Positions 1-64,000 of a DNA stretch of 64,000 nt are shown here, one piece after another. The notes beneath the pieces were generated by a model. The model did no database searches, was not told where the DNA came from, and worked only from the letters and a program-made list of their open reading frames with translations. This stretch comes from Caulobacterales bacterium (lineage in GTDB: Bacteria > Pseudomonadota > Alphaproteobacteria > Caulobacterales > Caulobacteraceae). The first letter of the stretch is position 1; every line of letters starts with the position of its first letter. Position numbers and translations under genes: made by a program. Location of the stretch: assembly GCA_038250335.1 (NCBI GenBank), contig JBBSCK010000001.1:625-64624 (forward strand). Reading direction: 5' to 3'.

Positions 1-55
1 TCAGGCGGCGGCCCAGACCGATCATGGGCAGCGAGTTCGGATCGATGAAGGTCAT
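1..55 (-). CDS. 5' end of an unidentified CDS running off the left edge (MTFIDPNSLPMIGLGRRL...)
   Basis: ATG at 55..53 overlaps the TGA at 54..52 of the upstream ORF (ATGA coupling). The frame stays open to the window edge. Only 18 codons are visible, no family is recognisable, and it does not look like a PheT N-terminus. Confidence 0.25.
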   Translation of the reverse strand, partial: MTFIDPNSLPMIGLGRRL

Positions 56-447
56 GCCGGGGTTGCCGCCGTCCGGACGTGGCCGCTGAAGTTTTCGATG
101 AAGCCCTCGGGACCGGTGAAGCTGATCATGGCGAACCGGCACTGGATAAAGCGGCACTGGAAGAAGCCGACCGCGCCGACGACCTTGGGGCCGACGCCGC
201 GCAGCAGCAGGCTCTTCGGGTCCTCGGCGTAGCCCATGTTGCAGTCCTCGAATGTGGTCCCGTTCAAGGCCAGGATCACACCGGGCCCCTCGATCAGACA
301 GTCCTCGAACACCTTGTTTTCGATCACGGACAGGCCGGCGTTGAAATGCACGACCGCGAACTGGGGCAGCCAGATCGCGGTCTTCTCGAACCGGGTCCTG
401 TCGATCAGCGCCTGGTGTTCCGGCGACGGCGGGGTTGAGGCGGTCAT
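52..447 (-). CDS. hypothetical small protein (131 aa), possibly beta-helix-like
   Basis: ORF track 52..621 trimmed to the internal ATG at 447, 14 nt after the pheS stop. Codons are GC3-rich as in neighbouring genes. It has repeated FEDC-containing segments (VFEDCLIEG..., TTFEDCNMG) and FFQCRFIQCRF. No family recognised. Confidence 0.6.
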   Translation of the reverse strand: MTASTPPSPEHQALIDRTRFEKTAIWLPQFAVVHFNAGLSVIENKVFEDCLIEGPGVILALNGTTFEDCNMGYAEDPKSLLLRGVGPKVVGAVGFFQCRFIQCRFAMISFTGPEGFIENFSGHVRTAATPA

Positions 448-461
448 GCTGTGTCCTGAGT

Positions 462-1538
462 CTAGCTGAGGCCCGAGGCCGGGTTGGGCGCGGCGAAGGC
501 CGAGAAGCCGTAGTGGTCCAGCCAGCGGACATCGGCCTCGAACATCGGCCGCAGGTCCGGCACGCCGTATTTCAGCATCGCCATCCGGTCCACGCCCATG
601 CCGAAGGCGAAGCCCTGCCATTCGTCCGGATCAATGCCGCAGTTCCTCAGGACATTGGGATGCACCATGCCGCAGCCGAGAATTTCCAGCCAGTCGCTGC
701 CCTCGTTCAGCACCAGGTTGCCGCCGGACCGGTCGCAACGGATGTCCATCTCGGCCGAGGGTTCGGTGAAGGGGAAATGGTGGGGCCGGAAGCGGGCGTC
801 GATGCCGTCCAATTCGAAGAAGCGCGCCACGAAGGTTTGCAGCGTCGTCTTCAGATGCCCCATGTGAATGTCCTTGCCGATCACCAGGCCCTCGATCTGG
901 TGAAACATCGGGGTGTGGGTCGCGTCGGAATCCTTCCTGAAGGTCCGGCCGGGCGCAATGATGCGGATCGGTGGCGACTGGTTCATCATGGTGCGGACCT
1001 GCACCGGCGAGGTGTGGGTGCGCAGCACCTTGCGCTCGCCCGTCTCCGGGTCCGGCTTCAGAAAGAAGGTGTCGTGGGTCTCGCGCGCCGGATGTTTGGG
1101 CGGAAAGTTCAGCGCGGTGAAATTGTGGAAATCGTCTTCGATGTCCGGCCCTTCGGCGACGGCGAAGCCCATCTCGGCGAACAGGGCGATCATCTCGTCC
1201 ATCACCTGCAGGGTGGGATGGACCCCACCCTTCCTGCGCGGCCGGGCCGGCAGGGTCAGGTCGATGCGTTCGCCGTGCAGCCGGGCGTCGAGTTCGGCAG
1301 CCTCAAGCGCCGACTTGCGGGCGGCGATGGCGGTCGTGACCCGGTCGCGCAGGCCATTGATGACCGGGCCCTGCTCGCGCCGCTCGTCGGGGCTCATCGC
1401 CCCCATGCCCTTGAGCAGGGCCGAGATCGTTCCGGTCTTGCCCAGGGCCGCTACCCGCACAGCCTCGACCTCGGCCACAGTTGTGGCGGCGGCGATGGTG
1501 TTGATCAGGTCGAGTTCGAGGGCGGCAAGGTCGGTCAT
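462..1538 (-). CDS. pheS: phenylalanine--tRNA ligase alpha subunit
   Basis: ORF 462..1802 trimmed to MTDLAALE (ATG checked at 1538). Class II aaRS motifs are present: [56 protein letters not shown]. Confidence 0.95.
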
Positions 1539-1570
1539 GGGGGGTTCGTCTAGCGGGTGGATTGGAAAGC

Positions 1571-1603
1571 AAAAAGCCCCCCGGCGCGAACCGGGGGGCT
1601 TTT
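1571..1603 (-). terminator. intrinsic terminator between rplT and pheS, bidirectional in shape
   Basis: Perfect 9-bp GC stem GCCCCCCGG (1576-1584) / CCGGGGGGC (1591-1599) with a 6-nt loop. It is flanked by A5 (1571-1575) and T4 (1600-1603), so a U-run follows the hairpin on either strand. It lies 25 nt downstream of the rplT stop. Confidence 0.65.
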
Positions 1604-1627
1604 GATCGTTCGGCGGACCGGAAAACC

Positions 1628-1981
1628 CTACTTCAGCGCGTCGCGCACCTTGGCGGCGATGTCCGAGAAGCCGGTGCCGTCCATGGCGATCGCGGCCAGG
1701 ACCTTGCGGTCCAGCTCGATCCCGGCCTTGGACAGGCCGTGCATGAACTGTGAGTAGGTGAAGCCTTCCTGGCGGGCGGCGGCGTTGATGCGCTGGATCC
1801 ACAGGGCGCGGAAGTTGCGCTTGTTGATGCGGCGGTCGCGATAGGCGTATTGCCCGGCGCGGTCCACGGCGGCCTTGGCCGTGCGGATGGTGTTCTTGCG
1901 GCGACCGGAAAAGCCCTTGGCCTGTTCCAGAACCTTCTTGTGACGGGCGTGGGAAACTACGCCCCGTTTGACGCGAGCCAT
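1628..1981 (-). CDS. rplT: 50S ribosomal protein L20
   Basis: [30 protein letters not shown]...[24 protein letters not shown] is an unmistakable L20 sequence. Confidence 0.97.
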
Positions 1982-2095
1982 GATGTCTATTCCTTCGGAA
2001 GGGCCCTAACGCTTGCGACGCGGTCGCTTGCTGCTTGAGGGCCTCAGTTCAAATTCAATGCGATGAGGTCAGGGGTTCTGCTTGCCGGGCTACGC

Positions 2096-2293
2096 CTACG
2101 CGTAGGGCATGTAGGACTTGATCTTCTTGGCGTCGGCGTCGGCCATGATCTTGGTGCCACGGTTCTGGCGGATGTATTTGGAGTTGTGGCTGATCAAGCG
2201 GTGACGCTTGCCCGCAACCCCGGCCTTGACCTTGCCTGTCGCAGTGAAAGAGAAGCGCTTTTTGGCGCCCGACTTCGTCTTGAGCTTCGGCAT
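2096..2293 (-). CDS. rpmI: 50S ribosomal protein L35
   Basis: [44 protein letters not shown] is a canonical L35 sequence, directly upstream of rplT. Confidence 0.97.
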
Positions 2294-2453
2294 TTTCCAT
2301 TCCTTTTTGGGCCATTGTCCATCGGGCTGCTGGAGCCCGGGGGATGATGTGGCTGGTTATTCAAAGACCGCCCAGGCATGCCTGTTCGCCCGGCGATCCG
2401 TACGCGAAGGCGCGGCTAGTAGGCGAAGCGGGGCTGAAACGCAAGCGCCATGG

Positions 2454-3698
2454 CTATTCGGCGGGGGCGGCGGCGATCGCGACCCGCCTCACCGCGCGAC
2501 CCGCGTTCAGGGCCATGAACGCGGCCGGGATCATCAGGACAGCCCCCACCGCCAGCGGCCAGTCGTGTCCCAGCCCCGAGAACATGGCCCCGGCCAGGAT
2601 GGGACCGAAGATCCGCCCCGACGAACTGGCCGCCATGTTCAGACCCAGCATGGCCCCCTGCTGGTCCGGCGGGCTGGCGCGCGAGATCATGGCCGAGATG
2701 TTGGGCATGGTCATTGCCATGCCGAACGCACCGACCGCCATCGCCACGGGCACGACCCAGGCCGCTGGCGACAGCATCTGACCCAACAGGCCACAGCCGA
2801 ACAGCAGGCAGCCGGCCGCCAGCACGCGGCTTTCGCCGAACCGGCGCGCCAGCCGTCCGGTGACCATTGCCTGGCAGATCACCGAGACCACGCCCACAGC
2901 CATGAAGGCATAGGCCACCTCGCGCGCGCCCCAGTCATAGCGGGCCCCGGTCCACAGGCCGAAGGTTGATTCCATGCCCGAAAAGCCCGCCATATAGATC
3001 AACGTCACCACGATCACCCGCGAGACCACCGGGTTGGCCGCCGCGTCCCGCACCCCGCTGAGGAAGGGTGTCCTCGCCGGGGGCGAAGCCGAGCGCACGA
3101 GGCTTTCCTTGAGCACGAAGATCACGCCCAGCGCTGCGGCGACGGCCAGACCGCAGGCGGCGAAGATCGGAAGCTGGTACCCCAGCCGCCCCATGTCCTC
3201 CTGGACCAGCAGGCCGCTCAGCCCGGGCCCGACGATGAAGCCGGCCCCGAAGGCGGCCCCGATCAGCCCCATCCGCCCGGCCCGTTTCTCGGGCGGGGTC
3301 ACGTCGGCGACATAGCCCTGGACCGTCGAGACATTGCCCGCCCCCAGCCCGGTGAACAGGCGGATGCCGATGGCCACCCAGATATTGGGGGCGAAGGCCA
3401 GCATCAGATAACCGACGGCGTTGGCGGTCACGGTGATCAGCAGGACCGGCTTGCGCCCGATCCGGTCGGACAGCCGGCCCCAGAACGGTTCGGCGAAGAA
3501 CTGGCCCACCGAATAGGCCGAGAACATCAGCGCCACCTGCCAGGCTTCGGCGTTCAGACTGTCGCCGAAGAAGGGCAACAGAGGCACCACCAGCCCAAAG
3601 CCCACCAGATTGATGAAGACGATGCCGAACAGCACCACCAGGGCCCGCCGGTCGCCGGCATCGGCGGGAGGCTTGGGCGGCGGCGACGTCTGGGTCAT
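2454..3698 (-). CDS. MFS transporter (drug:H+ antiporter / Tet-like family)
   Basis: 414 aa with about 12 hydrophobic segments. MFS signature GRLSDRIGRKPVLL lies after TM2. ATG checked at 3698. Confidence 0.85.
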   Translation of the reverse strand: MTQTSPPPKPPADAGDRRALVVLFGIVFINLVGFGLVVPLLPFFGDSLNAEAWQVALMFSAYSVGQFFAEPFWGRLSDRIGRKPVLLITVTANAVGYLMLAFAPNIWVAIGIRLFTGLGAGNVSTVQGYVADVTPPEKRAGRMGLIGAAFGAGFIVGPGLSGLLVQEDMGRLGYQLPIFAACGLAVAAALGVIFVLKESLVRSASPPARTPFLSGVRDAAANPVVSRVIVVTLIYMAGFSGMESTFGLWTGARYDWGAREVAYAFMAVGVVSVICQAMVTGRLARRFGESRVLAAGCLLFGCGLLGQMLSPAAWVVPVAMAVGAFGMAMTMPNISAMISRASPPDQQGAMLGLNMAASSSGRIFGPILAGAMFSGLGHDWPLAVGAVLMIPAAFMALNAGRAVRRVAIAAAPAE

Positions 3699-3780
3699 CC
3701 CGCCTTCTAGCCGAGCCAGGCCCGCCGGGCGAGAGGCCAGGAGGCCGCGCCGGGCACGAGCCCGAGCGCGTTCGACGAAC

Positions 3781-3875
3781 GCAGTTAGTATATTGAAAAT
3801 GATGCAAAAACTTCAAGAACGGCAAAGCTCACGTTAAGGCCCGACCTCTACCGGTCTCTGGCAAGAGGAGTCTCC
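3781..3875. promoter_or_regulatory. AT-rich divergent promoter region between the MFS gene and the histidine kinase gene
   Basis: This looks like the lowest-GC patch of the window (GTTAGTATATTGAAAATGATGCAAAAACTTCAAGAAC). It contains TTGAA (3793-3797) and TTCAA (3812-3816) inverted arms. An AGAGGAG Shine-Dalgarno precedes the ATG at 3876. No -35/-10 assignment attempted. Confidence 0.3.
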
Positions 3876-5477
3876 ATGGCCCGGATCGGCGATTTTGTGG
3901 ATGCGGTCGAGCCCGTCTCGCCCGAGACCTTCGGGGCCGTGGTGTTCGACCGGTTCCAGCAGGAGCCCAACACCCTCGCAATCGCCGTGGTTGATCCGCA
4001 AGGCCGACCTCTGGGCCTGATCGAGCGCAATGATTTCTGTCTGAAGATGGCGGCGGAGTTTGGTCGGGCGCTCTACGCCCGTCGCCCCGTCTCGAGCCTG
4101 ATGGATGTCAATCCGCCGCTGGCCGAGGCAGATGCGAGCGCTGAGACGTTCTTCCGCACCGTCGACGTGGCTGAGTTGAACATGCTGCTGCGCGGCTTCA
4201 TCGTGGTGCAGGACGGCCGCTATGTCGGCGTCGGTGCCGGGGTTCAGATCCTGCAGGCCGGGTCTGTGCTCTACCGTCAGAAGGCTGAGGACATGAGCGC
4301 CCTGGCCCGCAACCTGGTCGAGGCCGAGGCCGAGGCCCGTGCCTCCAGCCGCGCAAAGTCCGAGTTCCTCGCGGTCATGAGCCACGAAATCCGCACGCCG
4401 CTGAACGGCGTGCTGGGGGTCGCCGGACTGCTGGATCGCAAGCTGGAACAGGCTGAACTACGCCCGTACGTCCAGACCATCCTCGATTCTGGCCAGACAC
4501 TGCTGCGGCTGCTGACCGATGCCCTCGACATGTCGCGCGCCTCTGCCGGCGTGATGAGCATCGACCCGGCCCCGCTGCACCTTGTTGCGCTGGGTGAGGA
4601 TCTGGAGGCCTTGTGGCGGCCGCGGGCGGAGGAGAAGGGCCTGATCCTGACCGTCGCCTGCGATACCGCGGCCCAGGACTGGGTCCTGGGCGACGTTCTG
4701 CGGATCAAGCAATTGCTCAACAACCTGATCGGCAACGCCCTGAAATTCACCGAGGCGGGAGAGGTCGTCGTCTCGATCTCCTCTCGTTTCGAGGACGGTG
4801 CCGTTCGGCTGGATGCCATCGTGGATGACTCGGGTCCGGGCGTGCCCGAGGAGTCGGCGGCGGACATCTTCGAGCCCTTCAACACCGGCCAGGTGAGCCG
4901 CAAGGGTGCCGGCGCCGGTCTGGGCCTGGCCATCTGCCGCCAGATTGTGGATCGCATGGGCGGGGCGGTCGCGGTTGAAAGATCGCCACACGGCGGGGCG
5001 CGCTTTCAATTTACCCTGTCCCTTCCGGCCTGCGGACCCGAACTCCGGGAGGCCGCCACCGCCATCGTCGCGCCGACGCCACATGAGACGCTGCACGTCC
5101 TCGTCGCCGACGACAATCCGACTAACCGGTTCGTTGCCGGCCGGTTGCTGGAGATATTCGGCTGCACCCACGAGATGGTCCAGGACGGGGCCGAGGCGCT
5201 GAAGGCCGCTTCGACGCGTCCCTTCGACCTGATCCTGATGGACATCAAGATGCCGGTGATGGACGGCGTCGCCGCCACGCGCGCCATCCGCGCCCTCCCG
5301 GGCCCCGCCGGGCGAATCCCCATTCTGGCGCTCACGGCCAACGTCGACGCGCGCGACGAGGCAGAATATGTCGCCGCCGGGATGAATGGGGTGGCCCAGA
5401 AACCGATCCAGCCCGATGCGCTGCTGAATGCCATCCGGCTGGCGCTCGGTGCCGGGCCGGTCGCTGCCGCAGCCTGA
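3876..5477 (+). CDS. cytoplasmic hybrid sensor histidine kinase / response regulator with CBS-pair-like N-terminal sensor
   Basis: H-box SEFLAVMSHEIRTPLNG. HATPase N/G boxes NLIGNALKFT and DSGPGV...GAGLGLAICR. C-terminal REC domain (VLVADDNPTNR, DLILMDIKMPVMDG, ALTAN). The N-terminal 150 aa resemble a CBS pair (IAVVDPQGRPLGLIERNDF). No TM segment. Confidence 0.9.
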   Translation: MARIGDFVDAVEPVSPETFGAVVFDRFQQEPNTLAIAVVDPQGRPLGLIERNDFCLKMAAEFGRALYARRPVSSLMDVNPPLAEADASAETFFRTVDVAELNMLLRGFIVVQDGRYVGVGAGVQILQAGSVLYRQKAEDMSALARNLVEAEAEARASSRAKSEFLAVMSHEIRTPLNGVLGVAGLLDRKLEQAELRPYVQTILDSGQTLLRLLTDALDMSRASAGVMSIDPAPLHLVALGEDLEALWRPRAEEKGLILTVACDTAAQDWVLGDVLRIKQLLNNLIGNALKFTEAGEVVVSISSRFEDGAVRLDAIVDDSGPGVPEESAADIFEPFNTGQVSRKGAGAGLGLAICRQIVDRMGGAVAVERSPHGGARFQFTLSLPACGPELREAATAIVAPTPHETLHVLVADDNPTNRFVAGRLLEIFGCTHEMVQDGAEALKAASTRPFDLILMDIKMPVMDGVAATRAIRALPGPAGRIPILALTANVDARDEAEYVAAGMNGVAQKPIQPDALLNAIRLALGAGPVAAAA

Positions 5478-5481
5478 TACG

Positions 5482-5508
5482 AAAAACGCCCCGGCGCGGG
5501 CCGGGGCG
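5482..5508 (-). terminator. intrinsic terminator downstream of infC; the same hairpin also closes the convergent kinase gene
   Basis: Perfect 9-bp stem CGCCCCGGC (5487-5495) / GCCGGGGCG (5500-5508), loop GCGG. On the minus strand a U5 run follows (A5 at 5482-5486 on the plus strand). It sits between the stops at 5477 (+) and 5534 (-). Confidence 0.65.
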
Positions 5509-5533
5509 TCGAAGGGTCTCGAAGGTCGAGGCC

Positions 5534-6055
5534 CTACTTCGGGGCCAGGATCATGATCATCTGGCGGCCTTCCATGCGCGGCGCATATTCGACCTTGGCG
5601 ATCTCGTCGAAATCGGCCTGGACCTTGTTCAGCAGCTTCATGCCCAGTTCGGGGTGGGCCATCTCGCGACCGCGGAACCGCAGCGTCACCTTGACCTTGT
5701 CGCCCTCGTCGAAGAACCGGTGCATGGCCTTGGCCTTCACGTCATAGTCGTGGACGTCGATATTGGGGCGCAGCTTGATCTCTTTCAGCTCGACGACCTT
5801 CTGACGCTTGCGCGCCTCGGCCTTCTTCTTCTGCTCCTGGAAGCGGAATTTGCCGTAGTCGAGGATCTTGGCGACGGGCGGCTCCGACGTCGAGACGATC
5901 TGAACCAGATCCATGCCCGCCTCCTCGGCGGCTTCCAGCGCAGCCGAGGTCGGCATGACCCCCTGCTTCTCGCCGTTCTGATCAATGAGCAGAACGCGCG
6001 GCGCGCGGATATCGTGGTTCATGGGCGGCCCGTCCTTGACGGGCGGCGATTGCAT
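5534..6055 (-). CDS. infC: translation initiation factor IF-3
   Basis: [22 protein letters not shown]...LDLVQI...[19 protein letters not shown]...[14 protein letters not shown]...RFRGREM is a canonical IF-3 sequence. ATG checked at 6055. Confidence 0.95.
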
Positions 6056-6177
6056 CGGACGGCGAATGAGCGTCGTTTCCTTGTGTTTCTGAAGCGGCAG
6101 GCGGGTCGCAGGGAACAGCGCACGGCATCAAGCCGCGTTTCCCCAGATCGACTATATGACCGCGAAACGCCTCTGCT

Positions 6178-7188
6178 TCAAGGCTTGGCCGGGTCCGCTG
6201 CGCCAATCCAGTGATCATGAAGGGCGATGACGGCTTCGAAGACACGATCGATGCCGAGTGCCTCGATCGGTGCGAACTCGCCGCGCACCGGATTGGAGGC
6301 GGCCATGGCCGTGCGCGGACCGCGCGGACCGTACAGCCACCATTCGGTCGGTCCGAACAGGCCCAGCGTCGGTTTGCCGGCGGCGGCGGCCACATGCATC
6401 AGGCCGGAATCGTTGCCCACGAACAGCGCCGCCCGCTCGATGGCGGCCGCCGAGGCCAGGATGTCGCCCCGGCCGACGAAATCGATCCCCTGCTCGCCCG
6501 CAGCCCTGAGCGCGGGGGCCGCCGGGGCATGGTCGCCCGGACCCCCCACCAGCATGAAGCGCCAGCCGGCGAAGCGCGGCTCCGCCTTCAGCAGTTCCAC
6601 CAGCGCACCCCAGCGATCGGCCGGCCAGCTCTTGCCGGGCTGGTGGGCGATCGGGGCCAGGGCGATGACCGGACCCGGCGCGGTCGCCAGTTGCGGGTCG
6701 ATCACGGCGGCGGCCTCGGCCCTGGACCGATCGTCGATGAACAGTTCGGGCTCCAGCGGCGTCGCCGAGCCCATCAGCCGCGAGACCATCTCGACCTTGG
6801 CCAGACCGGTCTCCCAGCGCCGGTTGTAGACCACCCGGCGGTCGGCCCGAAGCGTATAGGCCAGGGCCGAGCCCCGGATGTCGATGACCAGGGCCCAGTG
6901 GGTGCCGACCACCTGTCGCCACAGGTCCAGCCAGTGCCCCGCCGCCTTCTTCTTGTCGAGGACGATGACCCGTTCCACGCCGGGTGCCGAGCGGAAAAAG
7001 GGGGCCGGCGGGCGGCCGCAGGCGACGGTGATCCCGGCTCCCGGGACCTGACGCCCGATCTCGCGGATGATCCCGGACGAGATGACGCAATCGCCGATAC
7101 GATTGGAGGTTACGAACAGGACCTTGCTTGAGGGCACGCGTTTCGCTTTCGCTTCTGCTGGCCCGTTCGCTATCAGGCGCGGCAGCAT
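6178..7188 (-). CDS. glycosyltransferase family 9 (heptosyltransferase-like)
   Basis: ORF 6178..7362 trimmed to MLPRLIANG (ATG checked at 7188). GT9 hallmarks: KVLFVTSNRIGDCV at the N-terminus and FVGNDSGLMHVAAAAGKPTLGLFGPT near the C-terminus. Confidence 0.8.
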   Translation of the reverse strand: MLPRLIANGPAEAKAKRVPSSKVLFVTSNRIGDCVISSGIIREIGRQVPGAGITVACGRPPAPFFRSAPGVERVIVLDKKKAAGHWLDLWRQVVGTHWALVIDIRGSALAYTLRADRRVVYNRRWETGLAKVEMVSRLMGSATPLEPELFIDDRSRAEAAAVIDPQLATAPGPVIALAPIAHQPGKSWPADRWGALVELLKAEPRFAGWRFMLVGGPGDHAPAAPALRAAGEQGIDFVGRGDILASAAAIERAALFVGNDSGLMHVAAAAGKPTLGLFGPTEWWLYGPRGPRTAMAASNPVRGEFAPIEALGIDRVFEAVIALHDHWIGAADPAKP

Positions 7189-7208
7189 CGCGCGAGAGGA
7201 GCCGGACC

Positions 7209-7958
7209 ATGACCGACCAGACCATCCAGCATCTGGCACGCCCCGACGGCGAAACCCTGGCCCTGAAACGCGTGGAGGGCTCCAGCCCCACGGTCCTCTG
7301 GATCGGCGGGTTCCGCTCCGACATGGAGGGCACCAAGGCGCTGGCGCTGGACACCGTGGCAAGGGAGCGGGGCTGGGCCTTTGTCCGTTACGACCATTTC
7401 GCCCATGGCCTGTCGTCGGGCGACTGGCGTCAGGCCACCATCGGCCGCTGGCGCGAGGACGCCATCGCCCTGATCGACAGCCTTGACGGCCCGGTCATCC
7501 TGGTCGGATCCTCGATGGGCGGCTGGATCGCCCTGCTGGCGGCCCTGGCCAGGCCGGACCGGATGGCGGGAGTTGTGCTGATCAATCCGGCCCAGGACTT
7601 CACCGAGCGGCTGATGTGGCCGTCGCTGCCCGATCACGTGCGCCAGGCGATCCTGCGCGAGGGGGAGACGCTGATCAGCGAGGAGGGGCTGGGTGACTAT
7701 GTGCTGACCGCGCGCATGTTCGAGGAGGCCCGTGACTGGCTGCTGCTGGACGGTGCCATTTCGATCGCCGCGCCGGTGCGTGTGCTTCAGGGGCGCGCCG
7801 ACCAGACGGTGCCATGGTCCCATGCGGTGGCGCTGGTCCAGCGGCTGACGGGCGGGAATGTCCGGCTGGACCTGGTCGAGGATGGCGACCATCGCTTGTC
7901 GAAACCGCAGGATCTGGCGCGGTTGGTCGAGGCTGTCGAAAGCCTGAGACGTTCCTAG
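7209..7958 (+). CDS. alpha/beta hydrolase
   Basis: ORF trimmed to MTDQTIQH (ATG checked at 7209). Nucleophile elbow GSSMGG, and late D and H residues (LQGRADQTVP, EDGDHRL). Confidence 0.8.
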   Translation: MTDQTIQHLARPDGETLALKRVEGSSPTVLWIGGFRSDMEGTKALALDTVARERGWAFVRYDHFAHGLSSGDWRQATIGRWREDAIALIDSLDGPVILVGSSMGGWIALLAALARPDRMAGVVLINPAQDFTERLMWPSLPDHVRQAILREGETLISEEGLGDYVLTARMFEEARDWLLLDGAISIAAPVRVLQGRADQTVPWSHAVALVQRLTGGNVRLDLVEDGDHRLSKPQDLARLVEAVESLRRS

Positions 7959-9322
7959 GAGGCTCGGACGGTCGCGGCCGGACGCAGGCCCTCGACGCTG
8001 GCCTGCAGAACCGTCGGCCGACGCTCGCCGCCGGCGGCGATGATGCGATCGATCCGGGCTTTTTCGGCGCGGAAGGCCACCAGCGGCTCACCGGCCAGAA
8101 CCGTACCCTCGTCGGTCCGGATGCCGGACGGATTGATCCGCTGGCCATTGCGCCAGATTTCATAATGCAGGTGCGGGCCGGTCGAGGCCCCGGTCGAGCC
8201 GACATAGGCCACGACCTGGCCCTGCGAGACGCGCTGGCCGGCGCGGATGCCCGAGCCGTAACGCGACAGGTGGCCGTAGCCACTTTCCAGACCGTTGGCG
8301 TGGCGGATGCGCAGCCAGTTGCCGTAGCCGCCCCAGCGTCGCGCCTCGACCACCACGCCGTCGGCGGGGGCGATCACGGGTGTGCCGGTGCTGGCGGCGA
8401 AGTCCATGCCCTGATGCATTTTGCGGAAGCCCGAGATCGGGTGGGTCCGGAAGCCATACGAGGACGAAATCCTGAAACCGCGATCCAGCGGGGTGCGCAT
8501 CATCGAGGAGCGCATGTTCTTGCCGGTGGAGTCGAAATACTGGGCCTCGCGCGCACCCGGCGCCTGGAAGCGATAGAAGACCACGCCCTTCAATTCGGCA
8601 TAGAGAAGATCGCCGGTATCGACCGTGCGTCCGTTTTCCGTCACGGCGCGATCGAACACGAGAGTGAACTCATCCGAGGCCCGGATATCGCGATCCAGGT
8701 CAAGCTTGTGGGCAAACAACTGGATCGCCCTGCGGCGCACGGCCGCGTCGGCGCCCATACGCTGGGCTGTGGCCGATAGCGAGCCGCGCACTTCCGACTT
8801 CAGGACTACGGTCTCCTGGGTGACCCGTTCCTCCAGCGCCCGCAGGCGGAGCGCGCCGTCAAAGCTGCGCGAGACCGTCAGCTGGCTGGCAGGGCCGGTG
8901 CGCATCGTCAGCCCGATCAGCCGCGCGTCCCCACGTCCGCCGCGCGGGCGCGATACGGCGGTCTCGAAGCGAAGTCCGGCACGCAACTGGGTCAGGTCGA
9001 AAGCGTTGGAAATGGTGGCGGCGACGGCCGAGGCGTCGGCAGCGCCGATGCCGGTGCGACGTACAGCCTGTTCGAAGGTTTCGCCACGGCGGATCTGGAC
9101 GGGAATGGCTTCGGGGGCGGTCAGCCCGGCCGGCGTCCCGGCGGCAGCAAACGCGCGGGCCTCGAGCGAGGCCATCTGTTGAGCGGTCAGTTGGGGAACC
9201 ACTTCCGCCTGGGCGGGTTGGTATACGCGGCCAGCCAGCATGGCCACGGTCACTGCGGCAGCGGCGGTCAGCAGGTGCGGCGCAAAGCGCATCGGCTGGC
9301 GGCGCGGATCGAACTGAGCCAT
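7955..9322 (-). CDS. M23 family (LytM-type) metallopeptidase
   Basis: C-terminal M23 signature HQGMDFAASTGTPVIAPADG...GYGNWLRIRHANG...GHLS...GSTGASTGPHLHYE. Hydrophobic N-terminal anchor. Start taken at ATG 9322; alternatives are 9292 and 9430. Confidence 0.85.
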   Translation of the reverse strand: MAQFDPRRQPMRFAPHLLTAAAAVTVAMLAGRVYQPAQAEVVPQLTAQQMASLEARAFAAAGTPAGLTAPEAIPVQIRRGETFEQAVRRTGIGAADASAVAATISNAFDLTQLRAGLRFETAVSRPRGGRGDARLIGLTMRTGPASQLTVSRSFDGALRLRALEERVTQETVVLKSEVRGSLSATAQRMGADAAVRRRAIQLFAHKLDLDRDIRASDEFTLVFDRAVTENGRTVDTGDLLYAELKGVVFYRFQAPGAREAQYFDSTGKNMRSSMMRTPLDRGFRISSSYGFRTHPISGFRKMHQGMDFAASTGTPVIAPADGVVVEARRWGGYGNWLRIRHANGLESGYGHLSRYGSGIRAGQRVSQGQVVAYVGSTGASTGPHLHYEIWRNGQRINPSGIRTDEGTVLAGEPLVAFRAEKARIDRIIAAGGERRPTVLQASVEGLRPAATVRAS

Positions 9323-9754
9323 CGGTCCCCGGCGAAAGACGACGCCATTCGGCGCCAAACTCAACGAAAGCAAGGATCGCGCCCAAGTCCCCCCGGCCGC
9401 AAGGCGGTTTCTATAGCTCGCCATTCTCATGATGGGAAGCAGGTTCGTTACAAATGATTAACCGCTATGATCCTGGTCGGTAATCGATGGGGGTTCGAGT
9501 ATTTCGACAGATCGCGGGACAGTCTATCGCCCAATCATGAACCCCGATGCTGACCCCAACGAATCGTCCCGGTCGGACGGCATGACCGTCTGCACTCTGG
9601 GTGTCTGCGGCGCCACTCAATGTGGCCTCGACGACACGCCTGTTTCCGCGCGATCGACTTGGTCGATGTTGGTCTGTGGAGCCGTCCCGGATCGAGACGG
9701 TCGGGGGTTCGTCCCGTGAGCGGGCTTCGCCCGCCCCGGCGCATCGTCCGCGCC

Positions 9755-12700
9755 ATGGCGATCGGCGCGCTGGTCGCGCTGCTGGTCGTGTCGACGCTGC
9801 TCGCCATCGTCTGGCTGAACCGGCGCGCTGCGGCGCGTGAGGTGCTGGTCGGATGGCTGGACCAGCGGGGCATCCAGGCCGAGGTCGAGGTGGAGCGGCT
9901 CGAGATCAACGGCTTTGTCGGCCGCGTGCGCATCGGCGACCCGGCCGACCCAGACGTGACCATCCAGCGGGTCGAGGTCGACTATGCGCTTGGCCTGCCC
10001 TGGTCGTCCGGCGGCATCGGCCTGACCCCGGGCCGGATCCGGCTGGTCCGGCCCGTTGCCCGGGCCAGCTGGCGTGGCGGCCGGTTGTCCTTCGGTTCGC
10101 TCGACCCGCTGATCGCCGAACTGTCCGCCCGGCCGCCGCGCCCTGACAGCCGGGGTCCGACCGTAATCGTCGAGACGGGGCGACTGCGTCTCGAGACCGA
10201 ACTCGGGCCCCTGTCGCTGGTGGCCGACGCCCGCGTCGACGACGGCAGGTTGATCCGGCTTTCGGCGCGGATGCCGGCGGCGTCCCTGCGCAGCGGCGAG
10301 AGCGAGGCGCGGGGGCTGGGCGGGACCCTGGAGCTGGCCACGAGCGGCGACCGTGTGGCCCTGGCGTTCGATGTCGCCGCCGCACGCTTTGCGGCTGCGG
10401 GTCTTTCAGGAGACGGCGCGCGGTTGTCGGGGACTGCCAGCCTGCCCTATCCGGACCTCAAGGCCCGGCGCGGAGACGGCCAGGCCGCAATCGATCTGAC
10501 ACTGACAGGCCAGCGACTGGCTGTGGGTGAGACCGCCGCCACCGATGCGACCCTGACCCTGGCCGGCCAGGGTCAGGTCGCCGGCTGGATCGAGACGCTC
10601 GACATCGACGGGATGGCAACAACCCGGCTTCGGGCCGCGAGGCTCACAGCGCCCGGCCTGTCCGCCCGGGCCGCCGACCTCGTGTCCTCCGACGCCCGTG
10701 TCCGCCTGGCGACAGGGGCCGACGGACCGAACTGGAGCGCTGACGGGCCCGTGCGTCTGCGCGCCGGTGCCGGTACCGCCGCAGACCTGATCCTGACCGG
10801 GCTCGACCTCGCCTCGACCCGTCTGGTCCTCAGTGGCGCGCCAGATGGCATCCTTGCCCGCGGCCCGCTTTCGGCCCGGGCGACGCGCGCGGCTTTCGAC
10901 GCCCTGTCGCTGGAGGACGCCAGCGGCCGGTTCGACCTCGATTTCGGCTCGGCACGGCCGACGGCGCTGATCCTGACCGGTTCGCTCGCTGCAGGCCGTG
11001 GAGCCTGGCCCCTGTTCGGCGCGGTTGCGGCCGATGACGTGCCCGAGCTGGCGGAAATGAAGCAGGCGCTCGGAAACTTCGCCCTCGACGTCCCCGTGAT
11101 GCGGCTGAGCAGCGGCGACGCCGGTGTCGCGGTCGTCCTCGGCGCACCGGCCCGGTTGACGCCGGTCAACGGGGGTGTCCTGACGCTCAATCCCGCAGGG
11201 ACGCCGATCTACACGGCGGGGCCCGGCCAGCAGAGGGGAGGCGGGGCCCTGTCGCTGACCAGCACGCGGGGGCGCGGCCTGCCCGAGGCGGCCTTCGCCG
11301 TGCCGGACTGGCGGCTCACCGCCGGAGGCTTTCAGGCCAGGCTGGACGGGCGGGCGGCGCTGGACTTCGGCCTCGCCCGGCGCCTGGGCCTCACCACGCG
11401 CGGTGTGCTGGCGACCGAGGGCGGACGCCTGACCTATGCGCCTGAGGGCTGCCTGCGCTTCACCGCACAGCGGCTGGAGCTCGAGGACAACGACGTCATG
11501 GACCTGTCCGGCGACCTCTGCGCTGACAACGGGCCGCTGGTCGTCTCGCAGAACGGCCGCTGGCGGGCCGGCGGCCGGCTGAACGGCGTCGCGGCCACCG
11601 CGCCCTTCCTCGCCATGGCCTTTGAAGACGTCGATGGGACGGCGTTTGCGACCGGCTCGGCCGATGGGCTGGGCCTGGAGGCGCGCATCGCCTCGGCCCG
11701 CGTCGAGGACGCCACCCGGCCCCGTCGCTTCAACCCCCTGACCGCGTCGGGCACGGCGACCCTGGCCGACGCGCGGTGGAACGGCGCCTTCGACCTGTCC
11801 CGCAATGAGACGGGTCTCGGTCGCCTGACCCTGGCCCATGACGGGACTAAGGGGCAGGGCGGCATCGCCATCGATGCGCGCTCGCTGATTTTTGCCGACG
11901 GGGGATTGCAGCCGGCCGACCTCAGCCCGCTGGTGGCCGATTTCGTCCAGTCGCCAGCCACAGGCTCGGCAGCCTTCAGCGGGCGGATCGACTGGGACAT
12001 CGCCCTGCCGGACGCCGGCTCGAGTTCCGGACGACTGATCATCCCGGGCCTCGACTTCGTCAGTCCCGCCGGAGCGGTAAAAGGCCTGTCCGGGACGATC
12101 GACTTCACCAATCTCGCCCCGCTGACCACCGCCCCGAACCAGACCCTGCGCGTCGCCACACTGGAATCGATCGCCCCCCTGACCGATCTCGATCTGACCT
12201 TCGCGCTGGACAAGGCGGCGATCGCCGTCGCCGGTGGGGAGATCAAGGCGGCCGGCGGGACCGTCCGGGTCGAGCCTTTTTCCGTCCCCCTGGACCGGCG
12301 GCCCTTCTCCGGCGTGATCGTCCTGGACCGGGTCCAGCTGGGCGACCTGATTGCAGGCGCGGGATTCGGCGACAGCGTGTCTCTCGACGCCGTGGTTTCG
12401 GGTCGCCTGCCGTTCACCTCGGACCCGGACGCCGGCGTGCGGATCACGGCGGGAACCCTTTTTGCCGCACAGCCCGGCCGTCTGTCGATCCAGCGCAAGG
12501 CCCTGTCCGGACTGGAGGCTGGGGGGGGCGGCGAGGTCCCGCCGGGCACGGTGGAGGACATGGCCTACCAGGCCATGGAGAATCTGGCTTTCGACCTGCT
12601 GACAGCCGAGGTCAACAGCCTCGACGAAGGCCGGGTCGGCGTGCTGTTCCACATCGTCGGCCGGCATGATCCGCCGCAACACCAGGAACTGCGCCTGACC

Positions 12701-12868
12701 CTGCCGGAGCTGATCAGTCGCGAATTCCTGAACCGGCCGCTGCCGCTCCCGTCCGACACGGGCATCGACCTGACGTTGGACACGACCCTGAACCTGAACC
12801 AGCTCGTCGCCGACCTGCTGGCCGTAAACCGGGCCCGCAACGGCGATCCTGACGCAGCCCCGCCGTGA
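9755..12868 (+). CDS. ydbH: YdbH-like AsmA-family intermembrane lipid-transfer protein
   Basis: About 1040 aa with one N-terminal TM (IGALVALLVVSTLLAIVWL), a long repetitive beta-rich body and a conserved C-terminal module. It is followed by unmistakable ynbE and ydbL homologues, as in the E. coli ydbH-ynbE-ydbL operon. Start at ATG 9755, or GTG 9716. Confidence 0.8.
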   Translation: MAIGALVALLVVSTLLAIVWLNRRAAAREVLVGWLDQRGIQAEVEVERLEINGFVGRVRIGDPADPDVTIQRVEVDYALGLPWSSGGIGLTPGRIRLVRPVARASWRGGRLSFGSLDPLIAELSARPPRPDSRGPTVIVETGRLRLETELGPLSLVADARVDDGRLIRLSARMPAASLRSGESEARGLGGTLELATSGDRVALAFDVAAARFAAAGLSGDGARLSGTASLPYPDLKARRGDGQAAIDLTLTGQRLAVGETAATDATLTLAGQGQVAGWIETLDIDGMATTRLRAARLTAPGLSARAADLVSSDARVRLATGADGPNWSADGPVRLRAGAGTAADLILTGLDLASTRLVLSGAPDGILARGPLSARATRAAFDALSLEDASGRFDLDFGSARPTALILTGSLAAGRGAWPLFGAVAADDVPELAEMKQALGNFALDVPVMRLSSGDAGVAVVLGAPARLTPVNGGVLTLNPAGTPIYTAGPGQQRGGGALSLTSTRGRGLPEAAFAVPDWRLTAGGFQARLDGRAALDFGLARRLGLTTRGVLATEGGRLTYAPEGCLRFTAQRLELEDNDVMDLSGDLCADNGPLVVSQNGRWRAGGRLNGVAATAPFLAMAFEDVDGTAFATGSADGLGLEARIASARVEDATRPRRFNPLTASGTATLADARWNGAFDLSRNETGLGRLTLAHDGTKGQGGIAIDARSLIFADGGLQPADLSPLVADFVQSPATGSAAFSGRIDWDIALPDAGSSSGRLIIPGLDFVSPAGAVKGLSGTIDFTNLAPLTTAPNQTLRVATLESIAPLTDLDLTFALDKAAIAVAGGEIKAAGGTVRVEPFSVPLDRRPFSGVIVLDRVQLGDLIAGAGFGDSVSLDAVVSGRLPFTSDPDAGVRITAGTLFAAQPGRLSIQRKALSGLEAGGGGEVPPGTVEDMAYQAMENLAFDLLTAEVNSLDEGRVGVLFHIVGRHDPPQHQELRLTLPELISREFLNRPLPLPSDTGIDLTLDTTLNLNQLVADLLAVNRARNGDPDAAPP

Positions 12869-12944
12869 CCGTTCAGAGCCCGTTCACGCGACACCGCGCA
12901 TCCCTTGTGCCACTGAGAGCGTTGAAGACCCCGGAGACCGCCGA

Positions 12945-13142
12945 ATGACCCTGCCACCGCCCCGCTTCCTGCGCTCTGCCCTGCTGGCCGTCGGTCTGGC
13001 CGCAGTCCTCTCGGGCTGTACGCCCACGATCCGGCTCGAGGTCGCTCCCATCCAGATATACGCCAAGCTCGACGCCGATGTCCGGGTGCGGCTCGACCGG
13101 GAGCTCCAGGACCTGCTGGCCGAAAACCCCAACCTGTTCTGA
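12945..13142 (+). CDS. ynbE: YnbE family lipoprotein
   Basis: 65 aa with lipobox LSGC. The mature part, CTPTIRLEVAPIQIYAKLDADVRVRLDRELQDLLAENPNLF, aligns with my recollection of E. coli YnbE (...GCTPRIEVAAPKEPITINMNVKI...DLF). Confidence 0.85.
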   Translation: MTLPPPRFLRSALLAVGLAAVLSGCTPTIRLEVAPIQIYAKLDADVRVRLDRELQDLLAENPNLF

Positions 13143-13522
13143 TGGAAGACACCCGCCCCATGTCCCTGCGCAAGCTCTTCGTTCTCGCCGCCGCCTTGGT
13201 TGCCCTGGGCGTGGCCGCTGGTGGCGTTTTCGCCCAGACGCCCGAAATGCGGAACCAGATTGTGGCCGCCAAGACCCAGGGCGTGGTCGGCGAGCAGGCC
13301 GACGGCTATCTGGGCTTTCGCATCCCCGCGACGGATCCGGCGCTACAGCAGGCGGTGTCCGACACCAATGCGGCCCGCCGCGAGGTCTATGCCACCAGCG
13401 CCCGCGACGTCGGCACGACCACGGAGGTCGCTGCGGCCCGGATGTTCGAGAGCCAGCTTCTGCCCCGCCTCGCCCCGGGCGAGTGGTATCGCAACGCCGC
13501 CGGCCAGTGGGTCCAGCGCTGA
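13142..13522 (+). CDS. ydbL: YdbL family periplasmic protein (DUF1318)
   Basis: Signal peptide, then AAKTQGVVGEQADGYLGF...NAARREVY...APGEWYRNAAGQWVQR, a typical DUF1318 pattern. The start overlaps the ynbE stop by 1 nt (TGATG). An alternative ATG is at 13160. Confidence 0.8.
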   Translation: MEDTRPMSLRKLFVLAAALVALGVAAGGVFAQTPEMRNQIVAAKTQGVVGEQADGYLGFRIPATDPALQQAVSDTNAARREVYATSARDVGTTTEVAAARMFESQLLPRLAPGEWYRNAAGQWVQR

Positions 13523-13603
13523 CTCTGCGGCGCGTTCCATGCGGCACGTTGATCCGCGCACCCTTTCGGGCCTAGGTCTGCGGCCTCTTCGAGGGACCGC
13601 CTG

Positions 13604-15652
13604 ATGACCGCCACGCCCGTCGCGACGCCGTTGAAGCGGGTCGAGTTGACCCTGCGCGCCCTCGTTCTGGGTTGCCTGCTGGCGGTCATCTTCACGGCGG
13701 CGAACACCTATCTGGGCCTCAAGGTCGGGCTGACCTTCGCCTCCGCCATCCCGGCAGCGGTCATCTCGATGGCCATCCTGCGGATGTTCAAGACCTCGAC
13801 CATCTGGGAGAATATGACCGTCCAGACCGTGGCTTCTGTGGGCGGAGCCATGAGTTCGATCATCTTCGTCCTGCCGGGCCTGGTCATGGTCGGCTGGTGG
13901 CTCGACTTTCCGTTCTGGGAATCGGTGCTGATCTGCGTCTTCGGCGGGGTGCTGGGTGTCACCTTCTCCATCCCCCTGCGCCGCGCGCTCGTGGTCGAGG
14001 CCAACCTGCCCTATCCCGAGGGTGTCGCCGCCGCCGAGGTCCTGACCGTCGGTTCGCGTGGTTCAGAACAGACCGAAAGCGCGGTGCGCGAGAACGCGGC
14101 CGGTCTGTGGGTCGTGGTCACGGGCGCGGTCGTTTCCGCAGGCTATGCCCTGCTGGTAGCCGGCCGCGTGTTTGCTGGCGAGGCGGCGCGGTTCTTCAAG
14201 CTTCCGGCGGCCCTGGGCGGCGGGGCGACCGGCCTGGGCTTCGGCATGCAGTTCGCCCTTCTGGGCGCGGGCCACCTGATTGGCCTCAGCGTGGGTCTGG
14301 CCCAGCTGTTCGGCCTGATCCTCGCCTGGGGCATCGCGGTACCGATCCTGACCAGCCCTGACACCATCGCCTGGCTCACCGCCAACGGCATTCCCTCGAT
14401 CGCCACCACCCTGCCGCCGGGTGTCGGGGCCGAGGACCTGGCCGGCACGGTCTGGAGCCGCGAAGTGCGGTTCATGGGGGCCGGGGTCATCGGCGTCGCC
14501 GCCATCTGGACCCTGATCAAGCTGGCGGGGCCGTTGATCGGTGGACTGACCTCGGCGCTTGCCGCCAACGCGCGCCGCAGCCACGGCGAGGCGCTGGACC
14601 GCACCGAACAGGACATTCCCCTGCCGCTGGTGGGCCTGATCTCGCTGGCCTGTCTGGTCGGCATCGCCGGTATCCTCGCATGGTTCGCCCAAGGCAATCC
14701 GACCCTGGCCGGATCGACCGCCCTGCTGGTCGGCGGCGGGCTGGTCTATGTCATCGTCATCGGCTTCGCCGTGGCCGCCATCTGCGGCTACATGGCCGGG
14801 TTGATCGGCTCCTCGAACAGCCCGGTCTCGGGCGTGGGCATTCTGGCGGTCGTGATCGCCTCGGTGCTGATGCTGGGGGTTCTGGCGCTCGCCGGCGTGC
14901 CCGCCGACCCCTCGGTGGTTGCCTTCGCCCTGATCGTGACGGCCATCGTCTTCGCCGTGGCCGTGATCGCCAACGACAACCTGCAGGACCTGAAGACCGG
15001 CCAGCTGGTCGGAGCCACGCCCTGGCGTCAGCAGACCGCCCTGATCGTCGGCGTCGGTGCCGGTGCCCTGGTGATCCCGCTGATCCTGAACCTGCTGAAC
15101 CAGGCCTTCGGGTTCGCCGGTGGCCCCCCCGGGATCGCCGACGAGCCCCTCGCGGCCCCGCAGGCGACGCTGATCTCGGCCCTCGCGCGTGGCGTCATCG
15201 GCGGCGACCTGCGCTGGGACCTGATCGGACTGGGTGCCGTCATCGGTGCCGTCATCATCTTACTCGACGCGGTCCTGAACGCGGCGATGAAGGGCAGGAT
15301 GAAGCTACCGCCGCTCGCCGTCGGCATCGGCTTCTACCTGCCGGCGGCCGTCACCACGATGCTGGTGATCGGTGCGATAGCCGGCTGGGTCTATGACCGG
15401 GCGATCAAGACCACGCGGTTCGCCGATGTGGGTCGCCGTATGGGTGTGCTGCTGGCGTCGGGCCTGATCGTCGGCGAGAGCCTGTTTCTGGTGATGACCG
15501 CCGGCGTCATCGTCTCCACCGGCGACGATGCCCCCTTCGCCATGCTGCCCGAGGGTTCGACCTGGCCGGCGATGCTGTCGGGGATCGCGGTCTTCGCGGG
15601 ACTGACCTTCGCGCTCTACGCCTGGGTGCGGAGCCGGTCTGCGAAGGTCTAG
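13604..15652 (+). CDS. OPT family oligopeptide transporter
   Basis: 682 aa polytopic membrane protein. The N-terminus ELTLRALVLGCLLAVIFTAANTYLGLKVGLTFASAIPAAVISMAILR is characteristic of bacterial OPT transporters. Confidence 0.88.
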   Translation: MTATPVATPLKRVELTLRALVLGCLLAVIFTAANTYLGLKVGLTFASAIPAAVISMAILRMFKTSTIWENMTVQTVASVGGAMSSIIFVLPGLVMVGWWLDFPFWESVLICVFGGVLGVTFSIPLRRALVVEANLPYPEGVAAAEVLTVGSRGSEQTESAVRENAAGLWVVVTGAVVSAGYALLVAGRVFAGEAARFFKLPAALGGGATGLGFGMQFALLGAGHLIGLSVGLAQLFGLILAWGIAVPILTSPDTIAWLTANGIPSIATTLPPGVGAEDLAGTVWSREVRFMGAGVIGVAAIWTLIKLAGPLIGGLTSALAANARRSHGEALDRTEQDIPLPLVGLISLACLVGIAGILAWFAQGNPTLAGSTALLVGGGLVYVIVIGFAVAAICGYMAGLIGSSNSPVSGVGILAVVIASVLMLGVLALAGVPADPSVVAFALIVTAIVFAVAVIANDNLQDLKTGQLVGATPWRQQTALIVGVGAGALVIPLILNLLNQAFGFAGGPPGIADEPLAAPQATLISALARGVIGGDLRWDLIGLGAVIGAVIILLDAVLNAAMKGRMKLPPLAVGIGFYLPAAVTTMLVIGAIAGWVYDRAIKTTRFADVGRRMGVLLASGLIVGESLFLVMTAGVIVSTGDDAPFAMLPEGSTWPAMLSGIAVFAGLTFALYAWVRSRSAKV

Positions 15653-15863
15653 ACCCGAGCGCGCCCGCGGGACTTGATCCGAGGGCCGGTCCGATCCCCG
15701 GATCGGGTCCGGACATGACGGAGTTTGTGACGAGAGCGGGTGCGACGGTCTTCCTGCCCTAGCCTTTCGCGCGCCCAGCCTGTAAGAGGCGCGCGCTCCC
15801 CGCATGACGCCCCTAACGAGCGGCCCCCGCATTCTGTCGGCCGCCATTTCGCATTGAACGACC

Positions 15864-17696
<1,833 letters not shown>

Positions 17697-17866
17697 GGCC
17701 TGGGCAGCAGGCGGTCTGAGCACTCGCGGCAAGCCCTGCGGACGCTCGCCTCCTGGTGCCTGTCTGGCACCCACTGGACAGGCCGGGGCGGCACAGGCTG
17801 ACCGATTGACCTTGCGGCTCGCCCGTGCGGAAATCCCGCACTTCTGCGTGAGGCGAGGGTTGGCGG

Positions 17867-19000
17867 ATGACGCTCGACCGGACGCGACGATGGGCGATGA
17901 TCGGATCGGCCGCAGCCGGCCTGTCGGCCTGTGGTCCGTCGGTGGCGCGGCCCGCGGTTGAGCCGGAACTGAGCGGCTGTGGCCCGGCCCCGGACAGGAT
18001 TGGCCCGGGTTTCGACCGGGTCGGGCTCGAAGCCTGTCTGGCCGAGTTCCAGACCAGCGAGATCAACTTCCATGGCCTCGCGATATGGCGCTCCGGTGCC
18101 GGCACCGCCGAGCGCTATCGTACGGGTCGGGACGAGACCGTCGGCCGGGGATCCGGCACCGTGGACTTTGACGCGTGCCAGCTTCACGATATCCGATCGA
18201 TCACGAAGTCCGTGGTGTCCCTGCTCTGGGGCATCGCGGAGGGTCAGGGCCTCACGCCGTCGCTCGATACGACCGTTCTCTCGCTCTATCCCGAGTTGTC
18301 GGCGCTCGCCCGCGAGGGTCGGGAGGCGATCACGATCCGGCATCTGCTGATGATGTCGACCGGACTGGAGTGGAACGAGGCGGACTACGGTGCCCTCTCC
18401 AACCCCGAGACGGCGCTCTTCTGGCGAACGTCCCAGGTCCGCCACACCTTCGACCGGGCGCTGGCCGCACCGCCCGGAAGCACGTTCAACTATTGCGGCG
18501 GCAACACGGCTGTTCTGGCGGACCTGTTGATCCGTTTTACTGGTCGGCCGCTCCCGCAGTTCGCCGAGGAGCATCTGTTCGGGCCTCTGGACATCAGCAA
18601 TTGGGCCTGGGTGAACGACTATCGGGGGCGACCTCTGGCCTTCGCGGGTCTGCGCCTTGCGCCCCGTGACCTCCTCACGCTCGGTCGACTCCTCGTCTCC
18701 GGAGGCCTGTATGAGGGGCGCCCGGTCGTGCCGGCCGCGTGGATCGAGGCCTCGACAACGGCGCAGATCGCCACGGGCGACGGGCTCCAGTACGGCTACC
18801 AGTGGTGGCTGGGTGAGGTGGAGGCACAGACCGGAAACCATCGCTACGTCGCCGGATTTGGCAATGGCGGGCAGCGGCTCTTCGTGGTCCCGGACCTCGC
18901 CCTTGTCGTTGCCGTGACGGCCGGCAACTATGGTCGGCCTGAGCAGCGTCTCAGTGGCGATCTGTTCCGCAAGGTTGTCCGGACCATCAACGCTGCCTAG
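17867..19000 (+). CDS. serine hydrolase (beta-lactamase-related), probable lipoprotein
   Basis: SxxK motif in IRSITKSVVSLLWG. Lipobox-like GLSAC near the N-terminus. Size and C-terminal GNGGQRLFVVPDL are typical of the beta-lactamase/esterase superfamily. Confidence 0.8.
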   Translation: MTLDRTRRWAMIGSAAAGLSACGPSVARPAVEPELSGCGPAPDRIGPGFDRVGLEACLAEFQTSEINFHGLAIWRSGAGTAERYRTGRDETVGRGSGTVDFDACQLHDIRSITKSVVSLLWGIAEGQGLTPSLDTTVLSLYPELSALAREGREAITIRHLLMMSTGLEWNEADYGALSNPETALFWRTSQVRHTFDRALAAPPGSTFNYCGGNTAVLADLLIRFTGRPLPQFAEEHLFGPLDISNWAWVNDYRGRPLAFAGLRLAPRDLLTLGRLLVSGGLYEGRPVVPAAWIEASTTAQIATGDGLQYGYQWWLGEVEAQTGNHRYVAGFGNGGQRLFVVPDLALVVAVTAGNYGRPEQRLSGDLFRKVVRTINAA

Positions 19001-19023
19001 TCTGGGCAGACTCTGGAGAGACG

Positions 19024-19629
19024 ATGGAGCCCTTTCCCGATCTCCCCGGATTTCGCTACTGGCCCCGACGGCTCGACGCGGAAGCCCAGACGGCCCTGCT
19101 GGTCCAGATCAAGACCGCCCTCGTCGTCGCGCCGCTGTACCGACCGCAAACGCCGGGCGGAAAGCCGTTTTCGGTGCAGATGAGCAACCTCGGGCCGCTG
19201 GGCTGGGTCTCGGATCGGGCCGGTTATCGCTATCAGCCGCAACACCCCGTCACAGGGGCCCCCTGGCCGCCGATCCCGGGCCTTCTGCTCGATCTCTGGC
19301 ACGATCTGGGCGGCTGGCCCGGGCCACCGGACGCCTGTCTGGTGAACCTGTACCGCCACGACGCCCGCATGGGCCTGCATCAGGACCGGGACGAAGCGGA
19401 CCTGACGGCGCCGGTGCTGTCTGTCTCGCTGGGCGATACTGCCGTGTTCCGCATCGGGCCGGCGGGGCCGGGCCCGACCCGGTCGGTCCGGCTGGCGTCC
19501 GGCGACGTCTGCGCCCTGACCGGTCCGGCACGGCTGGCGCGGCACGGGATCGACCGGCTGCTGGCCGGATCGTCCCGGCTGGTGCCCGGCGGCGGGCGGA
19601 TCAATCTGACGCTGCGGCGCGCGGCGTGA
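19024..19629 (+). CDS. alkB: Fe(II)/2-oxoglutarate-dependent DNA/RNA repair dioxygenase AlkB
   Basis: AlkB pattern: PLYRPQTPGGKPFSVQMSNLG..GWVSD..GYRY, LVNLYRHDARMGLHQDRDE (HxD), ARLARHGI and RINLTLRR. Confidence 0.9.
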   Translation: MEPFPDLPGFRYWPRRLDAEAQTALLVQIKTALVVAPLYRPQTPGGKPFSVQMSNLGPLGWVSDRAGYRYQPQHPVTGAPWPPIPGLLLDLWHDLGGWPGPPDACLVNLYRHDARMGLHQDRDEADLTAPVLSVSLGDTAVFRIGPAGPGPTRSVRLASGDVCALTGPARLARHGIDRLLAGSSRLVPGGGRINLTLRRAA

Positions 19630-19702
19630 GGTCACGGCGCGGTGACTCGACGGAAGGGCCCGGCCCCGTCACAGTCCGCAACGAACCGGCAAGGAGCGCC
19701 CC

Positions 19703-20602
19703 ATGACTGTCCTGAACCGCCCCGAAGGCCAGACCGCCGACGACTTCCGACCCTCGCGCCGGTCTCTCGGCGGACTGACTGCCGGGGCCGTCTTCACCGG
19801 CTATGCCGTCGCGGCCATGGCCCAGGAGGCCCAGCCGGTCACGACCGACAGCGTCGGACTGGAGACCGGTATGGTCAGCTATCCCTCTGCGGACGGCTTT
19901 GATCTGCCCGCCTATGTGGCGCGGCCCGCCGGCGACGGCCCCTTCCCCGTCGTGATCGTGGTCTCGGAAATCTTCGGCCTGCACGCCTATATCCAGGACG
20001 TCGCCCGCCGGCTGGCCAAGGCGGGGTATGCGGCCGTCGCCCCGGCCTTCTTCGTGCGGGTCGAGGACCCCGCCCCGCTCGCCGACATGCAGCGGATCCA
20101 GACGATCGTCGGCGCGGCCGGCTATGAGCAGGTCATGGGCGACATCTCCGCGACCCTGGAATGGGCGTCCGGCCAGCTCTGGGCCAATACCGACAGGGTC
20201 GGGATCACCGGCTTCTGCTGGGGCGGCAAGGTTGTGTGGCAGGCTGCGGCGCGGTTTGCGGCCATTGACGCGGGCGTCGCCTGGTACGGTCGACTGGCCC
20301 CTTCGCCGAACGCCACCCCGGCGCAGTTGGCGGCCGGCCAGCCCTTTCCGGTCGATCTGGCGGACGACCTGAAGGGCGTGGTCATCGGCAACTACGGCTC
20401 GGCGGATCAAGGCATCCCCAACGACACCGTCGCCGCCATGCAGGCGGCGCTGGTGGCAGCCGGTGCCACAGAGAGCGGCATCAAACTGTATGCCGACGCC
20501 CCGCACGGCTTCCACGCCGATTATCGCGCTTCCTACCGGGCGGCCGAGGCCGCCGACGGCTGGGCGCGCCTGCTGACCCTGTTCGAGGCAAAGCTGAAAT
20601 AA
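19703..20602 (+). CDS. dienelactone hydrolase family protein, Tat-exported
   Basis: Twin-arginine motif SRRSLGGLTAGAV. DLH signatures VVIVVSEIFGLHAYIQDVARRLAKAGYAAVAP, GITGFCWGG and APHGFH. AAGGAG Shine-Dalgarno before the ATG. Confidence 0.85.
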   Translation: MTVLNRPEGQTADDFRPSRRSLGGLTAGAVFTGYAVAAMAQEAQPVTTDSVGLETGMVSYPSADGFDLPAYVARPAGDGPFPVVIVVSEIFGLHAYIQDVARRLAKAGYAAVAPAFFVRVEDPAPLADMQRIQTIVGAAGYEQVMGDISATLEWASGQLWANTDRVGITGFCWGGKVVWQAAARFAAIDAGVAWYGRLAPSPNATPAQLAAGQPFPVDLADDLKGVVIGNYGSADQGIPNDTVAAMQAALVAAGATESGIKLYADAPHGFHADYRASYRAAEAADGWARLLTLFEAKLK

Positions 20603-20625
20603 TCCTCCCCCACCGGGCGGAGGAT
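20602..20625. repeat. CCTCCCC/GGAGG-type palindrome between convergent stops
   Basis: 7-bp stem ATCCTCC (20602-20608) / GGAGGAT (20619-20625) around CCCACCGGGC. No U-run on either side. Same arm composition as the elements at 27536, 29390 and 45699. Confidence 0.4.
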
Positions 20626-20631
20626 CAGGGA

Positions 20632-21261
20632 TCAGGCCTTGCTGTCGAACGTCGCGCCGGCACCGTCGACCGCCGCACCATAGGGGTTCGTCCCCTGTGG
20701 GCCGGAGCCCTTGGCCGCGACCACGACCATGGCGGGGCGCAACGTGCGCCCGAACAGCTCGTAGCCCGCCTGCATCGTCTGCAGCACGCTGCCGCCCGGC
20801 ACCTCGGCGGACGGCTGTTCCATCATCGCCTGATGCAGGTGGGGATCGAAGGATTCTCCGGGACCCGGGGCGACGCGCTTGAGCCCGTTGGTCTCGAACG
20901 CCTGCAGCAGCGACTTCTGGGTCAGCTCCAGACCCGTCACCAGCCCCGCCTCTCCCGCGTCGGCATTCTTGGGTGCCGCCTGCAGCGCCCGCTCCAGATT
21001 GTCGGCCACGCCCAGCAGGTCCTTGGCGAACCTCTGGATGGCAAAGGCGCGCGCATCGTTCATCTGGGTCTCGGTGCGGCGCCTGACGTTGTCGGCCTCC
21101 GCCGCCGCGCGCATGGCACGGTCCTTCCACAGATCGCGATCGACGATCATGGCGTCCAGAGGGGCCAGATTGTCGGGGTCGGCATCGAGCCCGGCCTCGG
21201 CATTGGCGAGGGCCTCGTCCAGCGGGGCTTCGAGGTCGTTCGGGTCTTGGGTGTCGGTCAC
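20632..21261 (-). CDS. grpE: nucleotide exchange factor GrpE
   Basis: [34 protein letters not shown]...FDPHLHQAM...[17 protein letters not shown] start overlaps the hrcA stop (GTGA). Confidence 0.95.
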
Positions 21262-22361
21262 GTGTCTTGTCCGTCCAGGATGCGCCCCAGCACCCGGGCG
21301 GTGTAGTCCACCAACGGGATGATGCGGGCATAGTTCAGTCGCGCGGGTCCGATCACGCCGATGGCGCCCAGGACCCGCTGTCGGCCCGTCATATAGGGTG
21401 CCGCGACGACGGCGGAACCCGAAAGCGAAAACAACCGCGTTTCCGCACCGATGAAGATGCGCACCCCCTGCGCCGCATCGACCCCGTCCAGCAGTCCGAT
21501 CAGCTGTTCCTTCTGCTCCAGATCGTCGAACAGAATGCGCACCCGCTCCAGATCCTCGGCCGCGCCGGCGTCCTGCAGCAGATTGGCTCGACCGCGCACG
21601 ATCAGCGATCGGTCCCGATCCGGCCCCCCGGACCAGGCCGCCAGGCCATCCTCGACCAGCCGCGCCGCAGCGGCGTCCAGCTCGCGCCGGGCCGCAGCCA
21701 GTTCGGCACCCATTTCGCTGCGCGCCTCCGAAAGCGGCCTGCCCTTCAGCCGGGCATTGAGGAAGTTGGACGCCTCCTGCAGCGTCGAGGGGGTGACACC
21801 GGCCGCCAGTGGCATAATCCGGTTCTCGACCGAGCCGTCGTCCCCGACCAGCACCGCCAGCGCCTGATCGGTGCCGAGCGCCACGAACTCGACGTGTTTG
21901 ACGCCCGTGTCCCGGATCGGCGTGGCGACGATACCGGCCCCGCCCGCGAGGCCGGACAGCAGGGATGTCGCCTCGTCCAGCGCATCCTCGAAACCCTTGC
22001 CACGCCCGGCCAGCCGCCCGTCGATCTCGCGGCGCTCCTCCGTGCCGATATCACCGATCTCGAGCAGGCCGTCGACGAACAGCCTCAGCCCCGCATGCGT
22101 CGGGATGCGGCCTGCCGAGGTGTGGGGGGCCGCCAGCAGGCCCGCCAGCGTCAGGTCCTGCATCGTGTTGCGGATCGAGGCCGGCGACAGCTGGACCCCG
22201 CCCCGCGACACGGTTCGCGACCCGACCGGTTCGCCTGTCTCCAGATAGGTCTCCACCACCCGGCGAAAGATGTCGCGGGCGCGAGCATCCAGCGCCGCCA
22301 GTCCGGCGGCGGGACCGGTCTGGTTGGCGAAGGGTGACGGGTGGGGGGCATACAGGCTCAC
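21258..22361 (-). CDS. hrcA: heat-inducible transcription repressor HrcA
   Basis: [27 protein letters not shown]...[28 protein letters not shown], with a C-terminal [27 protein letters not shown] start at 22361. Confidence 0.95.
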
Positions 22362-22436
22362 CCTTTCAGGATAAGCAGCCCGGCCCGATACGCCAACGCA
22401 TTCCCTAACCTTGGCCCACGCCCCCAGGATATTCCC

Positions 22437-23171
22437 ATGCGCCCCTCAGAACGCACCCCCGACCAGCTCCGCGCCGTGACTCTCGAGACCGGCGTCAACC
22501 GCTATGCCGAGGGGTCCTGCCTGGTCTCGTTCGGCCACACCAAGGTGCTGGTCACGGCTTCGGTCGAAGAGAGCGTCCCGGGCTGGATGCGCGGCAAGGG
22601 CGCAGGCTGGGTCACCGCCGAATATGGCATGCTGCCGCGCGCTACTCATACGCGGGGCCGTCGCGAGGCGGCTGCGGGAAAACAGACCGGCCGGACCCAG
22701 GAAATCCAGCGGCTGATCGGCCGGTCGCTGCGGGCCGTGGTCGACATGAAGGCGCTGGGCGAGCGTCAGGTGCTGATCGACTGCGATGTCATCCAGGCCG
22801 ACGGCGGCACCCGCACCGCCTCGATCACCGGGGCCTGGGTCGCGATGGCCTCGGCGCTGGGCTATCTGCGGGCTGAAGGGGTGCTGAAGACCGATCCAGT
22901 CCTCGACCAGGTGGCGGCCGTCTCGTGCGGGATTTTCGCCGACACGCCGGTGCTGGACCTCGACTATGAGGAAGACTCCAACGCCGAGGCCGACGGGAAC
23001 TTCGTCCTGACCGGTGCGGGGACCATCGTCGAGATCCAGGCGACCGGTGAAAAGCGCGGCTTCTCGCGGCCCGAGTTCGACCGGCTGTTCGAACTGGCCG
23101 ACGCGGGCTGCGCCGACCTGTTCAGACTGCAGAAGGCGGCCGTGGACGCCGCGCTCGCCCGCCAGGCGTAG
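22437..23171 (+). CDS. rph: ribonuclease PH
   Basis: ORF trimmed to [12 protein letters not shown] (ATG checked at 22437). Contains [53 protein letters not shown]. Confidence 0.95.
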
Positions 23172-23233
23172 CGGGCTATCCCCGGGGGCCGAAGCGGCGC
23201 ATCGTCCGACATCGATCGCCCGGACACCCCGCC

Positions 23234-23626
23234 ATGGCCCGCCTTTCGTTCCTGCTCGCCCTGACCGCCGCCTCTGTCCTTGCGCTCTCCGCGTGCGGAC
23301 AGAACGAACCCGCGTCGGGTCCCGCAGAAACGCCCGCAGGGGCATCCAGCGACACCGGACCAGCACCCGAGATGCCGCTGGACGCCCCGCCGCAGGAAGA
23401 GGCACCGGTCTCCGAAGCTGAACGAACCGGCGTTGCAGAGGGCACCTGCCGCGATACGATCGGCGAGGCGGCGTCTGCCCGGCTGGTCGAGCGCTGCATC
23501 GCGCTCAGTGCCGCGACCCGCCCGCCCTGCAATGCCATCAACCCCTGCGCCCTGATCCAGGACGAGATCGACCGGTCTTGCCGCCAGTTTCCGGCCAACC
23601 AGACACCGGCGGAGTGTGCAGCATAG
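23234..23626 (+). CDS. hypothetical Cys-rich lipoprotein
   Basis: Signal peptide with lipobox LSAC, a Pro/Ala/Glu-rich linker, and a C-terminal 60 aa with 6 Cys. No family recognised. Confidence 0.6.
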   Translation: MARLSFLLALTAASVLALSACGQNEPASGPAETPAGASSDTGPAPEMPLDAPPQEEAPVSEAERTGVAEGTCRDTIGEAASARLVERCIALSAATRPPCNAINPCALIQDEIDRSCRQFPANQTPAECAA

Positions 23627-23668
23627 GCACGGTGCCCGTACTCTGCGGGTTGCGGGGGACGGGCCACG

Positions 23669-23696
23669 AAAAAGACCCCGCTGTTTCCAGCAGGGC
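23669..23696 (-). terminator. intrinsic terminator downstream of pnp
   Basis: On the minus strand: CCCUGCUG-GAAA-CAGCGGGG, an 8-bp stem with one G.U, followed by UCUUUUUCG. It lies 30 nt after the pnp stop (23726). The pairing is better on the minus strand than on the plus strand. Confidence 0.65.
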
Positions 23697-23725
23697 CTCA
23701 TTCATTTCAACGCTGACGCCGAGGG

Positions 23726-25972
23726 TCAGTCCCGACGGCTGCGGCCGCGACCGCGATCGCCGCCACGGTCTCCGCCACCTTCACGCTTCTTGCCGCCACC
23801 ACCGGTGTCTTCGGTCAGGGGGGGCTCGCCGCGTTCGGCGCGTTCGGCGTTTATCTTGTCGGTCAGATCCTCGCCCGTAGCCTGATCGACGACCTTCATC
23901 GACAGCTTGGTCTTGCCGCGATCGTCAAAGCCCAGGAATTTGACCTTGACCTCCTGGCCCTCGCTCAGGACGTCGGCCGGGTTGGAGACGCGCTCCAGAC
24001 CGATCTGCGACACGTGAACCAGACCGTCCTTGGCTCCGAAGAAGTTCACGAAGGCACCGAAATCGACGACCTTCACGACCTTGCCGGAATAGATCATGCC
24101 GGGCTCGGGCTCGGACACGATCGACGAGATCCAGTTCTTGGCGGCGTCGATCTTCTCCTGATCGGAAGCAGCGATCTTGACCGTGCCGTCGTCCTCAATG
24201 TTGATCTTGGCACCCGTCTTCTCGACGATCTCACGGATGATCTTGCCGCCCGTGCCGATGATGTCGCGGATCTTGTCGACCGGAACCTTGATGGACTCGA
24301 TCTTGGGCGCGTATTCGCCCAGTTCGGTGCGGGCACCGTCGATGGCCTTGTCCATCTCGTCGAGGATGTGAAGACGGCCGGCCGAAGCCTGGGCGATCGC
24401 CTTCTTCATGATCTCCTCGGTGATGCCGGCAACCTTGATGTCCATCTGCAGCGAGGTGATGCCGTCACGGGTGCCGGCGACCTTGAAGTCCATGTCGCCG
24501 AGGTGATCTTCATCACCCAGGATATCGGACAGGATGGCGAACTCGCCCGACGGCTCCAGGATGAGGCCCATGGCGATGCCCGAGACGGGCTTCTTCAGGG
24601 GCACGCCCGCATCCATCAGCGCCAGCGAGGCACCACAGACCGAGGCCATGGAAGACGAGCCGTTGGACTCGGTGATCTCCGATACGATGCGGATCGTATA
24701 GGGGAACTCTTCGGCGGTCGGCAGCATCGGACGGATCGCCCGCCAGGCCAGCTTGCCGTGGCCGATTTCCCGCCGGCCCGCGCCGCCCATCCGACCGGTC
24801 TCGCCGACCGAATAGGGAGGGAAGTTGTAGTGCAGGAGGAATTTCTCCTTGTAGGTCCCGGCCAGCGAGTCGACGTATTGCTCGTCCTCGCCGGTGCCGA
24901 GCGTCGCCACCACGATGGCCTGGGTCTCGCCACGGGTGAACAGGGCTGAACCGTGGGTGCGCGGGAAGATGCCGACTTCCGAGACGATGTCGCGGACCTT
25001 GTCGAGCGCACGGCCGTCAACGCGGTGGGCGTTGTCTATGATGTCGCGACGCAGCACATGGGCTTCGCATTCCTTAAAGGCGACGCCGAACTTGGCGGCA
25101 TCGACGCCGTCCGGGTTCTCGTCGGTCTTCACCAGGGCGGCCGAGGCCTTCTTCTTGGCCGCGCCGACGGCTTCATGACGCGCATGCTTGCCGGGGTGGG
25201 TGTAGGCGGCCTTGATGTCCTCGCCGACCAGCGACTGGATCTTTGTGACGACGCCCGAGTGGTCCTCGGCCTGGAAGTCGAACGGATCCTTGGCGGCGTG
25301 CTCGGCCATCTCGATGATGGCCTCGATCACCGGCTGCATGCCGCGATGGGCGAACATCAGGGCGTCGAGCATGACCTGCTCGGACAGTTCCTTGGCTTCG
25401 GATTCCACCATCATCAGGGCGTCGGTGGTGCCGGCGACGACCAGATCCAGCTGGCTGTCTGGCATTTGGTCCAGGGTCGGGTTCAGGACGAACTCGCCAT
25501 CGATATAGCCGACGCGTGCGGCACCGATCGGGCCCATGAAGGGCACGCCCGACAGGGTCAGGGCGGCGGAGGTGGCGACCATGCCGACGATGTCGGGGTC
25601 ATTCTCCAGATCGTGCTGCAGCACGGTGATGACGACCTGGGTCTCGTTCTTGAAGCCCTTGACGAACAGCGGGCGGATCGGACGGTCGATCAGGCGGGAG
25701 ACGAGCGTCTCCTTCTCGGTCGGACGGCCTTCACGCTTGAAATAGCCACCCGGGATCTTGCCGGCGGCGAAGGTCTTTTCCTGGTAGTTGACGGTCAGCG
25801 GGAAGAAATCCAGACCCGGCTTGGGCGCGCGACCATAGACGACCGTGGCCAGGACAATGGTCTCGCCGTAGGTGGCCAGAACGGCACCGTCGGCCTGACG
25901 GGCGATACGGCCCGTTTCCAGCGTCAGCGGGCGGCCGGCCCAGTCGATCGTCTTGCGTTTGATATCGAACAT
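23726..25972 (-). CDS. pnp: polyribonucleotide nucleotidyltransferase (PNPase) with Arg/Gly-rich C-terminal tail
   Basis: Full PNPase architecture: two RNase PH-like domains, KH ([15 protein letters not shown]) and S1 ([17 protein letters not shown]). An extra C-terminal tail reads ...[26 protein letters not shown]. Confidence 0.97.
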
Positions 25973-26160
25973 GTTTGGTCTTTCGTATCCCGGGCGGCGT
26001 ATTCCGCGCGGGGTCCCATAATCGGGCTGGATGCGTCGGGCGTTCAGTCCTTCGATCCATGGAGCGCCGCGCCATCGCGGTCGATCCGGGAGTGTTGAGG
26101 ACTGTTATCGAGCCCTCGCGTCTGCGCCGTTGCGTCCGGCGGCACGCCGGTCTTTAGGAT

Positions 26161-26192
26161 GCGGAAAGAGGCGCGGACGTGGCCCGCGCCTC
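26161..26192 (-). terminator. weak terminator/attenuator hairpin between rpsO and pnp
   Basis: 9-bp stem GAGGCGCGG (26168-26176) / CCGCGCCUC (26184-26192). On the minus strand only UUU follows, consistent with a partial terminator that allows rpsO-pnp read-through. Confidence 0.45.
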
Positions 26193-26215
26193 GAAACCGT
26201 TTCCGCGTCTTGCGC

Positions 26216-26485
26216 CTAGCGGCGCAGGTTCAGCTTGGCGATCAGGGCGGTGTACCGCTCCCTGTCGACCTTGGTCAGGTGGTCCAGAAGGCGACGACGC
26301 TGCGAGACCATCTTGAGCAGGCCGCGACGCGAGTGGTTGTCCTTCTTGTGGGTCTTGAAGTGCTCGGTGAGGTTGGCGATGCGTTCCGAAAGGATCGCGA
26401 CCTGGACCTCGGCCGAACCGGTGTCGCCTGCGGAGCGGGCGTTCTCGGTGATGACTTCGTTCTTACGCTCTGGCGTAATCGACAT
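26216..26485 (-). CDS. rpsO: 30S ribosomal protein S15
   Basis: [12 protein letters not shown]...[51 protein letters not shown] is a canonical S15 sequence. Confidence 0.97.
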
Positions 26486-26496
26486 CGGTGTACTCC

Positions 26497-27429
26497 TTAT
26501 TGGAGGTTGAATACGCGGTCGGGTTCTAGCCGGCCGGCCCGCAACTGACCGAGAGCGACGAGGGTCTGTCCCTGAAAGGCGGAAACGGTGCGAGAGCCGT
26601 CGCGAAGGCGGCTCTTCAGGGTTTCAACCTGTCGGGGGAGCAGAACGATCGGCCGTCCCTGCCGAAGCGAGAAGGCGTCCTGTTCCGTAATGGCCAGCTC
26701 CGGGATGTCGTCCAGGGCGGTCGAAACGGGCAGCAGGCCTTCCAAGGCGGCGTTCCTATGCACCAGATCGGTCAGGAAATCCAGTGTGACGGCGTTCTCG
26801 ACCGAAAACGGCCCTACCCGCTCGCGTCGCAGGGCCGAGACGTGCCCCTCGGCACCCAGAACGGTCGCCAGATCGCGGGCCAGCGACCGAACATAGACGC
26901 CCTTGCCGGTGCGGATGGTCAGTTCGACATGATCCGCATCGGGCGCATCGGTCACCTCGGCAGCGTGGATCTTCACCCGGCGCGACGCCAGTTCGAACTC
27001 CGCGCCTTCCCGCGCCAGATCATAGGCGCGCTGACCATCGACCTTGATGGCCGAATAGCGCGGCGGGGTCTGGTCGATCTCCCCGACGAAGGTCGGCAGG
27101 GCTGCACGGACCGCCTCGACCGCCGGCCGGACATCGGAACGGGCGACGATCTCGCCCTCGCGGTCGAGACTGTCGGTCGAGACGCCCCAGTTGATGGTGA
27201 ACCGGTAGACCTTCTGCGCCTCCATCATGAAGGGCACCGTCTTGGTCGCCTCGCCCAGCGCAATCGGCAGGATGCCGGACGCCAGCGGGTCCAGGGTTCC
27301 GGCATGACCGGCCTTCTGCGCGTCGAACAGCCGGCGCACCTTTGCGACCGCATCGGTCGAGCCCAGCTCGAAGGGCTTGTCGAGGCAGACCCAGCCATTG
27401 ACGATGAGCCCCTTTCTACGGCGACCCAC
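26497..27429 (-). CDS. truB: tRNA pseudouridine(55) synthase TruB
   Basis: [13 protein letters not shown]...[25 protein letters not shown] contains the catalytic Asp motif. GTG start at 27429. Confidence 0.95.
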
Positions 27430-27434
27430 CGTTC

Positions 27435-27989
27435 TTATTCTCGCCGCCTTGGGGGGAGTGGCGGCGAAGCCGACGAGGGGGGCTCGTCCGCAGAATCGCG
27501 TCGGAGGCTGGCTCCCTCCACCGCTTCGCGGGCACCCTCCCCCGACGGGGGAGGAACAGGCACGAAGGAGTCGGCCCGCACCCGGGGGTCATCCAGCAGC
27601 CGGTTCAGGCGCTCGGCGGCGGCGAAGCTCTCGTCGTGGCGGAAGCGCAGGTCGGGGGTAAAACGCATCTCGATGTGGCGCCCCAGGGCCCCGCGCAGGA
27701 ATTTAGCGTGGGCGTTCAGCGCCTTGACGATCTCGTCGATATGTCCGGCGGTGTCGGACGTCTCGATCCCGGCCCCCAGCGGCTCGACAAAACAGGTGGC
27801 GTGTTTCAGGTCCGGAGAAAGCCGCACCTCCGTTACCGTCACCGACACGCCGATCAGGGCCTCGTCGCGGATCTCGTTTTCGCGCATCACCTCGACCAAG
27901 GCGTGGCGGATCATTTCCGAGGCGCGCAGCTGGCGCTGGCTGACGGTTCCGGCCTTGGCGGCGGGTTTGCGGGGCTTCCGGTTGCTCAT
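27435..27989 (-). CDS. rbfA: ribosome-binding factor A with a roughly 50-aa low-complexity C-terminal extension
   Basis: ORF trimmed to MSNRKPRK (ATG checked at 27989). RbfA core: [19 protein letters not shown]...[21 protein letters not shown]. The tail [42 protein letters not shown] is encoded by hairpin-rich DNA. Confidence 0.88.
27536..27554. repeat. CCTCCCCC-GAC-GGGGGAGG palindrome inside the rbfA 3' coding tail
   Basis: Perfect 8-bp arms 27536-27543 / 27547-27554 with a 3-nt loop. Two further hairpins lie at 27442-27466 and 27472-27488. Confidence 0.6.
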
Positions 27990-28092
27990 GGCGTACGGTC
28001 CTGTTCGCCGCCGGGGGTCGGACCCGGCCGGGAAGCGCCGCAGTGTCGGACAAAAGCCCTCCGACCGCGGCCAAAATGAGAGAGCGGGCGGT

Positions 28093-28782
28093 CTAGTCCG
28101 GTCGGGTGCCGGTGTCCAATTGCGCGCGGTCGATTGTGGCGACGATCTCACCGGCCGTAACCGCCCGCATTGGACGTACCGGTAGGCCTGCCGCGTTCAG
28201 GACACGCGCCGTCCAGCTGTTGCAGAGATAGCCGATCCAGAAATGCTCACGGCTGGCGAAGAAATGCGCAGCCGCCCCCGCGCGCGCCATCGACAGCCTC
28301 GGCCGACCGGCTTCCAGCGACAGCGACTGCTGGACCCGCCGGCGCAGGCCGGCAAAGCCCCCGGGCGACAGGGTCACGGTTCTCAGGCGCTCCGGCGGGA
28401 CGCGCCGGGACGGATCGCCGGTCTCGGGGTCCAGCATGACCACCGAGGCATTGCCCGGCCTGAAGAAGGCGCGCAGGCCGTCGCCCACCCTCCCCTCCAT
28501 CGGTCGGGTATCGACAAAGAAGCTGGCATCGCCCCAGCCGATCAGCACCCAGTCCCCCGGCCCGAGCGAGCGCGACGCCTCGGCAAGCGGTCCGCCTCCG
28601 GCTTCCAGAGCCGCGCGCGGGACCGCGAGATCAGTGTGGAAACCGTTGTTCAGGATATGAACCGTCACCCCGCCCGGCGCGCGCGCCGGAAACAGCACCG
28701 GATCACCGGGCTGCGTCCAGGTCCACAGGGCCGCGACCAGGCCCAGCAGCGCCGCCGCCGCGATCCCGACAGCGCGACGCAT
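28093..28782 (-). CDS. DUF2459 / TIGR02117-family protein
   Basis: N-terminal anchor, then ILNNGFHTDLAVP, GWGDASFF and the C-terminal YLCNSWTARVLNAAGLPV, typical of this family as I recall it. The ATG overlaps the stop of the upstream ORF. Confidence 0.72.
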   Translation of the reverse strand: MRRAVGIAAAALLGLVAALWTWTQPGDPVLFPARAPGGVTVHILNNGFHTDLAVPRAALEAGGGPLAEASRSLGPGDWVLIGWGDASFFVDTRPMEGRVGDGLRAFFRPGNASVVMLDPETGDPSRRVPPERLRTVTLSPGGFAGLRRRVQQSLSLEAGRPRLSMARAGAAAHFFASREHFWIGYLCNSWTARVLNAAGLPVRPMRAVTAGEIVATIDRAQLDTGTRPD

Positions 28783-29279
28783 CAGGGGCTTTCGGGGACC
28801 GCTTTACGGGGCGGCAGGCTCCACTCGCCCCGCCAGACATAGGACAGGGTGGTACAATGGCGGAACTGGCCGTCCGGCCAGCGACCTGCGGCCTGCATGA
28901 CCAGGGGCCGCCCGGCCCGGATCCGGCCGAGCACCAGAAAGGTCTCGTCGGCACCGGGACACAGGGCGCGGGACAACCCGCGACCGTCGCCTTCAAGCGC
29001 GATTGAATAGACGGCCGTCTCGGAGGCACCCGGCGGAATCACGCTCCGCGCCTGGTCGGGCCCGCCGCGCGAGATCGTCGCTGACCCCCGCGCACTGGTC
29101 GAGATAATCCTCCGCACGCTGACAGCCCCGAACAGGCCGCGCTCGACCTCCAGCGTCACGGCGCGGGTCAGGGCGGTGGTGATCCGGTCAGCGGCGTCGA
29201 AGGCGAAATAGCGGGTGTCGGCCGCCGCCGGGGTGGCGAGGACGATCAGGCAGGCGGCGGGGATCAGGCGGCGAAGCAT
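28782..29279 (-). CDS. hypothetical secreted protein
   Basis: ORF trimmed to MLRRLIPAACLIVLATPAAADTRYF (signal peptide; ATG checked at 29279). GC3-rich codons. Its stop overlaps the start of the DUF2459 gene. No family recognised. Confidence 0.55.
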   Translation of the reverse strand: MLRRLIPAACLIVLATPAAADTRYFAFDAADRITTALTRAVTLEVERGLFGAVSVRRIISTSARGSATISRGGPDQARSVIPPGASETAVYSIALEGDGRGLSRALCPGADETFLVLGRIRAGRPLVMQAAGRWPDGQFRHCTTLSYVWRGEWSLPPRKAVPESP

Positions 29280-29389
29280 GGCACCACTGAGACCGCGACT
29301 TGCGGCGGAAGGGAGGCGCTTGCGGGTGGGGTCATGTGAACGGTGCGAACTCACGACACTTCCCCACCCTGCCTTCGCTGCGCTCCGGC

Positions 29390-29414
29390 CTCCCTCCCCA
29401 TGATGGGGAGGGAG
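29390..29414. repeat. perfect 11-bp palindrome CTCCCTCCCCA-TGA-TGGGGAGGGAG
   Basis: Arms 29390-29400 / 29404-29414. It lies 60 nt downstream of the infB stop and upstream of the inserted two-gene unit. No U-run. A second small hairpin GCGCG-TCGGA-CGCGC is at 29418-29432. Confidence 0.6.
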
Positions 29415-29473
29415 AAAGCGCGTCGGACGCGCTCAAGCAGCGAGCCGTCGCGCGGCGAGCGATCGCCCACTCT

Positions 29474-32503
<3,030 letters not shown>

Positions 32504-32617
32504 CCGGTCGCTTTACTCGAGGGCGGAAAAGTCCGCCGCGTCTTAGTCAAAAATCGTCTCGTCCAACGCAAAAAGCCGTGCGGGGTGGGCCTCTCGAGAG
32601 AAGCGACTACCCGCCCG

Positions 32618-33331
32618 TCAATCCGCCCGCAAAGGCTCGTCTCCCGGGTCTTCGTCTGACCCGCGCCCGCCGTCGGATCCCACATCCTCTCCCTCGCCGC
32701 GCTCGTGCGTCGAGGGATGATCCAGGTCCCATTCCGGGGGACGGAGCGGTCGAAATCCCGCCAATCGCGAGGCCTCCTGGCCCCAGCGATCCGCCCGCCC
32801 TCCGGCGAGCAGGACGGCGTGTATCGCATTTTCCAGCCCGAGGGCCAAACTCAAATCATCCGCGCTGAAAGCGCCGCTGATCCGGGTCGTCTGATGCCGG
32901 GCGAGGGCGAGCAGTTTGCCGCGCCCGTCGGGCGCGCCGTCTCTCGCCTCGACCAGCCAGGCGGCCTTGCCGGAGCGGATCGCCGCGGCCGATTTCTCGA
33001 AGCCGGAGATAAGCACGCCCTCGCGCCGGGCAAGACCCAACTGGTCCAGACAGCGCCGGACCAGCTGGACCTCAACCACATCGGCGAGGTCAGGCGTCGG
33101 TTTCAGCGGGGCCTTGGCCGAGCGCGAGAACAGGTTTTTCTTCACAGCCGCATCGACGGAGGCGCGAGACGCCTCCACCCACATGCCGCGACCGGGCAGT
33201 TTGCGACCGAGGTCGGGGGCGACGGCACCGTCCGGCCCGGCGACGAAGCGGATCAGTCGAGATTCATCCATCGCCTGGTGGGTGACCAGGTCCCGGCGCT
33301 CCCTATCGATCGTCGCGTCGCGCAGGCTCAT
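32618..33331 (-). CDS. YlxR (DUF448) RNA-binding protein fused to an L7Ae/YlxQ-like domain, with an acidic tail
   Basis: LIRFVAGPDGAVAPDLGRKLPGRGMWVEASRASVDAAVKKNLFSRSAK is the DUF448 pattern. It is followed by GLARREGVLISGFEKSAAAIRSGKAAWLVEARDGAPDG, which is L7Ae-like. The nusA-ylxR-infB position is conserved. Confidence 0.85.
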   Translation of the reverse strand: MSLRDATIDRERRDLVTHQAMDESRLIRFVAGPDGAVAPDLGRKLPGRGMWVEASRASVDAAVKKNLFSRSAKAPLKPTPDLADVVEVQLVRRCLDQLGLARREGVLISGFEKSAAAIRSGKAAWLVEARDGAPDGRGKLLALARHQTTRISGAFSADDLSLALGLENAIHAVLLAGGRADRWGQEASRLAGFRPLRPPEWDLDHPSTHERGEGEDVGSDGGRGSDEDPGDEPLRAD

Positions 33332-33346
33332 GGACAGTGCACCGCA

Positions 33347-35101
33347 TCACGCGTCGGGGGTCGGCTCGAGGTCGTCGACCCCGGCGTCATCGGCGACTTC
33401 GGGCGCGTCACCGGCACCCGCGTCCGGCGCGGCCTCAAACACGGCCTCGGCGTCGTACTCACCCTCGGCGAACTCAGCCTCTTCCTCGTATTCAGGCTCG
33501 GGCGGCAGCGGCAGTTCGGAAGCGTCGATCCAGCCGGCCGCGACCCGCGCCTGAAGGATCAGCATCTCGGCGTCCTCCTGGGCCAGATTGAAGCTCTCCA
33601 GCACGCCCGGGACCTTCACCCGTTCACCGTTCTTCATCTCATGGCCGCCGCGGATTTCATCGGTGGCCAGATCGGCCAGATCCTCGACAGTCTTGATGCC
33701 GCCCTCGCCCAGCGCCACGGCGATGGCGCCGGTCACGCCCGGAACAGCCATAACGGCGTCCTCGACGCCCAGCTCGATGCGTCTGGCATCCAGGATCGCG
33801 GCCTGACGCTCGAGATAGTCCCGCGCGCGGGCCTGCAGCTCCTCGGCCGTATCCTCGTCGAAGCCCTCGATCTCGGCGACCTCATAGTTGTCGACGAAGG
33901 CCAGATCCTCGATCGTGGCAAAGCCCTCGGTGACCAGCAGCTGGGCGATGACCTCGTCGACGTCGAGGGCTTCCTGGAACAGGGTGGTGCGTTCCGAAAA
34001 CTCGCGCTGACGGCGCTCGGAGTCCTGGCTCTCGGTGATGATGTCGATCTGCCAGCCGGTCAGCTGGGAGGCGAGGCGCACGTTCTGGCCGCGACGGCCG
34101 ATGGCCAGCGACAGCTGTTCGTCGGGCACCACGACCTCGACCCGGTCGGCTTCCTCGTCCAGCACCACCTTGGACACTTCAGCGGGCGCCAGCGCATTCA
34201 CGATGAAGGTCGGCTCGTCCGGGTTCCACTGGATGATGTCAATCTTCTCACCCTGCAGCTCGGCCACCACCGCCTGCACGCGCGAGCCGCGCATGCCGAC
34301 GCAGGCCCCGACGGGATCGATGGAGGAGTCGTTCGACAGCACGGCCATCTTGGCACGCGAGCCGGCGTCGCGGGCGGCGGCGCGGATCTCGATCACGCCG
34401 TCGTAGACTTCGGGGACTTCCTGAGCGAACAGCTTGGCCATGAAGCCCGGGTGGGCGCGGCTCAGCATGATCTGCGGGCCTTTGGCCTCTGGCCGGACGT
34501 CATAGATGTAGGTGCGGATCCGGTCGCCGATGTTGAACACCTCGCGCGGGATCGACTGGTCGCGGCGCATGATGCCCTCGCCCCGGCCGAGGTCGACGAT
34601 GGTATTGCCGTATTCGACGCGCTTGACGGTGCCGTTGACGATCTCGCCGACGCGGTCCTTGAACTCCTCATACTGGTTGGCGCGCTCGGCCTCGCGGACC
34701 TTTCCGGTGATGACCTGACGGGCCATCTGGGTCTGGACCCGGCCGAACTCGAACGGCGGCAGGTCCTCGACATATTCCTTGCCGACCACGGCTTCGGGAT
34801 CGCGCTTGGATGCATCGGTCAGGCGGACCATGGCCGAGTCGTTGAACTCTTCCAGCTCATCTTCCGGCATCCAGTCGTCCTCGACGATGGTGACGTGACG
34901 GGTCAGGGCCAGTTCGCCGGTCTTGGGATCGATCTTGGCGCGGATGTCGTGATGGGCCCCGTAGCGCGACTTGGCGCCCTTCTGGATCGCTTCTTCCAGG
35001 GCCTCGACCACGATCTCGCGGTCGATGTTCTTTTCCTGGGCGACCGCATTGGCAATCTGCAGAAGTTCCAGGCGATTGGCGGAAATACCGGTCACGGCCA
35101 T
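33347..35101 (-). CDS. nusA: transcription termination/antitermination factor NusA
   Basis: N-terminal domain, S1 ([18 protein letters not shown]) and two KH domains ([31 protein letters not shown]), then AR repeats and a very acidic tail. The ATG overlaps the rimP stop by 1 nt. Confidence 0.97.
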
Positions 35102-35706
35102 CAGGCGTCGTCCTCAGGATGGGTCTTGGGGGTCGTTGCGTTGTTGCGGTCTTCGGGTGCCCCGGCGGGGAGCCCGTCGTCTTCGGGTTCGCCCCGCGCG
35201 GCGCGGATTGCGGCCCCGCGCTTCAGCAGGGCGTCGTTCATGACCAGTTTGGCGTCTACCAGCCAGTCGAATGGGATCAAGGCGGTGTCATCCTCGCCGT
35301 CCAGATCGATGGCGATGTTGTCGCCGTCGATGCCGGCCAGAATGCCCTTGAAGCGTTTGCGCCCCTCGATCATCCGGTCAGATTCCAGCCGCGCCTCCAG
35401 CCCCTCGAACAGGTCGAAATCCTTGAGCCGGGTCAAGGGCCGGTCGATACCGGGCGAGGAGACTTCCAGAAGATATTCGCCGGCGATCGGATCAGCGGCG
35501 TCCAGCACCTCCGACATGGCACGGCTCAGGCGCGCGCATTCGCCGACGTCGATGTCATTGTCGGCCGGTCGCTCGGCCATGACCTGGAGCCGGCGCCGCA
35601 GGGTACCACCCATCAGGCGCACGCGCACAATGCTGAGGCCGATGGATTCCGCGACGGGATCGATCAGCTCCAGGATCTGGCGGTCTTCGACGGTCTTGGC
35701 GCGCAA
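35101..35706 (-). CDS. rimP: ribosome maturation factor RimP
   Basis: [25 protein letters not shown] aligns with the E. coli RimP N-terminus ([25 protein letters not shown]), and [12 protein letters not shown] is present. Start placed at TTG 35706, because the upstream part of ORF 35101..35853 is occupied by an intrinsic terminator. Confidence 0.8.
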
Positions 35707-35726
35707 GGTGGGTCTGGTATCCGGGC

Positions 35727-35761
35727 AAAAGAAAAAGCGGTCGGCCTCCACGGCCGCCGCT
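35727..35761 (-). terminator. intrinsic terminator in the leader about 20 nt upstream of the rimP start
   Basis: Minus strand: AGCGGCGGCC-GUGGA-GGCCG(A)CCGCU, 10 bp with one bulge, followed by UUUUCUUUU. Plus-strand A-run at 35727-35736 and stem at 35736-35761. Confidence 0.6.
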
Positions 35762-35925
35762 TTGAACGACGCCGTTGGACGCCGGTCTAACGATGTGGGA
35801 CGCCCTATAGCCGCCTCTCCGCCAAAGGGAAAGGGGCGAGCCGCCCGGTCCACCGCTTGCCGTCCAGCGTTGATGGGTGCGCCTGCCGCCGAAGCCCGCG
35901 GTCCGCTGGGTGCGACGGGGGCGGA

Positions 35926-36375
35926 CTATCGCCCGGTGGAGCCGAAGCCGCCGGTGCCGCGCGCCGTCTCGTCAAGATCCTCCACCTCGACGACGCTGGC
36001 CTGGGCCACCGCCGCCACGACCATCTGCGCGATCCGCTCGCCGCGACGAACGACGAAGGGCTCGCGGCCCAGATTGACCAGGATCACGCCCACTTCCCCG
36101 CGATAGTCGCTGTCGATGGTGCCGGGCGTGTTCAGGCAGGTGATGCCGTGCTTGAGCGCAAGGCCCGAGCGGGGGCGCACCTGGGCCTCCCATCCCGTCT
36201 CCAGCGCGATCTTCAGGCCGGTGGGGATCAGGGCCCGCGCGCCCGGCTCAAGCGTCACTGGCGCGTCTTCAGGTACAGCGGCCCGCAGGTCCATTCCGGC
36301 CGATCCGGCCGTCTCATAGGCAGGCAGGGCCAGGTCCCCGGCATGAGGCAGGCGCAGGATACGAAGGGTGGTCAC
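35926..36375 (-). CDS. dut: dUTP diphosphatase
   Basis: [34 protein letters not shown] and RIAQMV...[12 protein letters not shown] are dUTPase motifs 1-5. GTG start. Confidence 0.95.
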
Positions 36376-36385
36376 TCAGTCTCTC

Positions 36386-37621
36386 TCAGGATTTCGGTGC
36401 GAAACGGGTGGCGATGCGGTCGGCAAGGCGCGCGGCCACCTCGGTCTTGGACAGACGGGGCCAGGCCTCGGCCCCCTCGGCCGTCACCAGCAGCACGGTG
36501 TTGCCGTCGGCCCCGAACACATCGGCAGAGACGTCATTGCCGACGATCCAGTCACAGCCCTTGCGCGACCGCTTGGCCCGGGCATTGGCCTCCAGATCGG
36601 TCGTCTCGGCGGCAAAGCCCACGACGAGACCGGGCCGCAAGGGTCCGGGCGCGGCCAGCCCCGCCAGGATGTCCGGGTTCTCGATCAGGCTCAGGGTCGG
36701 AGGACCGCCCGGCCCCTTTTTGATCTTGCCGCCGGCGATCGTGTCCACCCGCCAGTCCGCCACGGCGGCGCTGAGCACCGCGATGTCGGCGGGAAGCGCG
36801 CCCTGGGTCGCCGCCTGCATCTGCAACCCGGTCTCGACCTCGATGCGGCTCACACCCGGCGGGGCGGCCAGCCCGGTCGGACCGGACACCAGCGTCACCT
36901 CAGCCCCGCGTTCGGCAAGGGCGGCGGCGATGGCATAGCCCTGTTTGCCGCTCGACCGGTTGGTCAGGCCCCGCACCGGGTCGATCGGCTCGAAAGTGGG
37001 ACCCGCCGTCACCACGGCGCGCCGTCCGGCCAGCGGCCGGTGCTCAGGCCCGGCCAGAAAACCGGTGATCGCCTCCAGAATCGCCGCAGGCTCTGCCATC
37101 CGGCCCGGGCCGAACTCGCCACAGGCCATCTCGCCCTCGTCCGGCCCCACGACGGCCATGCCGTGAAAGCCCGGAAAACCCGCCAGCCGGGCCACATTGC
37201 CCTGCACCGCTGGATGCAGCCACATCCGCACATTCATCGCCGGGGCCAGCAGCACCCGCTTGTCGGTGGCCAGCAGGGTCGTGGACGCGAGATCGTCGGC
37301 CAGGCCGTTCGCGGCCTTGCCAATCAGACCTGCCGTCGCCGGGGCGACGACCACCAGATCGGCCCAGCGCGACAACTCGATATGACCCATGGTCGTCTCG
37401 TCATCGGGCAGGAACAGCCCCGTCCGCACCGGATGGCCTGTCAGCGACGCCAGCGACAGCGGGGTGACGAAGGCGGCCCCGCTGTCGGTCAGCACGGCCC
37501 GGACCTCGGCTCCGGCCTTCTTCAGCAGCCGCACGAGTTCCAGAGCCTTGTAGGCTGCGATGCCGCCGCCCACGATCAGCAGGATCTTGCGGTGGGTCAG
37601 AACGGGGCTGGACATCGCCAC
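36386..37621 (-). CDS. coaBC: bifunctional phosphopantothenoylcysteine decarboxylase / phosphopantothenate--cysteine ligase
   Basis: ILLIVGGGIAAYKALELVRLL flavoprotein N-domain, PAMNVRMW, and the CoaB domain FEPIDPVRGLTNRSSGKQGYAIA. Confidence 0.95.
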   Translation of the reverse strand: MAMSSPVLTHRKILLIVGGGIAAYKALELVRLLKKAGAEVRAVLTDSGAAFVTPLSLASLTGHPVRTGLFLPDDETTMGHIELSRWADLVVVAPATAGLIGKAANGLADDLASTTLLATDKRVLLAPAMNVRMWLHPAVQGNVARLAGFPGFHGMAVVGPDEGEMACGEFGPGRMAEPAAILEAITGFLAGPEHRPLAGRRAVVTAGPTFEPIDPVRGLTNRSSGKQGYAIAAALAERGAEVTLVSGPTGLAAPPGVSRIEVETGLQMQAATQGALPADIAVLSAAVADWRVDTIAGGKIKKGPGGPPTLSLIENPDILAGLAAPGPLRPGLVVGFAAETTDLEANARAKRSRKGCDWIVGNDVSADVFGADGNTVLLVTAEGAEAWPRLSKTEVAARLADRIATRFAPKS

Positions 37622-37726
37622 GGTCTAGCCGTCGACGACCGCTCCGTCGAGCGACCGCGAGAAGAACATTGCATGAACACGTAACCTGTGTCTAACATCG
37701 TTCGATGGATTTCACAGGAGGGTGCG

Positions 37727-38230
37727 ATGAGGGTCTGGACGATCACGGGCGTTGCGCTGACGGCGCTGATCGGGCTCGGGGGCTGTGGCGACGGGGACTC
37801 GGCCGTCGAGACCCGGGACCGGGCGGCGGGTTTGTCGGGGGTGACCCTGCCCGCTTCGGCCGCGACCGGTGCGGCCACGGCACCATCGAACGCGGTGGCC
37901 GAAAGGACAGCCCTCACTGCCAACCGGCGCGAGACCGTCAATGAAAAGATTGTGCGGCTGTACGAACGCAACGGGGCCGATTTCGACGCGCGATCCGCAG
38001 GCGACTTTCTGGACAAGGTGACCGCTTTCACAACGCGACCGCCCTCCGGAACGGAGACCGTGACCCGGCCCAACGGCGACAGCCTGATGTATCAGGCTGC
38101 GACCAACACCTTTGCGGTCGTGGCGCGGGACGGTACGCCCCGCACCATGTTCAAGCCGGACAACGGGGCCGCCTACTGGGCGGAACAGAAGGCGGCGGCC
38201 CCGACATTCGGACAGCGGCGGCCCGACTGA
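37727..38230 (+). CDS. hypothetical lipoprotein
   Basis: ORF trimmed to MRVWTITGVALTALIGLGGC (lipobox). A strong AGGAGGG Shine-Dalgarno lies 6 nt upstream of the ATG at 37727. No family recognised. Confidence 0.6.
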   Translation: MRVWTITGVALTALIGLGGCGDGDSAVETRDRAAGLSGVTLPASAATGAATAPSNAVAERTALTANRRETVNEKIVRLYERNGADFDARSAGDFLDKVTAFTTRPPSGTETVTRPNGDSLMYQAATNTFAVVARDGTPRTMFKPDNGAAYWAEQKAAAPTFGQRRPD

Positions 38231-38256
38231 CGTCGTCTCGATTGACCCAAGGCCGG

Positions 38257-38670
38257 TCAGACTTCGGTATCGGGCTTTCCGGCCATTTCGCGGATCAGTT
38301 CCAGCGCCAGTTTCTGCTGGCGGCTCGATAGCCGGGGGGCCAGGCGGGAAATTTCGATAGTGTAGCGGGTCGAGGGGAAATCGTGGTCAAACCCCGCCCC
38401 CTCGCCTTCCGCCATTCCGGGTTGATCTGCATTCAGGCCCTGGAAGAAGTAGCCGATGTCCACCTTGAAGAAGCGGGCAATGTCCCACAGTTTCGACGCC
38501 GAGATCCGGTTGGCGCCCTTTTCATATTTTTGAATCTGCTGGAAGGTCAGCCCCAGCGCCCGACCCAGATCGCTCTGGTTGTAGCCAAGGCTGATGCGCT
38601 TCTCGCATACCCGTCTTCCCACATGACGGTCCACTGGATGGGGTCCGTCCTCGCCGACACCTCTAGCCAT
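38257..38670 (-). CDS. XRE-family helix-turn-helix transcriptional regulator
   Basis: HVGRRVCEKRISLGYNQSDLGRALGLTFQQIQKYEKGANRISASKLWDIARFF is the common alphaproteobacterial Cro/C1-type HTH pattern. Start at ATG 38670 (checked). Confidence 0.8.
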   Translation of the reverse strand: MARGVGEDGPHPVDRHVGRRVCEKRISLGYNQSDLGRALGLTFQQIQKYEKGANRISASKLWDIARFFKVDIGYFFQGLNADQPGMAEGEGAGFDHDFPSTRYTIEISRLAPRLSSRQQKLALELIREMAGKPDTEV

Positions 38671-38891
38671 GTCTCGTCTGTCGCCACTTCTATTAGAACG
38701 TGACCGTTCCAATGCACCCGTCTGCACAGACTGTCATTCAAATTCCGGGAAATAGCGATTACGCGAGCGCACGTTCGTCTGAGAACAACCGTTTAGTGGT
38801 TCTGGCGAAGGCGTGAAGCCGGTGCCAGGCCGTGGTCCCGACCCGGGGCGAAAGTCCCCGGAGCAGCCAGACGCGACCGGGTCCGTCGCTG

Positions 38892-40469
38892 CTACCGGCC
38901 CCTCCGCGCGGCCAGGATGGCAGGGACAAGACCGGCCAGCACCAGAAACCAGAAGAACAGGTCCCCGAACCGTCCGTAGGGGGTGATTCCGATGGGGTGG
39001 GGCAGGCGAGCGTCGATCACCCCGCTCTCTCCGGAGTCCAGCCGCTGGTCGCCGATCACCCGTCCCCAGGGATCGATCATGGCCGAGACCCCCGTGGGCG
39101 TCGCCCGGACCACCGGAAGGCCGGTCTCGATGGCGCGGTAGCTGGCCAGGTTCAGGTGCTGGATCGGTCCCGAGGTGGCCCCGAACCAGGCGTCGTTCGA
39201 GACGTTGACGATCCAGTCCGGTCGACCGTGCGCGCCCGGAGTGAAGCCAGGATAAAGGCTTTCGTAGCAGATCAGGGGCTGGACTGGCGGCGCGTTCGGG
39301 ACCGTGATCGGGCCGGGGCGCGGACCGGGGCTGAAGTCGGAGGGCATATGCACCAGGCTGCGCACTCCGAGGGCGCTCATCAGCCCGCCCAGCGGCAGGA
39401 ATTCTCCAAACGGCACCAGCCTGTATTTGTCGTAGACGGCCGCGACCCGCAGTCCCGGCCCGCCCTCGTCAGCCAGGGCGATCAGACTGTTGTGGTAAAG
39501 CGCGCGACCGTCCGGGCCACGCTCGGCGCGCGCCAGTCCGGCGAGCAGGGTCTGGCCCGGCCGCACGGCGCGGGCAATGGCCTCCCCGTCCAGTGAGCCG
39601 GGCGCGAACACATCGTTGAAACTGGCCGGCAGGGCCCCCTCGGGCCAGACCACGACGTCCGGCACGGCTGCCCCCTGGCGTGCCGTCAGATTGACATAGC
39701 GGTCGACGATCGAGCGATAGGCCTCGGGCGTCCATTTCGATTCCTGCTGAACATCCGCCTGAATGATCCGCACGAGGGTGGTCGTCTCGCGTACTTCCGC
39801 CGCCTCCAGCCGCAGCGCGCCGCCGACCACAAGGGCGGCGAGGGCGGCCAGGCCTGCGAGGGCGACGCCGGCCCGCGCCTTGCGGGGACCGGGAGTGACC
39901 AGCACGCCGGGGGCGCAGACGGCCGCAACGGTTATCACGCCGAGCCCATAGACCCCGACAACGGCCGCGAACTGCGATCCTGCCGATCCGGCGGCCCAGC
40001 TGGCCCCGGCCGGGTTCCAGGGAAAGCCGGTCAGGACGTGGCCTCTCAGCCATTCGAACAGCCCGAACAGGGCGGCGAAGACCACGACCCGGACGAGCCC
40101 TGCAGGCGCGAACCGCCGGTAGAGCGCGGTCGCAGCACCCCAGAACAGACCAATGCCGGCCGGCAGCAGGCTGGCCGCAAAGGGGGCCATCCAGGCCTGG
40201 GCCGGATTGACCAGAAAGGCCTCGGCTACCCACCAGCAGCCGACGGCAAAATAGCCGAACCCAGCCAGCCAGCCCATCCAGAAGGAGCCACGGATCGAGC
40301 TCGACCGCTCGCCCAGAAGCATCAGCAGCGGATAGCCGAGCAGGCCTGGCAGGAACCCGAACGGAGGATGGGCCAGCGCCGCCGCGATTCCGGCAATCAG
40401 CGCAAGCGCCATCCGGCCGAGACGGCCGCTCAGGGCCGCGCGCAGGGGGGTCGCAAGGTCATCCGTCAT
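38892..40469 (-). CDS. lnt: apolipoprotein N-acyltransferase
   Basis: Polytopic N-terminal half plus a CN-hydrolase domain (VRIIQADVQQESKW, VVWPEGALP, ICYESLYP). Start at ATG 40469 overlaps the ybeY 3' end by 11 nt. Confidence 0.9.
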   Translation of the reverse strand: MTDDLATPLRAALSGRLGRMALALIAGIAAALAHPPFGFLPGLLGYPLLMLLGERSSSIRGSFWMGWLAGFGYFAVGCWWVAEAFLVNPAQAWMAPFAASLLPAGIGLFWGAATALYRRFAPAGLVRVVVFAALFGLFEWLRGHVLTGFPWNPAGASWAAGSAGSQFAAVVGVYGLGVITVAAVCAPGVLVTPGPRKARAGVALAGLAALAALVVGGALRLEAAEVRETTTLVRIIQADVQQESKWTPEAYRSIVDRYVNLTARQGAAVPDVVVWPEGALPASFNDVFAPGSLDGEAIARAVRPGQTLLAGLARAERGPDGRALYHNSLIALADEGGPGLRVAAVYDKYRLVPFGEFLPLGGLMSALGVRSLVHMPSDFSPGPRPGPITVPNAPPVQPLICYESLYPGFTPGAHGRPDWIVNVSNDAWFGATSGPIQHLNLASYRAIETGLPVVRATPTGVSAMIDPWGRVIGDQRLDSGESGVIDARLPHPIGITPYGRFGDLFFWFLVLAGLVPAILAARRGR

Positions 40470-40920
40470 GCGGCAGCGTGTATGGGTCGGCGACCCCCAG
40501 CCTGGCAAGCAGCGTCCGTTCCTCGGCCTCCATCGCCTCGGCCTCGGCCTCGATCACGTGGTCACGACCCAGCAGGTGAAGAACCCCGTGGATGACCAGA
40601 TGGGTCAGATGGTTCGACAGCGACTTGCCCTGGGCCTGGGCCTCGGCGGCGCAGACCCCATAGGCCAGGACGATATCCCCCAACGGCACGGACCCCCCGG
40701 TGTCGGGCAGGAGCGCCGCCGGAAAGGACAGCACATTGGTCGGGCGGTCCTGGTCCCGGAACCGCGCATTCAGGTCCCGGACCGTGGCGTTGTCTGTCAG
40801 CAGAACGACCACGCCCCGGATCTGGTCGCCCAGCGCCACTACGGCGGCGCGTTCGACCACGGCTTCGACATCGTCGACAGACCCGGTCCAGTCGCCGGCC
40901 TCGACCTCGACCTCGATCAT
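40459..40920 (-). CDS. ybeY: rRNA maturation RNase YbeY
   Basis: Zinc motif HLVIHGVLHLLGRDH, and typical RFRDQDRPTNVLSFP. Confidence 0.95.
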   Translation of the reverse strand: MIEVEVEAGDWTGSVDDVEAVVERAAVVALGDQIRGVVVLLTDNATVRDLNARFRDQDRPTNVLSFPAALLPDTGGSVPLGDIVLAYGVCAAEAQAQGKSLSNHLTHLVIHGVLHLLGRDHVIEAEAEAMEAEERTLLARLGVADPYTLPHDG

Positions 40921-41906
40921 GCGGCGGCCGGGTCCTCAAGGTCGGGCGTGGGACGGCCGCGGATCGCATCGGCGTCATAGGCCCGCACGATCCGCTCGAC
41001 CATGGCGTGGCGCACCACATCCTGGGCCTCGAACTCCAGAACCCCGACGCCCTTGACGTCGCGCAGGATGCGCAGGGCGTGGGCCAGACCGGAATCGCGC
41101 GGATTCAGCAGATCGATCTGCGACGGGTCGCCGGTCACCACCATGCGGGCCCCCTCGCCCAGACGGGTCAGGACCATCTTCATCTGCAACCGGCTGGTGT
41201 TCTGGGCCTCGTCGACGATGACAAAGGCGTGGCTGAGGGTGCGGCCACGCATGAAGGCGATGGGGGCCGCCTCGATCTCGCCCTTGTCGCGGCGGCGCTG
41301 CACGTCCTCGGCCCCGAGGATATCGTTCAGCGCCTCCCAGATCGGGGCCAGATAGGGGTCGACCTTCTCGTTCAGGTCGCCGGGCAGGAAGCCCAGCTTC
41401 TCGCCCGCCTCCACGGCCGGGCGGGTGATGACCAGCCGGTCGACCTGTCCGCGGCGCAGCAGCGACGCGCCGTAGGCGGCGGCGAGGAAGGTCTTGCCGG
41501 TCCCCGCCGGACCGACGCCGAAGGACAGCTCGCAGCTCGCGAGGGTCTCCAGATAGCGGGCCTGGGCGTTGGTCTTGGGCACGATGGCCCCGCGCTTGCC
41601 GACCGGCAGGGTCATGGGGTCGTTGATCGAGGCCTTGCCGCCGCCGCCCCGGGCCAGACCGATGCCGGCGCGGACGTCGGCCTCATTGACTTCGGCGCCC
41701 TTTTCCGCCCGGGTGACCAGACCGGCGATGACGGCCTTCGCGTTGGCCCGGTCGCGCGCGCCACCGTTGATCGACACCCCCCCACCCGGGGCCTCGATCA
41801 GCACCTTGAAGGCGTCCTCGATCAGGGCGACGTGGCGGCTGTTGGGCCCGATGACGGCGCGGAGCGCGTGATCGTCGAGAGCCAGGAATTCCGATTCACG
41901 CGCCAT
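40917..41906 (-). CDS. PhoH-family ATPase (YbeZ)
   Basis: Walker [47 protein letters not shown]. Start at ATG 41906 (checked), overlapping the miaB end. Confidence 0.9.
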
Positions 41907-43341
41907 TCTGGTTCCCTGACGCCCCGCTCGCGGAGCGCGGCTGCTTGAGGGGCGCGTCGGCAAGCCTGCCTTTCAGGCTGTTCTGCTGACCGTGTTCGAT
42001 CCTGACGGGAACGATCCGCCCGATCAGATGATCCGCGTCCTCGACATGGACCGACTGAAGATAGGGCGAGCGGCCGATGGCCTGGGCACCGTGGCGGCCC
42101 TTCTTTTCGAACAGAACGTCCAGCGTCTTGCCGGTCTGCGCCGTGTTAAACACCGCCTGCTGCTCCAGCAGCAGGGCCTGAAGCGCATGCAGCCGGGCGA
42201 GAGCGACATCCGCCGGGACCTGGGTCCCCATCGTGGCCGCGGGTGTGCCGGGGCGCGGGGAATACAGGAAGGAGAAGGCGGAGGCGTAGCCGACGGCCAT
42301 CACCAGCCCCATCGTGTCCTCGAAATCCCGATCGGTCTCGCCCGGGAATCCGACGATGAAATCGCCCGAGATCGCGATATCGGGTCGCGCTTGGCGAATC
42401 CGGCCGATCAGGTCGATATATGCCTGCCGCCCGTGCTTCCTGTTCATAGCCCTCAGGATGCGGTCCGACCCTGACTGCACCGGCAGATGCAGATAGGGCA
42501 TTAACGCCTCGAGCTCTCCGTGAGCCGCGATCAGGTCGTCGGACATGTCGTTGGGGTGGCTGGTGGTATAGCGGATGCGGTCGATTCCGGGGACCTCGGC
42601 CAAGGCGCGAGCCAGTTTCGCCAGGGTCCAGACCGTGCCGTCGGGTCCCTCACCATCATAGGCGTTGACGTTCTGGCCCAGCAGGGTGAGCTCGCGCACG
42701 CCCTGATCCGCCAGTCCACGCGCCTCGGCCAGCACATCGGCGACCGGCCGCGACCATTCCGCCCCCCGCGTATAGGGGACGACGCAGAAGCTGCAGAACT
42801 TGTCGCAACCCTCCTGCACCGTCAGGAAGGCCGTCGGTCCGTCGACGCCCCGCACGGCCGGCATGGCGTCGAACTTTTCATTGGGCGCAAAGTCCGCACC
42901 GATCCGCTCGCCCCGCGCCCGTGCGGTTCGGGTCAGGAGTTCCGGCAGCTGGTGATAGGCCTGGGGGCCGACGACGATATCCACCGCAGGCTGGCGGCGC
43001 ATGATCTCCTCGCCCTCCGCCTGGGCGACGCAGCCGGCCACGGCGATGGTCATGGACCCGGCCCCCGCTGCGGCCCGGGCCTCCTTCATCCGCCGCAGCT
43101 TGCCGAGCTCGGAATAGACCTTCTCGGCCGCCTTTTCGCGAATGTGGCAGGTGTTCAGGATGACGAAGTCCGCGCCCTCGGGCGTATCGGTCGGGGCATA
43201 GCCCAGCGGCCGCAGCACATCGGCCATGCGCTCGGAATCATAGACGTTCATCTGGCAGCCGTAGGTCTTGATGAACAGCCGTTTCGGGGCCGTCTCGGGC
43301 ACGGCCGTCTCGAGCGTCGGCAGGGTCAGGGTTTCAGACAT
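41896..43341 (-). CDS. miaB: tRNA-2-methylthio-N6-dimethylallyladenosine synthase MiaB
   Basis: N-terminal [15 protein letters not shown], radical-SAM [15 protein letters not shown], and a TRAM C-terminus. Confidence 0.95.
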
Positions 43342-43388
43342 GGCGACTATCTAGTCCGCCCGGCCGTCAGGCGCCACTTCACCCGCCG

Positions 43389-43856
43389 TCAGGGCTCCAC
43401 CCGGTGCGCGTTGCGGGTGAAGATCAGGCCCTCGCGCTTGGAGGGTTCTGCCCCCTCGATGGCCTTGCCGTAGAGTTCCAGCTTGTGGCCGACCAGTTCA
43501 AAGCCCAGACGCTCGGCGATCTCGGTCTTGAGCCGCTCAATCTCGGCGTCGAAGAATTCGATGACCTCGCCGGTGCGGGTGTCGATGAGATGGTCGTGGT
43601 GGTCGTCGCCAGCCTCTTCATAGCGGCTTCGTCCGTCGCCGAAATCGTGCTTCTCGACCACCCCGGCCTCCTCGAACAGGCGCACGGTCCTGTAGACGGT
43701 GGCGATCGAGATATGCGGGTCGATGGCCGAGGCGCGGCGATACAGTTCCTCAACGTCCGGGTGGTCCTCGGCGCTTCCCAGCACCCGGGCGATGACCCGG
43801 CGCTGTTCGGTCATGCGCATGCCGCGCTCGGCGCAGAGTTTCTCGATCCGGTCCAT
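43389..43856 (-). CDS. fur: ferric uptake regulator (Fur family)
   Basis: ORF trimmed to MDRIEKLCAERGMRMTEQRRVIARVL (ATG checked at 43856). DHPDVEELYRRA...ISIATVYRTVRLFEEAGV...HHDHLID closely matches my recollection of alphaproteobacterial Fur. Confidence 0.88.
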   Translation of the reverse strand: MDRIEKLCAERGMRMTEQRRVIARVLGSAEDHPDVEELYRRASAIDPHISIATVYRTVRLFEEAGVVEKHDFGDGRSRYEEAGDDHHDHLIDTRTGEVIEFFDAEIERLKTEIAERLGFELVGHKLELYGKAIEGAEPSKREGLIFTRNAHRVEP

Positions 43857-43878
43857 GAAGGTGAGGATAGGGCGGCGA

Positions 43879-44346
43879 TCAGCCGCTGGGAAGCCGCCCC
43901 GCCAATTTGAGAACCAGTAGCAGGGCATCAACCGGTTCCCGGGCGGGTCGCGCATAGTATCGCCGCCGCCGTCCGGCCGTCCCAAAGCCGAGGCGGGCGT
44001 ACAGGGCCCGGGCCGGGCAATTGTCCTCGGCCACCTCCAACAATAGCCGCTCCGCCCCCAGAGCCGCTGACCGGCGGGCCGCCGCCTCGACGAGGTGCCG
44101 TGCCACGCCACTGCGCCGGGCCGCTGGCCGCACCGCAAGGGTCAGAATTTCGGCCTCGTTTGCGGCGGCGCGGACGAGGATGAACCCCCGGGGTTCCGCT
44201 TCCAGGATCACACCCGGCTGGGTCAGAAGCCCGGCAAAGGCGGCGGCTGTCCAGGGCGCGTCGAACGCCTCGGCGTGGAGTTGTGCCAACCCGTGACACA
44301 GGGCCAAGGGGTCGGTGATGTCGCCGCCGGGACCGGCAGCACTCAT
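43879..44346 (-). CDS. rimI: GNAT N-acetyltransferase, RimI-like
   Basis: GNAT motif A region LAVRPAARRSGVARHLVEAA and NCPARALYARLGF. Conserved position immediately after tsaB. Confidence 0.7.
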   Translation of the reverse strand: MSAAGPGGDITDPLALCHGLAQLHAEAFDAPWTAAAFAGLLTQPGVILEAEPRGFILVRAAANEAEILTLAVRPAARRSGVARHLVEAAARRSAALGAERLLLEVAEDNCPARALYARLGFGTAGRRRRYYARPAREPVDALLLVLKLAGRLPSG

Positions 44347-45005
44347 CCCTGCATCGCGGTCGGGCGTGCCTGACCGGGCAGCCGGGTCGGCGGGGTCGCA
44401 TCAGGAGCGCGCAGATAGAGAGGCCGGGGGGGATGTTCTGCCGGATCGAAGGCCTCGGTCAGGGCAGCGAGGGCCGCCGGTGCAGGCGCGGTTTCGCCGC
44501 CTCCAACTCCCCCGACCAGACCCGCACCCGACCCGGTCATACGCCACAGGCTGCCTGCTCCGGCGAGTGTCGCCATCGCCGCCTCCACCGACAGGGCCTC
44601 AGGGGTCGAAACCGGTCGACCGTTGTCGAACATCTGCAGATAGACCTGCTCCCGGCGAGCATCGATCACAGCCGCAGTGCGTCCTTCGCCGCCGTCGGCC
44701 GACCGGGCGAGGGCGGCCAAGGTGGAAATCCCAACGACCGGACGGTCGAGCGCCGCGCCCAGACCCTGGGCGAAGGCCAGACCGACCCGCAGGCCTGTGA
44801 ACGAGCCAGGTCCGACCGTGACGCCGATCCGGTCCAGCGCGTCGAACCCGCCGCCGGCCTGGGCCACCACATCGCGGACGAAACCGCCGAGGCGTTCGGA
44901 ATGGCCCCGTGCCATGGTCTCGCAGCGTTGGCCCAAGGCGACCCCGGCCTCGAACACCGCCACCGTGCAGGCGTCAAGGGCCGTGTCGATCACCAGCACC
45001 CTCAT
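44343..45005 (-). CDS. tsaB: tRNA threonylcarbamoyladenosine biosynthesis protein TsaB
   Basis: MRVLVIDTALDACTVAV...IGVTVGPGSFTGLRVGLAFAQGL. Start at ATG 45005 (checked). Confidence 0.85.
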   Translation of the reverse strand: MRVLVIDTALDACTVAVFEAGVALGQRCETMARGHSERLGGFVRDVVAQAGGGFDALDRIGVTVGPGSFTGLRVGLAFAQGLGAALDRPVVGISTLAALARSADGGEGRTAAVIDARREQVYLQMFDNGRPVSTPEALSVEAAMATLAGAGSLWRMTGSGAGLVGGVGGGETAPAPAALAALTEAFDPAEHPPRPLYLRAPDATPPTRLPGQARPTAMQG

Positions 45006-45095
45006 CGCCGGCGACCCACAATCCATGGGCGACGGGACCTGATCCGTCGGTGGGGTCGTGGGCCGTTTGTGAGGAAGGACGGGACCTCCGTCACG

Positions 45096-45653
45096 TCAGA
45101 TCACCTGTTCGACGCTGGTCACTTCGGGGACGTAGTGGCGCATCATCTGCTCGACACCGGCCTTCAGCGTCATGGCCGAAGACGGGCAGCCGGCGCAGGC
45201 TCCGCGCATGCGCAGGCTGAGGACGCCGCTCTCCTCGTCGAAGGCGTCAAACAGGATGTCACCGCCGTCCTGGGCCACGGCCGGGCGGATGCGGCTGTCG
45301 AGCAGCGCCTTTATCTCGGTCACGATCTCGGAGTCCCCGGACGTATCCTCGGTCCCGGCCTCGCTGTCGCGCAGCAGGGGCGCGCCGGACACGAAATGGT
45401 CCATGATCACCGAAAGGATTTCCGGCTTCATCTCGCTCCAGTCACGGCCGTGTCCGGCGCGGGTGACGGAGACATGATCGAAGCCGAAGAAGACGCCGGT
45501 CACATCCTCCAGCTGAAACAGGGCCTCGGCCAGCGGGGACGCGGCCGCCTGGTCAAGGCTCAGGAAGTCGCGAGAGCCGCCGACGGCCACATCGCGGCCG
45601 GGCAGGAACTTCAGCGCATTGGGGTTCGGGGTCGGTTCGGTCTGGATGAACAT
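45096..45653 (-). CDS. NifU/Nfu-type Fe-S cluster scaffold protein
   Basis: Nfu_N start MFIQTEPTPNPNALKFLPG, and a C-terminal NifU domain with the CAGC motif (LRMRGACAGCPSS). Confidence 0.9.
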   Translation of the reverse strand: MFIQTEPTPNPNALKFLPGRDVAVGGSRDFLSLDQAAASPLAEALFQLEDVTGVFFGFDHVSVTRAGHGRDWSEMKPEILSVIMDHFVSGAPLLRDSEAGTEDTSGDSEIVTEIKALLDSRIRPAVAQDGGDILFDAFDEESGVLSLRMRGACAGCPSSAMTLKAGVEQMMRHYVPEVTSVEQVI

Positions 45654-45698
45654 GGTGCAAAAGTGCGCCCGCGGGGACGGGTTCGCAAGACCCTCTCG

Positions 45699-45714
45699 CT
45701 TCCCTTCGGGGGAG
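45699..45714. repeat. small CTTCCC-UUCG-GGGGAG hairpin in the usp-nifU spacer
   Basis: 6-bp stem with one G.U and a UUCG/CGAA tetraloop. Same CCTCCCC/GGGGAGG-type arm composition as the elements at 20602, 27536 and 29390. Confidence 0.35.
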
Positions 45715-45774
45715 GCAGACCCATACTCGCACGCAAGCGGTGAGCCGAAGCACGGCGAGCGGCAGCGCCCCGAA

Positions 45775-46239
45775 CTACGCCAGATCCTCGATCTCGGCGT
45801 CGGTCAGTTCACCGGGGACGATGGTGACCGGCAGCTTGCGCCCGCCCAGAGCCCCCTGTTTCACGACCGCAGAGACCAGCGGCCCAGGTCCCCGGGAGCC
45901 GCTACCGGCCGCCAGCACCAGGATCTTGATCTCGGGATCCTCGCTGACGACCTTGCGGATCACCGCCAGGGGCTCGCCTCGCTCGATCAGGAAAAGCGGA
46001 GCGGCCCCCGACCGCTCGCCCGCCTCCTCGCCCAGCCGGGTCAACAGGGCCTCGGCCTCGGCGCGCTGCTGACGCTGGATTTCCTCGCGGACTCCGGACC
46101 AGTGCTCGTCCGAGCCCCCCGGCATGATGCGCAGCAGAACCACCCGGCCGCTGGTCGAACGCGCCCGGCGGGCCGCGTAGCGCAGCGCCGCCTCGAACTC
46201 GGGGCTGTCATCGGCGACGACGAGAAATTTCCTGGGCAT
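45775..46239 (-). CDS. universal stress protein
   Basis: KFLVVADDSPEFEAALRYAARRA...VLLRI and the C-terminal LVLAAGSGSRGPGPLVS..PVTIVP are a USP-A fold pattern. The start overlaps the GDH stop by 1 nt. Confidence 0.8.
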   Translation of the reverse strand: MPRKFLVVADDSPEFEAALRYAARRARSTSGRVVLLRIMPGGSDEHWSGVREEIQRQQRAEAEALLTRLGEEAGERSGAAPLFLIERGEPLAVIRKVVSEDPEIKILVLAAGSGSRGPGPLVSAVVKQGALGGRKLPVTIVPGELTDAEIEDLA

Positions 46240-49200
46240 CAGGCTGACCCGATGACGTGACGGATCTGGCCGTTGGCGATGGTCAGCTTGGCGAAGGTCC
46301 AGCCCGTCCCGGAGGCCTCGATCTCGTCCACTGCGGCGCGGACGCCCTCAACGACTGTCTGGCGAGCCCCGATCCAGGCATCCACAGCCGCCTCGGCCGC
46401 CGCCTCGCTATCGCCCACTTCGGGATCGGAGGCCGTGGCCACGGCCCGGGTCAGGGTCACCTGCTCGACCATCAGATCCTCCATCAGCCGACGCACGGCC
46501 AGCCGGTCGAAATGATCGCCGGACGGTACGGCCCCGGCGGCCGCCCTGAGCCGATCAAAATCGAACGCCGCCCCGACCTGGTGATACAGCCGCGCCATTC
46601 TCGGTTCGGACCAGCCGCTGTCGCGCGCAAGATCGCCGATATCGGCCGTTGCAACCAAGGGCCGCAGCATGGAGACCACCCGGGCGAGGTCCTCGCCCAC
46701 CCCCATGTCGGCAAACCGCTTCAGCCGCGCCTCCAGCCGCTGCTGTTCGAAGCGGGACAGGACGTCCCCGCCTTCCTTGCGCAGGGCGTCTGCTGCGGGG
46801 CGGTAGGCCGAAATCAGCCCCGCGACGCTCGCCCCGGCGCGCCCCGCCCGGCGCGCCAGCCAGAAGGTCTGGCGACGCAGCACGGTGGCGATCTCCTGAT
46901 ACAGGGCCGTCTGGGTCTCGGCCGGGACCTTCAGGTCGAGGGCGCTAACGGCATCCCAGGCCTCGTCGAGCCGGAATACTTGCCGCGCCGCCTCGAAGGC
47001 GATGACCAGGGCGGTCGTGTCGCAGCCGGCTGCCGCGCGCAGCCGGTCCGGGAAGGTCGGACCGGCCAGGTTGACGATCTCGTTGCAGAGTACGGTGGCC
47101 ACGATCTCGCGCCGGAGCCGGTGGCCCCGCATCTGGTCCTCGAACCGGGCCAGAGGCCCGGGGAAATAACGGACGAGGGTCGCCTCAAAGAAGGGGTCTT
47201 CAGGCGCACGCGAGGCCACGATGTCCTCGGCCAGTCCGAGCTTGGAATAGGCCATCAAGACAGCCAGTTCCGGCCGCGTCAGGGCCTGACCCGCAGCCTT
47301 CATCTCGCCGATGCGGATGTCACCCGGCAGGCCCTCGACCTTGCGATCCAGCTTGCCCCGGGCGGTCAGTGCCTGCATGAATCTCTGCTGCTGATCCAGC
47401 GCGCCGACGCCTTCTGCCTGTTGCAGCGTCAGGGCCAGGGTCTGGTCGTAGTTGTGGGCCAGAACCTTGAGGCCCACTTCCCCGGTCATCGACGCCAGCA
47501 GCGGCACACGCTCTTCCAGAGGCAGGACGCCGTTGGTGATGGCCGAGCCGATCAGGATCTTGATGTTGACCTCATGGTCCGAGGTGTCCACGCCGGCCGA
47601 ATTGTCGATGGCGTCGGTGTTCATGCGCCCGCCCGCCGCCGCAAAGGCGATACGGCCGGCCTGGGTGAAGCCCAGGTTGGCCCCCTCGCCCACCACCCGC
47701 ACCCGCAGTTCGTCGGCATTGACCCGCAGAGCATCGGTGCCCTTGTCCCCGACCTGGGCGTCGGTCTCGGCCGCCGATTTCACATAGGTGCCGATACCGC
47801 CCAGATATAGCAGCTCCGTCGGGGCCTTGAGGATCGCGCGGATCAGGCTGACGGGGTCGAGGGCCTCGTCGGCGATGTCCAGGGCTGCGCGGATTTCGGG
47901 CGTCAGGGCGATCGACTTGGTCGAGCGAGAGAAGACCCCGCCCCCGGCCGATATCTTCGCCTTGTCATAGTCCTGCCAGGACGAACGCGGCAGCTGGAAC
48001 AGACGATTGCGCTCGTCCCAGGACGAGGCCGGATCCGGGGTCGGGTCGATGAAGATGTCGCGGTGGTCGAAGGCGGCGACCAGCCTCGACGCCTTCGAGA
48101 GCAACAGGCCGTTGCCGAATACATCGCCCGACATGTCGCCCACGCCGACGACGGAGAAGGGCTCGGTCTGGATGTCCTTGCCGAGCTCGCGGAAATGGCG
48201 CTTGACCGCCTCCCATGCCCCTCGCGCGGTGATGCCCATGGCCTTGTGGTCATAGCCGACCGAACCGCCGGAGGCGAAGGCGTCGCCGAGCCAGAATCCA
48301 TAGTCGGCCGATACTCCGTTGGCGATATCGGAGAAGGTCGCCGTGCCCTTGTCGGCGGCGACGACCAGATAGGGATCGTCGCCCTCAAAGGCGATCACAT
48401 GGGCGGGGTGGACGACCGTCCCGTCGGCCGCGATGTTGTCAGTGATGTCCAGAAGCCCGGACAGGAAGGTGCGATAGGCCCGGATGGCCTCGGCCTGCTG
48501 GGCGTCGCGGTCGCCGCCGGCGCGCACGATGCCCGACAGGTGTTTGGGGAAGAAGCCGCCCTTGGAGCCAACCGGCACGATGACGGCGTTCTTGACCTGC
48601 TGGGCCTTGACCAGTCCCAGAACCTCGGTGCGGAAATCGTCGCGCCGGTCCGACCAGCGCAGGCCGCCCCGCGCCACCGGCCCGAAGCGCAGATGCACGC
48701 CCTCGATGTGCGGCGCCCAGACGAAGATTTCGCGATAGGGCTTGGGCAGGGGCAGCTCGTCGAGTTCGCGCGAGGCGATCTTGATAGAGATGTGAGGCTT
48801 GAGGGTCCCGTCCGGGGCCGTCTGGTAATAGTTTGTGCGCTTGATCGCACCGATCAGGGCCGAGAGCCGCCGCAGCGACCGGTCGTGGTCAAGCGAGGCG
48901 ACTTCCATCAGCAGGGCATTGATCCTGTCGGTCTGTTCAGCGCACCGGACTTCTCGGTCACCTGCCGAGCCCCCCTGCGCGGGATCGAAGCGGCAGGCGA
49001 ACAAGGACAGCAGGGCACGGGCGATGGCCGGGTGGTCACGCAGTGCCTCCTCCTGGACCGCCTGGGAGGGGTCCAGCCCGGTCTGCTGGCGATAGTGGGC
49101 GAGGGTGCGGATCAGCGCCGCCTCGCGCCAGCCGACGCCCAGTTCCAGCACCAGCCGGTTGAATCCGTCGCTTTCGGTCCGACCGTCCCAGACGGCCGAG

Positions 49201-51164
49201 AAGGCCGCCTCGAACGGGCCCCTGACATCGGCGAAAGCGAGCGAGGCTCCGCGTGGATCCTCCAGCAGGAATTCGTGAACATGGATTTGGCGGGCCGGCC
49301 CCGCCTGGGCCGCCGGGCGGATCGCGTGGCCGAATTCCTCCAGTGTCTTCAGTCCCATATCCGCCAGGATCGGCAGGACGTCGGACAGGGGCACGGCGGC
49401 CCCCCGTCGATAAAGTTTGAACCGGAACTGCAGCGGCGTATCCGCCGCCGTCCGGAAGGCTCGTACGGCGATCGGCTCTCCGCCGCCCCCCGCTTCACCG
49501 GCCTCTCCCGAAGCGTTCAGGCGGTTGATTTCCTGCAGGTCCGCCACGGCCTCGGCCGCGTCATAGCGCTCGCGGTAGCCGGGCCCGAAGGCCTCGGCCC
49601 ACCACGTGCTCAGGGCGTTGATGGCGCTCTCGTCAATATCGCTGGCGCGCAGGGCCCCCTCGAACCGGTCGACCCAGCTCCGTCCGGTCTCGATGATCTC
49701 GGCGTCAAGGGCGGCCGGATCGGGGATGGGGTGATCGCCGGGCGTGACGCCGATGATATAGTGGATGCGCACGAGCGGCGCGTCCGACAGCTGCGGATAC
49801 CAGGCCGACACCCGCCCGCCCCAGGCCCGGGCCAGGATCCGGCCGATCCGTTCGCGGACACTGGCGTCGTACCGCTCGCGGGGGACGAAGGCCAGGACCG
49901 AGACGAAGCGGTCAAAAGGGTCCTTACGCGTGAAGGTCTTGATCCGGGGACGGTCGTAGAGGTGCAGGATCCCCAGAGCCGTGGTCAGAAGCTCGTCCTC
50001 GGTGATCTGGAACAGCTCGTCCCGGGGATAGTTTTCGAGGATGTTCCTGAGCCGCTTTTCGTTGTGGCTGCCGGGGATCCTCGCGGCCCGCTCGAGGGCC
50101 TTGGCAACCTTGCGGCGGATCAGCGGCACCTGGGACGCCGCGAGGTCATAGGCCTCGGCTGTGAACAGCCCGACGAAGCGGGTTTCTCCCGAGGGTCGTC
50201 CATCGTCGCCGTAACGTTTGACCCCGACATAGTCCATGTAGGCCCGGCGGTGGACCCGGCTGCGCAGATTGGCCTTGGCCACAGTCACGGGTTCGCTGAA
50301 GTCGATCTGCCGCTTCATCTGGGCGGTCAGCACGGCGGGTTCCGACGTCCGGCGAAGGACCGTCCGTTCCGGGTCGCGCAGCACACCGACGCCCGCCGAC
50401 GCCTGATCCAGCGGTGCCTCGGCTGCGTAACCCCCATCGGGCGTGCGCGGATAGTCATAATCCCGTGCGCCCAGGAAGACGAAATGGTCGTTGCTCAGTG
50501 AGCGAAGGAAGGCGAGGTTCTCGGCCACAATCTCGGGATCGATCCCTGCGGGGCAGGCTTCGAGATGGGCCACGGATCGCTGCATCAGATCCCGCATGGC
50601 CGGAAAGTCGGCCACGGCCGCATGGACGTCGGCGAGCGTCTGCTCGACGCCCGCAGTCAGCGCCGCGCGGCGCTCGGGGGGCAGGGGATCGATCACGATC
50701 ACGATCAGGGATTCGCGCGTATCGTCGTCCGCAGCCCGTCTTGAGCCGTCGGCCTCGCGCGCCACGGGGGGCACGGGGTGAAACAGCGCGCGGACAGAGA
50801 CGCCAGCATCGGCCAGTTCGCCCATCAGACTGTCCACCAGGAAGGGCTTGTCGTCCTGGACGATCTGCAGCACGTCATAGGGAGTCGCACGCCCGTGCGT
50901 GGCGGACAGGGGCTTGACCACGACCCTGGGGGCCTCGCCGGGATCGCGCCGCTCGGCCCAGCGCCAGGCGTCCGCCAGAAGCGCGCCGACGTCGTCGGCC
51001 GCAAGTTCCGGTGTTTCGTCCTCGGCATAGTCCTCACAGGCTTGCTCGAGGAAGGACTGTTCCAGACTGTTGAGTGCGCCGCCGTCCCCCAGGGCCACCT
51101 TGAAAGCCCGCTGCAGTGCCTCCAGGTCGGAGGGCCGGGAGAGGGTGCGCGATGAACTGGACAT
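46239..51164 (-). CDS. gdhB: NAD-specific glutamate dehydrogenase, large (about 180 kDa) class
   Basis: 1641 aa from ATG 51164 (checked). The catalytic core region VPVGSKGGFFPK...VVAADKGTATFSD.ANG...GYDHKAMGITARGAWE...VGVGDMSGDVFGNG matches the large NAD-GDH family. Confidence 0.93.
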   Translation of the reverse strand: MSSSSRTLSRPSDLEALQRAFKVALGDGGALNSLEQSFLEQACEDYAEDETPELAADDVGALLADAWRWAERRDPGEAPRVVVKPLSATHGRATPYDVLQIVQDDKPFLVDSLMGELADAGVSVRALFHPVPPVAREADGSRRAADDDTRESLIVIVIDPLPPERRAALTAGVEQTLADVHAAVADFPAMRDLMQRSVAHLEACPAGIDPEIVAENLAFLRSLSNDHFVFLGARDYDYPRTPDGGYAAEAPLDQASAGVGVLRDPERTVLRRTSEPAVLTAQMKRQIDFSEPVTVAKANLRSRVHRRAYMDYVGVKRYGDDGRPSGETRFVGLFTAEAYDLAASQVPLIRRKVAKALERAARIPGSHNEKRLRNILENYPRDELFQITEDELLTTALGILHLYDRPRIKTFTRKDPFDRFVSVLAFVPRERYDASVRERIGRILARAWGGRVSAWYPQLSDAPLVRIHYIIGVTPGDHPIPDPAALDAEIIETGRSWVDRFEGALRASDIDESAINALSTWWAEAFGPGYRERYDAAEAVADLQEINRLNASGEAGEAGGGGEPIAVRAFRTAADTPLQFRFKLYRRGAAVPLSDVLPILADMGLKTLEEFGHAIRPAAQAGPARQIHVHEFLLEDPRGASLAFADVRGPFEAAFSAVWDGRTESDGFNRLVLELGVGWREAALIRTLAHYRQQTGLDPSQAVQEEALRDHPAIARALLSLFACRFDPAQGGSAGDREVRCAEQTDRINALLMEVASLDHDRSLRRLSALIGAIKRTNYYQTAPDGTLKPHISIKIASRELDELPLPKPYREIFVWAPHIEGVHLRFGPVARGGLRWSDRRDDFRTEVLGLVKAQQVKNAVIVPVGSKGGFFPKHLSGIVRAGGDRDAQQAEAIRAYRTFLSGLLDITDNIAADGTVVHPAHVIAFEGDDPYLVVAADKGTATFSDIANGVSADYGFWLGDAFASGGSVGYDHKAMGITARGAWEAVKRHFRELGKDIQTEPFSVVGVGDMSGDVFGNGLLLSKASRLVAAFDHRDIFIDPTPDPASSWDERNRLFQLPRSSWQDYDKAKISAGGGVFSRSTKSIALTPEIRAALDIADEALDPVSLIRAILKAPTELLYLGGIGTYVKSAAETDAQVGDKGTDALRVNADELRVRVVGEGANLGFTQAGRIAFAAAGGRMNTDAIDNSAGVDTSDHEVNIKILIGSAITNGVLPLEERVPLLASMTGEVGLKVLAHNYDQTLALTLQQAEGVGALDQQQRFMQALTARGKLDRKVEGLPGDIRIGEMKAAGQALTRPELAVLMAYSKLGLAEDIVASRAPEDPFFEATLVRYFPGPLARFEDQMRGHRLRREIVATVLCNEIVNLAGPTFPDRLRAAAGCDTTALVIAFEAARQVFRLDEAWDAVSALDLKVPAETQTALYQEIATVLRRQTFWLARRAGRAGASVAGLISAYRPAADALRKEGGDVLSRFEQQRLEARLKRFADMGVGEDLARVVSMLRPLVATADIGDLARDSGWSEPRMARLYHQVGAAFDFDRLRAAAGAVPSGDHFDRLAVRRLMEDLMVEQVTLTRAVATASDPEVGDSEAAAEAAVDAWIGARQTVVEGVRAAVDEIEASGTGWTFAKLTIANGQIRHVIGSA

Positions 51165-51382
51165 GGGCAGGGTCTCGTATAGCACGCGGCCAGGGCCGCC
51201 GGTTCTGGGCCAGACGCTATCGACCGTTCGTTGCCAGGGTGTCACCGAACGGGCGCGTCCCGCCCCTTTGGGCTGGATAGGCCGGGCTTGGACGCGCGGG
51301 AAGGGCGGAAAACGACAAACACCGTCTCGCCGGTCCGGAATCCTGAGACTGATCGCCGTTCATGAACCCCGGCACGCCCGTG

Positions 51383-51417
51383 ACAAAGAAAAAGCCGCCG
51401 GACGGGCGTCCGACGGC
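51383..51417 (-). terminator. strong intrinsic terminator
   Basis: Minus strand: GCCGUCGGAC-GCCC-GUCCGGCGGC, 10 bp with one G.U, followed by UUUUUCUUUGUC. Plus-strand stem at 51394-51417 and A-run at 51385-51393. Confidence 0.7.
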
Positions 51418-51427
51418 CTCTCTTCAG

Positions 51428-51498
51428 GACCTGCGCTGGAGGGGGAATGGGCGCAGGTCCGATGCCGCCGCGGCCGGGGGAGGGGGGGGGAGGCCGCG
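51428..51498 (-). ncRNA. candidate sRNA or structured 3' UTR: two stem-loops with C-rich, CCUCC-containing loops upstream of the terminator
   Basis: SL1 has a 7-bp stem 51469-51475/51492-51498 with loop UCCCCCCCCCUCCCCC. SL2 has a 9-bp stem 51428-51436/51451-51459 with loop CCAUUCCCCCUCCA. The terminator at 51383-51417 follows. No transcript evidence is available. Confidence 0.35.
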
Positions 51499-51547
51499 AC
51501 GTCTGGATGGGAGATGGGAAGCCGGGACAAGGCTTCAAGGCTCCGGG

Positions 51548-52693
51548 TCAGGGTTCAGCCGTCCCGGGACGCGGCGGTTTGACGCGGGATGTGTGCCGCC
51601 CCGGTTGCCGGTGAGGCTGCTCAACGTCTTCATCGGCATAGGGTTTGCCATCACCGGAAAGAAGCACGGCGATCCACTTCGATCCCTTGAACTCCGCCAG
51701 GATGGCCATGGCCATGACGGCCAGGGGCGTCGACAGGAACATGCCCACGACCCCCCACATCTTGCCCCAAAGGGCCAAGGCCAGAAGGACCGCGACCGGA
51801 TCGATGTTCTGATTGTCTCCCTGCATGCGCGGCTGGATCATGTTTCCGACCACGAACAGGATGGTCTGGAGGCCGACCAGCAGGATCAGCGCCGGCCAGT
51901 AGGTCGGAAACTGCACCAGGGCGAACAGCGGCGGGGCCAGCCCAGCCACCGCCCCGCCCAGGACGGGGATGAAGCCGACCACAAAGATGATGAAGGTCCA
52001 GAACTCGGCATGTTCCAGCCCGACCACCCGCATCAGGACCCAGGCGGCGGCGCAGATCATGGCACCGGTCACGGTCTGGACCCACAGATAGCCCTCGACA
52101 CCGCCGCGCACCCTCTGGAACACACCCAAGGCCTCTGCCCGCTGCTCGCGATTGGGGAACATGGCCACGATCTTGCGCCGGAAGCCGGCCTGGGAGGCCA
52201 GCAGAAAGCCCAGATAGACCAGGACGAAGAATGAGCCGGAGGCCACGCCCTGCATCTGGAAGGCGAGGCTGGTCAGGGCACCCCGCAGATCAACGCCGGC
52301 AAGCAGTTCTTGGGCAGTGGGAGGGGCGTCCATGCCGATCAGGCTCGCGCCGTCCCGGATGATCGCGTCGATTCGCGGCCCGATATTGCTGGTCACGCCC
52401 GAGGCGTCGCTGAAGAAGTTCGCTGCCCCGTTCACGATGAAGCCAATGGCGGCGAAGAAGCCGAGCACGACCAGCAGCACCGCAGCGATGCCGGCGAGAT
52501 GATCCGGCAGACGGGTCCGTTCCTCGATGAACCGCTTCACCCCGTCGATCATGATCATCAGGAAAAGGGCCATGGCCAGCGGGGTCAGAATATCGCGCAG
52601 CCAGTAGAGCGCAGCACCCGCTGCCACCACGGCGATCATGACGAGAGCGTTGCGTGCCACGGCAGAGTGCTGGACGGCGATCGGAAGTTTCAT
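51548..52693 (-). CDS. AI-2E family transporter (PerM-like permease)
   Basis: ORF trimmed to MKLPIAVQH (ATG checked at 52693). About 8 TM segments, and the typical [17 protein letters not shown] and [14 protein letters not shown] motifs. Confidence 0.85.
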
Positions 52694-52806
52694 GGTGCGA
52701 CTGTCGGGGCGAGGGCGGTCGGGGTCAATCGTCCATCCGGCCGTCAGGCGCGGCTGGAACACCGGGGAAGGCCCGGCTAAGCAGAACGTTCCCACGGAGA
52801 TCCTGC

Positions 52807-54321
<1,515 letters not shown>

Positions 54322-54328
54322 ACCGCGC

Positions 54329-54790
54329 TCAAACCATTGTGCCCAGCCGGGCGTTGGCCAGACCGATCAGCACACCGGTCACCTGGGAGCCCGATCCCGT
54401 CTGGGACAGCAGCTTTGACAGGTGCGGCGACAGTTTGCGGGTATCGACCAGAATCATGGCCCACCCAAGGAACAGCTGGGCCTGCACCGGCCAGCGCGCG
54501 AGGACGCGGACATTTCGGTGGCGTTCATCGAGCTCGATCGTGGCCATCAGGGCCGTCAGGGCGTCCGCGTCACCCTCAAGCACCTGAACGAAGGTTCCGG
54601 ACTGATGCGCCAGGGCTCCGGTCACTCTCTGCCGGCCATTGTTTCGGACGGAGGTCGCGACGATGGCGGACAGGTCCAGGGGCCCCTCGACAGCGCTCAT
54701 GGCGTCGCTGCGATAGACGAGGCGCTCAAGCGGGCGCTCGGTCGGGGATGTCATGAACTGGAAGGCCTGCGCGGCGAATCCGCCGTTCAT
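54329..54790 (-). CDS. short BLUF-domain blue-light FAD photoreceptor
   Basis: It aligns to AppA/PixD with all key residues present: Tyr (LVYRS), Asn (SVRNN), Gln (FVQVLEG), DERH, and Trp/Met (FLGWAM). ATG at 54790, alternative ATG at 54754. Confidence 0.8.
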   Translation of the reverse strand: MNGGFAAQAFQFMTSPTERPLERLVYRSDAMSAVEGPLDLSAIVATSVRNNGRQRVTGALAHQSGTFVQVLEGDADALTALMATIELDERHRNVRVLARWPVQAQLFLGWAMILVDTRKLSPHLSKLLSQTGSGSQVTGVLIGLANARLGTMV

Positions 54791-54827
54791 CTAGGCGCTT
54801 GGGGCGACAATGCCCAGCCTTGTCGGG

Positions 54828-55913
54828 TCAGCGCGGAACCAGCCGCCACATCCGCAGGGGGTGCCGCACCGCCCCGGCCTCCTCGCCCGCCGCCGCGCCG
54901 CGCCCGATATAGAGATCGGCGCGGACCGGCCCCCGAATCGCCGAGCCCGTGTCCAGCGCCATGACCAGACCGGAATAGCCGTGACGGGCACCGACCAGAT
55001 TGCCACCATCGGCGCGGATCCAGACCAGATCGCCGTAGGTCCACCTGGCCGGGTCCACCGCGATGGTCCGGCGTCCGATCAGGGGCACGCCCGCCGCGCC
55101 CGACGGATCGCCGCCGTCGTCCGGATCGAGCGCAAAATAGATGTAGCGCGGGTTCAGGGCGGTCACGGCGCGGGCCTCGGGCCCTCGATGCGCCGCCAGC
55201 CACGCCCGGATGGCTTCGCCGGACGTGCCGTTCTGCGGAAGCAGGCCGCGTTCGGCCATCGGTCGCGCGATGCCGACGAAAGGCCGGCCGTTGTCGGCCG
55301 CATAGGCGGCACGGATCAGGGCACCGTCCTCGAAAGTCAGATAGCCTGAGCCCTGGATCTGCATGAAGAACAGATCTTCGGCCCTCATCCAGGCGAGCGG
55401 TGTCGACGGGGGTGACCCGCGCTCGATCTCGGCGCGCTCGGGCAGCACCTGGCCACGCCTCCAACCCTCGGGCGCGGCCAGGACGGGTGTGTCGAACAGC
55501 GCGTCCGGCACACGGCGGGCGCTGTACTCCGGTGCGAAATAGGCGGTCAGCAGGCCGGGGCGGCCGTCGGCGGGCTGAGCCTCGACCACCGAAAACGCAG
55601 CTTCAAAAAAAGCGCGGGCCACTGATGGCGTTACCGGATGCGACAGTCGCCGGATTTCCCGCGCACGCTCGCAGGCACCGACCGCAGCGGGATCGCGGGC
55701 AATCTGGCAGCGATCTGAATAGGCCTCGAAAGCGGCGAGATGATCCTCGTCGGCCCAGGCCGGCAGGGTGGCGGGGCCTGGAAGATCGGGCACCGCTCTG
55801 GCCAGGGTGGCCGGCGCAGTCTCAACCGGCGCTGTGGCGCACCCGGCAAGCACCAGCAAAGCGGCCGCAAGCCCGGACCACAAGCCCACGCCCGTCCGGC
55901 CGCCCGGACGCAT
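54828..55913 (-). CDS. mltA: membrane-bound lytic murein transglycosylase A
   Basis: Lipobox LAGC. MltA-specific region (TAYFAPEY, FFMQIQGSG) and C-terminal 3D domain (AVDPARWTYGDLVWI...GLVMALDTGSAIRG). Confidence 0.9.
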   Translation of the reverse strand: MRPGGRTGVGLWSGLAAALLVLAGCATAPVETAPATLARAVPDLPGPATLPAWADEDHLAAFEAYSDRCQIARDPAAVGACERAREIRRLSHPVTPSVARAFFEAAFSVVEAQPADGRPGLLTAYFAPEYSARRVPDALFDTPVLAAPEGWRRGQVLPERAEIERGSPPSTPLAWMRAEDLFFMQIQGSGYLTFEDGALIRAAYAADNGRPFVGIARPMAERGLLPQNGTSGEAIRAWLAAHRGPEARAVTALNPRYIYFALDPDDGGDPSGAAGVPLIGRRTIAVDPARWTYGDLVWIRADGGNLVGARHGYSGLVMALDTGSAIRGPVRADLYIGRGAAAGEEAGAVRHPLRMWRLVPR

Positions 55914-56554
55914 CAGGCGTTGGCGGGTTCGACGCGGGCCAGCACCCAGTTGGGGTCGGACGCGCCCAGCGAGCGTTCGAACGTCCAGTGTTCGGCGGTG
56001 CGGCGCTCCTCAATCCGGGGCTCGCCCGGGGCTCCGGGCGTGGCCTCGGCCTGCGGCGGCAAAATCTTCGACCGGATCTCGGCGAGGAACCGGACCTTGG
56101 CCACGGCGCGATCGCCCTCGGCAGAGGCCAGCTCAAGATCGGCCCGGGGCGGAACGAGGAACTCGACCTGTTCGGTTTCGCCGCGCGTCTCACGGGCCGC
56201 GATACCGGTCTCGAAAGAGGCCAGAACGGCCGGGGTGAGCAGCGGCTTCAGCGCGCTGCGGTCGCCGGAGGCATAGCCGCGAACAATGGTTTCATAGGCC
56301 TGTCGGGCCCCCTCGATGAATTTCGCAGGATCAAAGGCCGGGTCGCGCGCCCGGAGCGAAGCGGCGGCCGCCAGCGTGGCGGCGTCCAGGCCCGGGGTCC
56401 GGGCAGGGGCCTCGGCACCGGCCGCAGACAGGGCCGGGGTGCGCGCGTCTTCCTGAGGTTGGCGGCCGACCTTCTTGCCCAGCACATTGTAGAGCTGGAA
56501 AAGGACGACGGCCGCAATGACGGCGAAGATGACGATCGAGAACTGAACCGGCAC
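55913..56554 (-). CDS. Tim44-like domain protein
   Basis: N-terminal TM FSIVIFAVIAAVVLFQLYNVLG, then the Tim44-like C-domain (FIEGARQAYETIVRGYASGD...EHWTFERS). Start placed at GTG 56554, with AGGGA 9 nt upstream. The rest of ORF 55913..57049 has no support. Confidence 0.75.
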   Translation of the reverse strand: MPVQFSIVIFAVIAAVVLFQLYNVLGKKVGRQPQEDARTPALSAAGAEAPARTPGLDAATLAAAASLRARDPAFDPAKFIEGARQAYETIVRGYASGDRSALKPLLTPAVLASFETGIAARETRGETEQVEFLVPPRADLELASAEGDRAVAKVRFLAEIRSKILPPQAEATPGAPGEPRIEERRTAEHWTFERSLGASDPNWVLARVEPANA

Positions 56555-56747
56555 GGGATATCCCTGGATGGCGTCGGACCCGGACCCGGGCGGTCGGGCA
56601 CATCGATAGCGACGATTAGGGTCAGATATAGGCGCGCGCAAGGCGACTCGCATCCGACGCGACAACGACGCCCCGTGTTGCGGCCCGTCCGGCCCGATGC
56701 TAGTCGCCGCCGCTCGCCCCATAGCCAGATCGAACGGCCCAGCCTCA

Positions 56748-57242
56748 ATGACCGATGTTACGCCCGCCGAACCCAATGGTTCCGCCCCGACCAGCCAGCC
56801 GCCCCTGCCGGGCTTCCGAATCCTGGCCCAGTACGTCAGGGACCTGTCGTTTGAAAACCCGAAGGCTCCCGACAGCCTGCGCATCGAGGGCAAACCGCAG
56901 ATCGACATGGGCGTGGAGCTGAACGCCCAGGGTCGCCCTGACGGGCTGTTCGAGGTTGATATCAAGCTCTCGATCAAGGCCGCCACGGCGTCGTTGGCCG
57001 TGTTCCAGGTCGAACTCCTGTACGGTGGCCTGTTCCAGCTCTCCGGCATCGCCGAGGCTGATATCGAGCCGCTGCTGCTGATCGAATGCCCGCGCTACCT
57101 GTTTCCCTATGCGCGCGAGATCGTCGCCCGGGCGACGGCCGACGGGGGCTTCTATCCCCCCTTCATGCTGGACCCGATCGATTTCGCCGGCATCTATTCC
57201 GCCCGCATGCAGCAGCAGGCCCAGCCCGGCGGCGCTGCCTAA
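56748..57242 (+). CDS. secB: protein-export chaperone SecB
   Basis: ORF trimmed to MTDVTPAE (ATG checked at 56748). [16 protein letters not shown]...[35 protein letters not shown] is a canonical SecB sequence. Confidence 0.95.
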
Positions 57243-57251
57243 CTTCACCTG

Positions 57252-57956
57252 CTAGGGAAGGCCGTAGCCCGCCCATAGGGACTGGTCCTTCAGCGTCGCC
57301 AGCAGGAAGGCGCGGTGTGCCGCGTCTTCGTGGGGTCGGAGCCGGGGCGCAAGCGGGCGTGGACGGGGCGCATGCCCCCCCGCTGCCGCATGCGCCGCTG
57401 CGGCCTGACTTTCACGCCGGCTGCTGAGGTCCAGCACGCGCTCCTTGCCGCCCCTGAGTTCCAGATAAACCTCGGCCAGCAACCGGGCGTCGATCAGTGC
57501 CCCGTGAAGGGCCCGGTCGACGAGGCTGATCTTGTAGCGTTTGCACAGGGCATCCAGCGAGTTGGCCATGCCCGGGAACCGCGTCTGGGCCAGCTGAAGC
57601 GTGTCGATCCAGCGGGTCTCGTGCAGCAGTGGATGGCCGCAGCGTCCGCATTCGTGGTCGATGAAATTGCGATCGAACTGGGCGTTGTGCGCGATCACCG
57701 GGGCCTCGCCGATGAATTCCATCAGATCGGCGACGATTTCGGCGAACCTCGGCGCGGTCCGGACCTTGTCGTCGGTGATGCCATGCACCCGGATGGCGTC
57801 CGCCGGGATCAGCCGCTCCGGATTGACGAGGCGGTGAAAGGTCCGCCCGGTGGGCAGCAGGTCCTCAATCTCGATACAGCCGACCTCGATCAGCCTATCG
57901 CCGGTCTTTGGATCAAAGCCGGTGGTTTCGGTGTCGAGGACGATTTCGCGGGCCAT
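57252..57956 (-). CDS. dnaQ: DNA polymerase III subunit epsilon (3'-5' proofreading exonuclease)
   Basis: Exo motifs REIVLDTETTGFDP, VIAHNAQFDRNFI and HGALIDARLLAEVYLEL. Confidence 0.95.
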   Translation of the reverse strand: MAREIVLDTETTGFDPKTGDRLIEVGCIEIEDLLPTGRTFHRLVNPERLIPADAIRVHGITDDKVRTAPRFAEIVADLMEFIGEAPVIAHNAQFDRNFIDHECGRCGHPLLHETRWIDTLQLAQTRFPGMANSLDALCKRYKISLVDRALHGALIDARLLAEVYLELRGGKERVLDLSSRRESQAAAAHAAAGGHAPRPRPLAPRLRPHEDAAHRAFLLATLKDQSLWAGYGLP

Positions 57957-57962
57957 ATTCCT

Positions 57963-58604
57963 CTAGTGGGATGTTTCGGGCCCGGCCGGAAGAGACTGGC
58001 GAGGCGGTATCCAGCCCGCTGCCAGAACAATCCCCACGATCTCGTCCACCCGAGCCCGGGCCGCCTCCAGCCCCTTTGTCGTGTCGATGACGAAGTCGGC
58101 GCGTCGGCGCTTCTCGGCATCCGGCAGCTGGCGTGAGACGATGGCCTCAAACCGCTCCGGGGTCATGCCGGACCGGGCCAGTACCCGGCGTTGCTGGGTT
58201 TGGGCATCGGCGGTCACCACGACCACGGCGTCCACCGCCTTATCCCCGCCCGTTTCGAACAGCAGCGGAATATCCAGCACAGCGAGCCGAACGCTGGCAG
58301 CGCGGGCCGCCTCAAGGACGGCCAGGCGACCGGCGGCGACCAGAGGGTGGACGATCGTCTCCAGTCGCCGGAAGGCGGCTTCGTTGCGGCCCAAGGCCTG
58401 AGCAAGCCGGGCCCGGTCCACGGCCCCGTCGACGACAACGCCGGGAAAGGCATCGCCCAAGGGCTCGACCGCCGCGCCGCCCCGCGCGTAGAGGGTATGG
58501 ACCGCCTCATCGGCGTTCCACACTAGGGCCCCGCAGTCGGCGAACATGGCCGTCGTCGTGGACTTGCCCATGCCGATCGACCCGGTCAGGCCGAGGATAA
58601 TCAC
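57963..58604 (-). CDS. coaE: dephospho-CoA kinase
   Basis: [16 protein letters not shown]-loop and [11 protein letters not shown] start overlaps the aroE stop. Confidence 0.92.
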
Positions 58605-59446
58605 GGGGTCGACCCGGGCCCCGGTGCCCCCAGATGGGCGAGCAGCAGCGGTCGGGGGTCGAGATCGGGCTGCGGAACACCGAAGATGGCTTCGAACGAC
58701 GGTCCGGCCTGCCCGATCAGCATGGCGAGACCATCCACGGTCAACAGCCCCGCCTGGCGCGCCGCGCCGAGGAAGGCGGTCTCAACCGGCCGGTAGGTCA
58801 TGTCCATGACCACGGTCCCGGGGTTCAGATCCTTGAGGTCAAGCTCCGGCCGGATACTGAGGGCGTTCATCACCAGGGCGGCGCCCTCGAATGCAGACGG
58901 TCCCACAGCCACCGATACCGACGCGCCCAGATCCGCGGCAAGAGCTTGGGCCCGCTCGCGGGTGCGGTTGACGATCCGGACCCGGGCCCCGGCCCAGACG
59001 AGGGCGGCGGCAGCGGCGCGGGCAGCACCACCGGCTCCGAGGATGACAACCGTTGCACCCGGCAGGCTCAGGCTCGGGGCCTGTTCCCGCAGCGCCAGCA
59101 GCAGGCCAAGGCCGTCGGTGCTGTCGGCCAGCACCCGGCCGTCCCGAAACACCAGCACATTGGCCGATCCAGAATCCCTCGCCGTCACGGAGGCTTCGTC
59201 GCAAAGAGCGAAAGCCTGTTCCTTAAACGGCGCCGTGACATTGATCCCCGCCAGCAGACCGGCCCGGCCTGCTTCGACCAGGACGACAAAGCCGGCATGG
59301 TCCCTCGGGGCGAAGGAGGCATAGACGGCGTCCAGCTCGGCAGCGGCGATCCAGGCGTTGTGGATAATGGGGCTGAGGGAATGGGCGACCGGATTCCCGG
59401 CAATACCGCCGACCACGGCCGCCCCGGTGATCGCGACGCGTTTCAT
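58601..59446 (-). CDS. aroE: shikimate dehydrogenase
   Basis: ORF trimmed to MKRVAITG (ATG checked at 59446). [41 protein letters not shown]. The start overlaps the maf stop (ATGA). Confidence 0.9.
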
Positions 59447-60051
59447 GCGCGGATCACTCCAAAGCGGCGCAACTGGTCCAGAACAGGCCACAGCGGCATG
59501 CCGAGGACAGTGAAATAATCGCCCTCCACGCGGTCGAACAGCTGCGACCCCATTCCTTCCAGCCGGTAGCAGCCCACCGATCCGAGCAGACTCTCGCCCT
59601 CGGCCTCCAGATACGCGTCGAGAAAGCCGTCGGAGAACACGCGCATGGTCAGTCTTGCCGTGTCGGCACCGGACCAGACGATGACTCCGTCCCGGGCCAG
59701 GGCTGCAGCCGCATGTAGCTGATGGGTCCGGCCGCGCAGGTCATTGAGCCTGTCCCTCGCCGAGGCCATGTCCGCAGCCTTGGAGACCATTCTGCCCTCA
59801 ACATCAAGCGTCTGATCCGACCCGAGAACCCAGGCCTCCGGATCCCGCCGAGACAGCGCCAGAGCCTTGGCACCTGCCAGCTCCAGGGCCAGTTCTATCG
59901 GGCTGAGGTGGCCCAGTGACACCTTGAGGGCCCCCTCGTCCACGCCTGAGTCCCCGGTTACAAAGGGAACCCCGGCACCGGTCAGCATCGTGCGACGAGC
60001 CGCGCTGCGGGAGGCGAGGATCAGCTGTTGCGCCGCTGCCTTGCTCACCAA
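59443..60051 (-). CDS. maf: Maf-like nucleoside triphosphate pyrophosphatase
   Basis: LILASRSAARRTML, VLGSDQTL and GSVGCYRLEG. TTG (60051) or GTG (60048) start overlapping the upstream gene end. Confidence 0.9.
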   Translation of the reverse strand: MVSKAAAQQLILASRSAARRTMLTGAGVPFVTGDSGVDEGALKVSLGHLSPIELALELAGAKALALSRRDPEAWVLGSDQTLDVEGRMVSKAADMASARDRLNDLRGRTHQLHAAAALARDGVIVWSGADTARLTMRVFSDGFLDAYLEAEGESLLGSVGCYRLEGMGSQLFDRVEGDYFTVLGMPLWPVLDQLRRFGVIRA

Positions 60052-60914
60052 ACGGCTCCGACGCGACTGGATCGACGTTCGTTCAGAAGGTTGAGGATGG
60101 CTGCAGCCGTCTCCTCGACCGAGCGGCGGGTCACGTCGATCGTCGGCCAGCCCCGCCGTTCGAAGGCCCGCCTAGCCCGGATGGTCTCTTCGCGTACGGC
60201 GTCGGGCTCAACATAGGATGTGGCCTGGGTGGCGTTCATGACTTCGAGGCGATTGCGGCGGATCTGGATCAGCCGGTCGGGCGAGACCGTGAGGCCCACG
60301 ACCAGCGGATTCTTCAACGCAACCAGCCGTTGCCCGTCTTCCTGGCCCGGAACGAGGGGAACATTGGCGGCGCGGACACCCCGATGGGCCAGATAGATGC
60401 AGGTCGGGGTCTTGGACGTCCGGCTGACACCGACCAGAACAACGTCGGCTCCCTCCAGCTGTTCGGCGGTGCCCTGGCCATCATCATGAGCCATGGCGTA
60501 GTCGAGCGCGCTGATCCGGTTGAAATAGTCGTGGTCGAGCGTGTGCTGGGCCCCGACGCGGGTCGACAGGGCCGCGCCCAGATAGCGCGAAAGGGCCCCG
60601 ACGAGCGGATCGAGCGCGCCGATATGGGGCATATCGAGGGCGCGGCAGCCTTCTTCCAGCTGGGCCCGCAGGTCGCGGTCGACGATGGTATGCAGGACCA
60701 CACCGGGGGCTGCAGCGATCTCGCCCAGAACGCGGTCCATCTGTTTGTCAGAACGGACGAGTGCGTAAATGTGCTCGATCGGTATGACCCCATCGAACCG
60801 GGCGGTCACAGCCTTGGCCATGGCGTTCAGGGTCTCACCGGTGGAATCCGACACCAGATGGACATGAAAATAGGTCGCCAGGCGCGAGGCCCCCGCTGGC
60901 CTTGCCGGGCTCAT
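60045..60914 (-). CDS. DUF299 kinase/pyrophosphorylase (PpsR/PDRP-type regulator; RP001-type gene)
   Basis: ORF trimmed to MSPARPAG (ATG checked at 60914). FHVHLVSDSTGETL, VLVGVSRTSKTPTCIYLAHRG and RIRRNR are hallmark motifs. Confidence 0.9.
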   Translation of the reverse strand: MSPARPAGASRLATYFHVHLVSDSTGETLNAMAKAVTARFDGVIPIEHIYALVRSDKQMDRVLGEIAAAPGVVLHTIVDRDLRAQLEEGCRALDMPHIGALDPLVGALSRYLGAALSTRVGAQHTLDHDYFNRISALDYAMAHDDGQGTAEQLEGADVVLVGVSRTSKTPTCIYLAHRGVRAANVPLVPGQEDGQRLVALKNPLVVGLTVSPDRLIQIRRNRLEVMNATQATSYVEPDAVREETIRARRAFERRGWPTIDVTRRSVEETAAAILNLLNERRSSRVGAVW

Positions 60915-60969
60915 GCTCGACCCCGAAAAGGGATAATGACGTGAGGGGGGGGTTGAATGGGCTGATTCC

Positions 60970-60978
60970 TGTGGATCG
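60970..60978 (-). promoter_or_regulatory. best DnaA-box-like 9-mer (CGATCCACA on the minus strand)
   Basis: TGTGGATCG on the plus strand matches TTATCCACA at 7/9 positions. Weaker TCCCC-type candidates are at 61084-61092, 61118-61126 and 61210-61218. Confidence 0.35.
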
Positions 60979-61191
60979 GGCTGGGGGCCAAGGGCGTGCG
61001 TTCTGGGCACCAACGGCTATAGCTCGGGCCCGGCCGTCGGGCGAGCGGGACGAAGCGGGAAAGCGGTGCCGGTCTGGTGTCGATCATCCCCCGTCGCGAT
61101 TGGCGCTCGGTTCGGCCTGGGGAAATTCATAACGAAAGGTAAACGGTACCCAGACCCCGACGGCTCAACGAGCCCTTCCCGGCCCCGTGGG

Positions 61192-61206
61192 TTAATGATC
61201 TGTTAA
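61192..61206. promoter_or_regulatory. CtrA-box consensus TTAA-N7-TTAA
   Basis: TTAATGATCTGTTAA is an exact match to the Caulobacter CtrA full-site spacing. A degenerate ATAA-N7-TAAA lies at 61129-61143. Confidence 0.5.
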
Positions 61207-61417
61207 GGATTGTCCCCGTTTTGGACAGGCGGTCCCACAGGGATGCGAGGCTCAGGCACCACCTCGGGAAAAGACCGGTTCTGGCGCGTATGGAGGGTCG
61301 TCTGTCCCCGGCCTCCCGCCCCCTACTGGCTTCTTCCATTCCTTTTATGATTCTGATCAGAACAAGAGGAGCTCTCCGGGCTTGAGAGCGGACGCATCGC
61401 CCCGTAAAGCCAAGGTC

Positions 61418-62455
61418 ATGAGCACCACGCCGTCCTTGATCCGCGTCCTGCAGGGTGAAACCCTCACACGCCCGCCCGTCTGGTTCATGCGCCAGGCGGG
61501 TCGCTATCTGCCCGAATACAGGGCTCTGCGGGCCAAGGCCCCGGATTTCATCGCCTTCTGCCTGAATCCGGAAATGGCAGCCGAGGCGACGCTTCAGCCG
61601 ATGCGCCGGTTCGGGTTCGATGCGGCCATCGTCTTCGCCGATATCTTGCTGATCCCCCAGGCCTTGGGACAGGACGTCTGGTTCGAGACCGGCGAAGGCC
61701 CGCGTCTGGGCCTGATGCCGTCCGTGGGACATATGCGCGAACTGGCCACGGGTGCAGGGCAGCACCTGCACCAGGTCGGCCAGACACTTAGCCTGGTTCG
61801 TTCGCAGCTTGAGCCCGAGCGGGCCCTGATCGGTTTCGCCGGCGCGCCCTGGACCGTGGCGACCTATATGCTGGACGGGCATCACAACATGATCGGCAAG
61901 GGTGAGCGGGCCACGGCCCGGTCCTACGCCTATGCGGAGCCGGAGAAGGTCGACGCCGTTCTCGAGGTTCTGGTCGAGGCTACCGCTCACTATCTGAAGA
62001 TGCAGGCTGACGCTGGGGCCGATGTGCTGAAGATCTTCGAGAGCTGGGCCGAGGGTCTGCCCGACGATCTGTTTGAACGGCTCGTGCTCAAGCCCCATCA
62101 GGCGCTGGTCGCGCGGGTGCGGGAACTGGGTGTGACCGTGCCGCTGATCGGTTTCCCGCGGGGGTCCGCGCTTCATGCCGTGCGTTATGCCCGCGAGGTC
62201 GAGGTCCAGGGTGTGGCGCTGGATACGGCCTGTTCGCTGGAACGGGGCAGAGAGGTCCAGGCGGTCAAGCCGATCCAGGGCGCGCTGGATCCGCTGCTGT
62301 TGCGTGTCGGTGGTGCGGCGCTGGACCGCAGGGTCGATCAGCTTGTCGAGGCATGGGGCTCCGGTCCATGGATCTTCAACCTGGGCCACGGCATTCTGCC
62401 GGACGTGCCGATCGCTCACGTCGAGCAGGTCCTGAAACGCCTCGGAGCGCAATGA
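61418..62455 (+). CDS. hemE: uroporphyrinogen decarboxylase
   Basis: ORF trimmed to MSTTPSLIRVLQGE (ATG checked at 61418). RPPVWFMRQAGRYLPEYR, FGFDAAIVFADILL and IFNLGHGI. Confidence 0.95.
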   Translation: MSTTPSLIRVLQGETLTRPPVWFMRQAGRYLPEYRALRAKAPDFIAFCLNPEMAAEATLQPMRRFGFDAAIVFADILLIPQALGQDVWFETGEGPRLGLMPSVGHMRELATGAGQHLHQVGQTLSLVRSQLEPERALIGFAGAPWTVATYMLDGHHNMIGKGERATARSYAYAEPEKVDAVLEVLVEATAHYLKMQADAGADVLKIFESWAEGLPDDLFERLVLKPHQALVARVRELGVTVPLIGFPRGSALHAVRYAREVEVQGVALDTACSLERGREVQAVKPIQGALDPLLLRVGGAALDRRVDQLVEAWGSGPWIFNLGHGILPDVPIAHVEQVLKRLGAQ

Positions 62456-63585
62456 GCCGGACGCCCGAAAGGCAGGAGACCCGTGTATCCCCTACCGCAA
62501 CAGGCTCGGCAGTAACGCAGGGTTTGAATGCGGGTGGGCGGCGTGTGGCTGTCGTTCTGTTCAATCTCGGGGGGCCGGACGATGCGGCCTCGGTCAAACC
62601 CTTCCTGTTCAACCTGTTCAACGACAAGGCCATCATCGGCCTGCCGGGCCTGTTCCGGACGCCTCTGGCCAAGCTGATTTCGTCGCGGCGCGAGGCCAGC
62701 GCCCAGGCCAACTACGCCCTGATGGATTCCAACGGAGGCTCGCCGCTGAAGAGCGAGACCCTGGCACAGATGGCGGCCCTGAACGCCAGGTTGGCGAAGC
62801 TGCTGCCCGGTGACGAGGTCAAATGCTTTATGGCCATGCGTTACTGGCACCCCCTGACCGAGGAGGCGGCCGTGGATGTCGCCGCCTACGGACCCGATGA
62901 GGTGGTGCTGCTGCCGCTGTATCCCCAGTTCTCGACCACGACGACCCGATCATCCCTCAAGGCCTGGAAAGCCGCGTATGCGGGCTCGGGCAAGGTGCGG
63001 GCGATCTGCTGCTACCCCCGCGCCGCAGGCTGGGTGGCGGCCCAGGCGGAAGGGATATGCAACACGCTGGCTGAAGCGGCGCGCGACCATCCCGATCGGC
63101 CGGTTCGGGTGCTTTTTTCGGCGCACGGGATCCCCGAGAAATTGGTCAGCAAGGACGGCGATCCCTATCAGGAACAGGTGGAGGCGACCGTGGCGGCTGT
63201 CGCCGACGCGGCCGGCCTGACGGACTGGCTGCTTTGCTACCAGAGCCGCGTCGGGCCACTGAAATGGCTGGGGCCGTCCACGCCGGACGCGATCCGCGCG
63301 GCAGGGTCAGACGGGGTCGGGCTGGTGGTCACACCGATCGCTTTTGTTTCCGAACACATCGAGACCCTGGTTGAACTGGACATCGAATACGGCGAACTGG
63401 CCCACGAGGCCGGGGTCCATCCCTATCTCCGGGTTCCCGCCGTGGGGGTCAGTGATCTGTTCATTGGGGCCCTCGGCGACGCCGTGGTCGAAAGTCTGGG
63501 CCGATTGGGTACGGCACCGGCCGGGCCCGGATGCCAGGGACGCTGGAAGGCCTGTCCCTGTCAGGCGGAACAGCGGACAGCATGA
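62452..63585 (+). CDS. hemH: ferrochelatase with C-terminal C-X6-C-X-C motif
   Basis: ORF trimmed to MSRTPERQ; the ATG at 62452 overlaps the hemE TGA. VVLFNLGGPD, LLPLYPQFSTTT, FSAHGIPE, SRVGPLKWLGP, FVSEHIETL. C-terminal CQGRWKACPC. Confidence 0.95.
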   Translation: MSRTPERQETRVSPTATGSAVTQGLNAGGRRVAVVLFNLGGPDDAASVKPFLFNLFNDKAIIGLPGLFRTPLAKLISSRREASAQANYALMDSNGGSPLKSETLAQMAALNARLAKLLPGDEVKCFMAMRYWHPLTEEAAVDVAAYGPDEVVLLPLYPQFSTTTTRSSLKAWKAAYAGSGKVRAICCYPRAAGWVAAQAEGICNTLAEAARDHPDRPVRVLFSAHGIPEKLVSKDGDPYQEQVEATVAAVADAAGLTDWLLCYQSRVGPLKWLGPSTPDAIRAAGSDGVGLVVTPIAFVSEHIETLVELDIEYGELAHEAGVHPYLRVPAVGVSDLFIGALGDAVVESLGRLGTAPAGPGCQGRWKACPCQAEQRTA

Positions 63586-64000
63586 ACTGGTACGATCTGT
63601 ATCGGGGTCTGCATATCCTGGCGGTCATCGCCTGGATGGCCGGGCTGCTTTTCCTGCCCCGGCTCTATGCCTACGACGCCGAGCAGGCGGATAAGTCCGA
63701 GCCGCTAAAAACCGAGATGCGGACGCTGTTGCGTCTGTGGCAGGGAAGGTTGATCGCCATCATCCTGCGACCGGCGATGGTCTTGGCCTGGATTTTCGGC
63801 CTGACGCTGATCTGGGTGCGCAGCGGGGGCGGTGCCGACTGGAGTTTCCTGCATCAGCCGTGGATGGTGGCCAAACTGGTCGGCGTTCTGCTGCTGACCG
63901 GCTGGCACGAATATCTGATGGCCGAGCGCAGGCGGGTCCTTGCCGGAACCTCGGTCCGCACGTCCAAATTCTGGCGCATGACCAATGAGGTGCCGTTCGT
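63582..64000 (+). CDS. hemJ: protoporphyrinogen IX oxidase HemJ (partial, runs off the right edge)
   Basis: Not in the ORF track because there is no stop in the window. My translation from the ATG at 63582 (ATGA overlap with the hemH stop) gives MNWYDLYRGLHILAVIAWMAGLLFLPRLYAY...KLVGVLLLTGWHEYL...SKFWRMTNEVPF, typical of HemJ/UPF0093. Confidence 0.85.
   Translation, partial: MNWYDLYRGLHILAVIAWMAGLLFLPRLYAYDAEQADKSEPLKTEMRTLLRLWQGRLIAIILRPAMVLAWIFGLTLIWVRSGGGADWSFLHQPWMVAKLVGVLLLTGWHEYLMAERRRVLAGTSVRTSKFWRMTNEVPF

Follow-up and report, generated by a model that had tools for sequence, protein, structure and literature searches.

A candidate Cori-type chromosomal replication origin between a DUF299 gene and hemE in a Brevundimonas-like member of the Caulobacteraceae

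The 64-kb stretch of Caulobacterales DNA analysed here (referred to below as the window) contains a 503-bp intergenic gap between divergent DUF299 and hemE genes. This gap very probably serves a Brevundimonas-like bacterium of the family Caulobacteraceae as its chromosomal replication origin, orthologous to Cori of Caulobacter crescentus. A first-pass annotation had proposed this gap as oriC, and that proposal now has high confidence on the basis of synteny, phylogenetically footprinted sites, the top site density of the window and the presence of parABS nearby in relatives. We infer origin function from homology of position and architecture. For an uncultured Brevundimonas-like genome, the assignment would settle where the origin lies and how the chromosome is oriented, which helps when the assembly is closed, when growth rate is estimated from peak-to-trough coverage and when strand bias is interpreted. 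It also adds a point of comparison: throughout the Caulobacteraceae the Cori scaffold, with its boundary genes, its gap length and its weak DnaA boxes next to CtrA sites, is conserved, whereas the number of CtrA sites is not. The case adds a new organism to a known type of origin and opens no new mechanism.

Gene order around the DUF299-hemE gap

The gap is bounded on the left by the DUF299 start codon (60914-60912, minus strand) and on the right by the hemE ATG at 61418 (Table 1). Pfam matches around it comprised Tim44, a DnaQ-type exonuclease, CoaE, AroE, Maf, DUF299/Kinase-PPPase, URO-D and ferrochelatase. On the left, maf, aroE, coaE and the DnaQ-type exonuclease gene follow on the minus strand, and secB (56748-57242) lies on the plus strand, opposite to the other genes of the flanking cluster, with a Tim44-like gene and MltA further left; on the right, hemE is followed within the window by hemH and then hemJ/UPF0093. 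The order maf-aroE-coaE-dnaQ-secB-Tim44 beside the gap, noted in the first-pass annotation, was borne out both by the Pfam matches and by comparison with 84 related loci, in all of which (84/84) the order MltA, Tim44, SecB, DnaQ, CoaE, AroE, Maf, DUF299 / HemE, HemH was colinear. These loci were collected from a hemE protein scan of reference genomes (80 loci) and from metagenome contigs (4 loci), and include Brevundimonas, Caulobacter, Phenylobacterium and Asticcacaulis. The divergent DUF299-hemE pair was present in all 77 related loci that span the gap, with an orthologous gap length of 435-547 bp. Identical copies of the hemE protein were found on four JGI metagenome contigs, and the nearest genomes were a Caulobacteraceae MAG (96% identity), a Brevundimonas MAG (91%) and B. 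bacteroides DSM 4726 (90%); in the closest relative among the loci (L005), hemE was 96% identical to that of the window. One earlier statement did not strictly hold, namely that the gap is the largest non-coding gap of the window: the stretch 23172-23725 (554 bp, between convergent genes) is longer and shows neither coding signal nor Pfam match. The stretch 38231-38891 carries an HTH_3 gene.

Table 1. Coordinates of the candidate origin, its boundary genes and the predicted elements within it (window positions; strand left empty where none applies).
Feature	Position	Strand	Evidence or remark
DUF299 / kinase-pyrophosphorylase (COG1806, RP001/CC_0001 type), left boundary	60045-60914	-	PF03618 E=3.5e-86
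Candidate Cori-type chromosomal origin, whole DUF299-hemE gap	60915-61417		Synteny, site density, conserved islands
GANTC (CcrM-type) site, GATTC	60964-60968		1 bp from leftmost DnaA box
Putative DnaA box CGATCCACA (plus-strand letters TGTGGATCG), G-box-like	60970-60978	-	8/9 to Caulobacter G-box TGATCCACA
Conserved island CTATAGC	61017-61023		Invariant in 10-sequence alignment
Conserved island GCGAGCGGGAC (also written GCGAGCGGGGA)	61041-61051	-	Alignments; present in 43/77 gaps
Putative DnaA-box variant TCATCCCCC	61084-61092	+	Within conserved GATCATCCCC (61082-61091)
Putative DnaA-box variant TTTCCCCAG (reverse complement CTGGGGAAA)	61117-61125	-	Conserved; adjoins CtrA site A
CtrA site A, decayed, ATAACGAAAGGTAAA	61129-61143		2 mismatches to TTAA-N7-TTAA
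CtrA site B, intact, TTAATGATCTGTTAA	61192-61206		Exact TTAA-N7-TTAA, predicted
Putative DnaA-box variant TTGTCCCCG with conserved tail GTTT..ACAG	61210-61228	+	Box 61210-61218; alignments
Putative DnaA-box variant CTGTCCCCG	61301-61309	+	Highest conservation in gap; 56-gap consensus TTATCCCCG
AT-rich stretch, candidate DNA-unwinding element	61331-61370		65% AT; partly conserved as CTTCCTCCATTCCTTTT
GANTC site, GATTC	61349-61353		Within AT-rich stretch
Probable proximal hemE promoter, GGGCTTGAG	61378-61411	+	Conserved block; inference
hemE (uroporphyrinogen decarboxylase), right boundary	61418-62455	+	PF01208 E=6.4e-97

Predicted CtrA and DnaA sites and their conservation

The window gap was compared with the orthologous gaps of nine relatives, with which it shares 49-63% identity, as against 84-96% identity for the flanking proteins. 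In this 10-sequence alignment, 36 invariant columns fell in runs of at least five compared with 0.75 expected (P≤2e-4), and the resulting islands fall on the CtrA positions and on DnaA-like elements (five or six box variants). This alignment with related Caulobacterales gaps, which had been suggested as a check, found conserved islands on CtrA/DnaA-like elements: the DnaA-box-like 9-mers and both CtrA positions picked out at first sight, the coordinates of which all match the sequence, are phylogenetically footprinted in orthologous gaps. One further island (CTATAGC) was found as an exact 7-mer in 29 of the 77 gaps and was absent from those of Caulobacter. Independently of any motif definition, a comparison of hexamers between the 77 gaps and their flanks ranked TTAA-containing words, i.e. 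CtrA half-site words, at the top (50-230-fold), followed by the DnaA-box words TTATCC, TATCCC, ATCCCC, TCCCCA, TCCCCG, TCCACA and GTCCCC (8-27-fold), with TCCCC-containing hexamers enriched 8-10-fold. When literature-defined DnaA and CtrA sites were counted per 500-bp window, with G-box and W-box definitions taken from reviews and the W-box consensus from PMC4285127, the gap came out highest in the 64 kb, with 4 sites where the mean is 0.34 (top 0.5%). The orthologous C. henricii gap, used as a control, scored 10, likewise the peak value of its locus.

The intact CtrA site (site B) is the sole TTAA-N7-TTAA in 64 kb and was matched by none in 100 shuffles. TTAA itself occurs only 8 times in the window, two of these occurrences making up site B, so that the analytic expectation for TTAA-N7-TTAA is only about 0.001 per window. 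Across the gaps compared, the spacer at this position reads TGATCTG, GGGTTTG, CGTCTCG, CGCCTCG or CGACTTG and the TTAA half-sites are retained; half-sites that are kept around a 7-nt spacer free to vary point to selection on a TTAA-N7-TTAA site. Site A, with 2 mismatches in the window, corresponds in most relatives to a full or 1-mismatch site, examples being TTAACAAGGTCTTAA for a full site and TTAACGAAAGGTAAA for one with 1 mismatch, and positions A and B are kept 63-64 bp apart among orthologous gaps. CtrA sites of the Cori type are thus present as one exact and one 2-mismatch site, fewer than in Cori. Site B agrees with the dual IHF/CtrA site of C. crescentus, TAACGCTCTGTT (PMC4285127), at 10 of 12 positions, of which 5 are half-site bases. 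The spacer of site B is not conserved in relatives, no match to WATCAANNNNTTR was seen by eye, and no IHF site could be demonstrated in the gap.

The putative DnaA boxes lie in both orientations along the gap. The leftmost had been described as 7/9 to the E. coli consensus; a box is indeed predicted there, and it scores better (8/9) against the Caulobacter G-box TGATCCACA. Its core TCCTGTGGA at 60967-60975 (reverse complement TCCACAGGA) is invariant or nearly so in 10 and 56 aligned gaps, and in C. henricii the corresponding end of the gap carries an exact TGATCCACA. The island at 61041-61051 reads GCGAGCGGGGAC in relatives, the reverse complement of which, GTCCCCGCTCGC, is a TCCCC-type DnaA-box-like word; the window copy is one C short. 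The TTTCCCCAG box holds an exact Caulobacter W-box, TCCCCA, at 61118-61123 on the minus strand, and the 9-mer originally listed here, TGGGGAAAT, is found at 61118-61126. The TTGTCCCCG box lies 3 bp right of CtrA site B and is TTATCCCCG in many relatives, the whole block 61210-61228 reading TT[G/A]TCCCCG..TTTC.ACAG across the alignment, and the box at 61301-61309, which is nearest to the AT-rich stretch, is conserved as [T/C][G/A]TCCCCG. Taken together, the several weak W-boxes of the Cori type are represented by one exact TCCCCA and three TCCCC[CG] boxes, all of them conserved, to which DnaA would bind. The exact W-box is thus the only one, and an exact G-box TGATCCACA is lacking. With up to one mismatch, TGATCCACA has 2 matches in the gap and 21 in the window; of the two in the gap, the other 8/9 match (61078-61086) is not conserved as a unit. 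For TCCCC, the gap has 4 copies where 0.88 are expected (P=0.012), and for [TG][ATG]TCCCC it has 3 where 0.33 are expected (P=0.005). Taken singly, the DnaA-like 9-mers are near chance, and they are meaningful because they are conserved in orthologous gaps. A perfect TTATCCACA inside aroE (59359-59367) was rejected as a part of the origin, being absent from all 76 related loci compared (76/76).

The hemE side, chromosomal setting and other readings of the gap

On the hemE side, the earlier report of an AT-rich stretch abutting hemE was corroborated: the segment listed in Table 1 ranks second in AT content among the 40-mers of the window (top 0.04%) and would presumably have a role in unwinding. 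The gap as a whole is mildly AT-enriched, with 62% GC compared with 68% for the window (37.8% vs 32.2% AT), so that both an AT-rich stretch of about 40 bp and an above-average AT content, as in Cori-type origins, were found. The two GANTC sites lie where the first-pass annotation had placed them, but their number is not enriched in the gap (2 vs 0.67 expected, P=0.14), and the gap shows no GANTC cluster of the Cori type; across the window GANTC is depleted about 3.6-fold (86 vs 313 expected). In Caulobacter, methylation of Cori is not required for replication (PMC6393856).

The conserved islands GGGCTTGAG and CCGTAAAGCC lie just upstream of hemE, and 61378-61411 is the probable proximal hemE promoter, with a -35-like TTGAGA (61382-61387), a 17-bp spacer and TAAAGC (61405-61410). 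The hemE ATG lies 8 nt past TAAAGC, so that the hemE mRNA may be nearly leaderless. The word GGCTTGAG is invariant in the 10 gaps, and in some gaps from Caulobacter and Phenylobacterium it lies at -39 to -57; a strict sigma-70 scan did not call the promoter at 61378-61411. A terminator-like hairpin on the minus strand (61371-61389) was discarded because it is unconserved, only GGGCTTGAG being kept there. An RNA, CcnA, of about 180 nt is encoded at the Caulobacter origin and has a CtrA-box promoter inside it (PMC8959179). In the present case, Rfam searches of the gap (E≤1) and of the whole window returned no RNA element, a tRNA search was likewise negative, and RNAalifold detected no conserved structure on either strand of the gap alignment, with energies of -3.2 kcal/mol for one strand and -15.4 kcal/mol, with an unfavourable covariation term, for the other. 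The sole ‘helix’ proposed by RNAalifold was set aside, as it pairs two inverted DnaA-box-like words without covariation. A CcnA-like RNA was not detected by these means.

The promoter-like conserved blocks adjoining hemE are also what would be seen if the gap served only to promote and regulate the divergent transcription of hemE and the DUF299 operon, with CtrA and DnaA acting there as transcription factors, as both also do in Caulobacter, and with the origin elsewhere, e.g. beside dnaA. GC skew gives an origin at the gap no support here: it averages -0.002 over the 61 kb on the left with only 2.6 kb available on the right, the cumulative minimum in the window lies at 47,817, inside a 1668-aa minus-strand ORF and not at the gap, and the mean over 48 loci with 8-10 kb per side changes from -0.0125 on the left to +0.001 on the right, a weak difference. 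At the 64-kb scale, however, skew is dominated by single genes and is uninformative with regard to the origin claim. That dnaA lies outside the window, as first noted, agrees with the search for the DnaA signature motif, which had no hit in the window and, at any of the loci, none up to 10 kb from the gap, and a tblastn search for dnaA gave no match with an approximate E. coli DnaA fragment as the query and without a positive control; by these searches, the gap lacks the adjacent dnaA of a classical dnaA-linked oriC (rpmH-dnaA-dnaN). An origin adjacent to dnaA is, however, not the rule in Alphaproteobacteria (PMC1914354), and the position is orthologous to that of a mapped origin whose hemE promoters lie inside it (PMC6393856). 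Five or six DnaA-box variants in two orientations and an AT-rich element, maintained over 77 gaps, further exceed what a promoter needs, and parS clusters lie 4-9 kb away, making it improbable that the gap serves transcription only.

The parS sites were identified in relatives, since the window itself ends 2.6 kb right of the gap. Beyond hemE, L005 has hemH, hemJ, rho, mnmE, mnmG, rsmG, parA and parB, all on the plus strand, with perfect parS sites (TGTTTCACGTGAAACA) at +4.3, +6.1 and +8.8 kb from the gap, which places parABS within about 10 kb; parS clusters similar to those of L005 were found in 68 loci. Centromere-like parS sites are origin-proximal in bacteria, and their closeness to the gap in relatives points to the origin region of a main chromosome and not to a plasmid; a blastn search of the gap against plasmids gave no match. 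It could be argued from the same region that the origin lies in another nearby gap, such as rho-mnmE beside the first parS, and that the hemE gap is a relic or an accessory DnaA-binding region, since L005 has a second cluster of 4 literature-defined DnaA/W-box sites at about 14451-15100, near parS. That cluster, in a region outside the window, is without CtrA sites, DnaA reportedly binds at the Caulobacter centromere, and it is the hemE gap that scores highest in the Caulobacter control; this placement of the origin is therefore very unlikely. Finally, that the motif cluster is a chance product of AT-richer intergenic DNA in a high-GC genome, for which it can be said that single degenerate DnaA-like 9-mers and GANTC are near chance and that AT-rich words should be overrepresented in intergenic DNA generally, is effectively refuted by the rarity of TTAA-N7-TTAA, by the 9-10-fold enrichment in gaps of the GC-rich words TCCCCG and ATCCCC, and by site positions that are conserved in gaps otherwise only 49-63% identical.

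As regards fork polarity, in a crude census the minus strand carries about 85% of the genes between 20.6 and 60.9 kb, as expected for a leftward fork, and those at 9.6-20.6 kb are mostly on the plus strand, against it, so that gene strands give the leftward fork weak support. Two other candidate marks were rejected: 7-mers that flip strand across the gap are codon-usage words arising from divergent transcription and were considered confounded, and the KOPS-like GGGNAGGG shows no flip across the gap.

Comparison with other origins and proposed mode of action

Cori has been mapped between hemE (CC_3763) and CC_0001/COG1806 (PMC1914354, PMC6393856). It contains five CtrA sites, two G-boxes TGATCCACA and five W-boxes TCCCCA, together with an AT-rich region, five GANTC sites and an IHF site that overlaps one for CtrA (PMC6393856, PMC4285127, PMC4468827, PMC1914354), and Caulobacter G-boxes adjoin or overlap CtrA sites (PMC4468827, PMC6393856). 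The window gap shares with Cori the boundary genes and the flanking cluster, and is of similar size (404 bp for the annotated Cori vs 503 bp here). Also common to both are weak non-consensus DnaA boxes of the TGATCCACA and TCCCCA kinds, CtrA sites directly against boxes, about 40 bp of AT-rich DNA towards hemE, a hemE promoter in or beside the origin and parS a few kb off. In particular, the box at 61210-61218 beside CtrA site B parallels the Caulobacter G-boxes beside CtrA sites, whereas the leftmost box has no neighbouring CtrA site. Other differences are one intact and one decayed CtrA site compared with five in C. crescentus, boxes that are mostly T[TG][AG]TCCCCG and not TCCCCA, the lack of an exact G-box, and 2 GANTC sites instead of 5. 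The gap of C. henricii is similarly organised, with a minus-strand G-type box at the DUF299 end, a central CtrA pair, each member abutting a DnaA box, and a TTATCCCCG-type box on the plus strand, at a distance of about 100-135 bp from hemE, with an AT-rich stretch after it.

More widely, hemE-linked origins have been predicted or mapped next to COG1806 in Rickettsia, next to COG1253 in Wolbachia, Ehrlichia and Anaplasma, and in Sinorhizobium meliloti (PMC1914354). The present gap resembles these alphaproteobacterial origins in its hemE boundary, in combining DnaA boxes with variable numbers of CtrA sites and in not lying beside dnaA (PMC1914354), but AT content is far higher in those origins, several of which have exchanged the partner gene; the hemE/DUF299 arrangement, considered ancestral in PMC1914354, is intact here. 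A further likeness is to the basal unwinding system of B. subtilis and many other bacteria, in that the box at 61301-61309 is followed by a GC-rich spacer and an AT-rich stretch in which 6 of 7 successive trinucleotides are NAN (61346-61366). For basal unwinding, a DnaA box of no more than 2 mismatches should have at least 3 NAN trios 0-16 bp away (PMC8287927). No DnaA-trio array is found in that range; the run begins 36 bp off the nearest box, and its frame is unconserved in relatives, so that the DnaA-trio pattern does not apply.

By analogy with Cori, protein binding, an unwinding site and origin activity may be proposed for the gap. DnaA would assemble in cooperative fashion on a series of weak, non-consensus boxes, of which one is G-box-like (CGATCCACA) and four or five are of the T[TG][AGT]TCCCC type; three face right and three left. 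Opening of the duplex would take place in the AT-rich stretch adjoining the hemE promoter, towards which the rightmost and best-conserved box, 61301-61309, is oriented. The cell-cycle repressor CtrA, once phosphorylated, would bind at the intact 61192-61206 and possibly, with less strength, at the decayed 61129-61143; as each of these abuts a DnaA box (61210-61218 and 61117-61125, respectively), CtrA would sterically exclude DnaA in non-replicating cells. The leftward fork would then proceed through DUF299-maf-aroE-coaE-dnaQ and the rightward fork through hemE-hemH-hemJ-rho-mnmEG-rsmG-parAB and parS.

The CtrA complement of these gaps varies among relatives. That of L005 has no intact CtrA site (its two sites carry 1 and 2 mismatches), and gaps of the B. 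diminuta / B. vancanneytii / B. guildfordensis type have no CtrA site even when 1 mismatch is allowed. In the B. diminuta-type gaps, an inverted DnaA-box pair stands in place of CtrA position A, and 6-8 GANTC sites are present (P 1e-5 to 1e-9). It is tentatively suggested, as a possibility with less in its favour than against it, that CtrA control of the origin is evolutionarily labile within Brevundimonas and that the window lineage is part-way through such a change; if the pattern reflects function, the same origin scaffold would have switched from CtrA repression towards control by DnaA and CcrM methylation within one genus.

Motif turnover in the probable origin gap of related loci

The orthologous DUF299-hemE gaps of the B. 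diminuta, B. vancanneytii and B. guildfordensis type, comprising those of loci L015, L016, L018, L019, L025, L038 and L060 and, in part, L053, contained no match to the CtrA motif TTAA-N7-TTAA, even when one mismatch was allowed. At the position corresponding to CtrA position A, the decayed CtrA site of the window, these gaps carry an inverted pair of the form GGGGATAAGG-N4-TT[A/G]TCC. They also contain 6–8 GANTC sites per ~500 bp, against 0.3–0.7 expected (P 1e-5 to 1e-9). Over all 77 loci spanning the gap, this pattern did not hold as a strict reciprocity. In the window itself (1–64000), GANTC was depleted ~3.6-fold, with 86 sites compared with 313 expected from shuffled sequences, a deficit compatible with the genome having a CcrM-type methylation system.

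The conserved island CTATAGC was invariant across the set of ten closest gaps. The exact 7-mer was present in only 29 of the 77 gaps, with none among those from Caulobacter, and to our knowledge the island is not accounted for by any known origin factor.

Features of the window and of related loci (coordinates of related loci are their own)
Feature	Location	Strand	Remark
HTH_3 (Cro/C1-type) regulator gene	window 38257–38733	-	
1668-aa ORF	window 46239–51245	-	
Perfect E. coli-type DnaA box TTATCCACA	window 59359–59367	-	within aroE; distance to the gap 1.5 kb
CTATAGC	window 61017–61023		conserved island
DUF299-hemE gap, B. diminuta-type loci	about 9.5–10.0 kb		in most of these loci
parS TGTTTCACGTGAAACA	L005 14327, 16073, 18818		palindrome match

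DnaA-type sites and parS outside the gap

The DnaA box within aroE is the sole perfect E. coli-type box of the window and was missing from all 76 related loci compared; exact copies of TTATCCACA occurred only twice in the ~1.5 Mb of these loci, neither lying within a gap.

Perfect or near-perfect parS palindromes, TGTTTCACGTGAAACA, were clustered on the right-hand side of the gap, at a distance of 4–10 kb, in a total of 68 loci, inside the rho-mnmE-mnmG-rsmG-parA-parB stretch; these counts come from related loci, the window stopping short of the first parS. In L005, the locus of the closest relative, a second local cluster of four DnaA 9-mer or W-box (TCCCCA) matches was observed at ~14451–15100, between rho and mnmE and near the first parS. 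DnaA reportedly binds at the Caulobacter centromere.

Other stretches of the window

The 554 bp between two convergent genes at 23172–23725, a stretch longer than the origin gap, showed no coding-type GC3 signal and no Pfam, tRNA or Rfam match. The HTH_3 gene has an unusually low third-position GC (0.68, compared with 0.8–0.9 elsewhere) and is set in a locally AT-richer region; the gene may represent horizontally acquired DNA. The local minimum of the cumulative GC skew of the window, at 47,817, is due to the 1668-aa ORF on the minus strand.
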